A DNA stretch of 63,134 nt, filler included, from Pelomyxa schiedti (taxonomy: Eukaryota; Protista; Evosea): the NCBI GenBank assembly GCA_020536535.1. It is 12 parts of 12 records of this genome, joined end to end, with 100 filler letters (N's around TTAATTAATTAA, not from the genome) between each part and the next. Parts side by side here need not be neighbours in the genome. Positions count along the whole stretch, not along the records: positions 7,721 to 17,328 come from JAHLWZ010001291.1; 11 more parts are not named here. One strand, written 5' to 3'. Of this stretch, positions 1-63,134 are shown in pieces. Within the stretch, counting starts at the first letter, position 1. Each line of letters begins with the position of its first letter. A program made the position numbers and the translations under genes. The notes beneath the pieces were generated by a model that was given only the letters and a program-made list of their open reading frames with translations, searched no databases and was not told the origin of the DNA.

Positions 1-1
1 C

Positions 2-388
2 AGTAGCGGCTGGTGTGCTGTGGACTGCAGTGGGTGTGTTTGTTGTTTGCTGTGTTTGTGCCGCCGGCTGCGTGGCCGCTACTACCGGTCTTTGTTGAGG
101 TGTGGAACTACTACCGGTGCTACTCGCGGTAACGAGGGGGCTGCTCGTGGGCGTTGCGTGCGGGTGAGTGGCAGTTGGCGTCGACGTGGTGGGTGAGTGC
201 GTGGTGGCGATTGTGGGAGACGACGAAACAGCAGCAGTACCACCGCCGGTGGGTGTGCTTGTAGTCGGCGTCGAAGTGGTCGCGGGAGTGGAAGTGACAG
301 GGGCAGCGGCAGTGTGGGAGGTCGACGGCGACGGAGTGGTTAGGCCCGCTGTAGCACGCTTGAACGCATCTGCTGCTCCTTTGAACAT
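2..388 (-). CDS. Ser/Thr/Pro-rich protein, 5' part (runs off window start)
   Basis: ATG at 388 gives MFKGAADAFKRATAGLTTPSPSTS..., open to position 2; divergent from the gene at 637. Confidence 0.5.
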   Translation of the reverse strand, partial: MFKGAADAFKRATAGLTTPSPSTSHTAAAPVTSTPATTSTPTTSTPTGGGTAAVSSSPTIATTHSPTTSTPTATHPHATPTSSPLVTASSTGSSSTPQQRPVVAATQPAAQTQQTTNTPTAVHSTPAAT

Positions 389-636
389 GATGATCTTTCC
401 TCACAACGACCCAGTGTGCGGTCGTAGATTTTTTGAATTTATGCTTCACCTCTTCCCTTTTCCATCAAACTCAGATCCCTTGACAACAACGCAGGGGATT
501 TCTTGTGGGCCGCCTTGAAATCCAAGGTGTCACGCCGTTTGCTTTCATCCTGAATTATTGGGAGAGGACTTCTCCATCAATTGATTCGCATAAGATCCAC
601 AACGCTTTTTGCCAGCAGCAGATTTTCGTGTCATCT

Positions 637-1437
637 ATGAGGAGGCCAACTTTGTGGCTCGGTTGCGGACTAGTTGTGGTAGTACTGGTGCTGTCTACGC
701 TGCCGGCATGCGTTCTCGCTGGTTCGCTACCGCCGAAGGTTGAGCCGCCAAGCACGCCGTCAGTTGCGCCCGTCGAGCACGTGTCGTCGATGCCCGCTCC
801 CAGGCTCCTCTGGGGCGCCACGGTGCTCAACATCGGGCCCCGCCGCGTGCACCACGGGACCCGTGCGGCGGTGCCGGCGGACTTCGACCCGGCCGCGCCG
901 GAGGATTATGGGATGGGCGCCGGGGCGATGACGTCAATGTGCGGTGGCGATAGCTGCAACTGCGGAGGCGACGTGCAACTGCAAGAAAACGGCGGAGCGT
1001 CTGCTTTTGCAAGAAGTGCAAGGTGTGAGGATGTTATGTGTGAGGTGACCTTTACGTTCCCTGTGAGAGAAGAGGGGAGGCCCGATATAGTAAAGTCGAG
1101 GCTCATAGAATGTGGCAATCAGGCTACTTTTGAAGAAGTTACTATCACAGAGGGTGTGTGCTTGCTTGTTTTTATCAGGGTGCTGATAAATTTATAGAGA
1201 GAGCAAGATATACGTATCAAATAACCAAGATATCTATCAAGGACCAAAAAAGTAGTCGCGAACTAACTACAAAGATCGCTCCTTTTGAGGTATGGCTCTT
1301 TTCTTTTGTGTTCAGTGCTGACATCTTACAAAAAGATTGATGGACCAAAGAAACAAGTAGTATTCGAGGTACGGCACCAAGAACAGAGTACCGGCGTTTC
1401 CCTCGTTCAGACAACACACTGATCACCATCACCGTAA
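637..1437 (+). CDS. Hypothetical secreted protein, spliced
   Basis: MRRPTLWLGCGLVVVVLVLSTLPACVLAG signal-like segment and Cys-containing region; probable short GT-AG introns near 1154-1197 and 1290-1336; 3' end approximate. Confidence 0.5.
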
Positions 1438-2972
1438 CATTCCGTTGTACTACATTCAGATAACAGAAAAATTTTTGATTTCCTTCGCCTACCGCAAAGG
1501 CTTTTTTTAGTCAAAGAAGCAAGAGAACGAAAATTTTTTTCGTTTTTTATGTGGAAAAAGGAAGCACAAGGACAAGCAGCAAGGCAGCAGCACACAAGTC
1601 AACAACGCCCGGTCCCCCCGTAATTGTGGGTTGTGTGTTCCGTTGTTGTTGTTATGCTACAATTGCAATTGAATTATGTTAGTTGGCAGTAACCCTGTAG
1701 TGTCGAGTTAGTATGGGAAATAGGAAAGAGACAGTGCTTTCTTATTTGCGGAACTGTACATACACGTGGCAGCTACGACATGTCACATGGTCCCGGCCAT
1801 GGCCCAGTGATGAATGAGAAATTTTGTGGTCAAACTAGGCCACAGCATCGGTATTGCTCTTATTAAATTAAATTATATTCTTACAGAAAGAATACGTATA
1901 GATACGGAGAACATTTCATTTATTCTGGGCTCTGTATCACATTATGCTCAAAAAGAATGCGATGTATAGTTAATTAAAAAGCGTAGTGTCGGTAATGATA
2001 AAATACCCATGTAGACACCCGCCGAACTCGGGCAAGAACTCACTGCATTTATGTCGACTTGGATAGTACAAATGAATCGCAGCCAAGATACTTCTATGCG
2101 AGAAATACAATTAATACAACCAAGTAATATCATCACAAATATAATTTTAGATACTGCGGATCCTTGTGCAGAAACCACTACACACATTCACATGGCATGT
2201 TCATTAAATAAAAAACCTCAGTTGCGTCCTCGACGCGACACCATGTAGGCACGCGTCGGTGTGAGAAACAATACATTACGAATTGTATTATTCTATGCAC
2301 ACACCGCGGTGCCCACATGGTGACACGTTGAGCCCACAACCACATGTGCTTCACTCAAGCAAGAAAGAAAGAGGAAATATTTCTCGATCAAGTTCTGGTA
2401 ATATCTCCTCTTGAAGCGTTGATGAGCATGACCGTTTTAATTTTCCCCACTCCCCTCTTGCACTTATTACGCATTCCCTCCAAACTGTGATTACGTGGTA
2501 TCCTTCTTTCTTTTCTAGTTCTTCTTGGGAGTTGCACTTCATGCTAAACACAAGGACTTATTAGCTTGGTCTGCTGTTGAATGAGAGTCATTGTATAAAC
2601 AGGTTAGTAAAATGAGCCGGTTATTAACGAGTTAGGTAACTCGAGCATGAAATAACTGTGACGGGGGTCACCTGTTAGTCACAGCCTCAAAATTTTCGTG
2701 TGATGGCTCCTCCTCCCATATTTATATTTATTTTTTCCCACACAGTTGTGAATTCTGGAGGCTGTGACCCAGCAAATTACGTGAGATGTCCTTGATTGTT
2801 TATATATATATATGCTCGCAAAAACCAGGAACAAGGTTTATTTCAATATTGATTTTTTCCCTGTTGTGCTCAACACGCTCTAGGATTACAAAGAAAAACA
2901 AAAACCCCCCAAAATACCATAAAACGTAGGTAGTAAATTTTCTAGCGTAGAGAACTGAGAAAAAAAAAGTTT

Positions 2973-3044
2973 CCCGCTGTGCAGGGATCGAACCTCCGAC
3001 CCTTGGATCCGAAGTCCAATACTCTTCCTCTGAGTTAACAGCGC
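2973..3044 (-). tRNA. tRNA-Arg(TCG), with stem mismatches
   Basis: Cloverleaf with anticodon arm TTGGA-CTTCGGA-TCCAA, TTCGATC T-loop and downstream T-run; G:G mismatches at pair 1:72 and in the T-stem. Confidence 0.8.
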
Positions 3045-3143
3045 TTGCAAAAACGTCTCGCGGATAAACAAGCAAATTTGACATGCCGGGCCCTTTATGC
3101 CAACGCGTAGGTTAACAACCTAACTCAGATTTTTATGGTGCAA

Positions 3144-3215
3144 GGCTCCGTAGTATAATGGTTAGTATGGGAGATTTTGGCTCTCTTGATCTCAGTTCGA
3201 TTCTGAGCGGGGCCA
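3144..3215 (+). tRNA. tRNA-Gln(TTG)
   Basis: GGCTCCG/CGGGGCC acceptor stem, GGAGA-TTTTGGC-TCTCT anticodon arm, CTCAG-TTCGATT-CTGAG T arm, T-run after. Confidence 0.93.
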
Positions 3216-3394
3216 GTACATTTTTATTTTGTTGTGCTACAACATTGTTGTGGTCTCTGTTGCGGGTTGTAAAAAGAAGGGCGTCAGATTCTGAGTGGAA
3301 CCAGGATTTTGGTCTTTCCGTCATAGTCTAATTAGTAAAATTCATCCTAGACTGAAGCCACTTTGTTTGGTTGGTTTGAAACCACCCTCCCAAC

Positions 3395-3643
3395 ATGACA
3401 AAAACTGGATTATGGGTTCTGTCTGGTTTGTTTCTCTTCATCCATCATGGGTATTCCTCCGTTTGTTTCAATCTGTTTAGTTGCCCTGTACAGTACGACT
3501 TCCAAACCTCTCCATCAAACACGAAGTTAAAGTTGGTCTGCAAACCCTCTCCTTGTGCACTGTCTCTGTTGAGTTCCAAACACAAAGAATGCGTGAGTGG
3601 TACCTGTTACCGGCCACGTTCTGATTCTGTTGCTTTGTACTGA
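3395..3643 (+). CDS. Possible small secreted Cys-rich peptide (82 aa)
   Basis: Hydrophobic N-terminus ending ...GYS, followed by six Cys; could be a chance ORF. Confidence 0.25.
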   Translation: MTKTGLWVLSGLFLFIHHGYSSVCFNLFSCPVQYDFQTSPSNTKLKLVCKPSPCALSLLSSKHKECVSGTCYRPRSDSVALY

Positions 3644-3778
3644 GGTCTGGAGTGGTTTGCAAAGGGAATTTGAGAGCACTGTCGAAATCGTGCCCCTCGT
3701 TTTCGCCACCAGGCTGTTGATTCATCAAGCAGAATTTTTCTTTGAAAAAAACCCTTGCTGATTTCGGTAGTGATAGTT

Positions 3779-5003
3779 TTACATTAGTCCTGGGTAGAAC
3801 AAGGCAGCAGGAAGTGGTACACTCCAAAGCACTGCGCATGTAGTGAGGTCTATGGCACTCATTGTTGGGTTGGACATAGTCTTGGTGGTTGTGGAGAGAT
3901 AGGCGATGGAGAAGTCCTCACTCAGTGTCAACCCAGCTCCACAGGGGTCTCCCTTGGGTGATTTGCATATTGGTGTGAGTTCACCTGCGATTCCAGGTCA
4001 GTTATAGAAAAGGGGGAATTAGGATGCACACCGGTTGTGAAATTAATCGACGAAATCCACCAATCATCTTTTGTTTATAAGTCCTTATTGAGTGTACACT
4101 TTGGAAGAAAGAGTACCTGTGGCACAGAGAAGCCTGTCATTCTTGTCATCATAGGCCAACGTAATTTCGGATGTTATAGCGGGAACCTTGTAAACAAGTA
4201 AGGGCTCCAGATACAAAAACCTGGTCCTTGTACCTCACGGACTATTTTCCCGGTATCGACGTCTATAAAAACGTAGTTGTCAGTGTAATCACCAAACTTA
4301 AACATCAAGGAATGAATGTAGAATCGATTAGCCGGGCTCCAGCTACATAATACAGTGAGAGGGGAAAAGAATCCGGAGAAGTAAGATACGTATAGGCGTT
4401 GTCAGTATATCCGATATATCCAGAAAATGTGGTTATTGGAGTACATCCACCATCTTCATCTAGTAGGCACAGCACGATGTCTCCAGAGGGGAGGATCCCA
4501 ATAGAGTATCTAAATGAGGGATCATGAAAAAGGTAAGAAGATGCCAATCTCCACACACAAATTTGGGCCGTCCCAAATAAACCCATCCGGCATAATAACG
4601 CCACCAGCATATACATCTGAGAGCCTTTCTCCACTCACCAGATCATAGGAATATATCGACCCGGTGTTATCAATCCAATAAGTACCGTTGTTCCTGTTGA
4701 CAGCGCCAGCATCAAGCAGCATGTCTGGTAGCTCACGTATCACCTTCGCAGTTTTTATTTTATGTTCATAACAGACAACAAAGAAGACCCAGCACCCCAA
4801 AACTATTAATTGCTCTCAAAAGTTCATAGTTATAGTTGTTAGCTATTGAATGGGCTCACATTGTATTCGCCAGTGACAGTGTCGATTTCAATCAACGGGC
4901 ACTTGAAATTGGTGTATTCTTCAGCCACACCGATGCCAACAATCTCCCCATAACAACTAACAACACAAACCACAACAACCAATAGCAAGCCGCTTATCTT
5001 CAT
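3779..5003 (-). CDS. Hypothetical secreted, beta-rich (propeller-like) protein, multi-intron
   Basis: MKISGLLLVVVVCVVSCYG signal peptide; exons in ORFs 4522-4800 and 4305-4634; last exon ...SAIDLTTCAVLWSVPLPAALFYPGLM* ends at 3779. Confidence 0.6.
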
Positions 5004-5159
5004 CAACTCGCTTCGATCAAAAAAAACCGAAAAAAGCAAAGAATCAATCAAAAATATTTTGCCGATTCATTAGGCAGAATCAATGTGTTTATTTTGTGGG
5101 CTTGGTGCACTAGAGCATTTTGCTCTGTCACTATCAGCAAGGTGGAGATGGGTTTGTGT

Positions 5160-7344
5160 TTAGGGATTCTGTTGTGGGAGTGGTGTTTGGGGTGCACTGG
5201 CAGATGCCGGTGTTGAAGTTGTGGTTGTGGTTGTCGTTGTGGTGTCAACGCGCTTCTTTATTGCTGGGGGTCTGTTGATTTCCTCGAGCGTGAGTTCTTC
5301 CTCTCGCTTACGTTGTATTGGCTCTTCCTTTTCCGGCTCCTCGTCCTTCATTGCTCTGTTGGCGGATTCTCCCGATTCCGCATTCCCGCCTGTTGCTTGC
5401 TCCTGGGCACCACCGGCTCCCCTTCCCCTTCCCCTGCCCCAGCCACCTCGGTGTCCCCCTCTACCGCCTCTATCTCCGCCGCGGAACCCGCCTCTGCCTC
5501 CCCTTTGCCCTCTGAATCCTCCTCTGCCGCCTCTGCCTCCTCGGCCTCCGCCTTCTCCCCCTCTATAACCCCCTCTATGTGCACCTCCTCTGCCAGTCCA
5601 AGATTTATCCTCCAACTTCTTCTTGGACTTCTCAATGGCACCATTTATTCTCTCGTTTGCGGTTTTTTGTTCATCACCTGAAATGCATGAGTACTTAGTG
5701 TATTGGCAGATAGGTTGGTTACCTGTTACAATGGCAACATCTGTTACGCATACATGCTCATTCTCTAATTTGTGATTCCCAACTAGTGACCGGGCTACTG
5801 CGGAACTAGCCTCACTGGGTTTGCAAAAACGCACGTATTGAACAGGCCTGGTCCGGTTTATGTCCAAGTAATTAAGGGGTCCATATAGGCGGAAGAGATC
5901 CCATATCTTGGAGCGGTATGCTAACCACTCTTTCACTGCCTCCGCGGACACATCTGGTTTTGGAACAGCCGGAGGTTCTTCTTTGGGAGTTTCACTGGCA
6001 GTTGAGTTGGTTGCTGGCACAGATGGGGTATTTGGTTTGGGTAATGCAAACTGTTACCGGTAATTAGTACAAAAAGAAGAGAAATACCCTACCTTCTCGG
6101 GGAGAACAAGTTTAAATCGAAGTAAAGCACCCGTTACATAATTTCCACTCTCCGAAGATGGTCCCTCTTCCGGGAACTGGGTACCTCTTCCTCTCCCTCT
6201 TCCTCTTCCTCTGCCTCTATCACTAAAGTTCCTCTCACCAAAGTCCCTCTCACCGTAGTCACTTCTTCCTCCTCCCCGACCTACAGGTAGGTCTTTTGGT
6301 TTCCAGCCTGTACTGCCCCTGCCTCGGCCTCCACTCCCTCCTAATTTATAAGGAGCCGCTGTATGAAATAGCTCTTGAAAAACACTGTTGGCAGCCTGTG
6401 AAGTTGGTAATTGTTAAGTTGGTTATTAGGTAAGTAAGTTACCTTTAGAAGGGAAAATTCCTCTACGGAACCATCTTTCCGTTTTATCCAATAGCACTTT
6501 GTTGATGGATACTCCTTTGAGAAGCCCAGATAAATGTTTCCCACACCACATCCGATCTTCTCCGTGGCGTGGGGGTGGTACTTCAGAACATCCACAACAA
6601 CGCTTGTATCAGCCTCGTTCAACTTCTCATCAGTGTCATACCGTATGTGCAGGGACTCACTGAAAGAAAGATATGTATTTAGCAATGAATAAATATAGCG
6701 GCAATAAATAAATAACAATAAAAAAAGGGGTGATGCAGGCATCATCCTTTGGAATCTTGTAACCACAAGTGCAACAACCCTTAAAAAAAAAAACAAATAA
6801 TAATAATAAAAATAGCAACAATGGAAAAGCGGTCATACAGAAAGCGCCCCAAGGATCCCGCATTTGTGAAAGTCATCCCGCCCAGTGACACCGGTGCCTG
6901 CTGTGCATCGCCCACAGTCCCTGCCCCTGCCCCTGCCCCCGCCGACGCCGACGCCGACGACATTGGGTGGGCTTCAGCAGGACCCTCTACGCCGTGCTCA
7001 AAGTAGTCCCCTTCGTCGCCATCGCCATCGCCTTCGCCATCACCGCCGTCGCCGTCGGCGAGGACTTCATCCTCGGCCTCCTCCTCCTCAGCGACCACCT
7101 CGGGGCCGTTTCCAACGCCACCTAGTGCCGCCTTCATCGCGTCCAAGAGCGACGCCGAAGCAGAAGAAGACGACGACGGCGACGGCGACGACTTGTCGTC
7201 ACTCGCCGGGGGTGTAGCCGCCGTCGTCGGCGTGGTCGCAGGCGCCGGAGAAGTGGTTGTTGTTGTTGGTGCTGCCGCCGTTTCTGTCTGGGGATCTGGC
7301 TGCTGTGCCGTCGTGGTGCTGGCTGGTGTCGCTGTTTCGGACAT
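5160..7344 (-). CDS. DUF3223 (DCL/DeCL-like) + RGG + La-type RRM-like + RGG RNA-binding protein, multi-exon
   Basis: PVSLGGMTF...VLKYHPHATEKIGCGV...KCYWIKRKDGSVEEFS matches the DUF3223 pattern; YGPLNYLDINRTRPVQYVRF resembles La RRM2; RGG tracts at about 6180-6340 and 5410-5600. Confidence 0.7.
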
Positions 7345-7620
7345 TGTTGGGGATGTGTTTTTTTTAAAAAGAAAGGCTTGAAATTTTGGGTAATTTATCT
7401 GTTAGTTTTTTCCTAGCCCAGATAACAACGAGAATGACTGGAGTCAGTCAATCACCTTGCCTGGTATCAAGGACATATGGTGGCCACCAATCACGGTAGG
7501 GCAGGTGAGGTAGGTACGCCAGTGGCGTGTATGAACCTGTCAGGAATGCCCATGTGTCCTGGAACTCTTGGTATATCTCGGCATCACCAGAGCTTGAACT
7601 GGGTGTATGGGTGTACATTA

Positions 7621-7720
7621 NNNNNNNNNNNNNNNNNNNNNNNNNNNNNNNNNNNNNNNNNNNNTTAATTAATTAANNNNNNNNNNNNNNNNNNNNNNNN
7701 NNNNNNNNNNNNNNNNNNNN
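7621..7720. other. Artificial contig linker (N44-TTAATTAATTAA-N44)
   Basis: The same linker recurs at 17329, 32093, 34867, 41612, 52986, 54299, 57666, 58809, 59992 and 61776; it has stops in all frames. Confidence 0.97.
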
Positions 7721-8336
7721 ATTTCCAATCAATATTTCTACCAGGGAGAATCTAAGTTTCACCAGTTTTGCAATGCAAATTCGTGGTAAGAGAGACCCAA
7801 TCAATGAAAAACGAAACGCTGTGCACGTGGAAGCAGAACACCTGAGGTTGTTGAAACGAAAGCTCCACACCCATTGGACAAGCAATTAAAAATTATTATC
7901 CCCCCTCACATCAAAAAAGGGGAAAAAAAAAAAAAGCCGTTCCCTCCGCCACAACAACCTCCTCCTCGTGATTCGTCGCGGCTGCTATGACTAGTAGCCA
8001 CATCACTCCATCAACACCTGTTAATAAATACACTCGCCGCACCATACGCCGCCGACGACGATCGACGCGCCTTTGTTAGTCCCTCCTCTTATGGAGTCGT
8101 ATCTCCGATTTGATTCTTTCTTTCACCTTTGATTGTTTCTACTCACACTTTTTGTGTGGTTAACGGTCACCGCAGCAACTCCTTTATCTCGTGTCTTCAC
8201 CTCAGTGTAGTGAGTGGGGTGGATGAGTGAGTCATTTCGGTCCCCATTTGTCTGCAGACTGCCCAAAAAAAGATTTTAGGCATACACACGAGACGAAAAC
8301 GATTCGTGTTGCACGAAGTCTGTGTCACAGGCCATC

Positions 8337-9540
8337 ATGACAAGTGAGTTTCAGGTCGGCCCTGTTGATGTGTTGGCCAGCACCACCGTCCGAGACCAGA
8401 TGGGCGCCCTGGCCGCTGCGGCCACGGTCGGGCGGTGCGGGGCGGGGAGCCCCATGGTGGCCGCCATGGGCCGCGGCCACGCCGCCTGGCTCGTCCGCTC
8501 CCTGTGGTCCGACCTCGTCCGCCCCACCCTGCGCCTGTTTGTGGTCGACGTGACAGGGGTGTGCCTGCGGGGCCCAGACACCGCCCGCAGGGTGCCCCAC
8601 GGCGCCTCCTTCCGGCTCTCCCCGCTGCTCCTGGGCGTAGCCTGCGGCCCTCGGCTTCCCCCCACCCCCTATGGGACTACTCGCGTTGGCCCCGGCAGTA
8701 TCTCGCTGTGGCTGCACCGCGGCCGAGGGATGCTTGCCGTCTGCGACCTGCTGGCCAACTCCATGCCCAGAAGGGAGGCCGTGCCCGTGACCAATGCACC
8801 GTGGGATGGCCACGTGGTCGGATCCAGGTGGGCAGCTGCTGTCGGGAGAACAAGGAATACAGTGGCATCAGCCAAGGCACCGAGGTGAGCTTGACTGTTG
8901 CAGAGATGATTCGCGGGGTGGCTGTGTCTGCTGGCGGTTGCCTTTGTGGTTGCGGCGATGACGAGGACCTTGGATACACTGTTGTTGTGGGTGTGCCGCA
9001 GTTCGCGGGCAGTGAGGGCCGAGTGCAAATGTTCCCGGACCAGTCAGTCGAGAGCGAGGTCATTGTCACTCACTCCACGGCCAACCGCACCCTGATTCTG
9101 GTTGTTGATGTGGAGCAGACAACAGCAGGAGCCTGGCTGTGCTAAGCACAACGAGGTGTGAGTTCCCCCCGGGCTACTTGTTTCAGTATCTCGTTGTGAT
9201 GAGGAACTGGGGCCAGTGTTCTTCTTCACCTTTTGGGTCGCACACGTTCATTGTCACAACGCATTTCAAGCGTTCATTTTATGAAGTGTTCCGTGTGCAG
9301 GAACACACTGCCATTTTGATGCCAATCATGCGCCACGTGTCTGGTGTCTTCAGTCAGTCCGACTCTCTGTTCTGTCTCTCATTCTATGCCAAGAAACTGC
9401 GGGATTATTTCCATCTCTACCACTTTGGGACCAAACTCACCCACATGACATTGCTCAGTCCTTCCCATACCCCAAGTCCTGCAAGCGAGTCAAAGCGAAA
9501 AGGTTCCTGGCAAAGTCTGGGCTCATGTTCCGAGTGTTAG
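8337..9540 (+). pseudogene. Member of the expanded 'QxxA..RCG.SP..LW' family, apparently frameshifted
   Basis: VRDQMGALAAAATVGRCGAGSP...LW motif; similarity continues across three different frames (8322, 8435, 9139 ORFs). Confidence 0.55.
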
Positions 9541-9772
9541 TCAGCAACGTCATTGAGGTTATTGAGCCAAAAACTGGGTTTCTGTGCCTCACAATCGGTT
9601 TCAAGTCAATCGAGGTTCCAACAACACCCTTCTCCTGTTGGGTGTATTGATTGTTCTCGCTTTTTCTTGGTACTGGTGTGCATCACACAACAGCACCATA
9701 AGGAACACCTCCGAGTGAGTACTAGAACCCGAGTAACTGGACATGTACAAACAGATGAAAAAAGAAAATTAG

Positions 9773-9844
9773 TGGCCCCGCTCAGAATCGAACTGAGATC
9801 AAGAGAGCCAAAATCTCCCATACTAACCATTATACTACGGAGCC
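9773..9844 (-). tRNA. tRNA-Gln(TTG)
   Basis: Reverse complement is identical to the copy at 3144-3215. Confidence 0.93.
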
Positions 9845-9946
9845 TCTGCCTGTTCTTGTCTCTCAAGTTGACGGCGCCTAGAACACCTTGGATAAGGCAC
9901 AAACAGTTGAATGGGCCCTCGTTTCTGCGGGCGGTCCTTCAGAAAT

Positions 9947-10036
9947 GCTCTGGTAGCTCAGTTGGTTAGAGCGCGGTACTTATAAGAACAGTATTGAGTC
10001 ATGCTGAGGTCGTGGGTTCGATCCCCACCCGGAGCA
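9947..10036 (+). tRNA. tRNA-Ile(TAT) with 16-nt intron
   Basis: GCTCTGG/CCGGAGC acceptor stem; CTTATA then intron AGAACAGTATTGAGTC at the canonical 37/38 site; GTGGG-TTCGATC-CCCAC T arm; T-run after. Confidence 0.92.
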
Positions 10037-10542
10037 TAATTTTTTGTGGAGTTCGGTGTTGGTGTTCCAAATGTTGGATTCTCTATTCACGGTTGATTAT
10101 GAATCAATGCGGGATCAATGAGACACAGATAAGACAGTATCAACAGCCTGCTATGAGCATGAATGGTTGATACGAGAAGAGAAGAAAAACCAGTTCGGCT
10201 TTCCGGCGCTGGATATTTGACAAAGTAGTTGCCCAGAATCAGCAGCGATCACATCACCTGTGGATAGCATAACACTTCCAAGTGGCTCATACTGGCTGGT
10301 TTCCAAAAAGATAGAATCTTCCTTGAAAGTTGCCATGAACGCCCTCAGTCCGATGTTGTCCGTGGCAATGTACGGCTTGTTGCTCACTTCCCCGAGGTAG
10401 TTGTGGGACCTATGTGTGCTTGCGTTAATAGGAAGTGGAAGACAAGTGAGAAAGGGTGGCAACCGTGATAACACTGTTACAAGTGAATCGGTTTGCTTGA
10501 TATAGGCAATAACTTCGCCGGTCATATTGGCACAGCAGGATG

Positions 10543-12951
10543 TTATCCCACCATCGGGTGTAACTGGGTAATGTTGAGTTTCATAAATAGTAGTGGGCAG
10601 GCATCATTACCTTGGGGCACAAAGTAAGCTCTGGGTGAGTTATCAAATGAGACAATAAGTGTTGCGTCTGCAGGAGGCTCCGTCATAAGAGTATCTGCGG
10701 AACAGGGGGCCAATGTAGTGAGACTCCTCCTGGTGTGGCGCCGGAATGGGTTCGCCCAATTGGAGGAGGAGATGAGAGGCTGTGCGGGTGGGGGAACGGA
10801 AGAGAATTCTGGAATTGCTCTGTGAGGGAAGAAGAAAAATAAGAGAGCGACTCCGAAATCAAGAAAAGCGGTGCATGCGAGCATGCCCCACATGATGCGG
10901 AATCCTCTTGTAGTTGGCCAAATTTCAGTGTTATCAGCACATGAAGAGGCGCTGCTTCCCGACCCATTGCTGCAGCTGCCTGTTGTTGAAACGACTTCCA
11001 CAGAGTTCTGGTCCATAACAGCGTTTATCAAAATCGGGCCCAGTGCTTGCCCAAAGAAACGTACACATTGCAGAAAACTCATTGCTGCCGGGTAGTACTT
11101 CTCTGGAACAAAGTGCCTATTATGATAATTAATCATATGTTAAAATTATTTATATTAGTGTGATAAGATTTGAACTGCAACACACAACGAACGCACCCAA
11201 GTGCAGAAACCGCAGGGATACTTGCAAATACAAATGCAGCACCGAGGAAAGCCTCCAGCACGGCAGTCAGCCAGACTGTGCAAACAGGCATGAAAAGAAG
11301 AAATAGTACGCCAAGAGCAAGTGCACCCAAGGCAAGCATCAGAACCACCCACGTCTTTCTCTTTGACAGCTTTGCCACAACAAATCCGAACACAATGTAC
11401 TCAAGGGGAACAATGCTCATAAGAAGCCCGGCTTTCCACGCCTCTTCAATCCCCAAGCCATTGGTTGGAGACCCTGGAGGGGCCTCAATGAAGAATGGCA
11501 TGAGTTGGTAAAACGCATTCGATGACAGAGCAGATAAAGTTCCAACTGTAAAAGGTGGTGAGTTCAGAAAAGAATCAAAGATAGAGAAAACGAACTTGCG
11601 GAAATGACCATCATTGATGGTCCCAATAAGACAACCATAGAGAGCAGAACAGCCTTGTTTTGGTATTCTCTTCCAAGCTCCCAAATGGCAAAAGACCAAC
11701 AGAGGCATGCACTCAGTAAAAATCCAAATATGGTCGACACTGAAGACCAACCCCACACATCTCCTTCAGTGATGGAGAGCATCAAGAAAAGAGATGAGAT
11801 GCCAAGTTGAAGACACCCCAGCCAATCGATGTGGGCTTCCTGGGAATACATAGGGTTGTTAAGCTTGCATTGGGGGAAAATCAGCAAGGCGGTAGTACCT
11901 TCTTTACATTGGACAGAGGCATCACTTTCTCGCACTTTGGTAACAAAGATATCAGCAGCAAACCGAGCGGAATGAGGATACAAAAGGCAACAACAAAAAA
12001 GAGATAGTGCCAGTCCATTACTGACACCAAGATGCCACCAAGTATCAATCCCACAGCAATGCCCGTGCCACCCATTGAGAATACAATCGCATCCGACCCT
12101 GGAGGGCCATACTCCCGTGCATCAGACAGAGCAACGCAAGCCATTCCGGCACAGCCACCCTGTTAAGGTTAAGCCAATTAGAAACTGAACCGCGAGGAGA
12201 GAGCCACATGCCTGCAGGAATCTGCACACTATGAGGAAGAAAATATTCGGTGAGAAACCGGCAGCAACGGTGGAGATGAAGTAGAATATTAGAGTTCCAA
12301 TCATCACGTTCTTGTTGCCAAACTGCCTCCCCAGCTGAACCAGGACTGGCACTGTCACAACCCCGCTCATCATGAATCCAGACTGAACCCATCCTTTTTT
12401 TTTAATTAAAAAAATCAAACATATATTTACTTTATGCAAATTACACTGCCAAATCCGCAAACAAAAAAATGCATAAAACCAACAAACGCCACGGGCAGCA
12501 TACAACAAAAAGGACGAGGACGAGAACATACCGACGTACTCGAGGCCCCACTCGTTTGCTATCTCAGGTGTGGCCGACACAAGCATCAGCTCCTGCGACA
12601 TCATGAGCACGTTCAAGCACGCCAGCACCATCACGTGCGCCGTGTTGAGCTTCATCGTCGTCGCCGTGGCCGTGGCCGTCGGCGGCGGCGCGGCGCCCCC
12701 TCCTCCTCGCTCGGTCTCTTTCTCTCCCGCATTGCCCTGTCCCTGTACTTGCCCTTCCCCGGGCCCTTGCCCATTCCCTTTCCCATTCCCATCCCCTCGC
12801 GGGGCAGTGGGGACCCCGCGCGGGCGCAGGGGGTGCCGCCTGCTGGTGCTGATGCAGGCGCCCCTCCCAACAGCAGCGGGGACTGCTCGTCGTCGTCGTG
12901 GTGGTCCCCCACTTGCTGGGTGCCCCGCTCGGCGTGGTGGCTCGTGGACAT
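10543..12951 (-). CDS. MFS transporter (drug:H+ antiporter-like, probably 14-TMS), multi-intron
   Basis: LVSATPEIANEW, QLGRQFGNKNV (motif-A-like), LIVCRFLQACG, GLILGGILV, IDWLG and FFGQALG; many TM segments; N-terminal EQSPLL is in a different frame from the ATG at 12655; may extend to 10151. Confidence 0.8.
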
Positions 12952-13506
12952 TAATTACTGGTTTGCGTGGCCTCACAAGGTGCGTAGGAGAAGTGGCTGT
13001 TGTTCGGCGCTGTTGTTGTCATGACGTCTCTGATATTCGGAACAATTTGTGCTGGACATCAGGAACTTGTGCCGGTTCCTGAACTTATTAGACATCAAAT
13101 TCTTAACAACCCTGGACCCCCTGGCTTCGGGGGCAAACAACTCAACGTGTTGTAGGGATGTAGTGTACCCTGCAGTACTACGAACCGATCGTACGAAAGG
13201 GATAAGGAGAATTCTCTTAATTCCCCTGCCACTCTGTTCCGATTCCCCGTCCCATCAAGGATTGAGTGTCAGGAGGACCAAGTACTACAACTGTACAAAG
13301 CTACCACGGATGATTTCACTGAAATGGAGCCGGTGACCGGTTTGAAGCGGTAGTTCAGAATCAACGGTTTTTTTGCCATTTTCTTTTCGGGAACTGAGCG
13401 TCTCCGAAAAACTGAGCACTTGCGAAACTCCCGAAGTGTTTTCCGCAGGGTGTCCGTAACCGCAAACAACAAAGAACAAACCACTTGCAGCCCTCAGCAC
13501 CAACTC

Positions 13507-16500
13507 ATGAACAGTCCCAGTTTTACCCCTTGCCTACGAGGCCAAGAAAATTCGCAAGAACAACGAAATTCGTCACCGGCCGACGGAAGCGCTGCCGTAT
13601 CTACATCGGCGCCACCTCCCATACATCGCAGCCGTAGGATCGCGTTGTGCTCAGGATTCAACGAGGACACCGACGTCTCGAAGTGGCTGCTCGACAAACT
13701 CGCGGGGTGGTCGGCGGCGTCGCCGGGGATTGTGGGACCGTGGATCCGCGGAGTGTGCGATGGGATGTCGCGCACGGTGAACAAACCCATAACGATGAAC
13801 CGGCTGTGCGACGCGGTGGGTGCCGATGCCGATGCGTTCTTTAGGCCATACGGCTCCATCTCGAGGAAATACGATCCCCACTCGTGGTATGTGCCAACAA
13901 CGCAATATATAGCACGCGAAATTGTGGGATTGGGAAATTTTGTGAAGATTATTTTTCGTTGTGGATTTGTCCTTTTGCTTTTTGTGGCGACCAACAACAA
14001 AAATAAATAATAATAGATAACACACACTTCTAATCACCTTAACTTTGTTGAAATAAAATAATATTATTACTAATTGCTTTAAAAAGGGTTCATGAGCGAG
14101 AGAGCCGGCCACCAAAAAGCCTTCTTGGGATGACTTTATTTTGCGTCCCACTGCAAACGATATATTCGTGTGCTTGTTTTCTCATTTCTGCTCTTGGACA
14201 AGGCTCCACTGATGAGGATGACCCCGATGGCAACAAGAGATTCTTTGCTTTTGCAAGGTCATTTGATGTCTGTGTGGGTTATTCTGCTGGACAAATACCT
14301 ACGTCTGCCATCCTCAAAGCAGGTTCCACATAATCCCTTTTCCAACGTGGGGAATGCTACCGTTTTCTCTAAAATGCATTCTGCAGATTCGGTGGCCCAA
14401 TTTCAAGCCATGTGCTTGGATTGTGTCAGAAGAGGATTTCGTTTGACCCTTGCAATCCTTGAGGAACACAACAAACAGTGGGGGAAAGAAGTGATGTCCA
14501 AGAGTTGGATGTGCATGTTCAAGGTTCCAGTTGCCATGCTTGAGAAGTACATTGAAGCTGTGAATTCCGAGTTCCCCTCCACACCACTTTTTGTGTCGAT
14601 CAGGTTGACACCCACCCAGTCAGTTGTCTCTGGTTTGTACCACCACTTGATTCTTTATCCCTCTGCCATTCACTGATTCGTTGGTTTCCAGGTCACCCGA
14701 CTCCTCTGGCCAAACTTCAGAGTCTTTTTCCTCCACATCAAGTAAAAGTTCTGCCAGTGTCGGAGGGCTTCCATGCACCGTTTTATCAATCTGAAGCTTT
14801 GAATCTATTCCTTGGCCGCATCCCACCCACAAAGTATCCCCTCTGGAATCCTGTTCCAAACAGTGCCGCCTCTTTCAGCACGAGTTTAAATGCGGACACA
14901 TCCCAGGTTGTTCACGCCTTCCCTCCCTCTTGATCTGGTTGACAATTAACATATGTTGTGTTGTGAAGTGGGACACACATCGTTATTGCGATCAAGTTCA
15001 CGTGGACTCAATGGGACTCCCTATCAATTGGCCAGAAACTGTCAAGTGAATTTTCCCTTCTAGTTCGCTTCCAACACATGAACAGAGCGATTCTATCCCA
15101 CAACAGAGGATGCGATGCAGTCGAGATATTTGATTTTGGACCACCAGGTGTTGGTTTTTTAACTCACGCCTTATGCTCGTCTGTGTTCAAGAAGAAGTCC
15201 ACCCTAATCAACTGCGGCACTGCTCATGACGACCCCCGTAAGGTGCCTCCCTCAACACAGTCATCAACCGGACCTTTGAGGACGAAAATTGACACAGAGA
15301 CTCTGACACCAATGGAGAGAAAGGTTCTCGAGATTTGGTGCGAGGTCCTCCCATCACAACCATCATCGATCGATGAGGACTTCTTCGAGGCTGGTGGTGA
15401 CTCAATCGGAATGCTCAAGGCAATTGCATCCGCTGACAAACGGGGGTTGAGCCTCAACCTCAGCGATTTGTTTGCATCCAGAACAATCAGGTCAATGGCA
15501 TCTCTCCTCACATCAACCAACTCGGCAACAAAGTTCAAGTTCCCACCAATCAAGCCCTTGTCAGCATCAACGTCGAGCAAAAAGGTTGCACCACTGTCAC
15601 TGACGCAACACAGGCTGTTCTTCTTGGATCAGCTCCAACCGAACTCAGTTCAGTACTCTGTCTTTGGTGGTGCCCATTTGTTTGGACATCTTGATGGTGG
15701 CGCAATGCTGAAGGCAGCACTCTCTGTTGTGATTCGACACGAGAGCCTCCGCACAAGGTTCGTGACAGAACACGAGGAAGAAGCAACATCAACAACATCC
15801 CAAGGGTTTCAGTTGATCCTCCCTGTGCAGGATGCTGACCACGCAATCCAGTTCCGCGAAGTGCAATACATCAGACCAACCGAAAGCCTTTGCTGTTACG
15901 GTACCGAGGAAGCAAAACAGAAGTGGCTCAATGGTGAATTCCAAAAGGAAGTGAGCACTCCGTTTGACTTGAAATCAGGGCCCCTTCTGCGGCTCACCCT
16001 GTTCCGACTTGACGAAGAAGAGACCGTTCTTTTCGTCATTGCGCACCACATCATCACTGATGGGTGGTCAATGGTTGTTTTCACAAGGGAGCTCTCTCTC
16101 CAATACAACCGCGTGGTGGTGTCTTCACCCTCACTACCACAGCTCATTGAGCAACAGTTGAAAAATGGCAACAAAGCTGAGAAGATCGCAGCAGCTCCTA
16201 AACAAATCCCACCAGAACCACCTGCACTGGCGTTTCAGTTTTCTGACTTTGCAGTTTGGCAAAGGGAACTGCTCCTCAACACTTCCAACAACCTGAAAGA
16301 GAAGCAGCTCTTGTTCTGGAAGAAGGAACTTGAGGGAGTCAATCAAGTTTGCGAACTTCCGCTCGACAGGCCAAGGACTGACAACCGAACTTATTCCGCT
16401 GGATTCCACATCCACATGATCCCACCGTCACTGTTTTCGGCGTTGACAACACTGGGAAAGAGCATGAGCACAGCCACACCGTTCATGACAGTTCTCACTG

Positions 16501-17328
16501 TGTTCAACATCCTTTTGCACCTTCACAGTCCAAGGTGGTCCAAAACAGACAAAGAGGCCACCACAGCACCACCATCCAATCCACAAGGTGACATCGTTGT
16601 TGGGATTCCAACAGCGAACAGGCATTACCCTGGGGTAGAATCTCTGATTGGGTTCTTCGTGAACACACTCCCCATCAGAACCACCATTGAGGAATCAAAA
16701 TCGTTCAAGGAAACACTGGAGTCAGTGAAAAGCAAGGTTCTTTCTGCACAAGAGGCACAGGATGTACCATTGGACTGGATTGTTGACACTGTTGGAATCG
16801 AGCCAAGGCTGAGCATGCACACACTCGTTCAAGTCAGCTTCGTGATGGATGACTGGAAGTTCGTGGACAATAAGAACTTCACCATGGAAGGAATCAGAGA
16901 CGTGAAGCTTCTTTACAACATCCACCCCGTCATGTCCAAGTTCGATCTCACCCTCAATGCTGTTCCACAGAGCGACGGTTCCCTTGAGCTCCAGTTCGAG
17001 TTCGCCAAGGATATCCTTGATGACTCAACAGTGGTCAGATTCGCAAACAACATGGAGACTCTCATGAAGAGTGTTGTGTCCTGCCCTGACAAGCCCATCT
17101 CTCAGTTGAATTGCATTCATGAGTCGGAGACCAAGAGCCTGACAGTGTGGCATTCCACAGAGAAGGTGTTCAACACCACAACCACAGAAGAAACGAGAAA
17201 AGCAGTTCACTTCCTGTTCGAGGAGTCCGTCACAAAGCATGGAAATCTCCCAGCCTTGATGTTTGGGAATGAAACAGTGAGTTATGATGAACTCAACAAA
17301 CAAGCAAACCAACTTGCACACTTCCTCA
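13507..17328 (+). CDS. Hybrid starter-acyltransferase-NRPS (AT-T-C-A..., truncated at contig end)
   Basis: Removing introns 13887-14086, 14323-14386, 14633-14691, 14907-14968 and 15046-15085 gives one open frame with GYSAG (14277-14291), SVVSGHP, VLPVSEGFHAPF, LPINWPET, IFDFGPP, carrier DFFEAGGDSI, C domain HHIITDG (16044-16064), LIGFFVNTLP and A1 motif SYDELNKQANQLAHFL. Confidence 0.85.
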
Positions 17329-17489
17329 NNNNNNNNNNNNNNNNNNNNNNNNNNNNNNNNNNNNNNNNNNNNTTAATTAATTAANNNNNNNNNNNNNNNN
17401 NNNNNNNNNNNNNNNNNNNNNNNNNNNNTTTTTTTTTCAACTCCCCCATCCCACAGTCTCTAAGATTTCATTGTTGTTGCGGAGTGGAT

Positions 17490-17930
17490 GCATCCAGGGC
17501 TGATATGATTATCTTAACATTTGATGCTCACAAGCTTGATATTTCAGACGAGTTCAAAAGGGCTATAGACTGCTTAAAAGGTATTCCTCTTTTCTTGTCC
17601 CACGTTACTTAGTTTTTCCAAAGGTAACGATGACAAGGTGAGAATTGTACTTAATAAAGCGGACAGCGTCACCAGTCAGCAGCTTATGCATGTGTGTGTC
17701 ACTGATTTGTAACAAAATTATCGATTGGTGTAATAAGCATTTAGGAATGTAGCACTTATGTGGTCACTTGGAAAAGTTCTTTAAACACTGGAAGTTATGT
17801 GAGTCTACATTTTGTTGTTTTGGGATAGGCCTTATGTAGACACTGAAAATGAATCTTCTCTTTTCAATGTGGAAAGAGAAGATTTGATAAGGGTACTCAA
17901 TCCTCACCAACCAATGCTGCTTTGAGATCT
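17490..17930 (+). pseudogene. EHD: EHD/RME-1 (EH-domain ATPase) pseudogene fragment
   Basis: DMIILTFDAHKLDISDEFK, NDDKVRIVLNKAD...QQLM, ALMWSLGKVL*TLEVM*VY with two in-frame stops. Confidence 0.8.
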
Positions 17931-17934
17931 ACCC

Positions 17935-20900
17935 ACTCAATAGTGTTTGGAACCCATAGACCGGGAATCATGCACTTCAAGCTGCCCCTGGGCATGAATC
18001 CCTTGAACAACCACATGTCCCACATTCTCCACATAGCAAACATTCTGGCATGGCTGCAATTCCCTGGAATCTGTCAAGCATATCCTAAATATGATGCGGC
18101 ATGCCACCACAACACCGCAATCCATGGAACTCTGGCTAAATTCCCTGAAGTTACTTCTAACACTCCTAACTCTGCTAAAACTGCTGCCAGGAATTTCCTT
18201 GCTTGGGGAACATATGCGAATACTGGCTTCCTTGCCTTGGTTCCTTGCTGGCATTTTCGCATTTCCCATGCTTCCAGGTATCTCCTGTGTGTGCAGTGCC
18301 ATTCTTGCTTTTGCGCCTATGCTGTGTGCAGACTTGGTGTCAGAATTGCCAGAAATTCCTCAGGTTGTCCATGTTGCACTGCCTCCAATTTGGGGAAGGT
18401 AACACCATTCTCTTCAGAGATGCCAAACTAACTTTGTGCAGAGAGATTCTGGTGCCTTAGATGATATGAATATCGGCTCACAGATTCTAGCTTGGTTGGT
18501 GTCCAGGAGGTGTACCCATCACGAGAAGATGTGGCAGTCCAGTATTGGGTGGTCCAAATAACAAGTTCTCCCTTGTTCTTATTCAATGTGCCTCAAACTG
18601 GGCAAGGCAACCTCCTCACACACAGGTTCCTTCCCACACTCCAAAATCAATAACTATTTGGCTCTTCTAGACCTGCTGCGAAAATATCCATTTATTTCAG
18701 CAATTCCAATGCTGTTTTTCAGTGCAGTGATTTCTACATCACAATATGTCTGGGAGCTTCCATGAAGGCACACCTCACTACCATGTTACTGAGGGCACCC
18801 TTCCCTAAGGTATACTATGACTATTTTGAAAATCTCTCTATCATAGAGTGAAATTCAATAATTCCAATAGAATTAATGCTTAATAAATGCCAAGACAAGT
18901 TAATAAAACAATAAATACAACCAAAATGAATAAATAGAGTACTAATGGTACATAGCTTTGGATGAATTCTGAGCTTTGAATTTGCATATCTAGCATTCCC
19001 GCGTTTGTAAGAATACTTGCCGTATGTTGTATGCATGATTCCCATCATTTCCGCACTAATCCTGTTGTAGTATGCACACTGCCAGTGCCGGAAATGTCTG
19101 CTTCAGTGATTATTTAGGCTTCTGGCAGTTCTAAGATCACCTGCTGTGTATTGTATGCGTGAATCTCTTTATCTATTTTTTGGGAATCTGACTGTGATTG
19201 TCAGGGGAACTCCCAGATTATTTTTCTTATGTGATTTGATACGTGCACCCGTGATGGGTAGATTGTTTCTATTTTTAGATTTTTTTGATGAAAGTTTCAT
19301 CAGAAAGCTTACTAGAAAACGAAAAACAGAAATTCTTCATGGGTGATACTAACGCCCCAGTAACCAACTCGACAATCAAGCTTCCACCCAACCACAAACC
19401 ACTGTGTGATTCTGTAGAATACACAAGCAAACTCTCTGCGAGCACGAGCACGAACACCGAGACTGAGAGACTGACCTGCTGAGTCAGCACTCGGACCTGA
19501 CATCTTAGGAAATCAAGTTCGCGGAAATCTACCTGATCGTTCACCTCGATTTCAAGTCGTTTTCGAGTCCTTATAAGCCTGACACACTCCGACCTTAGAA
19601 TCACGACCCAAACCTCATAAATCAAAACAAACAACAAAACAGAACAAATAATAGAATCCTTTCTTGATCTCATTCTTGTTCTCTGCTTTGCTGTCACACA
19701 ACAAACACATCCCCACAGAAGCACACACCACAAACACAACAACATGTTCAAGCTCCATCACATCAAACCCAGCACCGATGGACAAAAAATGGATCCTAAT
19801 GTCAACAAAGCAGTGGGTTCCATATCTCCTCACAAAAGAAAACCACATCCCACGGAGCTAAATAGTGGAGAAGTGTGGTGCATGCCCAGATACAGAAAAC
19901 CCACCAAGACCCACCTTCAACACAGGAACTTCATGACTCATTGGTAGTTAGGAAATACCCATACTGCCACTTTCTAGAGACTCTAGATATCTCCTTCAAG
20001 AGAGCACAGCTTGGGGCTTGTAAAGTCAATCGAAAGGGTTCAGTGGAACCAAGGGCTGTCCCCAATCACCATCCAGAAAAGGTCAATGCCCAGTGGATAA
20101 AATTCAAGAGAACTGGATGATGGGCACAGAGTGATTACAAAGATGTAACTGCAGGTGTATGTTTGCCTCCTCACAAGCTTTTCTTTTTAGCTAATTTGTT
20201 TAAACAACACCAAAAGCCGAGGTCTGATGCATCAGGGGATGACTGGAAACCCACCACTTTTTTTGCCCCTCTGGCAAAGAAGGCTAATAAAGCTATGAAT
20301 CTCATGGAAGCTGCACGAAAAAAATCCCACAAGGAGGAAAGACAGTGCCGCAATTCTATGGCAAAACAAACTCATGAGCCAGAGGAATCAGGAAACCCAC
20401 AACAGCCACAGGGACACCAGATGGAGGTTTGATTATTCAAAAGGGCTAATTGGTAATCACACACAAAAAAAAAAAAACAAGGTAAAGAAGCTGCTTACAT
20501 TTCAGAATTTCCATCCTTTGGAAGATGGAGGTGCTGAGATTCTATTTTCTTTTGACAGTGACAGCAGTGCTTCATGGAAAGTGTCAAAGTCGGAACTGGG
20601 TACCCTTCAAAAAGCACTGAGGTGCAATGACCAGAGTGACAGTGAGCTGGTCACAACATGCACAACTCTGTAAGTTAAAAACCCTTATTGGAAACTGATT
20701 CTCATACCTTCCCTGTGGTCCACAATCTCCGGATACTGATTTTCTGGGAGTGAATGACAAAGAAAACACCTCTGCAACTCCAGCCGATTCTACCACTACA
20801 CAGTCAACAGAAAAAACCATGGAGGATGCTGTTACAGCTGGAAAAGAATTGCTGTCACGAATTTCAGATGTTGTAGACCCTGTTGAGCCACAGTCAAAAA

Positions 20901-21412
20901 GAGGTAAGCCACGTAGTGTCCAAGGCCACCCCAAGAAGAAGAAAAGTGATTCTCAGAGGACCACAAGAACTAAAAGTGCTGACACAAGAAGCACCTGGAA
21001 AAGGCAACCACCTGGAGTGGCAATACGAAAGACCAAAAACCAGGGACCCAAGGACAACCACCAAAAACGCCGTAAGGAAAATCACAACACCCACAAAACC
21101 CACAAAAGCAAGGAGATGACTCTGGTTCAAGCGGCTCTGGCATAGAGTGATAATACAAAAAATTTGTAATGTTTCTGTTGCTTGTAGTTCCCAAATGTGT
21201 TGCATTGCTTCCTCCGTTCCATTGCGTTCCATCACGTTTCATCTACAAACAACCAGCAGTTCTCTTCATCGCGTTACATCGCACTTAAACTAAGAGTTCT
21301 ATCCACCTGCACCACGATTCATCCTTCTACATCTCCCACCGACCGTCGGGATACATCGGGATGCATCAGAAGGCAGTAACATCGGGGATAATCGGAGATT
21401 TTAGCTAAAGGG
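17935..21412. mobile_element. Degenerate DNA-transposon-like repeat, copy 1 (piggyBac-like end)
   Basis: 18342-21412 is near-identical to 28310-31242; the shared end is ...TTTTAGCTAAAGGG with subterminal CATCGGGAT(G) repeats; left boundary uncertain. Confidence 0.6.
19403..19727 (+). mobile_element. 325-bp TG..CA element (solo LTR or Ginger-like MITE) with 4-bp TSD CCAC
   Basis: Absent from the homologous site in copies 2 and 3; termini TGTGTGATTCTGTAG and CCACAGAAGCACACA form a 13/15 inverted repeat; CCAC at 19399-19402 and 19728-19731. Confidence 0.88.
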
Positions 21413-24400
21413 TTTTTAATAGTCTGTTCATGCAGTCGTAAAAACCAGCATTGTTGGGTGCCTTCATAAAACGCTTTCTTTAGCCTTTGTAGATTTTCTA
21501 AATTTGGCTCTGGCCGGCGCTTTTGAGGGAGAGTTGATTGCTCCTCCCTCCCAATGGCATCATCCACTAAGTTTTCATTGTCCTTGGCTGGGTTTTTTAT
21601 TTATTGGTTAATCTTGAGGAAGAAGATTGGGTTCAAACCTGAACGCCGGAACGATAAAGAACAGAGTAGAGTTCTAGCACAACTAAAAACCAGGGGCCCA
21701 CACTCAATATCAAAGCTCATATACTTGGTGTAATCCACTTTGTCGGCAATCTGTTGCAAAGTCAAGAAAGAAACACCGAAAGTGCGTGAGTACCTCGGCT
21801 GGTACATTTGTTGGAGAGAGACCATGTATGTACATCATGATCTCTGCGTCATCTGAAAATTTAAATGCATTTTCGCTTACAAAACGAACAATTACTGAAT
21901 TGCATTAAGGCACTGTTTACACAAAGCTGGTACAAACCTGATATTCTGAGACAAGCCCAAAGTTTAAAAAATCCCTTGGCCTTGATTTGTAGTTTCTTGT
22001 TTCCGGTTAAAGATGTAACCTGGCACACAACTTTCACTGCAATCAGCAAGTTTGGGGAAAAATGGCATGTGAGGCTTACCTAGCACACGTGGCTCAGGAG
22101 GTGGTGACTCATTTGGTAAGAGAGCCCTAGACACTGCAACGGACAGTATGTCAAAACTTTCAGCCACGCAGGAGTTGTCGTTGCTGATACTCGGGCTCCG
22201 TGAATTTAAAGGTACCTTATTGAGAATAAAGGTTGGTAGATATGTGCCAACCTCAGGCCTCGTGTCTTTTGAGATTTTTGATTATTTAATGGTTAAATGA
22301 TTTGTTTTGACATACTTATATCACACTCATAAGGAGTATTTGCATGCAGTACCTTCTGGATGGGTGTATAAAGAAGGGCTATCTCTGTACTAAACCTAGT
22401 TTCAAACGACTGTCCCTTCACATTTTTGGTTGCACACATCAGCGCTGCTTCACAATTGTACTAGAGAGAGGGTAAGTCAACGTTTAAAAAGGAAATTCTA
22501 AAAAGAATAAGGTGTTGCCTAGTTACCGTGGGATAGGCAGACAAATGGCGGATTGCCTCGAGTGCACAAGGGCAAGGATCATATGCAATCAAGACATCTT
22601 CATTATCCCCATCAAAGGCAACATTTATCAGTCCTGATTTATTCAGCTTCATTCCATAACTCATGACTTCATTATAGGCACGGGGGTTCTCCACCCGCTT
22701 AATAGTATACATGAAGCCTCGCAAAGTTAATTCTTGTGCAATCAGTGGGTCACTCAAAATGGTTGAAAACTCAGCCATGAAGGTCTTGTCCAGGCTGCTG
22801 GTTGCTTCACACGATCTGTACCTGTGTTGAAGCTGTGACCAATCAAGAGTAATGTTTGCACACAACATACCTTCTTATTGCCTCACGCTGTGTATCCAGC
22901 AGACATGCCTCACTACTTTGTATTTCGTTTCCACACAGGAACCTTAAAAAAAGTTGAGATATGAAGAATTTTAGTCTATTCTTACCTATGTAAAAAGAAA
23001 CATGTAAGGAAAATAGGTCCTCTGAGTTGTGAAGCAAACTGTAGATTTTCTTTTTAGGTTTTTTCGCGCTACCCCTATTCCCAAGTTAGACGTACTATAG
23101 CTTGCTGGCAGGGATTCTTTTTTGCTTGTTTAGCATAAATGGACAAAATTTTATCCACATCATCGATTGAGGCATCAGAAACCTTGATTCATGTGAGTTG
23201 CCTTATTTTTTTATTGTGGCGAGATATACAATAGCGGATGCGTCAAATACATAGCCAAAAGTCTTTTTGAGTGTTGGTAGTCTAAGCTTATTTGTGCCTG
23301 TAGCGATCACAGAGATGCCGCTGTGATTCAATTTTACAATGATTCCTTTAAGCATCTGCAGAAGGTTCACAACTTTTTCGGGTATTTGCTGTATTTTCAA
23401 CAATGAACGCACAAGAAATTAGAAAAGAATAATCATAGGAAGGCTCGACCTCAAAAAGCAGGTCTATAGCCTCGAAATGCAGCAAAAATTGGCAATCACC
23501 ATGATGAGTACTTTGGAAATCATGACCTAAGTCGCTACCAACAAGACGCTCAAAATCGATTTTATCTACATCGAGGGGATTCCTTTTTTTTTTATGAGCA
23601 GGAAAGAAAAAAGGCCATACACACCCAGGAGTACAAGCATGTCTGTTAATACTCCAATACTCCAACAACTTAGAAAACCATGTTGGGAGACATTGTATAT
23701 CAGTATTCACCAACTTGCTTCCCCGAGTGCAGGAAATCTTTAACCACTGATAGTGGTTCCTTTTGCTTAACTCAGAAATTAAAGTTTTTCTGCCACTTCC
23801 TGTGTGCAAGTCAGTATCTAAAGTCGTACAACATAAAAACCATATCACCTGGGGCTCCAAAAAGTGTAATGAGACCAGGGTGAGTGTCTGGGTTCAAAAT
23901 GTGTGCCTCTACCTCAGAGTAGAGTGGTTGAGAATATTCCAGCAAAATTACAGGCAGCTCGTCTTGTGTCCATTCAGAACATCGCTCCTTAGGTGCAGTG
24001 GACTTTCTTTTTTGTGGAAGTGCTGGTTCAAATTTCCAGTCACTACCAGGATCGGAATCTTCAGCGTCGGTATCATACTCACGCCCACTTGTAGGGGTGT
24101 CACAACCACTGTCCGAGCTCGTGGCGACATTGTCACCCTTCACAGCCTTGCCGCGCTTCCCAGCCTTGTCGCCCTTCCTGGCACCCTTGTCCGTGCGCAC
24201 GGCGTCCTCCGTGTCCTCGCTGGCACTGCCGCCGCCGCTGCTGCTGCCACTGTCACTCTCGGCGTCGCTTTTGCTGCCCCTGCTCAGCTTCCCTCGAGAT
24301 TTCACCACCGGGCGGCGGCGCGAGGACACGTCCGAAGTTGTTGTAGTCGTGGTCGTGGTCGTGGTCGTGGCTGATGAAGTCATTGTAGGCGGGGACGACT

Positions 24401-24512
24401 CGTCATCTGAGGAGCCTGACGACTCCACAGGCACTGCGTGACGAGGAGCCGCGGTCTTCGCTGTTCGCGGCGACTTGCCCGTGCAACGGCGCCGTTCGCC
24501 CGTGTCGCCCAT
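21413..24512 (-). CDS. Hypothetical multi-exon protein with Ser/Asp/Lys-rich N-terminus; 3' end runs into the repeat terminus
   Basis: Chain of minus-strand ORFs (23811, 23348, 23203, 22461, 21964, 21601, 21319) separated by short AT-rich intron-like gaps. Confidence 0.55.
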
Positions 24513-24875
24513 CCCAACGAAAAGCACCAAAAAAAAAATACAAAGTTTTCACGATTGAGAGAAAACTCAATCGATCGGCTCGGGAATTCCCGACACAAAC
24601 TAAAAATAGATGTATTTTTGGAATTTTTTTCCTCTTCCGGGGACACGAGATTGTAGTGGAAATAACTCCGCAAATACTCACGATCTGGAGAACCTAGCCA
24701 CACACTACAATTAATTCTCTACAGAAACCTCTGACGATATTCCTCCTTTGTGTAAACGGTCAAGTCAAGGTTTGGTGCAGTTGTGGCAATTATCGAGCTC
24801 TGTTTTGGTCCAGATTCGGTAATGTGACGGTAAGTCCAACGTCCTGAAAGTGAAAGAATCAGGTTCGATTTCGAC

Positions 24876-24883
<8 letters not shown>

Positions 24884-24929
<46 letters not shown>
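24884..24929 (+). repeat. Poly-T tract (about 46 nt)
   Basis: Direct observation. Confidence 0.9.
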
Positions 24930-24931
<2 letters not shown>

Positions 24932-25367
24932 GGTTCATCCGGGGGAAATGAAGTGGGAAGAAGACAAAGAAAGTGGAGAGAAATGAATTTTTTTTTTATG
25001 GTCACAAAAGAAAAAATTGTTGCTGGTGGAACATCTTGCTGGCTAGTAACCTTCAGTCTCAGTCTGAGACTTGAGACTGAGGCTCAGGTTCACACTAGTT
25101 ATTTTCAATGGTGAAGATATAGTGAGTATTAAAACTCACAAACGTCATCATCTCTATGTCGGGCACTGTTTCCAATGGGGCTGAAATCACCCCGATGATA
25201 GGACTCTCGTTCCCATTTGAGTTGTGTGTGTGATAGTGTCTATCAAGAAGAATTATTTTTGTTATTATTCCTATTTACAATCTTTCTGTGGTACAACGGC
25301 GGGTGATTCAAGGAAAGGCCATTAGAATGAACGCTCCAGCCGTTCCTGTGAATGGCCGGCTCTGTCC

Positions 25368-26857
25368 CTAACTAAGTTTCCCGATGATTCTTGGAACTTG
25401 CTCTCTGACACTCAGGAGGTTGGTTATAGACTCAGTAGCCAGCCGGTCCCTCAACTCTATGCCTAGAACCATGCCCGAATTGTCAACCAGATAAAGTATC
25501 CTGGGTATAAAAAAAAGGTAAGCACAGCCTAGAAGGCAGGATCGCAAAAAGAATAACCTTTTTATCTCTTCCATCCGACGTCCCCTATTCTCGGTACACT
25601 TAAGATGCTCCATAGGTTTCAAACAAACCACAATGCCCATAATACCTGCAAGCCGATTCCACAAGTGAGTGTTGTTATAATTTTGGACTCATACGGTGTA
25701 GGGTGCCTTCAGCTAGATTGTGCAGTGGGCCTATACGACTCACTGGCAAGGGTTTAAGTATTCCATTGTAATGCCTAGAAATTTGGCTAGCTGGGGTCAA
25801 CTTAATATCCGCTGGGGCCTGAGGTGTTCGCTCCCGCTCTGCGCAAGGAGCAAGAGAGAAACAAGAAATCAGAAACACCTACGGTGGGGGTAGAATAGGC
25901 TGAGGCTGCGTTGGTGCATACATCTCCTGGCCAGAACTCATTCATCATCGGAACAGTATCCTCAAACCCGACAATCCTGACTGTAGTGCCCTGCGTCAGT
26001 GTTACTCCGAACATGTGAAGTAGGGAAACTGTACCTCACAATCTACAGCCAGTGTAGAGCACATTACCCCTGCTCTTCCTTTTCTTGTTGTGAAGCTTTG
26101 ATATCTATTCATCTCCGTTATTTGAAGTTGCACATGCTGCTCTCTGGTGTTAGTGCCACTATTCAAAGATCTGACGGGTATCTGAAGAGTGCCTAGTTCC
26201 ATTTTACTGCTTTTACTGGGAGGGAAACCGGCGGCCACAAAGTGGACCCTTTTCACCAGGAGAATGGAATTCCTTTTTATTGTAAGAGAAGTAAAAGAAA
26301 GAAAAATAAAAAGAAAAAGAAAGCGAGATAGCACACCCATTATTGAGATGGGACATGATCCCCTCTTTGCACCGGGAGAGCTTAAACCAATACCCTCGCC
26401 GAAGCATGACTTCACTACGCACATAGCAGAATCGAGTCTCCTCCTCGTTACGGAAGACACAGTTCCACACCCTCGGACTGTCAGTGGGCTCGATGGAGAT
26501 AAGGGCCATTGGCTTCGGGATGTGAACACGGCGAAACTGGTAAATAGCACCGTCCGCACCCTGAACGACAATGGGTGCCGACACAGGCGCCTGCTTGTCC
26601 GACACGTCGGCAGAGCTCTCAAGGTCAATGTCGAAATCGAACTGAAAGTCACACGAAATGTCGGAACACAATTCAGGCGGTGCGTCCGATACAAAACCAG
26701 GAGGCTGAGGCGATATTTGTTGCTCAATTGGGGGCGGTGGTGCCGGTTGGGGCGCGGGGACCGACAACGGCGGCGCGACAACGTGTTGATCCGCGTGTGG
26801 CTGCGCGACGAGAGACAGCGGGTCGGTTGCGTTCCCTCCCATGAAGGCCGACTTCAT
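25368..26857 (-). CDS. Hypothetical multi-exon protein with Pro-rich N-terminus
   Basis: MKSAFMGG... ORF 26213-26878 followed by further minus-strand exon-like ORFs; 3' end uncertain. Confidence 0.45.
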
Positions 26858-27259
26858 TTTGCTGAAATAAAAAAACACCAGACCGCCGAGAGACTGGGCG
26901 ATGACACGAAAACGACAGCGTTCCGGTCTGTTGATTATTTGATTCAGCCATTTCGGTGGTAACGTAAAGTCGATACGCAGAGGTGAAAACGAGGTGAAAA
27001 CTTTTCAAAATTGTATCTGTTTTAACTCAAATCTTCTAATTTTTACAATTGCAGACGTGAAGCCGGTTCCTAACAATTGAAACCTTCTCGCCTTCGCCGA
27101 GATTAAACGACACGTAATTTTCAAACGACACGCAATAGCCACACCGTAACACGAAAAGCTAGGTACACACACACGGCACCACGAACGATTGTTCTCATTC
27201 CACCACGCTACAGGTACCAAAACCCGCAAAACAACTTCCATTTTTCCGTTTTTTCGAGT

Positions 27260-27600
27260 GTACTTTGCCTCATGCACGATTTAATCCAGACTTTCCTTCC
27301 CCCGATTGTTGGGAATCCAGACTTTGCCTCATGCACGATTTTTTGGTGCTTTTTTTTCCCCCTTCCTGAGACCTTTGCACATGGTATTACAGCTACTCCT
27401 CCTCCCTTCCCTTTTGCCATTCGTTTATCACTTACCAACTCTTCTCCCCAATAAAATACAGTTTTGGTTTGTTGTACTGTTCTTTCTTCCCGACTTTGTT
27501 GCGCAAATCCAGACTTTGTTGGCCTTATTATTACCAATCTCCAGACTTTGCCTTACTGTTCACACAAATCCGGACTTTAACTTTGCCTTATTGAACTTTG
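27260..27600 (+). repeat. Dispersed short direct repeats ((AAT)CCAGACTTTG-like, about 6 copies; ACTTTGCCTCATGCACGATTT x2)
   Basis: Direct observation. Confidence 0.65.
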
Positions 27601-28309
27601 GAATCCGCCAGTTAATGCTACTACTACTAGTAGTGCTTCTGGAAGCAGATTGGCAGCCGAACTTGCACAGAGCCAGCTCGGGGCAGTCATAGCGGATCTG
27701 GAGATTTCCAGTTCTTCCTCTGGCGAATCCCCAACAGACTTCAAGTTGGGGCTCAAAAATGCCCCTCCTCATGCCACTGTTGGTGTGCCTTCCTCAATCA
27801 CCGCTGAGCGTGGCCTTGTGATAGGCACCACACCAGCCACCAGCACGACAACCGCGGCTAGTTCCAAGACGTCAGCAGCAGCACCACCTCTTACGACTCC
27901 TGCACCCTCCACTGCAGCAGCAAAACCTGGGCCAAAGCTTCAAGGAAAGCAACAAAACCATGGCCAAGAGAAGATGGTACCAAGGCAATATCCAAACAAG
28001 GAGAATGGGAACCAGAGGGAGAAGAAGAAGGGTTCACGTTCCTAGCACACCAACAACCCTCTTACGGGGATACATACAACCCTCCCAGGCACCCAAAACC
28101 AGGATAGACTTTTTTTTAGCAAACTTTGGCTGCTTCTTTAACTTAAGTTAAAAGGGTTTTCCTGAGACTTTGGGGAAAATTGTCTGAAGTGTTTTGTTTT
28201 TGCTCGAGCNNNNNNNNNNNNNNNNNNNNNNNNNNNNNNNNNNNNNNNNNNNNNNNNNNNNNNNNNNNNNNNNNNNNNNNNNNNNNNNNNNNNNNNNNNN
28301 NNNNNNNNN

Positions 28310-31242
28310 AGAATTGCCAGAAATTCCTCAGGTTGTCCATGTTGCACTGCCTCCAATTTGGGGAAGGTAACACCATTCTCTTCAGAGATGCCAAACTAAC
28401 TTTGTGCAGAGAGATTCTGGTGCCTTAGATATGAATATTGGCTCACAGATTCTAGCTTGGTTGGTGTCCAGGAGGTGTACGAGAAGATGTGGCAGTCCAG
28501 TATTGGGTGGTCCAAATAACAAGTTCTCCCTTCTTCTTATCCAATGTGCCTCAAACTGGGCAAGGCAACCTCCTCACACACAGGTTCCTTCCCACACTCC
28601 AAAATCAATAACTAATTGGCTCTTCTAGACCTGCTGTGAAAATATCTTTATTTCAGCAATTCCAATGCTGTTCACATCGATTTAGCAATTCCAATTCTGT
28701 TTTTCAGTGCAGTAATTTCTACATCACAATATGTCCGGGAGCTTCCATGAAGGCACACCTCACTACCATGTTACTGAGGGCACCCTTCCCTAAGGTATAC
28801 CATGACTATTTCGAAAATCTCTCTATCATAGAGTGAAATTCAATAATTCCAATAGAATTAATGCTTAATAAATGCCAAGACAAGTTAATAAAACAATAAA
28901 TACAACCAAAATGAATAAATAGAGTTGTACTAATGGTACATAGCTTTGGATGAATTCTGAGCTTTGAATTTGAATATCTAGCATTCCCGCGTTTGTAAGA
29001 ACACTTGCCGTATGTTGTATGCATGATTCCCATCATTTCCGCACTAATCCTGTTGCAGTATGCACGCTGCCAGTGCCGGAAATGTCTGCTTCAGTGATTA
29101 TTTAGGCTTCTGGCAGTTCTAAGATCACCTGCTGTGTATTGTATGTGTGAATCTCTTTATTCCCACAATAATTACATGCTGCCAGGGATGCCTCCTAGTA
29201 AACTCACTCTGGCCAAATAATGTGGCTCCACTGTGTTGGAGATCTGCATGATTGATCCACATCTTATTGTCTGGCTGGGACATCTATTTTTTGGGAATCT
29301 GACTGTGATTGTCAGATTATTTTTCTTATGTGATTCGATATGTGCACCCGTGATGGGTAGATTGTTTCTATTTTTAGATTTTTCTGATGAAAGTTTCATC
29401 AGAAAGCTTACTAGAAAACGAAAAAAAACAGAAATTCTTCATGGGTGATACTAACGCCCCAGTAACCAACTCGACGAGCAATCAAGCTTCCACCCAACCA
29501 CAAACCACAAATACAACAACATGTTCAAGCTCCATCACATCAAACCCAGCACCAATGGGCAAAAAATGGACCTTGGATCCTAATGTCAACAAAGCAGTGG
29601 TTCCATATCTCCTCACAAAAGAAAATTACATCCCACGGAGCTAAATAGTGGAGAAGTGTGGTGCATGCCCAGATACAGAAACCAAGACCCACCTTCAACA
29701 CAGGAACTTCATGACTCATTGGTAGTTAGGAAATACCCATACTGCCACTTTATAGAGACTCTAGATATCTCCTTCAAGAGAGCACAGCTTGGGGCTTGTA
29801 AAGTCAATAAAAAGGGTTCAGTGGAACCAAGGGCTGTCCCCAATCACCATCCAGAAAAGGTCAATGCCCAGTGGATAAAATTCAAGAGAACTGGACGATG
29901 GGTACAGAGTGATTACAGAGATGTAACTGCAAAAGAACTCGAAACTGCAGCAGAGGAGCTGCGGGTGTATGTTTGCCTCCTCACAAGCTTTTCTTTTTGG
30001 CTAATTTGTTTAAACAACACCAAAAGCCGAGGTCTGATTACTGCAGATGCATCAGGGGATGACTGGCAACCCACCACTTTTTTTGCCCCTTTGGCAAAGA
30101 AGGCTAATAAAGCTATGAATCTCATGGCAGCTGCACGAGAAAAATCCCACAAGGAGGAAAGACAGCGCCGCAATTCTATGGCAAAACAAACTCATGAGCC
30201 AGAGGAATCAGGAAACCCACAACAGCCACAGGGACACCAGATGGAGGTTTGATTATTCAAAAAGGCTAATTGGTAACACAAAAAAAAAAAAAAAACAAGG
30301 TAAACAAGCCGCTGACATTTCAGAATTTCCATCCTTTGGAAGATGGAGGTGCTGAGATTCTATTTTCTTTTGACAATGACAGCAGCGCTTCATGGAAAGT
30401 GTCAAAGTCGGAACTGGGTACCCTTCAAAAAGCACTGAGGTGCAATGACCAGAGTGACAGTGAGCTGGTCACAACATACACAACTCTGTAAGTTAAAAAC
30501 CCTTATTGGAAACTGATTCTCATACCCTCACAGTGGTCCACAATCTCCGGATATTGATTTTCTGGGAGTGAATGACAAAGAAAACACCTCTGCAACTCCA
30601 GCCGATTCTACCACTACACAGTCAACAGAAAAAACCATGGAGGATGCTGTTACAGCTGGAAAAGAATTGCTGTCACGAATTTCAGATGTTGTACACCCTG
30701 TTGAGCCACAGTCAAAAAGAGGTAAGCCATGTAGTGTCCAAGGCCGCTCCAAGAAGAAGAAAAGTGATTCTCAGAGGACCACAAGAACTAAAAGTGTTGA
30801 CACAAGAAGCACCCGGAAAAGGCAACCACCTGGAGTGGCAATACGAAAGACCAAAAACCAGGGACCCAAGGGCAACCACCAAAAACGCCGTAAGGAAAGT
30901 CACAACACCCACAAAAGCAAGGAGAGTGACTCTGGTTCAAGTGGCTCTGGCATAGAGTGATAATAAAAAAAAATGTGTTTGTTTCTGTTGCTTGTAGTTC
31001 CCAAATGTGTTGCATTGCTTCCTCCGTTCCATCGCGGTCCATCGCGTTTCATCTACAAACAACCAGCAGTTCTCTTCATCGCGTTACATCGCACTTAAAC
31101 TAAGAGTTCTATCCATCTGCACCGCGATACATCCTTCTACATCTCCCATCGACCATCGGGATACATCGGGATGCATCGGGATGCATCGGGATGCATCAGA
31201 AGGCAGTAACATCGGGGATAATCGGAGATTTTAGCTAAAGGG
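28310..31242. mobile_element. DNA-transposon-like repeat, copy 2, ending GGG followed by TTAA
   Basis: Homologous to 18342-21412; the terminus reads TTAA|CCCTTTAGC on the minus strand, as in piggyBac; internal disrupted plus-strand ORFs at about 29441-30960. Confidence 0.7.
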
Positions 31243-31467
31243 TTAACTGATTTCCAAAACGGGGAAGGGCGAAAGTAGCTCTCCCAGAACCGAAAACCGT
31301 CCATGGGGAAAGAATAACCAAAGGATACCCGTGGTGGAATAGGCGATGGGATTTGATGCGCTCTAGCNNNNNNNNNNNNNNNNNNNNNNNNNNNNNNNNN
31401 NNNNNNNNNNNNNNNNNNNNNNNNNNNNNNNNNNNNNNNNNNNNNNNNNNNNNNNNNNNNNNNNNNN

Positions 31468-32092
31468 GGAAATGTCTGCTTCAGTGATTATTTAGGCTTC
31501 TGGCAGTTCTAAGATCACCTGCTGTGTATTGTATGCGTGAATCTCTTTATTCCCACAATAATTACATGCTGCCAGGGATGCCTCCTAGAAAACTCACTCT
31601 GGCCAAATAATGTGGCTCCACTGTGTTGGAGATCTGCATGATTGATCCACATCTTATTGTCTGGATGGGACATCTATTTTTTGGGAATCTGACTGTGATT
31701 GTCAGATTATTTTTCTTATGTGATTCGATACGTGCACCCGTGATGGGTAGATTGTTTCTATTTTTAGATTTTTCTGATGAAAGCTTACTAGAAAACGAAA
31801 AAAAACAGAAATTCTTCATGGGTAATACTAACGCCCCAGTAACCAACTCGACGAGCAATCAAGCTTCCACCCAACCACAAACCACAAATACAACAACATG
31901 TTCAAGCTCCATCAAACCCAGCACCGATGGGCAAAAAATGGACCTTGGATCCTAATGTCAACAAAGCAGTGGGTTCCATATCTCCTCACAAAAGAAAATT
32001 ACATCCCACGGAGCTAAATAGTGGAGAAGTGTGGTGCATGCCCAGATACAGAAACCAAGACCCACCTTCAACACAGGAACTTCATGACTCAT
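31468..32092. mobile_element. Same repeat, copy 3 (internal fragment between gaps)
   Basis: Near-identical to 29078-29718. Confidence 0.75.
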
Positions 32093-32192
32093 NNNNNNNN
32101 NNNNNNNNNNNNNNNNNNNNNNNNNNNNNNNNNNNNTTAATTAATTAANNNNNNNNNNNNNNNNNNNNNNNNNNNNNNNNNNNNNNNNNNNN

Positions 32193-32866
<674 letters not shown>

Positions 32867-33322
32867 TCAGTTTTTCTTTTTGGTGGATTGGTGAGGAGCC
32901 CCTGGCTTGCTTGGTTTCCGTACGTCCTCCATAACAGAGATACACCACGAGGACAAGAACAGCGACGAGACTATGCACTGCCAGACCCACGTGGGGACCA
33001 TAGCCCAGAACTGCACCATTCCCTCGTGCACAGCGTATCCCCCGGCGGCCCCCAGCCCCGCGATCACAACGACGGTGAGCAGGGCGACGTCGCGCCGCTC
33101 CACGGGGCGGGCGCAGGCCCACAGTAGCAGCAGAGTCCACCCTAGCATGAGGCTCGCGGCCAGCCGCACAGCGTAGCCGTAGTCGGGCCCCGGCAGGAAT
33201 TCGGGGCCCAGCTGGTACATCGCCGCAGCAACGCGGGGAACAAGCATGGGGATCAGAGTCACTCCGTCCAGCACGGCCCCAAGCACAAACACGAACCTCA
33301 AGAACGACGATCCAAGCGACAT
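32867..33322 (-). CDS. Intronless small membrane protein (151 aa, about 4 TM), prokaryote-like hypothetical family
   Basis: Hydrophobic helices, GC-rich coding, motif AASLMLGWTLLLLWACARPVERRDV. Confidence 0.75.
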   Translation of the reverse strand: MSLGSSFLRFVFVLGAVLDGVTLIPMLVPRVAAAMYQLGPEFLPGPDYGYAVRLAASLMLGWTLLLLWACARPVERRDVALLTVVVIAGLGAAGGYAVHEGMVQFWAMVPTWVWQCIVSSLFLSSWCISVMEDVRKPSKPGAPHQSTKKKN

Positions 33323-33486
33323 CTCTTTTTTTTGTTGTTGTTGTTTTGGCTTTGTGTTTTGTTTTGTTCGAACAGAAAAAAACTTTGGTTCTCGAAAAAC
33401 CAGGTGACAAGACCAGATCTTGCGAAAAACAGCTCATCTTAACGGTGCATTCCACATCATTTTTTGTTGGACGTTGGAAACCTGGG

Positions 33487-34866
33487 ATGGCGTCGTCGTG
33501 TGAGGAAATTATGAGGCTGGTGACTGGGCAGTGGGTCAGCCGGAGTTTGTACGTCGCGGCCAAGTTGGGCGTCGCCGAGGCCGTGACTGGGGCTCCGGCG
33601 AAGCCTGTGGAAATCGCGTATCTGGCCGAGAGGGTGGGGGCACACGAGGAATCGCTGTACAGGCTCCTCAGGGCCCTGGCTTCAGTGTCGGTGTTTGCTG
33701 AGGTGCCACTTTTGGGGGGGTGTTGGGTGGGTGATTTGGGATTGTGGGCGAGTTTGGGAGAGTTTTGTTGTGATCTATTATTATTAATTCCCTATGTTAT
33801 TCTGCTGTGGATTAGGTTGAAGATAAGAAGTTCGATTTGACACCATTGGCGATGTTTTTGCTGCCTGACAATCCAATGAGTCTAAAAAATGCTATCATTA
33901 TGTATGGAGAGGAAACTTACAAGTGCTGGGAACTCCTCCCAAAAGTACTCACAACTGGTGGATGGATGTGTGATAAACTAATCTCTATCTAACTTGACCC
34001 CCTACAAGGTAACTCCACTTTTACCGAAGCTCTTGGAATGCCTCATTTTGATTGGTATGAGGCTCACCCTGACGCTTCACACAACTTCAGGTATCCCGAT
34101 AACACATAATTCTTCAATTAATGGAGCAGCTTGAGCATGAAAGGGCTTGGAAGGACATTGTATAGTGATTCATCAATAATTGAGGCAATGGAAAGAGATT
34201 CCCTTCTGCTTGGTATCTCTGAAATATTGCTCCGAGTCTAACACTGCCAACAGGACCCGAACAATGTGTAATTGTGGATGTTGGTGGTGCCTACGCGACC
34301 TTGTTGTCTCAGATTCTTCAAGGAAGAAACTGGTTACGGGGAATATCTTATGACTTACCCGGGGTTACTGCCTCAGCCCAAAAATATGCTGCCAGCATCG
34401 ATCCCACCATTTCTAGTCGATTGAACTTCATTTCGGGAGACTTTTTTGCTTCAGTTCCTCCTGGTAAGTAAACCACAACTTCATTCCCCTTTTTAAACTT
34501 TGTTTCTAGGCAACATCTTCATTCTCAAAAGAATTATACATGACTGGCAAGATGCACAAGCGGAAGCGATTCTTCGTAATGTTGCTCAAGCTCTCTTACC
34601 TGGAGGCAAAGTTCTGATAATTGAGACAGTCATTCCCAAGGGAAATGACTTTTATTTTGGGAAATGGCTTGATGTCCGTGAGTCCAAACAATATCAATTT
34701 ATTATGTAAATTAACTCTCATACACAGACATGATGACAGTGACAGGGGGAAAAGAAAGAACTGAAGAGGAATTTTCTGTGCTCTGCCACAATGCAGGACT
34801 CAAATATGTCGCTCTTCACAAGACATCGAGCGTTATCTGCATAGTAGAAGCCACCAAACAAACTCC
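33487..34866 (+). CDS. Class II SAM-dependent O-methyltransferase (dimerisation domain + Methyltransf_2), multi-intron
   Basis: LYVAAKLGVAE, LYRLLRALAS, VDVGGA, GDFFASVP, LKRIIHDW, LLPGGKVLIIE and GGKERTEEEF motifs. Confidence 0.92.
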
Positions 34867-35492
34867 NNNNNNNNNNNNNNNNNNNNNNNNNNNNNNNNNN
34901 NNNNNNNNNNTTAATTAATTAANNNNNNNNNNNNNNNNNNNNNNNNNNNNNNNNNNNNNNNNNNNNTTGTTCTACTGACAATCAAAGTATTTTTTTTTCC
35001 TTTGGGCCCAAACATCGGAACCACAGGGCCTCCGTGCCCAGATGTGCGTCCATACGATGTGTCACACCGTGGGTAGGACTGTTGGCGTGAGCAGGGACGT
35101 CGAGGGTCACTTGTGGCCGAGAAAACCAATGAGGGAGGTACAGGAGTTTTCGAGGTCCCAGTTCGCTCTATCCCCTCAGTGGTCTATTTTTAGGTTTGTC
35201 AGAATTCGGCCGATCAATTGAGTTGTCTCTCATTCGTATGTACGAAGAAAACAACAGGTGCGGCGCGCCGACACTTTGCATTGTGGTTTTTTCCCTCCAT
35301 TCCATTCCATCTTAGAACGGAATTGTGTAATTTGCTTTTCAATTTTGTTTGTGTTTTGTATGGGTTGGGTAACGTTTAGTTTAGTTTTGGGTGCTGATGT
35401 GGATGAGTGGTATCCCCCAAGAGCCCTGTGCTGAAAGTTAGTACAAACAATACTGTAAGTTATTGTAAACAAACTGGTTTGCTGTCTCCCAA

Positions 35493-36728
35493 TCATGGGG
35501 TTGAGAAAACATGAGTGCCACAAAATATCCTTCCGCTGTTCCCATAACAACTCAGCAGGTTTATGGTAACGATGTGGTGCCCAGTGTATGCCTCTGTCAC
35601 TCTCACTAGATCACCACTGCAAACCTCAAAAATGAAGCCGCCACTTCCAAGCAACATGTGGCAATCCTGACTCATCACACTCCTCAGTGGTTGCGTGAGG
35701 TTGTTGCAGTCCCACACTTCAAAGCCCCTCCAATTGTGGGACACACAAAACAGCGATGCTGATAGCCTCCCAAAAATTTCACCCTTTGTGACAAGCGGCA
35801 CGATTGCCTCTCCAGTGTCCAGGTCAATCTCAACAATGCGTGCCATGTTCTGTAATCCCGTTTGGCCCTCCTGATACATCAGCGTGTGATCACCACTGCT
35901 CTTCTTCATCACAAGTGAAGTGAAGTATAGGAGCGGAACTGACACAACGCTGACCACAGAAATTTTCCCAGTAGAGCTGGTCTGTTGGAGGTTGATAGTG
36001 ACCAGGTCAGTTCCTGGTTCAGTGCTGGTGGTAAACACCAGAATGGCTTCACCAGGCCTCCCACACACGATCGAGTGGAAATACCTCTCATTCAAGCACC
36101 CAAACTCACCAACTCCTCCAATCACATCAAAGGCACCTCTCGTGTTGTCAGGACACAGAAGCAAGTCCTCGATCACCATCACAGTGCCGTTGCACCACAC
36201 CCACCAGCAACCGTCTGTGGGATGGCACCTGAACCACCCCCCCATTGTGTGGAGTATCTCGGGACTGAATGTGGTGGTCAATGGGTCCTCACATGGAACA
36301 ACCAGCACCTCCTTCATGTGGCCAACCGCCAATTCCGAGAACGCCGGTGCGACGCAGTCCGTGCTGATGAAGAACGCGGGCCCGGACTCGGCCGACTCGG
36401 TGGCGCAGTCCCACAATTCCTGAGCAACGGCCCCGGTGACCCCGAGCAGGAGCCGCGAGACGCCAAACGACACGAGCGCCGCGGCCGTGGTGCCGGTTTC
36501 GGAGTCGCGGGTGATGCTGAGCACGGAGAGGCGCGGGCCGCGGGACCACAGGCGTCGCCACAGCGCGAGCATGAGCGGGGCGTCGCGCGCGACCGGCGCA
36601 GCGGGGCTGCCGCTCCCGCACCGCGCGTGGGACGCGCACGCCAGTGCCGCAATTCTGATTCGGGCGTCGTCGGCAGAGACCACCAACACCGGCGTCGTAG
36701 GCTCGGTTGCGGGTGTGCCTGTGCTCAT
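35493..36728 (-). CDS. Expanded-family hypothetical protein (411 aa)
   Basis: ARIRIAALACASHARCGSGSPA...LW N-terminal motif; intronless ORF. Confidence 0.8.
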   Translation of the reverse strand: MSTGTPATEPTTPVLVVSADDARIRIAALACASHARCGSGSPAAPVARDAPLMLALWRRLWSRGPRLSVLSITRDSETGTTAAALVSFGVSRLLLGVTGAVAQELWDCATESAESGPAFFISTDCVAPAFSELAVGHMKEVLVVPCEDPLTTTFSPEILHTMGGWFRCHPTDGCWWVWCNGTVMVIEDLLLCPDNTRGAFDVIGGVGEFGCLNERYFHSIVCGRPGEAILVFTTSTEPGTDLVTINLQQTSSTGKISVVSVVSVPLLYFTSLVMKKSSGDHTLMYQEGQTGLQNMARIVEIDLDTGEAIVPLVTKGEIFGRLSASLFCVSHNWRGFEVWDCNNLTQPLRSVMSQDCHMLLGSGGFIFEVCSGDLVRVTEAYTGHHIVTINLLSCYGNSGRIFCGTHVFSTP

Positions 36729-37004
36729 TTCAACGAAGTGTTGGTTCTAGGTTTCTTGGAAAAACCACACAAGCAACAGAACAGCCTGATCGAGGGTGAT
36801 TCCTCGCGCCGGGCTGGCCGCGCAACACCGATTGTGGGATGCGCAGACACCAAGAGTTATGCACCTGTGATTGCGATTCATCTGCTACTACCACGTGGCA
36901 TGTTCTCTCGGTGATTTTTGAACACCAACCACGTACTGTGGCAGTAGATCAACAAACCAGAACAGTGACTGCGAGGAAACCAACAAAGGACACCACAGGT
37001 GTGA

Positions 37005-37774
37005 TTATTCACTTCCATTGGGGTGATTATGACAAAGACTGGATGGAGGGGGAAGGGAAATGCGTGTGAGTGGTGGTGGGTGATGTTCAGTGGGGGGAAC
37101 TGAAAGACACACCAAAATAGCCTCAACCAGGTCTCCATTTGCCGCACGCAAAGCAGTGACTGCTGTTGCTCTGTCAACATGGGCTTGATTGATAACTGCC
37201 TCAATATCCTCCACACTGAACCCAGAGTCATCCACTGAAGTTCAGTGAATGAATAATAATGTGTGTGTATAAAATAAAAACCCACTCCGCAACTATAAAG
37301 AAATTGCACATACTGGGGGTGGCTGAAACCTCCTTCTCTTCTTTCTGACTGTCGTCTGTGGCCGCTGGTGTTGAAAATCTTGCCTGCAGATTTGAATACT
37401 TGTCTCTCCCTTTCAAAAGACAACACCACATTAGGGGCATCCCCTCATTTTGTGTTTTTGGTGGTTAAAAAAAGGTCGTACATACAGTTGGCTGCTTCAG
37501 TTTTTAATTCTGCGTTCTGGGCCGCGAGGTTTTGCACTTCTGCAAATAACAACAACAATAAATTATTGTGTCGTAGTCAAATGACAACGTAATGTTGTCG
37601 TGTATAATTCTTGTTGTTATTATTGTTGTTGTTATTGTTGTTAACAACAGTACCTCTGCACACAGCAGACAACCTGGAGGCCAAAGAACGAACCTGTTCC
37701 TCCAGTTGATGTATTCTGTCTGCCGTTGCTGTTGAAGCGGCCTCGTTGTTGAATTGCATCGTCGTGCTGCTCAT
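37005..37774 (-). CDS. Coiled-coil protein with NAC-alpha/HYPK-type C-terminal UBA domain, multi-intron
   Basis: DDSGFSVEDIEAVINQAHVDRATAVTALRAANGDLVEAIL matches the NACalpha UBA pattern; upstream RIHQLEEQVRSL coiled coil; no NAC domain recognised; 3' end approximate. Confidence 0.6.
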
Positions 37775-37900
37775 TTTATGGATTGTGTGTTACGTAACGC
37801 AATAGACCGGTCGATCGTCTTGTTGATCAAAAACTGAGTTCTGCGAACAGGGGTTAACCACTAACACGCCTAACCAATGAATAGAGAGATGAAGGACACC

Positions 37901-39838
37901 TCACATTTTGAAAATGAGGGGGGTGTTGAATGGAACTGGGGTGATGGAGCGAGGGAGTACACCGAGCATTTTAAAGATGATGGTGAACAGAGGAGCACCT
38001 GACAGTGCGTCAACAAACACATGCTTGGTTATGATTATCTTTGGTACCGTGCTGCTGTACAGCTGGCTGCTGAACCCTCCTTCACGCGATTGAAGCAGGA
38101 GGTTTGGTGGGAAGGAAAACTGCTGCATGACTCTGCAAGTTTCAGGTGATACCGAAATTGAACTAAAGATCAACACACCACACCCAGCAACCACACAGTC
38201 GGTTCTGTAGGGGTGTGAGTGTTTGAAACAAGGCCCAGTATACTTTGCTGGCAGAACTCTGGATGATGACACAGATACACTTGGGGGAGCTACCGTGGAA
38301 GTGGTTCCTCCAGCTCCGTAACAGGCTTTGCACAGTGATGAAATGGAATACACCCAGGTGCTTGGTGGGTCAATATTGATTCTTATCAAGTGTGACTCAT
38401 CAACTGCCTTCACTCCTTCCGGTCCCCCAAATCTTTTCTCAAGGAATGTGGCAACCTTTCCAGTGCTCATGTCCAACAGCTTTTGGTCTTCTGCGTGTTT
38501 GAATGGGATGTAATATTTGCCTTCCTCTCTGTCAAAAAGTGGATTACTGAATGGCCTCTCAGGCGGCACTCCTGCACAGGATAAATTGCACTCTGTAATC
38601 ACAGTGGGCTCCAGCTTGTTTGTTGGTAAGGAGCTCTTCTTTAAATCAAGGTGCATAATGCAAAGGAACACATCCCTCGCTGTCTCTCTTGGCTCCAGCT
38701 TCAGTACTTCAAGAGTGTCAGACTCGTACTCATATTCACTGATTGGGCTGAAGAACTTCATTGACTTTAGGCCACGCAGTTCTTCACACTGCACAGACAC
38801 ACACCCATCATTTGGAACCAATCCACCATCCAGAACCCTCCAAATCCTGAGCATAGTGCGGGAATGCCCTGGTGGTGCCATCACAATCCACCTTCTGTTG
38901 CACACTGCCAGTGGTGCATTCCTTAACTCGGTCATCAGGTCTTGCACTGGATGAGAGAGGGTGTCAACAATCGAGACTGTGTACAGGCTCTTGCCATCAT
39001 GCCCAGTACCACCATCTCGGAACTTGACAGCCTTGTCTGGTGCGATCCACCCAAGGATCTGGGCTCTGTCTAGTTGCACAGAGGTGGGATGTTTCACAAG
39101 GCCCAGAGTGTGAGATAGGCTGAAGAAAATCTGAATGTCCTCCAATGGGTCGTTGTCAACTGGGAATGAGGCCATCACCACTCTATCAGTAGCCAAGACC
39201 CACCTCTTTCCAATGCACTCCACCACAACCCATTGCGGTAACATTCCAATGAAGCATAACCCATTCTTATCAGGCTTGCCTGGAGTACTTGATGCTGAGA
39301 GTTCACTTGCGCTCGCCTTGGTTGTAGAAGCAGCAGCACCACCATCAGGCTTACCTGGGTGACTTGATGATGGTTGTTGTACTGTGCCCGTCGTGGTGGT
39401 ACTAGTAGAACCAGAACGTGAGCAAAAGGCAACAACTCGTCCCAGGATGCTGCTCTTTGACTGGTTTGGTGGTGATGAAACAGGGACAGTAGTAGCGCCG
39501 CTTCCCAAATCCAAACTAGCCTGAGGAGCACAGCCGCCACAACTGCTCTCATTATTACTGGCAGTATCAGCCCTGCTAGTTGCAACAGACCCCAACACAG
39601 CAGCGGCCTGTTCAGCACGGTTCGACTTTGGCCAGAGTGACGATAATAGGGAACTACCACCTCGGGCCACCACCAAGGGGGCGGCGGGCCCGCGGGGGTC
39701 TCGCCGGTAGAGGAGGGTCTCTCGCGCCTTGTTGACGGACAAAGCCCGAGGGAGGGACCCACAGGCCAACGCCACGAACTGGTCTGCGGCCGAGACCGAC
39801 TCGACGACGCGCATGCCCCCAACTCGCCGCTTTATCAT
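37901..39838 (-). CDS. Expanded-family hypothetical protein (about 645 aa)
   Basis: SAADQFVALACG motif, CNRRWIV, FVDALSG; the ORF extension to 40282 overlaps the BTB gene, so the start is placed at ATG 39838 or 39814. Confidence 0.8.
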   Translation of the reverse strand: MIKRRVGGMRVVESVSAADQFVALACGSLPRALSVNKARETLLYRRDPRGPAAPLVVARGGSSLLSSLWPKSNRAEQAAAVLGSVATSRADTASNNESSCGGCAPQASLDLGSGATTVPVSSPPNQSKSSILGRVVAFCSRSGSTSTTTTGTVQQPSSSHPGKPDGGAAASTTKASASELSASSTPGKPDKNGLCFIGMLPQWVVVECIGKRWVLATDRVVMASFPVDNDPLEDIQIFFSLSHTLGLVKHPTSVQLDRAQILGWIAPDKAVKFRDGGTGHDGKSLYTVSIVDTLSHPVQDLMTELRNAPLAVCNRRWIVMAPPGHSRTMLRIWRVLDGGLVPNDGCVSVQCEELRGLKSMKFFSPISEYEYESDTLEVLKLEPRETARDVFLCIMHLDLKKSSLPTNKLEPTVITECNLSCAGVPPERPFSNPLFDREEGKYYIPFKHAEDQKLLDMSTGKVATFLEKRFGGPEGVKAVDESHLIRINIDPPSTWVYSISSLCKACYGAGGTTSTVAPPSVSVSSSRVLPAKYTGPCFKHSHPYRTDCVVAGCGVLIFSSISVSPETCRVMQQFSFPPNLLLQSREGGFSSQLYSSTVPKIIITKHVFVDALSGAPLFTIIFKMLGVLPRSITPVPFNTPLIFKM

Positions 39839-39938
39839 CTTCCTTCCTTCCGCACCTATTGTGTGACCGTTCAAAAGTGTGTATGTGCTATTCGGTTGTG
39901 TTTCACATAATAATAATAATAATTTTTCGCCTTTCTTG

Positions 39939-40815
39939 ATGGACGACACCACGTCTGCGCTTCTCCAGTTGTTGATGAACAACAACAACAACAACACCAG
40001 TGAAAACATTGCGATGTCTGCTACTACTACTTCTTCTAATGACAACGACGGGGGTGCCAACACAGCCATCAACAGCAATAGTAGTGTTGCAGCAACATCA
40101 ACAGCATCGACAAACAACACACCAACAACTTGTGGACGAGGCGGAGGAGTGACTGAGTTGGTTCGGCTGAATGTTGGTGGGAAGGTGTTCTGCACAACAA
40201 GGACAACACTGGCGATGGCCACTGGGCCAAACGGTGGGTCGTCCTTCTTCACTGTCCTGCTCTCTGGGAGGATCCCAAGCACTTTGTGAGTGTGTTCTTG
40301 TTCTTCCCTTAAAACAAGAAAAACACATCAACTATGCCCATAGGGATGAAACAGGAGCGTACTTCATTGACAGGAACGGGGATTTGTTTGCACCCATCCT
40401 TGATTTCATGAGGACAGGCAAGCTCATCGTCCCACCGTGCATCCACGTTGATGCCATTTACAACGAGGCAGAGTACTACCAAGTGCAGCTCCCTGAGAGG
40501 CCTGCACCTCCACAACAGCATCAGTCAAACGCTACAGTGTACGATTTCATGGCATTCAAGATCTGCTATCCAAGGTGGGGCAATGAGAGTTATGGCAGCA
40601 ACCCACAGGTGTCACTCACATGCAGGCCTGATGACAATGCATTGGCACAGCTGGTCAGTGACATGCCCATCAGGGAGAGGTACTCTCTGTGCAAAGTTGT
40701 TACATACATTTCAGAGCACAGTGGGTGGAGAGTGGTCAACTGGACAAGAAGGACAAAGGAAAATGATTTCAATGGTGAAAAAGCTGAGGCTCGTGTGTAT
40801 CTCTGCAAACCTTAA
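39939..40815 (+). CDS. KCTD-type BTB/POZ (T1) domain protein
   Basis: VRLNVGGKVFCTTRTTL, intron at about 40286-40343, then DETGAYFIDRNGDLFAPILDFMRTG...EAEYY. Confidence 0.9.
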
Positions 40816-40931
40816 AAAAATCACAAACCCCACTGCCTGCATAAAAGTCTTTTTTTCTGCATGCAATCTATTTTTCTGCTACCGGAGAGTGCTTGGTAAG
40901 GAAGTGGAAAGAGAGTTTCATGAAATGTCAA

Positions 40932-41003
40932 TCCGATGTGGTGTAGTTGGCAACATCTCTGACTTTCACACAGTGGCCCCGGGTTCGATTCCCGGCATCG
41001 GAA
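40932..41003 (+). tRNA. tRNA-Glu(TTC), anticodon stem degenerate
   Basis: TCCGATG/CATCGGA acceptor stem, CTTTCAC loop, GGTTCGATTCC, T-run; TCTGA/ACAGT stem has two mismatches. Confidence 0.75.
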
Positions 41004-41026
41004 CTTTTTTTGTTTTTCTGCTACGG

Positions 41027-41103
41027 AGCAGGGAAGCGATTGGACAAACGCTCACGATAGATGAGCTTAAATCATCCGCCTTAGACCTCTCGGCCATACC
41101 TGC
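41027..41103 (-). pseudogene. tRNA-Leu(TAA)-like with degenerate T arm
   Basis: GCAGGTATGGCCGAGAGGTCTAAGGCG and GATGA-TTTAAGC-TCATC are intact, but there is no GTTCRA (B box). Confidence 0.7.
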
Positions 41104-41196
41104 TCACAATTGTTGTCCGTGAAGTCTCCTGTCTTGTCTGCAAAAAAGAAAACGGAAGCCATAGTTATTTTCTTATTTTTGGTCACAGCAACAAGT

Positions 41197-41286
41197 GCTC
41201 TGGTAGCTCAGTTGGTTAGAGCGCGGTACTTATAAGAACAGTATTGAGTCATGCTGCGGTCGTGGGTTCGATCCCCACCCGGAGCA
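41197..41286 (+). tRNA. tRNA-Ile(TAT) with 16-nt intron
   Basis: Identical to 9947-10036 except one variable-loop base. Confidence 0.92.
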
Positions 41287-41376
41287 TCACTTTTTCATCT
41301 GCCCAAGCAACTGGCCGTTTTTCTGTGTGGTAGATTTTCAAGCCGTGAGAAATAAATCCCAAAGGAAGAAGTTCTG

Positions 41377-41611
41377 TCATAGTATTGCATTGGCAAAAAT
41401 AGCAGACACATCGCGTGCAAAGGTCAGAGTGGCAACACGTAAACCAGTGGAGTCGGTCACATCAATGATTTTACAGTGGTTGTGGAACAGGAAGCCCGAT
41501 TCAGCAATCACAAAGTGCGATTCTGGGAGAACCCTCATTGGTGCAGCAGTGTTGTTGCAGTCCCAGATTTCAATGGTGGGATCATCACCCTTTGAGATGC
41601 AGAAGAGGGAG
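41377..41611 (-). CDS. C-terminal fragment of an expanded-family protein
   Basis: SLFCISK...IEIWDCNNTAAP...ESGFLF aligns with the C-terminus of 35493-36728. Confidence 0.7.
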
Positions 41612-41711
41612 NNNNNNNNNNNNNNNNNNNNNNNNNNNNNNNNNNNNNNNNNNNNTTAATTAATTAANNNNNNNNNNNNNNNNNNNNNNNNNNNNNNNNN
41701 NNNNNNNNNNN

Positions 41712-41852
41712 GTGGCGTGCGGGGCTCGCGGCACCACACCGATTGTGGGACGCCATCACCAATGCGAGCAGCTGCTCGTGTGCTCGGAGCCCCGTTGTGG
41801 ATGTTGGTATGTCATCATAATCAACCTCGTTGCTGACTCCGTGTCGTTTCAT
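41712..41852 (-). CDS. Expanded-family gene A, copy 1, 5' fragment
   Basis: RAHEQLLALVMASHNRCGAASP. Confidence 0.7.
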
Positions 41853-41968
41853 TTTCCTTCTTCAAGAACTTTCTGAATGAAACGACACTGTTGATTGATG
41901 CGAAACACAGAAATCAGCGCCCTGAGGATATTCCCACTTGTCTGTTTCTTCAGAAAAAAGAAAATAAA

Positions 41969-42819
41969 ATGCTACGGGCCAAAACGATAACAACGGCGAG
42001 GTCGCAGGTGATGGCGGTGTGTTGTGCATCCCTCGTCCCCGTCCACAACCCTCCCACCACCTCGCCTGTTCAGGCTCCCGTTGCAAGGAGCAACATGGCA
42101 GCTACGGGACTACTGCATAACCGCGCACGTGAGTGTGTCACTGACACTGGGTGTGGTGAATATATCTTGCTTCTGGTGTTGCACTTCATCTGAGTGGCTG
42201 TGTGGCTGCATTGGCGACAACAGGGTGCTGGTGCAACCATGGAAGCACTTGAGGGCGGAACCCATCATCAAGTGCCAACACTCTGATTTTGCATGGCTCG
42301 ATTGACGGAGATGCAAGTGATGTTGTTGTGTTTGTTGACATGGAATCCACCTTCAACAACAAGGTGCTTGTTGTAAAGTCAAAGATCACCTGTGGGCCAA
42401 CCACAAGGGATGTGACCTGGATGCCTGATGGTTCCCCTTGTATTTTGACCAGTGATGATGACTTGGTTTTTAAGATTTTTGATGCATCCTCAACAAAGGA
42501 AATGTGGGTGTTTCCTCAGGGCAAATTAGTGACCTGCTTGAACAAGAATCATTTGCTTGTTCGGGCTTCACTGTCTTCAAAAGTGACCAACTTTGAGGTT
42601 TTTCACACTGGGAACCTCACACACCCATCACTTTGTGTACCATGCACTTGGGCACGCCCTGAAAAGTGCACAGGCCTCATCCTTTCAACCACACACCGAA
42701 TCAGCCCCGATTCTCCAACTGATGAAATTGAGTTCTCACTGCATGATGGTGTCACTGGATTTCACATTGGTGTGTTTGCAGTTCCACAGGCTTTACTGGT
42801 GTTGAACTTGTATTTGTAA
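41969..42819 (+). pseudogene. Expanded-family gene B, copy 1, internally deleted
   Basis: Lacks several segments present in 44845-46016 (junctions near 42055-42066 and 42270-42278), causing a frameshift. Confidence 0.75.
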
Positions 42820-42919
42820 AGTTGTGAACGAAAAAGAATTGTAGGTAAACAAACCTCACGAATTTTAAAAGGTGTTGTTCCCCTGTTGTTGACAAATCTA
42901 TTGTGAAGCCTAATGAAAT

Positions 42920-43789
42920 TCAGTCCACGGACAAAGTAGCAAGAGCGACATCAGTGGCCCCATCACAAAAAAGCATTTTTGTTGCTGATGTCACTTGCTC
43001 CACTTTCCAGACAACAATTCCACAGTGCGACTGGACTGCATCCAGGGACACCACACACCCCTCGTGAGATTGGTGCAAACCATGGTGTCTTCCACTGACG
43101 GGACTCACCAGGCACACTGTGTTGAGGTTATCAGTGCTGTACACGTCCATGATGGAATAATGCGGTTGCTCTGCATGCATTGCGCCGATGTTCCTGTCTC
43201 CAATAGCGCGAACTCCAAGGACATTATCGTAGTGGTGACTCTCGCCTGTTGTGCTGTTGAAAGCCCAGGTACTTGACATTACACATACAGGCTCTGCTGC
43301 TGTTATACCCGTCACAACTATGTTCTCCGGAATTGGTACTTCTTTGGATACAACCAGAGACTTCTTCCCTCGCTTCATTGTTTCTTCCAGGTCAATGTGC
43401 CACAAGTCAAAATGCCCACCAAATTCAGCCGGTGGTACGCAGCACAACAAGACATTGGGATTATCACGGGAGAACGAGAGGCAGGTCTGAGAACCCCTTT
43501 CAAATCGATGGTCTATGAAGACTGTTGGTGCTTGTGTTGCTGTTCTTATTTCATTCCCCTCTTTCCCTATTACAACACCATCCTTGACCTTCCACACATG
43601 CAGTGAAAAAGGAAAGGAAAGAACCACCCAGTGGGAGTTGCAACAGGCTCCAAAAGAGGTTTTGAACGTAACCTGATACAGAATGCTGAACACTTTCCCA
43701 GAGTGATCAACAATGCCAGCCCAACAGCCGTTCCTGGCTGAGAATGTGGTGACCACAAACCTGTCATAGCCAATACATCCGCGCACATA
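42920..43789 (-). CDS. Expanded-family gene C, copy 1, 3' part
   Basis: Near-identical to the C-terminal part of 46109-47353. Confidence 0.75.
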   Translation of the reverse strand, partial: YVRGCIGYDRFVVTTFSARNGCWAGIVDHSGKVFSILYQVTFKTSFGACCNSHWVVLSFPFSLHVWKVKDGVVIGKEGNEIRTATQAPTVFIDHRFERGSQTCLSFSRDNPNVLLCCVPPAEFGGHFDLWHIDLEETMKRGKKSLVVSKEVPIPENIVVTGITAAEPVCVMSSTWAFNSTTGESHHYDNVLGVRAIGDRNIGAMHAEQPHYSIMDVYSTDNLNTVCLVSPVSGRHHGLHQSHEGCVVSLDAVQSHCGIVVWKVEQVTSATKMLFCDGATDVALATLSVD

Positions 43790-43950
43790 NNNNNNNNNNN
43801 NNNNNNNNNNNNNNNNNNNNNNNNNNNNNNNNNNNNNNNNNNNNNNNNNNNNNNNNNNNNNNNNNNNNNNNNNNNNNNNNNNNNNNNNNATGAAATGCAA
43901 CACCAGAAGCAAGATATATTCACCACACCCAGTGTAAGTGACACACTCAC

Positions 43951-44728
43951 TCAGCACTGACAGTGTGTTGGTTGCGTAGGTCATAGCAACGTCAACAAAC
44001 AAGAGGATCAAGTGATGCCAGGGATCCCTGAGCACCAAGAGGGCTTCATCTGGAACCTCCTTGTCAAATGAAATCAAAACACACTCCGTGCCCTTGGCAA
44101 AGTCAACTTCCAGCCGCTTCACAATGCTGCTGCTTCTGGTGTCATTTTCCACCACTCCATCACCACCATGGTCGTTCAATTTGGCCAGACTAAACATGCC
44201 TCCTCCAAATTGATTGTAGTACATCCACCACTTGTGGTTGCCATTGTGCAGCGAGCCTCCAGTGCTGAGCTGCTCAGCGAACAGCAGGTTATCTTCATCC
44301 GTGACGAGGTTGAACAAGCTGAATCTCGAGACTCCAAATTCCTCCCCTTCAAGCGCCAGTTTTGAAATGACGTGGTGATCTGGAAGGAACGCAGTCAGTC
44401 TTGGGAACTCTGAGTCGCTCCATCTGTTGAGAACCTTGATTCCAGATGTGACACTGTTAAGTGCCGTTGAGATCCCGATGGTGAAATAACTCCGCACGAA
44501 TCGGCCGGTCACGACCAACGCACCAAAAACGACCTCAGAGTCGCGGAGGCACAAGTCCCACAGTTGCATGGGCGCTTGTGGCACAAAGTGGCGTGCGGGG
44601 CTCGCGGCACCACACCGATTGTGGGACGCCATCACCAATGCGAGCAGCTGCTCGTGTGCTCGGAGCCCCGTTGTGGATGTTGGTATGTCATCATAATCAA
44701 CCTCGTTGTTGACTCCGTGTCGTTTCAT
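43951..44728 (-). CDS. Expanded-family gene A, copy 2, 5' part
   Basis: RAHEQLLALVMASHNRCGAASP...LWD; ends at an inverted junction near 43950. Confidence 0.75.
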
Positions 44729-44844
44729 TTTCCTTCTTCAAGAACTTTCTGAATGAAACGACACTGTTGATTGATGCGAAACACAGAAATCAGCGCCCTG
44801 AGGATAGTCCCACTCGTTTGTTTCTTCAGAAAAAAGAAAATAAA

Positions 44845-46016
44845 ATGCTCCGGGCCAAAACGATAATAACGGCGAGGTCGCAGGTGATGGCGGTGTGTTG
44901 TGCATCCCTCGTCCCCGTCCACAACCCTCCCATAATCCGCACCACCTCGCCAGCTGTTGGGCGAACACCCACGCCGTCGATGAGGGAGTGGGCACGGTCG
45001 CCGGCGTTGCTCAGGCAGTGGGCCGAGGAATGGGTCCTCCCCCCATTGTGGGATGCCCTGTTCAGGCTCCCGTTGCAAGGAGCAACATGGCAGCTACGGG
45101 ACTACTGCATAACCGCGCACGTGAGTGTGTCACTTACACTGGGTGTGGTGAATATATCTTGCTTCTGGTGTTGCATTTCATCTGAGTGGCTGTGTGGTTG
45201 CATTGGCGACAACAGGGTGCTGGTGCAACCATGGAAGGACTTGAGGGCAGAACCCATCATCAGGATACAAGAGCCTGGGGCAATTATAAACTGCCAGAGG
45301 CCTCACTGGCTGCTTGGGGACGAATCGTGGGGGTTCTGAGCAACAAGAAGTGGATTGTGGGGTGCGATGATTCACAGGAAGTGCCATCACTGTTCATTCA
45401 CAAGGTGGTGGGTGGTGCGCCAGTTGGGAGTGATGTTGTTGTGAAGAGCGGTGACATCAGGTATCCGAGAGTTGAATTCACCCCACTTGGTGAAAACACT
45501 CTGATTTTGCATGGCTCGATTGACGGAGATGCAAGTGATGTAGTTGCGCTTGTTGACGTGGAAGCCACCTTCAACAGCAAGGTGCTTGTTGTAAAGTCAA
45601 AGATCACCTGTGGGCCAACCACAAGGGATGTGACCTGGATGCCTGATGGTTCCCCTTGTATTTTGACCAGTGATGATTCCTCGCTTTTTAAGATTTTTGA
45701 TGCATCCTCAACAAAGGAAATGTGGGTGTTTCCTCAGGGCAAATTAGTGACCTGCTTGAACAAGAATCATTTGCTTGTTCGGGCTTCACTGTCTTCAAAA
45801 GTGACCAACTTTGAGGTTTTTCACACTGGGAACTTCACACACCCATCACTTTGTGTACCATGCACTTGGGCACGCCCTGAAAACTGCACAGGCCTCATCC
45901 TTTCAACAACACACCAAATCAACCCTGATTCTCCAACTGATAAAATTGAGTTCTCACTGCATGATGGTGTCACCGGATTTCACATTGGTGTTGAACTTGT
46001 GGTTGTAAAGTTGTGA
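44845..46016 (+). pseudogene. Expanded-family gene B, copy 2, one apparent frameshift near 45300
   Basis: Paralog of 49633-50766; similarity switches from the 44767 ORF frame to the 45186 ORF frame. Confidence 0.6.
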
Positions 46017-46108
46017 ACGAAAAAGAATTGTAGGTAAACAAACCTCACGAATTTTAAAAGGTGTTGTTCCCCTGTTGTTGACAAGTCTATTGTGAAGCGT
46101 AATGAAAT

Positions 46109-47353
46109 TCAGTCCACGTACAAAGTAGCAAGAGCGACATCAGTGGCCCCATCACAAAAAAGCAGTTTTGTTGCTGATGTAACTTGCTCCACTTTCCAGA
46201 CAACAATTCCACAGTGTGACTGGACTGTATCCAGGGACACCACACACCCCTCATGAGATTGGTGCAAACCATGGTGTCTGCCACTGACGGGACTCACCAG
46301 GCACACTGTGTTGAGGTTATCAGTGCTGTACACGTCCATGATGGAATAATATGGTTGCTCTGCATGCATTGCGCCGATGTTCCTGTCTCCAATAGCGCGA
46401 ACTCCAAGAACATTATCGTAGTGGTGCCTCTCGCCTGTTGTGCTGTTGAAAGCCCAGGTACTTGACATTACACATACAGGCTCTGCTGCTGTTATCCCCG
46501 TCACCGCTATGTTCTCCGGAATGGGTACTTCTTTGGATACAACCAGAGACTTCTTCCCTCGCTTCATTGTTTTTTCCAAGTCAATGTGCCACAAGTCAAA
46601 ATGCCCACCAAATTCAGCCGGTGGTACGCAGCACAACAATACATTGGGATTATCACGGGAGAACGAGAGGCAGGTCTGAGAAACCCTTTCAAATCGATGG
46701 TCTATGAAGACTGTTGGTGCTTGTGTTGCTGTGCTTATTTCATTCCCCTCTTTCCCTATTACAACACCATCCTTGACCTTCCACACATGCAGTGAAAAAG
46801 GAAAGTTAAGAACCACCCAGTGGGAGTTGCAACAGGCTCCAAAAGAGGTTTTGAACCTAACCTGATACAGAATGCTGAACACTTTCCCAGAGTGATCAAC
46901 AATGCCAGCCCAACAGCCGTTCCTGGCTGAGAATGTGGTGACCACAAACCTGTCATAGCCAATACATCCGCGCACATACTGCGAATTCTCAGAGAGGGCT
47001 CCTGTGCACTTCCCATCCCACCATCCACACTGTGACACACCAAGAGTGAGAGCTGATATGTTCATGAACACATGAACTGTCTGATAGTCATTGCTATTGC
47101 TGCCAACTGTGCTTTTGTTGGTCACCCTCGGGTGAATTGTGAACGCGGCGATTCTGGAGGACGAGACGACCCATAATCGGCCGAATTCGGCAACAAGGGA
47201 GGGACACTTTGCCATCAGTGCCACGGCGCACCCTCCGTCGCGGCGGCCGCACCTCGGGACCAATGCACCGGTGGCAAACGCAACGAATTGGTCCTGGGAT
47301 GACAGTTCCGTTGTCATTCGAAATGATTTGCTGGGTACAACTGGGGAGGACAT
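46109..47353 (-). CDS. Expanded-family gene C, copy 2 (about 414 aa)
   Basis: SSQDQFVAFATGALVPRCG motif, CCNSHWVV, FCDGAT; intronless. Confidence 0.85.
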   Translation of the reverse strand: MSSPVVPSKSFRMTTELSSQDQFVAFATGALVPRCGRRDGGCAVALMAKCPSLVAEFGRLWVVSSSRIAAFTIHPRVTNKSTVGSNSNDYQTVHVFMNISALTLGVSQCGWWDGKCTGALSENSQYVRGCIGYDRFVVTTFSARNGCWAGIVDHSGKVFSILYQVRFKTSFGACCNSHWVVLNFPFSLHVWKVKDGVVIGKEGNEISTATQAPTVFIDHRFERVSQTCLSFSRDNPNVLLCCVPPAEFGGHFDLWHIDLEKTMKRGKKSLVVSKEVPIPENIAVTGITAAEPVCVMSSTWAFNSTTGERHHYDNVLGVRAIGDRNIGAMHAEQPYYSIMDVYSTDNLNTVCLVSPVSGRHHGLHQSHEGCVVSLDTVQSHCGIVVWKVEQVTSATKLLFCDGATDVALATLYVD

Positions 47354-47511
47354 CACTTGGTTTGTGCTCCCGTTTGTTAGAGGAACTTGTTTTTGATTTT
47401 GTGCAGAGAAAGAAACCTTGAGGAGGTCTGTCTAGGCGATCTCGGAGCATGATTATCTTGCTATGAGCGCAACGGAAATGACGTTGAAACCAAGGACTAT
47501 TTTTGACTCAC

Positions 47512-47693
47512 TTCTTGTGGGCATCGACTTTAGCGTCTTTCACGGCGGTCGGCGCGGACTCGTCGTCGCTTTTGTATTCCTCGAGCTCGGTAATATCGAC
47601 AGACGGTGCGTCTTTCCCGGCCTCGGGTTTTACGCCAACATTAGCCTTGTTGCCAGACATAGCAACGTCTTCGTTAACATCTGCAGCAGACAT
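47512..47693 (-). other. Probable first exon of the UAP56 gene, lying inverted
   Basis: MSAADV...ELEEYKSDDESAPT...HK resembles the UAP56 N-terminus (LLDYEDDE-like), followed by a GTGAGT donor. Confidence 0.55.
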
Positions 47694-47873
47694 CGCAGAT
47701 CTTGTTTGCTCCTTCGGAATCCCCGCGTGGCCTCGGTTCCTTGCTCGTTTTCGGCCCATCCGAACTGTATACACCACTTGCGCACCGGCCTTTGCACGAA
47801 ATTCCAACGCTTCTCTATTTTTTTTCTTTCTGTACTAACTTTGGTGAAGAGATTTGGCTTACCCAACGACTCT

Positions 47874-49548
47874 GTCTTCATTCCGCGATTTCTTACTGAG
47901 GCCTGAATTGTTGCGCACTATTGTGGACAACGGTTTTGAGCACCCGTCAGAAGGTCTGGTGTTAAATTAGCATGTGCAAACACCGCGCGCGCCCTTCTCC
48001 CTAGAATCACCACTATCTTCATCACCTTCACTCTTTGTGACTGGGAGACGCTCTTGGGCCCGGATCATTGTCGGGCATGTTCTGTGGTGTTAAAACTTGG
48101 AGCTACAAGGTGCAATACACAACAACCAACATTTTCAACAGTACAACATGAGGCTATCCCACAGGCGATCCTCGGAACAGATGTAATCTGCCAAGCCAAG
48201 AGTGGAATGGGCAAAACAGCTGTGTTTGGTATGCCTTTTCATACTCCTATTCATTCTCACGTTTGGCATAGTTATTGCGATATTACAACAGGACCCAGAT
48301 CCCAAGTGCACATCCTCCCTTGTGCTTTGCCACACAAGAGAGCTGGCTTTCCAGATCTGCAATGAGTTCGAGCGATTCTGTAAATATCTTCCACACATCA
48401 AGACTCTGGTCTTTTATGGAGGCGTTCCTGTTGCTTCTCACAGAGTATGCCATTTCCGTAGGGTTCCCTGGTGCTAACGCAAATATGTGTAGGACTTACT
48501 CAGGGGTACCGTACCTCACATTGTAATTGGAACACCAGGTCGAGTGAAGCAACTCGCCAAAGAGGGGTTCTTAGAGCTTAGACGAGTCAAGAATTTCGTT
48601 CTGGATGAGTGTGACAAGATGTTGTGCACTCTGACAATGCGCATTGATGTCCAAGAGATATTCAAGATGACTCCACATGACAAACAGGTAGAACCTCTCC
48701 ATTACGAAGAAAACCTGACCTGTGCAGGTGATGATGTTCTCGGCCACCATGCCTCCAGACATCAGGACAATCTGCAAGAAGTTTATGCACAATGTGAGCT
48801 ATACTTCTATAACAATCGGAACTGCCCAGTAACACTGAATTTGTTTGGTACAGCCACTTGAGATTTACATCGATGATGGTGCCAAGCTCACACTGGAGGG
48901 TCTGCAGCAGTACTACATCCAACTCGGAGAAAATGAGAAGAACAGGAAACTTGTTGACCTGCTGGATGCCCTTGAGTTCAACCAGTGCATTATCTTTGTG
49001 AAGAGTGTACCCCGCGCCGCCGAACTCGACCGACTTCTCCGCGACTGCAACTTCCCGTCCATATGCATCCACAGCCAGCTCCAACAAGATGAAAGGTAGA
49101 CGACGTCGGCCCGCGCCAGAGTACTGAATCATCATTACAGAATTTCCCGCTACCGCAAGTTCAAGGACTTCCAGTTCAGGATCATGGTGTCAACCAACTT
49201 GCTTGGCCGCGGTGTAGATATTCCGCGTGTGAACGTTGTAATCAACTACGACATGACAGAGGACTCTGATTCCTACCTCCACAGGGTAATGCACCCTTTC
49301 AATTCCCTTTTGCCGTACTCTTACTTTGTACAATGCACACAGGTTGGAAGGGCCGGCAGGTTCGGCACAAAGGGTCTTGCCATCTCGTTTGTCTCTAGTA
49401 AGGCCGACGGCGACGTGCTGAACGGCGTCCAGTCCCGCTTCGTTGTGGAAGTCCCCGAGCTCCCCGATGAGATCGACACGTCGACATACAGTATGCCCCC
49501 CCTCAGCATCCAAACACAACTGCTTACCTTCTTTAAGTGGGCTGTTGA
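47874..49548 (+). CDS. DDX39: DECD-box RNA helicase UAP56/DDX39/Sub2, multi-intron
   Basis: [77 protein letters not shown]. Confidence 0.95.
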
Positions 49549-49632
49549 TTCAACACCGGAGAATTTGATTGAAATTACCATTTTTTTTTTTTTCATCTCC
49601 ATTTTCAAAGATACGTCCGTTGATTAATCAAA

Positions 49633-50766
49633 ATGATGAACACAACAACGGCCAAGGCGCAAGCGGTTGCCGTTTGTTGTGCATGTATCGTGCGTACCCC
49701 GCCGTCGACGACGTCTTCACTCGCACCCATAATGGCACCGTCGCTGGGGGCGTGGGCGCGGTCGGCGTCGTTCAGGGTGTGGGCTGACGACTGGGTCCTC
49801 GCGCCTGCAGTTGATGCCGTTTTCACTCTTCCGGTCGAGTCTAAGGACCACAAGGTGCGGTTTTTCTTGCACGTGAGCGTGTCTCCCACAATGGGGGTTG
49901 TGAGCCACTCGTTGTTCACCAGCACCGGCGAAGCGCGCGGAAGCCTTGGCCACGACCGCATTTTGGTGTCAAATACAAGCGGCTCCTGGGTGACAGGCGT
50001 GCATGTGAAGCTCTCGGCCGTGAATTCGTCAGGCAAAGTGATTGCTCCACTGATTTGGGAATCTGACCTCGAAGGCATGTCCCGGCCTGGTGTACTTTGC
50101 AACAGGAATTGGGTCATTTCAGTGGTGAGAAAGGGGGAGTTCCACATCTGGAGGGTGGCAGGGAGTCGTTTGCTGGGCCCAAAATTGGTGTCAACTGGAA
50201 TGAATTCTGGCACCTTGAGGCTGTCTCTCCCCAACGGTGATGTTGCAATGGTGTTCCCTGAAAACTTCGAGGGTGAAGTGATGTTCATTGACTTGGAATC
50301 CACTTTCAAAAGGGGGTCACTGGTTGAAAAATCACCGAGGGTCGCTTGCAACGATACATGGCCAACCGAAGTCGTTTCGATGCCTGATGGCTCCGTGTCA
50401 ACAATTCACCTTGACATGAGTACAAACACGTACTACCTTGTGAATTCCGTAACCCACGAGAGGCATACGTTCCCTGAGGTACACCACGTCACTGCCATTG
50501 ACCAGAGACACGTTTATGTAGCACCGTGGCTTAGAATGACCAATTACCAAGTGTATCACACCAGCAACCTGTTGGAGCCATCGCTTTGTGTTCCTTCCAC
50601 TTGGTCATCTCCCTGCAGCTGCTGTTCTGGACTTGTCTGCTCCACAGCACAACCTAAAGGTGATGTCACCGAAGTCAAGTTTGAAGTCCGCGATGGTGTC
50701 ACTGGATTTCTCTTGGGTGTCTTCCCTGTACCAATTCGCCCTCCTTTCCTATTTACAAACTCCTAA
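49633..50766 (+). CDS. Expanded-family hypothetical protein (377 aa)
   Basis: AKAQAVAVCCA, CNRNWVI, RDGVTGF; intact paralog of gene B. Confidence 0.85.
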   Translation: MMNTTTAKAQAVAVCCACIVRTPPSTTSSLAPIMAPSLGAWARSASFRVWADDWVLAPAVDAVFTLPVESKDHKVRFFLHVSVSPTMGVVSHSLFTSTGEARGSLGHDRILVSNTSGSWVTGVHVKLSAVNSSGKVIAPLIWESDLEGMSRPGVLCNRNWVISVVRKGEFHIWRVAGSRLLGPKLVSTGMNSGTLRLSLPNGDVAMVFPENFEGEVMFIDLESTFKRGSLVEKSPRVACNDTWPTEVVSMPDGSVSTIHLDMSTNTYYLVNSVTHERHTFPEVHHVTAIDQRHVYVAPWLRMTNYQVYHTSNLLEPSLCVPSTWSSPCSCCSGLVCSTAQPKGDVTEVKFEVRDGVTGFLLGVFPVPIRPPFLFTNS

Positions 50767-51241
50767 CTTTTCCAAAATCAAAAAACCACAAACACAAGAG
50801 TTTCTTGTTTATTACTTTGCTTAGCGATAACTACAATGGTGTTAATGCGGGCATTTTCAAGTCACTAATTAAGAATCAGTTCTATGTACAGCTTTCCCAG
50901 AAAACCTTCAGTGACGAGAACCGTACTGTGAACTCCATCAGAAAAAACTTTAAACAACAACTCACTCGAGCTGGGTTGTGAGTGTCTCCCACAATGGAGG
51001 TTGACGACTTAAAACAAGAGGGATTATCTTTGAACACGGCAGAAACATGCGGGGTGATGGTTTTTGCCTCGCGGCCGATCGCGTACTCTTTGATGTGCAC
51101 TGAGTAAGTTTCTACTGTTATGTACCTCTCAAGTTTGACCGGTGGTACGGGTGCAACTAGAAGTAACTGCAACAAAACTTTTTATTCTTTTTTTACACAG
51201 GATAATGCATATAAACATGTGTGGGGGGTTGAGTTTGGCCT

Positions 51242-51954
51242 CTAAAGAATGCTGCAACCACCCCTCCTTTGCTTTTGCTTTGTTGGTCTTGGATTCATGG
51301 CATCAATGAGCTTGACGAGGTCCAGGAATATCCTGTCCACGTTGGTCATTGCCCTCGCACTTGCCTCGAGGAACCCGACGTGCGATCCGCACTTTTCAGC
51401 CAGTGATTGGCCCTCGTCGGTTGTGACCATCCTCTGCTCCGTGAGGTCACACTTGTTGCCGACGAGAACAATTGGAACGGTCGAGGAGTCCTTGACGCGG
51501 AGGATCTGGTCGTGCATCTCTGGGATGTCCCTGAAGGTGCTCACTGAAATGACACTGTAAACAAGGACGAAGCCGTGGCCGTTCTTCATGTACAGGTCAC
51601 GCATTGCGGTGAAGTTCTCTGTTCCCGCTGTGTCAAGTATTTCCAGAACACACGCTCTTCCGTCGATATCCATTTGCTTTCTCTGTGGATGCAAGGTTAG
51701 AATGTATGTTCGTTTTACAGCTGGTGTATGTATTTGTTCAAGGTTTAATGGTTTTATGTGTGAATAATAATAAACATGCAGGAGGTGACACTCACATAAG
51801 CATCTTCGATTGTTGGGTCATATTTCTCAAGGAAGATTCTTTGGACGAACTGCACTGTGAGTGATGATTTCCCGACGCCACCAGAACCAAGAACCACCAG
51901 TCGGTACACGTTGTTGTTCTCACTGTTGTTGTTCTTTCTTGTTGTTCTTGACAT
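51242..51954 (-). CDS. RAP1: Rap-family small GTPase
   Basis: [21 protein letters not shown] (Rap Thr61), [24 protein letters not shown]; one intron at about 51683-51795. Confidence 0.93.
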
Positions 51955-52275
51955 CTTTGCGTTTTCTCTTGTCTGCTTGTTTATTGTTTATTGTGTGTCT
52001 TTTTATTTGAGTTATGAAATCGTGTTGAGTTTTGTTTTATGGACATCGGACTTGATCTGAAAAAGAGCTCCCTTTTTTTTCCTTTCTGCTCGGTACAACG
52101 CGGTTATCTGAACCGGTAAAAATATTCAAATAATCGGTCCGGTACTTGCTACATCGAGGTGAAATAATGGGGTGAGGCAGTTGTCTCTGATGCGACAGCT
52201 CGGTGTTTGTGACTGAATCGTGCATGTTGTTGATCAAAATTTTTCTTTGTACAAAAGGCAGAGGTGGTAATGACA

Positions 52276-52985
52276 TCAAAAGAGGGAGGTCTTTTTGGTT
52301 GCTCTTGCCATGATCTTGGCCTTGTCCTCCTTGCTGAACCCGAACACGTCCATTACATACGGGAGTATAACCTACGTTGGGGTAAGTTGGAGCTGTAGCG
52401 GAATAACAGGATAACCTTGGGATTGTCTGTGAGGAACAACTTGAACAGGGTATTCCGCATGTACCTTGCGGGAAATAGAGTTAGTTGATTGGTTTTAGTG
52501 TGAGGTGGAAGGTGGGTACTGTAGGTCGACGGAGGGCTGTTGCGCTTTAAGGGTGTTAAGTTGAGCAAGACAATCGGACTCGCTTTTAATGCTTGCAGCC
52601 AGAGCTTCACTGAGGACAGATATCTAACAAATTTGGTTAGCCGGAGAATTACGGCAAAAGGCATACCTGGTCCATAAGTTCCAGTTGAGAAAGTTGATCA
52701 ATATCGGCGGTAAGGTCTCCATTGGACTTCCCGTCTGTTGAAAGTCATATTTTGAAACAAGATTCAAATCGTTACCGGAATGGAGCTGGGACTTGAGTCG
52801 CGTGAGAACCATTCCCACGCATTCATCTCGGGTTATTGAGGTTTTGGCCGGCGCTGGCGCTGGCGCTGGTGTTGGTGTTGCCGTTGGTGTTGGTATTGTT
52901 GTAGGTGGAGTAGTTGGTGTTGCTGCAGTGGAGGTTTGGGGTTCAACTGTTTGTAAGAGTGGTGCCGATGTTTTTGTTGAGCTAT
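52276..52985 (-). CDS. 3' part of a multi-exon protein with GRIP/GRAB-like C-terminus
   Basis: RYMRNTLFKLFLTD...VFGFSKEDKAKI resembles golgin GRIP; Thr/Pro-rich upstream. Confidence 0.35.
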
Positions 52986-53311
52986 NNNNNNNNNNNNNNN
53001 NNNNNNNNNNNNNNNNNNNNNNNNNNNNNTTAATTAATTAANNNNNNNNNNNNNNNNNNNNNNNNNNNNNNNNNNNNNNNNNNNNTCAGCTGGAGAAGAG
53101 ACGCTTGTAGTAATTACACAACTCAGTATACTATGATTGTAAAATTTAAATAATATGAAATTAATTATTAAATTTTCATACTATTTAATAATTTCATACT
53201 ATTTTACCTCCTCAGTACGCAAAAGAGAGTAGCGAACAATTTAGTGCTCTCGGTCAGCCACACGAACCCTTGGTCGTTATCTTTGATCATCTTTCTTTCA
53301 CGTAAATCACA

Positions 53312-53384
53312 ACCAATTAGCTGCAGGTGCCCCACAGCATCTGTTTTTGGTTGGCAAGCTGTGGGGCACCTGCAGCTAATTGGT
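53312..53384. repeat. Perfect 27-bp inverted repeat with 19-nt loop
   Basis: ACCAATTAGCTGCAGGTGCCCCACAGC at 53312-53338 and its exact reverse complement at 53358-53384. Confidence 0.95.
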
Positions 53385-54398
53385 GGTGCCCTGTTGTTGG
53401 ATTACATTGAATTGGTGTGGACACTGGGGGAAATGAAGTGTTCACATCAAAGCTTGGAGTTTCCACAATGCAGGGGTGTTGTGACACCACAGGTCTACAA
53501 GCATTTTGCTGCCCTACTTTGGACAATTTTGGTGTGTGACAGACTGTGGCCAACAACATGCACTCACCATATATATAGGAAAATTGGTTTGGCCGGGATT
53601 GAACCCTGTCTGTGGAGGGTAAAAGCTGTGACTAAAACAAAACCACATTTTCTTATTCTTTCAATCAGCTCTGGTCAGAGGCCCTCTGAAGGCATTTGCT
53701 CAGATATAAGTCAATCTCTCATGTCTTGCACAGTGAACTTTTTTTGTTCTGAGGTCAATTCCTGCTTCCCACAGCACAATGAGTACAGGTTTCAGAGTGT
53801 AACTTCAAATTTTAAACAACTAAAATATGTTATAAGTTACCTGCAGTAGAGTCATTGGCTTAAAAACTTACTGTTTAAAGACTGGTTGTTACCCTGCTCC
53901 CCCCTTTTACCCTGGCTGGGACCACATAGTCATGTTGCATGACTTTAACCTTTCTCTTCTTATATCCCATTTGTTGTTGTTGCACTGACTCACCACACAG
54001 CCAATGGCACCACCAACATACCACCTGCCCTTCAAATTCGTTTTTTCAGACCCACTGACTGAGTCCGAAACCAGCATAACCAATTTTTTCGTTCAGCCGG
54101 ATGGAAGAAGAGACTGGATTCAGACAGTACAACTGATAGTACTGTCCTTCAACAACACATTGGGCATGCTTTTGGATCTTGTTCTACCACCATTGTCACC
54201 ACCACAAGCACCACCGCCACTGTGAGCACCACCACAAGCTCATCATAAGACAAAGGAAGCCATGTTTTGGTGGTGTGGGAACAACATCACAAAAAGAANN
54301 NNNNNNNNNNNNNNNNNNNNNNNNNNNNNNNNNNNNNNNNNNTTAATTAATTAANNNNNNNNNNNNNNNNNNNNNNNNNNNNNNNNNNNNNNNNNNNN

Positions 54399-56050
54399 AC
54401 ACCCAGTCAAGCCAGCCTTCACCCACAGGATGATGCCAATAAAGGAGCTCCTTGAGAGAAATTTTGGGCTTTGTGCCTGTCGTTGTGAGGAGCTGCTTCT
54501 CCAACCACTTGCAGACCAACTCCAAACGGTTTGGGTTGGCCAAAGCCCTGTGGAGTGCATCGAGTTTCTTGAACATCCATTCAAAAAACTCCACGTTGTC
54601 ATGAGTGCAGGAAAACGCCTGAAGAAAGCTGTCGGTTCCAATTCTCACTCCCTTCTCCTCAACAAGCCACTTTCCCAGTTCAACATTACCGCCATGCAAG
54701 GAACAGAGGTCCCAAAGGTTGGACATTTCATAAGCACCTGTGAAATCAGAGAGTGCCCACTTGACAACCTTTGCACTCTTTGGCAAAGAAGTTGGGCTGT
54801 CTGGAGAAATGAAATCTTCCCCATTCAACAAGAAACGATCCTTGAGCCACTGGCACACCTCAATGATCTCATCTGCTGGACACCCCTTGCAGAATGCTGC
54901 TGATCCAGCCAAGGACCTGGCAGACTCACTGAAGTCCCAGTGTGGAAAGGTCTCCACAAGGCACTTCACGTCAGAGACTCTGCCTTTCCTTGGGTGGAAT
55001 GAATCGGCTACAGCCACTCTGGTGGTGGCATCATTATCCAAGTCAAAGGTGCTCACCAGCCACTGGATGATGTGAAGTTGCCCGTTGACAGCAGCCTGAA
55101 CTAGAGGTACTCCAACGAGCTCGCTTCTGTTGAGCTGAAGCACGTCTGTGAGAACCCACTGAAGAACATCCAGGTGGCCAGCTGCACAAACCCTCCTCAC
55201 CAAGTTGAACATCCCCTTCTCACTCCAGAATTCATCACAAAGAGCAACTGCTCCCTGCACACACATAACTAAAATAGGCATGATAACTATTAATTCTAGT
55301 ACAATTATAGCATTCAATCTATGTAGTCGATAAACACACTGTCTTGGAGGACTCAGCTGCAAAGGGGGCAGTTATTGTTGTGCTTGGGATTTCCGCAACA
55401 CTCTCTTTCGGCCACACCACACCACCCTCCCACCTGGTCTCCGCCAGTCTCTTTGCCATCTCCAGGTTGCCTCCACAGCACAGCCCCGTAAGCACAGCCA
55501 CCCACTCCCTCTCCCTCCTCATCATCCCCACCTCCACTCCCTCGTCATCATCATCATCACCACCATCGGTAACGCCGTCATCGCTCCCATGATTACGATC
55601 CCCCACGCTCCCACCACCGCCGTCACAATGGTCCCTCAATAGTGCGGCCTTGCGGCGTCGCTCTCTGCGGCTCTTCGCGTTGTTGGAGATGATCCAAGTG
55701 ACGCACTTGGGGCTCAGCGCCGCCGCGGCGTCCTCGAGGTCGCGGTAGTGCCCGAGCTCGCGGTACCGCGTCGGCGACGGACCCGCCGAGACAGCGCGGG
55801 AGGCCAGGGCCACGAGGGGGAACATGGCCTCGGCCGTGGCGAGCACGCACGACACCGCGGGGCGAGGGAGCTCGCGGGCCCACTTGCGTCGAGCCACCGC
55901 GGGCCGCAGCACCCACGGCACCACAACTTGCTCCCAGACGACTCGTGAGATCTTCAAGATCCGTTGTTTCTCTGTCTCAGATGAGTGGTGGTGATGTGTT
56001 TTTGGTTGTTGTGGCGGCTCGTCTACGGCGCTTGTGTTGTTGTCCATCAT
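54399..56050 (-). CDS. Degenerate ankyrin-repeat protein (truncated at contig edge)
   Basis: LCCGGNLEMAKRL, CAAGHLDVLQWV, AAVNGQLHIIQWLV, GGNVELGKWLVEE; probable intron at about 55258-55340. Confidence 0.75.
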
Positions 56051-56548
56051 CACCTTGGCCGTTATTCTCGTAATTTGTGTTTCGGATTTGGGTCCGACTG
56101 AGTGGAAGGCCTTCGAGCTCATCAGCGAGGATGCTTGTAGCAACGCAATTACGGGACGGTATTTCAGCTGTTAGGGAGTGTGATTCAGTTGAATCCACAA
56201 ACAATTTCTTTCGTTCGAAGAAGGCATCAGTTCTATTAATCTGAAATCTCTAGCGATATTGAGGCATGCGGAGATACTGGCATAGTGACGAGAGAGAAGC
56301 CGGCATGGTGGAATCATGATGGCATTACAAAGAGTGATATGTGAAAGTGATGACTTCCCGAAAAAGGGAATCGCGGTGTCGGCACAGAGCGACCCTCAGA
56401 AGTCGGACAACTTCCGGGAATTCCATGGCACCTGACGCTGTGCATCGCGTCCACAGAATACTTGGACTCTGGGCTTATAAGCAACGCCGCTTTCACTCAC
56501 CTCAGAACAAGTAAAAATAAATATATTCTTCTTCCCTTTCAGACTTTA

Positions 56549-57665
56549 ATGACCACTACAACAACGAGTGCAGCAGTCACTCCCTGTGAGGATGTGCCAC
56601 TCACATCTGGAGGTGCGGTTTCTGACAGACCTGAATCACGGTCTGGTGACACAGCTGAAGAACATCAGTGAAGAACACCACCACCAACCCCATTGGCAAA
56701 TAACCAATCTGGGTATTGGCTCTTTCCAGCCTGTCACACTCCACTCCCAAGCCTGCTTGTAAGAGACAATATTGGCACTACAGAGAGGGGCACATCAACA
56801 AGCACAACACAACAAGACGAGCTGGCAGAGCCACTGGCTGGGAATAAAACAGAGAACATCAATGAACACCAGTGGCTGATACACTGTCAGAAGCTCATGG
56901 AAGGATTCTCTGAGAACCAAGTTTTGCTGGCACTGTATCATACACTTAAAGGGGAACCAGCAAGTGTGGCTATGAGCACAGAGACAGAACAAACTGTTGA
57001 GGGAATCCTGCAGGTGATTGTAGACAACTTTGACACCAGCTTGTCAAAGGGGGCCACCCTGAAACTTGATCATTTCTGTATGAATCAGAATGAAGACTGG
57101 CATACAATGATAAGCTGATTCCGCAGAGTGTACTTGGAGGCAGCAGGAACAGCCTCAGAGTTTGGGTTGGTACAGAATTTCAAGTGGCTACTCCCAGATG
57201 ATTGGCTCAAAACAATAGAGGTAATTCACCCGCAATTTTCTACCTTCAAGGAATTAGCTGCTTGTGTGGGCTGCTATTACCTCCGCGAACCAGACAAATT
57301 CCCCAAGGTTGACAGCCCCGCCAAGAGCACAGTTAAGCCGGATGTTGTGCACTTTATAAATTCCCAGAGGGGTGTGCCAAGGTGAGGACATATGAGAGGC
57401 AGAGGAGGTGTAGTGGTCTGAGGAGCTGTGAGAGGTGGCTTTTATCAGAGAGGCTCAAGGCAGACATTCAGCCGGGGCCCCATGCAAGGCAGGGGTGCCA
57501 CAACAACACCCAAGGGAATGCAGAATAGCCAAGGCCTCATCTGTTTCCAGTGTAATGAGCCAGGTCACTTCGCAAGACATTGCCCATATGAAGGGGGAGC
57601 TGCACATGGGAGCAGCTCTTTCCAGCGAAATTTTTAGATGAGCCCTGGAGTTGGGGTGAGGGAGG
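56549..57665 (+). mobile_element. Degenerate LTR-retrotransposon gag-like remnant
   Basis: CFQCNEPGHFARHC zinc knuckle after an RG-rich segment; upstream ORFs broken by stops. Confidence 0.65.
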
Positions 57666-57963
57666 NNNNNNNNNNNNNNNNNNNNNNNNNNNNNNNNNNN
57701 NNNNNNNNNTTAATTAATTAANNNNNNNNNNNNNNNNNNNNNNNNNNNNNNNNNNNNNNNNNNNNGAGTCCCATAATGTCGACCGCCGGCATTCTCGGCC
57801 ACGCCCCGCCGTACGCTCCGCAGCACCCGCCGCCCTCTGTCTCCACAATCACAAGCAAGCGTCCCCAGCCGGCGTGTCCCACACCGCCTCAGTCTCCCAG
57901 CTCACCCCATTTCATCAAAAACAAAAAAAAAAACACCCCTCGACCCACACCCCCCCTCGCACA

Positions 57964-58808
57964 ATGAACACCACCAGCACCAGCACCGGCACCGGCACCA
58001 GCGGCGGCGGCGGCGGTCCCAGTGCATCGCCGGCCCGCCCCCCGGCAGCTGCTGCGGCGGCAGGGGCAGCCCCCGACCCGGCCGAGCCCCAGCGCGTGCC
58101 GCTGCCTCCCCTTACACTATGTGGGTTCGGCCTGCCCCCCGACACCGACCCCGCGGACTTGTGGGCGGGCCTGCAGCCCCCCGCGGCCGTGTACGTGGCC
58201 CCTCTCCCCTCTCCCCTCTCCCCTCCTTGCTAGCTAGCACTGCCTGCGTTTGTTTTGTTTGCAGTTGCTCGCTGTGCGTGATTGGCTGATTGCTTTTCTT
58301 TTTTTTCCCCGTGCAGATCTCATGTGACTCGCCTGTGGGGGTACTTCTACTTTACTTTTCGAACAGAAGCCGACGCCGAGGCTGCGCTGGAGAACGGCCT
58401 TGATTTTGCCGGGATCTGGATCCACGTCGTTCCCTTTGCTCCGCTGTTTCTGAGAAACATGGATGATGGATCGACTCCGTACGATTTTCCACTTGAGCCC
58501 AACACCAGGCCTGTTTTCGGGGTACCTCATTCTGCCACTGTATCAGATGTTGAGGCCCACTTTGCCATCACTGGTTTTAAGTATGTTGGCGCATTTTTCG
58601 ACATTTCCCTATTCACTTTTCACAAACACTAATTTATAATACATAGGGTTAGGGCTCGGAAATTTAGGGGAAAGTGGTTTATACAACACCCACCAGGCCT
58701 GGTACCACCCCGTATCTCGTGGTGGGGTGGTGCAGGTGTGAAGAAGATATTCTGTTTGGAACCTGGCCTGTATACCCACAGCTTAGATACTGTTGTCACA
58801 TACCCTCC
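57964..58808 (+). CDS. RRM-like protein, 5' part, spliced
   Basis: LTLCGFGLPPDT (RNP2-like) and GYFYFTFRTEADAEAAL (RNP1-like); second VFGVPHSATVSDVEAHF repeat. Confidence 0.5.
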
Positions 58809-58908
58809 NNNNNNNNNNNNNNNNNNNNNNNNNNNNNNNNNNNNNNNNNNNNTTAATTAATTAANNNNNNNNNNNNNNNNNNNNNNNNNNNNNNNNNNNN
58901 NNNNNNNN

Positions 58909-59029
58909 CGCGAACTTGATTTCCTAAGATGTCAGGTCCGAGTGCTGACTCAGCAGGTCAGTCTCCCAGTCTCGGAGTTCGTGCTCGTGCTCGCAGAGAG
59001 TTTGCTTGTGTATTCTACAGAATCACACA
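58909..59029 (-). mobile_element. End of the TG..CA element family
   Basis: Reverse complement of 19403-19523. Confidence 0.9.
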
Positions 59030-59603
59030 GGAGAATAGCACACTTGACAGCCTCCTCAAACACCTTTATTACACTCTGCTGTGTATGGGTAGAGCATTCC
59101 AGGTATGTGACGGCCTTGATCTCCTTGGCTTTTGCAATTCCTTGTTGAAAAGTTACAGGTGTTAACCTTTCTCTTATCACTGGATCCTCACGCAGGTCAA
59201 ACTTTGTGCCAGCAAGTACAAATGGTGTATGAGGGCAGTGCCTTGTAATCTCAGGAACCCATTTGTTGCTCACATCCCCAAGAGATGCTGGACTAATCAC
59301 TGAGAAGGCGATGATGAAGATGTCAGTGTTCTTGTGCAAGAGTGGCCTCTGAAGTCAACTTGGTGAGAAATAAATTGGGAAAAGAAAGCAAATGAGCACC
59401 AGTCTATCATAGTCCTCACATCCACTTGTATCTACTAAGTCAAGGCAGACAGGGTGTCCATCCACCGTCACATTTACACAGTAGGTTTCGTGGTAAACTG
59501 TGGGACTGTAGCACGGCGTTGGGGGAATTTTTGTCATGTAGCATTTCACCATGTCTGTCTTGCCAACTGCTCCAGAGCCGACCACTACGCACTTCACCTG
59601 CAT
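59030..59603 (-). pseudogene. Divergent Rac/Rho GTPase truncated by element insertion
   Basis: VKCVVVGSGAVGKT, YSPTV, DTSGCEDYDRL, KWVPEI, GTKFDLR, YLECS; the frame enters the element before any polybasic or CAAX tail. Confidence 0.8.
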
Positions 59604-59875
59604 GTTTATTTGAGTCCGAATTCACGGAAATGAATCAGTAGGTTTCGCGGTAAACTGTGGGACTGTAGCACGGCGTTGGGGGAATTTTTGTCATGTAGCA
59701 TGTTGAGTTGAAACTTTGCAAAGGAGTAGTGCCTACTCCCTGGGTATGCAAGTAAATTAATTGAAACCTGAAATTGATCCAACAGAGATGCTTGAATGAC
59801 GCAATATTTAGAGGCCTTCCCATGTGCTATAGATTTTTGATTGGAGTTTCCACTGTGAAACATCAGAGTTGCTTG

Positions 59876-59991
59876 TGTGTGATTCTGCGAACACACAGGC
59901 AAACTGTGCGCAAGGCACACTCGCAAGACTCGAGACTGGGGACTCAGAGGCTGAGTCATCACTTACCAAGTTCGGAAATCAAGTTCACAGA
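59876..59991 (+). mobile_element. Diverged subfamily of the TG..CA element
   Basis: Starts TGTGTGATTCTGCG, with collinear remnants GCTGAGTCA and GGAAATCAAGTTC. Confidence 0.7.
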
Positions 59992-60091
59992 NNNNNNNNN
60001 NNNNNNNNNNNNNNNNNNNNNNNNNNNNNNNNNNNTTAATTAATTAANNNNNNNNNNNNNNNNNNNNNNNNNNNNNNNNNNNNNNNNNNNN

Positions 60092-60211
60092 GCGAACTTG
60101 ATTTCCTAAGATGTCAGGTCCGAGTGCTGACTCAGCAGGTCAGTCTCTCAGTCTCGGTGTTCGTGCTTGTGCTCGCAGAGAGTTTGCTTGTGTATTCTAC
60201 AGAATCACACA
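60092..60211 (-). mobile_element. End of the TG..CA element family
   Basis: Reverse complement of 19403-19522. Confidence 0.9.
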
Positions 60212-60481
60212 GAACCTACCGCAGGGCACCATCTCGTCAGTCCCTTTGACGGCGTTCATCAGCATGGTTTCATCATTGGTGAACGGGCACACGGTCCTGG
60301 CTGAATTAGAGAAGTCGATAATGCTCCGCATCATGCCTGTTGTCTTGCCAATGATGAGACTCAAAATATCTTTCACGATGACAAAGTTGTCTCTGCCGAC
60401 GTTGTTGCTGTTCTCAACAAGGATGAGGAGAAGAGTTTCCGGCGACAGTTGAGCTTGAATTTCGTTCACAACACGGTCCAT
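60212..60481 (-). pseudogene. vWA-like protein 5' fragment interrupted by the element
   Basis: LLILVENSNNVGRDNF...IIDFSNSARTVCPFT resembles vWA beta1/alpha1/beta2 with a degenerate MIDAS. Confidence 0.45.
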
Positions 60482-60839
60482 TTGTGTACTTGTTTTTTTT
60501 TTTAAAAGGCCTTGCTTCAGGGACTGATGGATCTCTGAAAATCAGGGAACCTCCAGCGTTCTGTGAGTTCTACTGAGCAACACTACGGCACCAACCAACC
60601 AATCCACCTCGTCGTGACCCCACACGCCACAGGTTGAGATGAGGATGTACTTGGTTTGCTGGGCTTTCAGGGCAAGGTGTCTACTACTGTTCCTGGGCTT
60701 TTCCTATTTACAATCTCCCTGCGTTGTAACTGCAGGGATTCAAGGAAAGGCCATTAGAATGAACGCCCTGAGTGTTCCTGTGAATGCCTCAAAAACAGAT
60801 TTTGAGGTTATAAGTGCTCAGTGATGTTGGTACAAAAAA

Positions 60840-61775
60840 ACATTGGCTGGCACCAGAGTATAATAAAAAAACAGAGTTGAAAAGCAATCTGCAGTGCAGT
60901 GCCACCATACAGATGTCACAGTAATAACAAGTATTAGACCGGTGGCCATTCAACCAGCAAAGCATACAATGCTGTACTTTCCCTCTGTCTTTGAAATGGG
61001 CATGGAAAGAAATGGACACCTTAAACCTGTGATAGCAATTATCTGGTGTAATCTGCACCAGCTTCAATAACAGAGCCTGGTCATTGAATAGAAAGAAGGA
61101 GGAGGCCAGACAAGGGTTTTGCTCCTTGACAGAAGTGGGAGGATACTGCCCTCAATAGCAGCGATTTTTTTGATGGTAGTGGAGATAAACAAAGTCACTG
61201 CACAGTCTCCACAACTAAAAAATTCTGTTTTTCTCATTTGACTTGCCCCATGTATGAGATCACCTCTCGAAACCTTTTCTAAATTCCAGTAGTTTCTGAT
61301 GCTTATGTAAATTCCCCCCAGTTGTCATCTGTGTTTAGGGTTGTTGTTGTCTTTGGGAGGAGACCTTGATCTTCAGGGTCTGGGTCAGTGTCAGTTGCAG
61401 GGTCATGGTCAAAGACACCAATGTAATCCTCAGGGTCAGGGTCGAAAAAGAGGCCACTGTGAACCTCAGTGTCTTGGATTGGGATGATGCATCAACACAT
61501 TGATACCAGAATGTTGATCCTTGTCTTTGTTGGATTTGCCAACCTTGTCCTTTCTGGAAGCCACTCGGCTCCAAACCACGCTGTGTGGTGATGGGTCAAA
61601 AAAAAGATCAAAAAGGGTAGGTGAAGGTGGGAGCACCAAGGAGAAGGGTAACATAGCCCATGTACTTGGCTCCATCCATGAAGCACTCATACAGGACCTT
61701 GTCAGGCACAAGCTCTTTGTGGATAAGAGCCCTCTGTCCTGGCCGAAGGGTGACTGTCGTCACAAAGGGATGTTC
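60840..61775 (-). mobile_element. piggyBac-like transposase C-terminal remnant
   Basis: HCMLCWLNGHRSNTCYYCDICMVALHC resembles the piggyBac C-terminal Cys-rich domain; upstream frames are broken, so the extent is uncertain. Confidence 0.5.
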
Positions 61776-61875
61776 NNNNNNNNNNNNNNNNNNNNNNNNN
61801 NNNNNNNNNNNNNNNNNNNTTAATTAATTAANNNNNNNNNNNNNNNNNNNNNNNNNNNNNNNNNNNNNNNNNNNN

Positions 61876-62053
61876 GGGCTTATAAGGACTCGAAAACGAC
61901 TTGAAATCGAGGTGAACGATCAGGTAGATTTCCGCGAACTTGATTTCCTAAGATGTCAGGTCCGAGTGCTGACTCAGCAGGTCAGTCTCTCAGTCTTAGC
62001 GTTCGCACTCGTGCTCGCAGAGAGTTTGCTTGTGTATTCTACAGAATCACACA
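61876..62053 (-). mobile_element. End of the TG..CA element family
   Basis: Reverse complement of 19403-19579. Confidence 0.9.
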
Positions 62054-62441
62054 CTGTGAAGAGACTCAAGACATTCCTGCTCAAGAACCGCGGGTGTGAC
62101 GATCTGATAGTGAAGACATTCTCACTGTATGGTGGCAACACGAGGACAGGACCATGGACCATTGCACTTGACCATGCTACTGCCAATCTGAGTGCTGGTG
62201 CTCGTGAGTTCCCAATCTCCAACACCCTGCCGAAGTTCCAGTTTTGGAAGCTGTTATTGCTTGAGAACAACGGATGTTCACGCTCTCGTATGTGCAAGTT
62301 CGTCTTGGAGTATGTGGAGTTTATGGGTGTGAAAGAATCGCTGCTTTTTTTTATTTTCAGCAATCTCAAGACGTGTCACGTCGATGCACACCCACACGAT
62401 CGCTTTTTCTGAGAAGTTCTCGATCTCCATCACAACACAGG

Positions 62442-62957
62442 ATGACGTCGGAGCAGCCGCCTGTCCCACAGTGCAGTGTGTGCGGCGGGCTGGGGTGTCC
62501 CATAACCGATCCCGTGTTGTTCCCCGCGTCCAATTCAGCTGCCTCCTCCTCCTCCTCCACACCGTCGTCGTCTTCGTCGTCGTCGTCGTCGTGTAGGCAC
62601 GTCGTGTGCCGTGGGTGCTACCGCCACATCGCGTCAGTGGCAACACTCACCATGTTACGCGAACGTGCCCTGGTCGCTGTGTCCACGTCGACGAGTGGGG
62701 ATACCACTGGTAGTAGATGTAGAGGCAAACAGGTCAACAACTTGCCACCATCCGCACTTGGATCGCAACCAGGTTGGGCAAGTAGCCACGCAAAAGAATT
62801 AAAAATCAATCGTCTCAAGTGGCTGACAATGAACCACAGGCACCACACAGAGAGGAAGAGACAGCAGCAGTCCCAGTGTGATTTCAGTGCAATGCCCGGT
62901 GGCAGGCTGCGGGGCAACATCAGCCAGGGTCTGCGATGTGTCAACGCTCGTGTCTGA
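62442..62957 (+). CDS. RING-finger-like protein or pseudogene
   Basis: CSVC...DPV...CRHVVCRGC with a poly-Ser insert; the final CxxC pair is not evident. Confidence 0.4.
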   Translation: MTSEQPPVPQCSVCGGLGCPITDPVLFPASNSAASSSSSTPSSSSSSSSSCRHVVCRGCYRHIASVATLTMLRERALVAVSTSTSGDTTGSRCRGKQVNNLPPSALGSQPGWASSHAKELKINRLKWLTMNHRHHTERKRQQQSQCDFSAMPGGRLRGNISQGLRCVNARV

Positions 62958-63134
62958 TGCCAGTCCACAGCTCTCAATTGTTGGACCAGGCAGAACCAAT
63001 AACCGAGTCACTTGTTTTGACTGAAGAACACAAATGCCCCAAACATCCAAAGAAAGATCTTGATCTATTCTGTTTGGAGGAGAGGGATCCAATATGTTCA
63101 CTGTGTGCATTCAGTTCAGCTCACTCCTCCCACA

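Follow-up and report, generated by a model that had tools for sequence, protein, structure and literature searches.

A spliced gene of Pelomyxa schiedti that joins a predicted FAS-type starter acyltransferase to a nonribosomal peptide synthetase module

A single spliced nuclear gene of the archamoeba Pelomyxa schiedti encoded, in order, a starter acyltransferase (SAT), a carrier (T), a condensation (C) and an adenylation (A) domain. Its 5′ part was present on contig C1291, within the window (the whole stretch of DNA analysed, 63,134 nucleotides, along which all positions below are counted). Paralogues were sought through the genome assembly (52,367,397 bases in 5,337 contigs). The exons of C1291 were searched singly and never joined; whole-domain tests were made instead on paralogues, the queries being a natural single exon of paralogue C424 (L016:8409-9044) and NCBI's own paralogue proteins.

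Gene structure and transcription

Six exons were found on the plus strand, each stop-free in its inherited phase, and GT..AG ends were seen at exact coordinates for all five introns. The junction phases were 2, 1, 1, 0 and 2, and the split codons at the five junctions contained no stop. Intron 1 (13887–14086) was 200 nt long, had a GC content of 30% and carried stops in all three frames; introns 2 (14323–14386), 3 (14633–14691), 4 (14907–14968) and 5 (15046–15085) were of 64, 59, 62 and 40 nt, respectively. The initial annotation had proposed these five introns and one continuous frame, and intron ends, phases, RNA contigs and paralogue conservation all agreed with it.

RNA evidence was in the form of contigs, partly from paralogues and all from one sample of one study, and covered introns 2–5. 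Introns 3 (runs X1 and X3), 4 (X1 and X3) and 5 (X1 and X2) were skipped exactly, with GT..AG ends. Intron 2 was spliced in an RNA contig of a ~90%-like paralogue, in which a net 64 nt was skipped (83 skipped, 19 replaced). Intron 1 lay outside the RNA cover and was supported by conservation, its GTATGT..AG being kept in six copies; its interior was 35–54% identical outside a near-identical copy, and its length ranged from 121 to 252 nt among close paralogues. Introns 1, 4 and 5 were read through unspliced in run X4 (probably DNA; type unrecorded). Some RNA contigs matched the C1291 copy with no mismatches, indicating that this copy or its near-identical twin C1593 was transcribed.

Close paralogues kept the ends of all five introns, while the interiors drifted in length and sequence. 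The five intron positions recurred in the distant paralogues C150, C151 and C753, as well as in NCBI's independent model of C150; paralogue C424 was without introns 2 and 3. When fully covered exons were compared among paralogues, nearly all indels had lengths divisible by three, and substitutions fell preferentially at third codon positions.

That the locus comprised two genes, one for a SAT by itself and one for a T-C-A NRPS, or that it was a bacterial contaminant, was considered highly improbable. The public model KAH3731929.1 took an ATG within intron 5 as its start, leaving out the SAT domain, as a two-gene explanation would have it, and a stand-alone SAT setting did occur elsewhere in the genome, on C573 (Pelo_7205 and Pelo_7190). 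Against two genes, the junction of exon 5 with exon 6 was present in RNA contigs of two runs, the final SAT strands were encoded in exon 6, and three public paralogue models were fused SAT-NRPSs, already marked SAT by Pfam's precomputed matches. The intron-5 junction linked the acyltransferase to the exon with its last strands and T, C and A, indicating one gene. The public model KAH3731929.1 is in need of correction.

The N-terminal starter acyltransferase

Exon 1 (13507–13886) opened at a putative start codon (13507) and encoded ~40 unconserved residues and then the start of SAT, conserved from ~13633. The SAT core was in exon 2 (14087–14322), with the nucleophile motif GYSAG (Ser at 14283–14285). 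Exon 3 (14387–14632) encoded a SAT helix and a ferredoxin-like subdomain, exon 4 (14692–14906) the catalytic His in EGFH (14772–14774), exon 5 (14969–15045) a C-terminal portion with LPINW, and the start of exon 6 (15086–15221, within 15086–17328) the final strands, with IFDFGP at 15126. The motifs and the Ser and His recognized in the initial annotation were in place.

The assignment of this domain to the fungal FAS-beta/NR-PKS type of starter acyltransferase was supported by profiles, language-model features and fold. The SAT profile PF16073 (cut-off 22.8 bits) was matched by the C424 exon at 47 bits and by public paralogue models at 36.2 and 29.1 bits. Exons of C1291 were too short to score singly, exon 3 alone giving 15.1 bits (E 0.018); KAH3731327.1, a paralogue ~80% identical exon by exon, carried PF16073. 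SAT was the sole family matched by all five members of the alignment. A profile search of the PDB placed CTB1 SAT and FAS-beta first, weakly (E 0.03–0.05), single-sequence PDB searches for SAT gave no match, and language-model features scored 0.97 to a SAT cluster.

The fold was compared on a predicted structure (AlphaFold) of KAH3731327.1, of pLDDT 70 and poor at residues 299–354; a single-sequence fold of the C424 exon reached a pLDDT of 37. The best match of this paralogue model was the fungal FAS-beta acetyltransferase (7q5s_B 165-548; Z 26.0, 324 aligned, rmsd 3.3), followed by yeast FAS (Z 23.3), PksA SAT (21.3), mycobacterial FAS (20.1), CTB1 (19.6) and CazM (19.4). The top six were thus all FAS-AT or SAT domains, with sequence identity of only 8–19% in the structural alignments to FAS-beta/SAT; MAT/FabD folds scored at most 18.6. 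Together with the PF16073 scores of the paralogues, the fold bore out the FAS-beta/SAT assignment first made from motifs. A malonyl-CoA:ACP transacylase was rejected on these lower Z scores, on the lack of a PF00698 match at E up to 1 and on a missing Arg. A fungal-type FAS beta subunit was also rejected, the acyltransferase being followed by T-C-A and not by ER, DH and MPT. No match to PF08354 exceeded the cut-off in a profile search of the genome, of which introns limit the sensitivity.

The missing Arg concerned the position of Ile306 in yeast FAS, where other transferases have their malonyl-binding Arg (PMC5353594). In a gapless alignment to FAS-beta, this position was Leu in C1291 (exon 3) and Met, Asn, Thr or Leu in paralogues, never Arg. 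Absence of the malonyl Arg would fit non-malonyl starters, possibly differing among paralogues. A Ser or Cys nucleophile and the His were kept in every paralogue examined, down to ~30% identity; the Cys was seen in C259 (GYCGG), and a Cys nucleophile in a GxCxG motif is found in NR-PKS SATs (PMC8582187).

This conservation bears on the improbable explanation that the SAT is vestigial, structural (e.g. dimerizing) or a proofreading hydrolase, and that a ligase acting in trans loads T0, the first carrier, in the manner of echinocandin-type T0-C-A NRPSs. Such an explanation has precedents in NRPSs that begin with T0 and are loaded in trans (PMC6518819), in a possible dimerization role for SATs (PMC11026467) and in a fold common to acyl-hydrolase ATs (PksD, Z 16.8). 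The conserved dyad makes a vestigial or editing SAT less likely, and the frame-keeping indels and third-position bias of the exons also stand against it. An active starter acyltransferase is the preferred reading.

The NRPS domains and the gene family

Exon 6 continued into T0 (15318–15509; PF00550, E 6e-12), with its GGDS Ser at 15402–15404, then into an LCL-like C domain (15582–17141; PF00668, E 1e-69), with an intact HHxxxDG (His at 16047–16049), and into the start of the A domain (17217–17328; PF00501, E 4e-4), cut by the contig end. C, A and T were thus in one polypeptide with HHxxxDG and the carrier Ser intact, as in an NRPS, and A partial. The A domain had only ~40 residues in C1291 (17217–17327), matching the first 37 AMP-binding positions; it ran on in copies C1593 and C1674, and other paralogues had full A domains. 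A contig carrying the 3′ end of the C1291 gene, the search for which had been proposed at the outset, was not found in the genome assembly. Of the initially annotated AT-T-C-A architecture, the single gene stood, on the intron-5 RNA junction and the paralogue models, while A was confined at this locus to its beginning. An Asp235-type FD motif was kept in all paralogue A domains, and their substrate codes were too divergent to call.

Against the PDB, the C domain matched Txo (Txo2/Txo1), DhbF and TycC at E 1e-52 to 1e-32, CDA-C1 at 4e-9 and 7c1h at 2e-4. The first three we take to be LCL (elongation) C domains, and CDA-C1 and 7c1h to be starter C domains; by these labels and the PDB ranking, the C domain resembled the elongation type, not starter C. 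An elongation-type C domain requires a carrier-bound donor. Lipoinitiation by a starter C was rejected, C being not N-terminal and ranking with elongation C domains, as was FAAL-ACP-C loading, no AMP-binding match being present upstream of T0. The initial annotation had likewise set the gene apart from both of these routes.

The closest non-Pelomyxa relatives of T-C were bacterial NRPSs of 28–35% identity, none with a SAT. A quick C-domain tree, of 12 Pelomyxa C domains and without labelled subtype references, grouped 11 of the 12 in a single clade with a long branch (SH-aLRT 100), leaving a divergent domain of C1181 on a long, unplaced branch. Within this tree, the C domains following SAT-T0, from hybrid and N-terminal copies alike, formed a subclade (SH-aLRT 99). 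The Pelomyxa clade and its distant bacterial relatives argue for an old acquisition of the NRPS part and expansion within the lineage. Bacterial nearest relatives could also indicate a contaminant, but they were of low identity, the LCL-like C domains of Pelomyxa formed a long-branched clade of their own, and the locus had spliceosomal introns and eukaryotic neighbours. Both contamination and two separate genes were rejected on the RNA junction, introns, neighbours and clade.

SAT exons matched 13 contigs, in three settings: N-terminal, stand-alone and internal. The N-terminal setting was seen in C1291, C1593, C1674, C1508, C150 and C259 (SAT-T-C-A-T-C...) and in C424, a complete SAT-T-C-A-T-C-A-T-reductase. 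C1840, C484, C4396 and C4256 were fragments with SAT exons only. The internal setting joined a PKS to the NRPS. In C151, the C-terminus of a KS, then AT, DH, MT, ER, KR, ACP and SAT exon 1 lay in one open frame of 2,300 codons, which was followed by the remaining SAT exons and T-C-A. In C753, of which the upstream PKS was known from a KS match and an ACP-like tail only, this tail was in frame with SAT exon 1, and T-C-A-T-C-A-T followed. C753, C1181 and C1326 ended on a carrier, in contrast to the reductase of C424.

On the minus strand, an intron-containing MFS transporter gene (10543–12951, ends approximate; PF07690) was divergent from the SAT-NRPS gene and ~550 bp upstream of it. The closest MFS copy (67–97% identical by exon) was head-to-head with the SAT-NRPS of C259, the SAT of which was only 36–51% identical by exon to that of C1291. 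Conservation of the pair across diverged SAT-NRPSs indicates that it has been kept together, and suggests that the neighbouring MFS protein is a candidate exporter of the product.

Proposed acyl loading and its significance

Gene structure, the identity of the domains and their catalytic residues were established directly, and from them we infer each chemical step of the following route. Very probably, the SAT transfers an acyl group to holo-T0, and condensation of this group with the module-1 amino acid by C starts an N-acyl peptide. T0 would be primed by a PPTase, genes for which were present in the genome. A non-malonyl acyl group would pass onto the SAT Ser and then to the phosphopantetheine of T0, and an alpha-amino acid would be loaded on the next carrier by the A domain. 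C would join acyl-T0 and aminoacyl-T1 into an N-acyl amino acid, to be extended by later modules; release of the product would come last, in paralogue C424 by a terminal reductase, and export by the MFS protein encoded next door may follow.

As to the donor for the N-terminal copy of C1291, acyl-CoA, about as likely as not, is slightly favoured over an ACP-bound chain; it agrees with the FAS-beta-like fold and with the lack of a PKS gene next to this copy. The two PKS-SAT-NRPS hybrid members indicate that the donor may instead be an ACP-bound polyketide. A specific form of this, considered rather unlikely, is that the chain (polyketide or fatty-acyl) is delivered on the ACP of a PKS separate from the NRPS, with the SAT as a PKS-to-NRPS hand-over and the N-terminal copies as split hybrids. 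The C151 frame from KS to SAT exon 1 and the KS and in-frame ACP-like tail of C753 would be explained by it, as would the single clade of first C domains from hybrids and N-terminal copies; the genome also contained many other KS loci, and HR-PKS or HexA/B-type FAS partners are known to supply chains to the SATs of NR-PKSs (PMC3901194, PMC11026467). The C1291 copy, however, was adjoined by the MFS gene and not by a PKS, and the nearest fold was that of the FAS-beta acetyltransferase, an acetyl-CoA user. A broader reading, which we put forward tentatively, is that SAT-T0 may be a mobile acyl-loading cassette forming a PKS-NRPS interface of a kind not yet described. The SAT would hand a finished, reduced polyketide over from the ACP of a PKS to a dedicated carrier of the NRPS; the hybrids would do so in cis, whereas copies such as C1291 would act in trans.

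The Pelomyxa domain resembled fungal FAS-beta AT and NR-PKS SAT domains (PksA, CTB1, CazM; PF16073) in fold, motif order, Ser/Cys-His dyad, lack of the malonyl Arg and N-terminal position; in those systems, however, the SAT feeds an ACP and KS, whereas in Pelomyxa the domains directly after it are a carrier and the C domain of an NRPS. Closest in working to the Pelomyxa gene were the fungal T0-C-A lipopeptide NRPSs (emericellamide EasA, echinocandin EcdA and verlamelin), in which a first, A-less carrier receives an acyl chain, to which the first amino acid is then joined by condensation (PMC6518819, PMC3901194). They are loaded in trans, by a ligase and/or EasC, a stand-alone acyltransferase (EasD/EasC for EasA), whereas the transferase of Pelomyxa is fused in cis; it is of the SAT family. 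Bacterial lipoinitiation by a starter C (SrfAA, CDA, RzmA) or by FAAL-ACP-C also gives an N-acylated peptide, as predicted for Pelomyxa, but the latter has an elongation-like C and no FAAL before the carrier. Fungal HR-PKS-NRPS hybrids have the order KS-AT-DH-MT-ER-KR-ACP-C-A-T-R, and AT-ACP loading modules are found in bacteria, e.g. EpoA to EpoB. C151 had a PKS domain order identical to that of the fungal hybrids and has in common with them a predicted transfer from acyl-carrier to C; it differed in having an additional SAT-T0 pair between the ACP and the C domain, and the Pelomyxa hybrids can, as in C753, continue with several NRPS modules. In Pelomyxa, the loading AT was of the FAS-I starter type, and that of EpoA-like modules is of the modular-PKS MAT type.

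No SAT relative outside Pelomyxa was found by sequence among 1.84 billion representatives, the lone other match being an unrelated repeat protein, or in a word-indexed protein set, bacterial genomes, metagenomes and plasmids. An Atlas search with SAT-T-C together gave a best score of 0.77, which was uninformative. Sequence searches are blind below ~25% identity and are not architecture queries, so that absence elsewhere is unproven. A literature search for SAT-T-C-A or PKS-SAT-NRPS found no description, and its AT-ACP-C-A match was a terminal KS-AT-ACP-C-A module. Within the limits of these searches, the results point to an arrangement, SAT-T-C-A or PKS-SAT-NRPS, that is undescribed though its domains are all known, in line with the initial annotation, which had not recognized the architecture. 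The P. schiedti genome paper makes no mention of NRPSs or polyketides (PMC8887013), and no papers linking Pelomyxa to NRPSs were found in the searchable literature.

The gene is thus a candidate for a further route to N-acylated nonribosomal peptides, in which a FAS-type starter transferase is fused in cis; it would stand beside the routes by starter-C, by FAAL-ACP and by trans-loaded T0. The gene also places SAT domains outside FAS and NR-PKS, their only settings in the reviews consulted for comparison. Being small, the SAT-T0 didomain lends itself to direct assay, and the differing pocket residues of the paralogues offer a natural series for starter specificity. The finding gives a free-living anaerobic archamoeba, of a group not known for such compounds, an expanded, intron-bearing and transcribed PKS/NRPS set. 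If the cassette reading is true, diversified SAT pockets would yield a set of related lipopeptides or lipopeptide aldehydes, the products of an anaerobic amoeba in which prokaryotic endosymbionts live.

Sequence surrounding the SAT-NRPS locus

A tRNA-Gln(TTG) gene (9772–9844, minus strand) and a 92-nt tRNA-Leu(AAG) gene (9946–10037, plus strand) were found near the locus; the tRNA-Leu gene probably contains an intron. A GC-rich stretch (8320–9150, 66–72% GC) with ORFs overlapping on both strands differed from its flanks and was possibly a repeat element. Directly downstream of the MFS transporter gene was a 124-aa ORF (10151–10525, minus strand), and no match to it was detected in the loci compared.

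Copies of the SAT gene and their partners

The C domain of a 99%-identical copy on contig C1593 (L002, around 470) was missing ~139 nt from its end (window ~17001–17141), which shifted the frame; either this copy was broken or the gap was an artefact of amplification or assembly. On contig C151 (L029:3875 to L011:6465), a full highly reducing PKS was joined via SAT-T0 to NRPS modules in a hybrid gene. The C151 A domain reappeared with an identical score at the scaffold start (57–1154), suggesting that the assembly was wrapped or duplicated. C753 (L009) also carried a PKS-SAT-NRPS hybrid gene, in which SAT was preceded by a KS match and an ACP-like tail. The C424 gene (L016, L032) was apparently a complete SAT-T-C-A-T-C-A-T-reductase, without introns 2 and 3 and with one intron within T0; it is the best candidate for heterologous expression. 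A SAT gene standing alone, annotated as hypothetical, was located at C573:43000–44600 (L013), and a second, shorter SAT model occurred on the same scaffold (models KAH3760971.1 and KAH3760956.1).

NRPS and PKS genes across the genome

Further NRPS genes or fragments were found on C1181, C123, C318, C1326, C2062, C48, C202 and C693, several of which terminated in a bare carrier or terminal C domain. C1181 began within an A domain and may continue a SAT-NRPS, and C1326 had an inverted duplicate. The genome paper does not mention the PKS set of P. schiedti. Ketosynthase matches numbered 39 in the whole genome, on 17 contigs; this anaerobic archamoeba carries a large PKS set.
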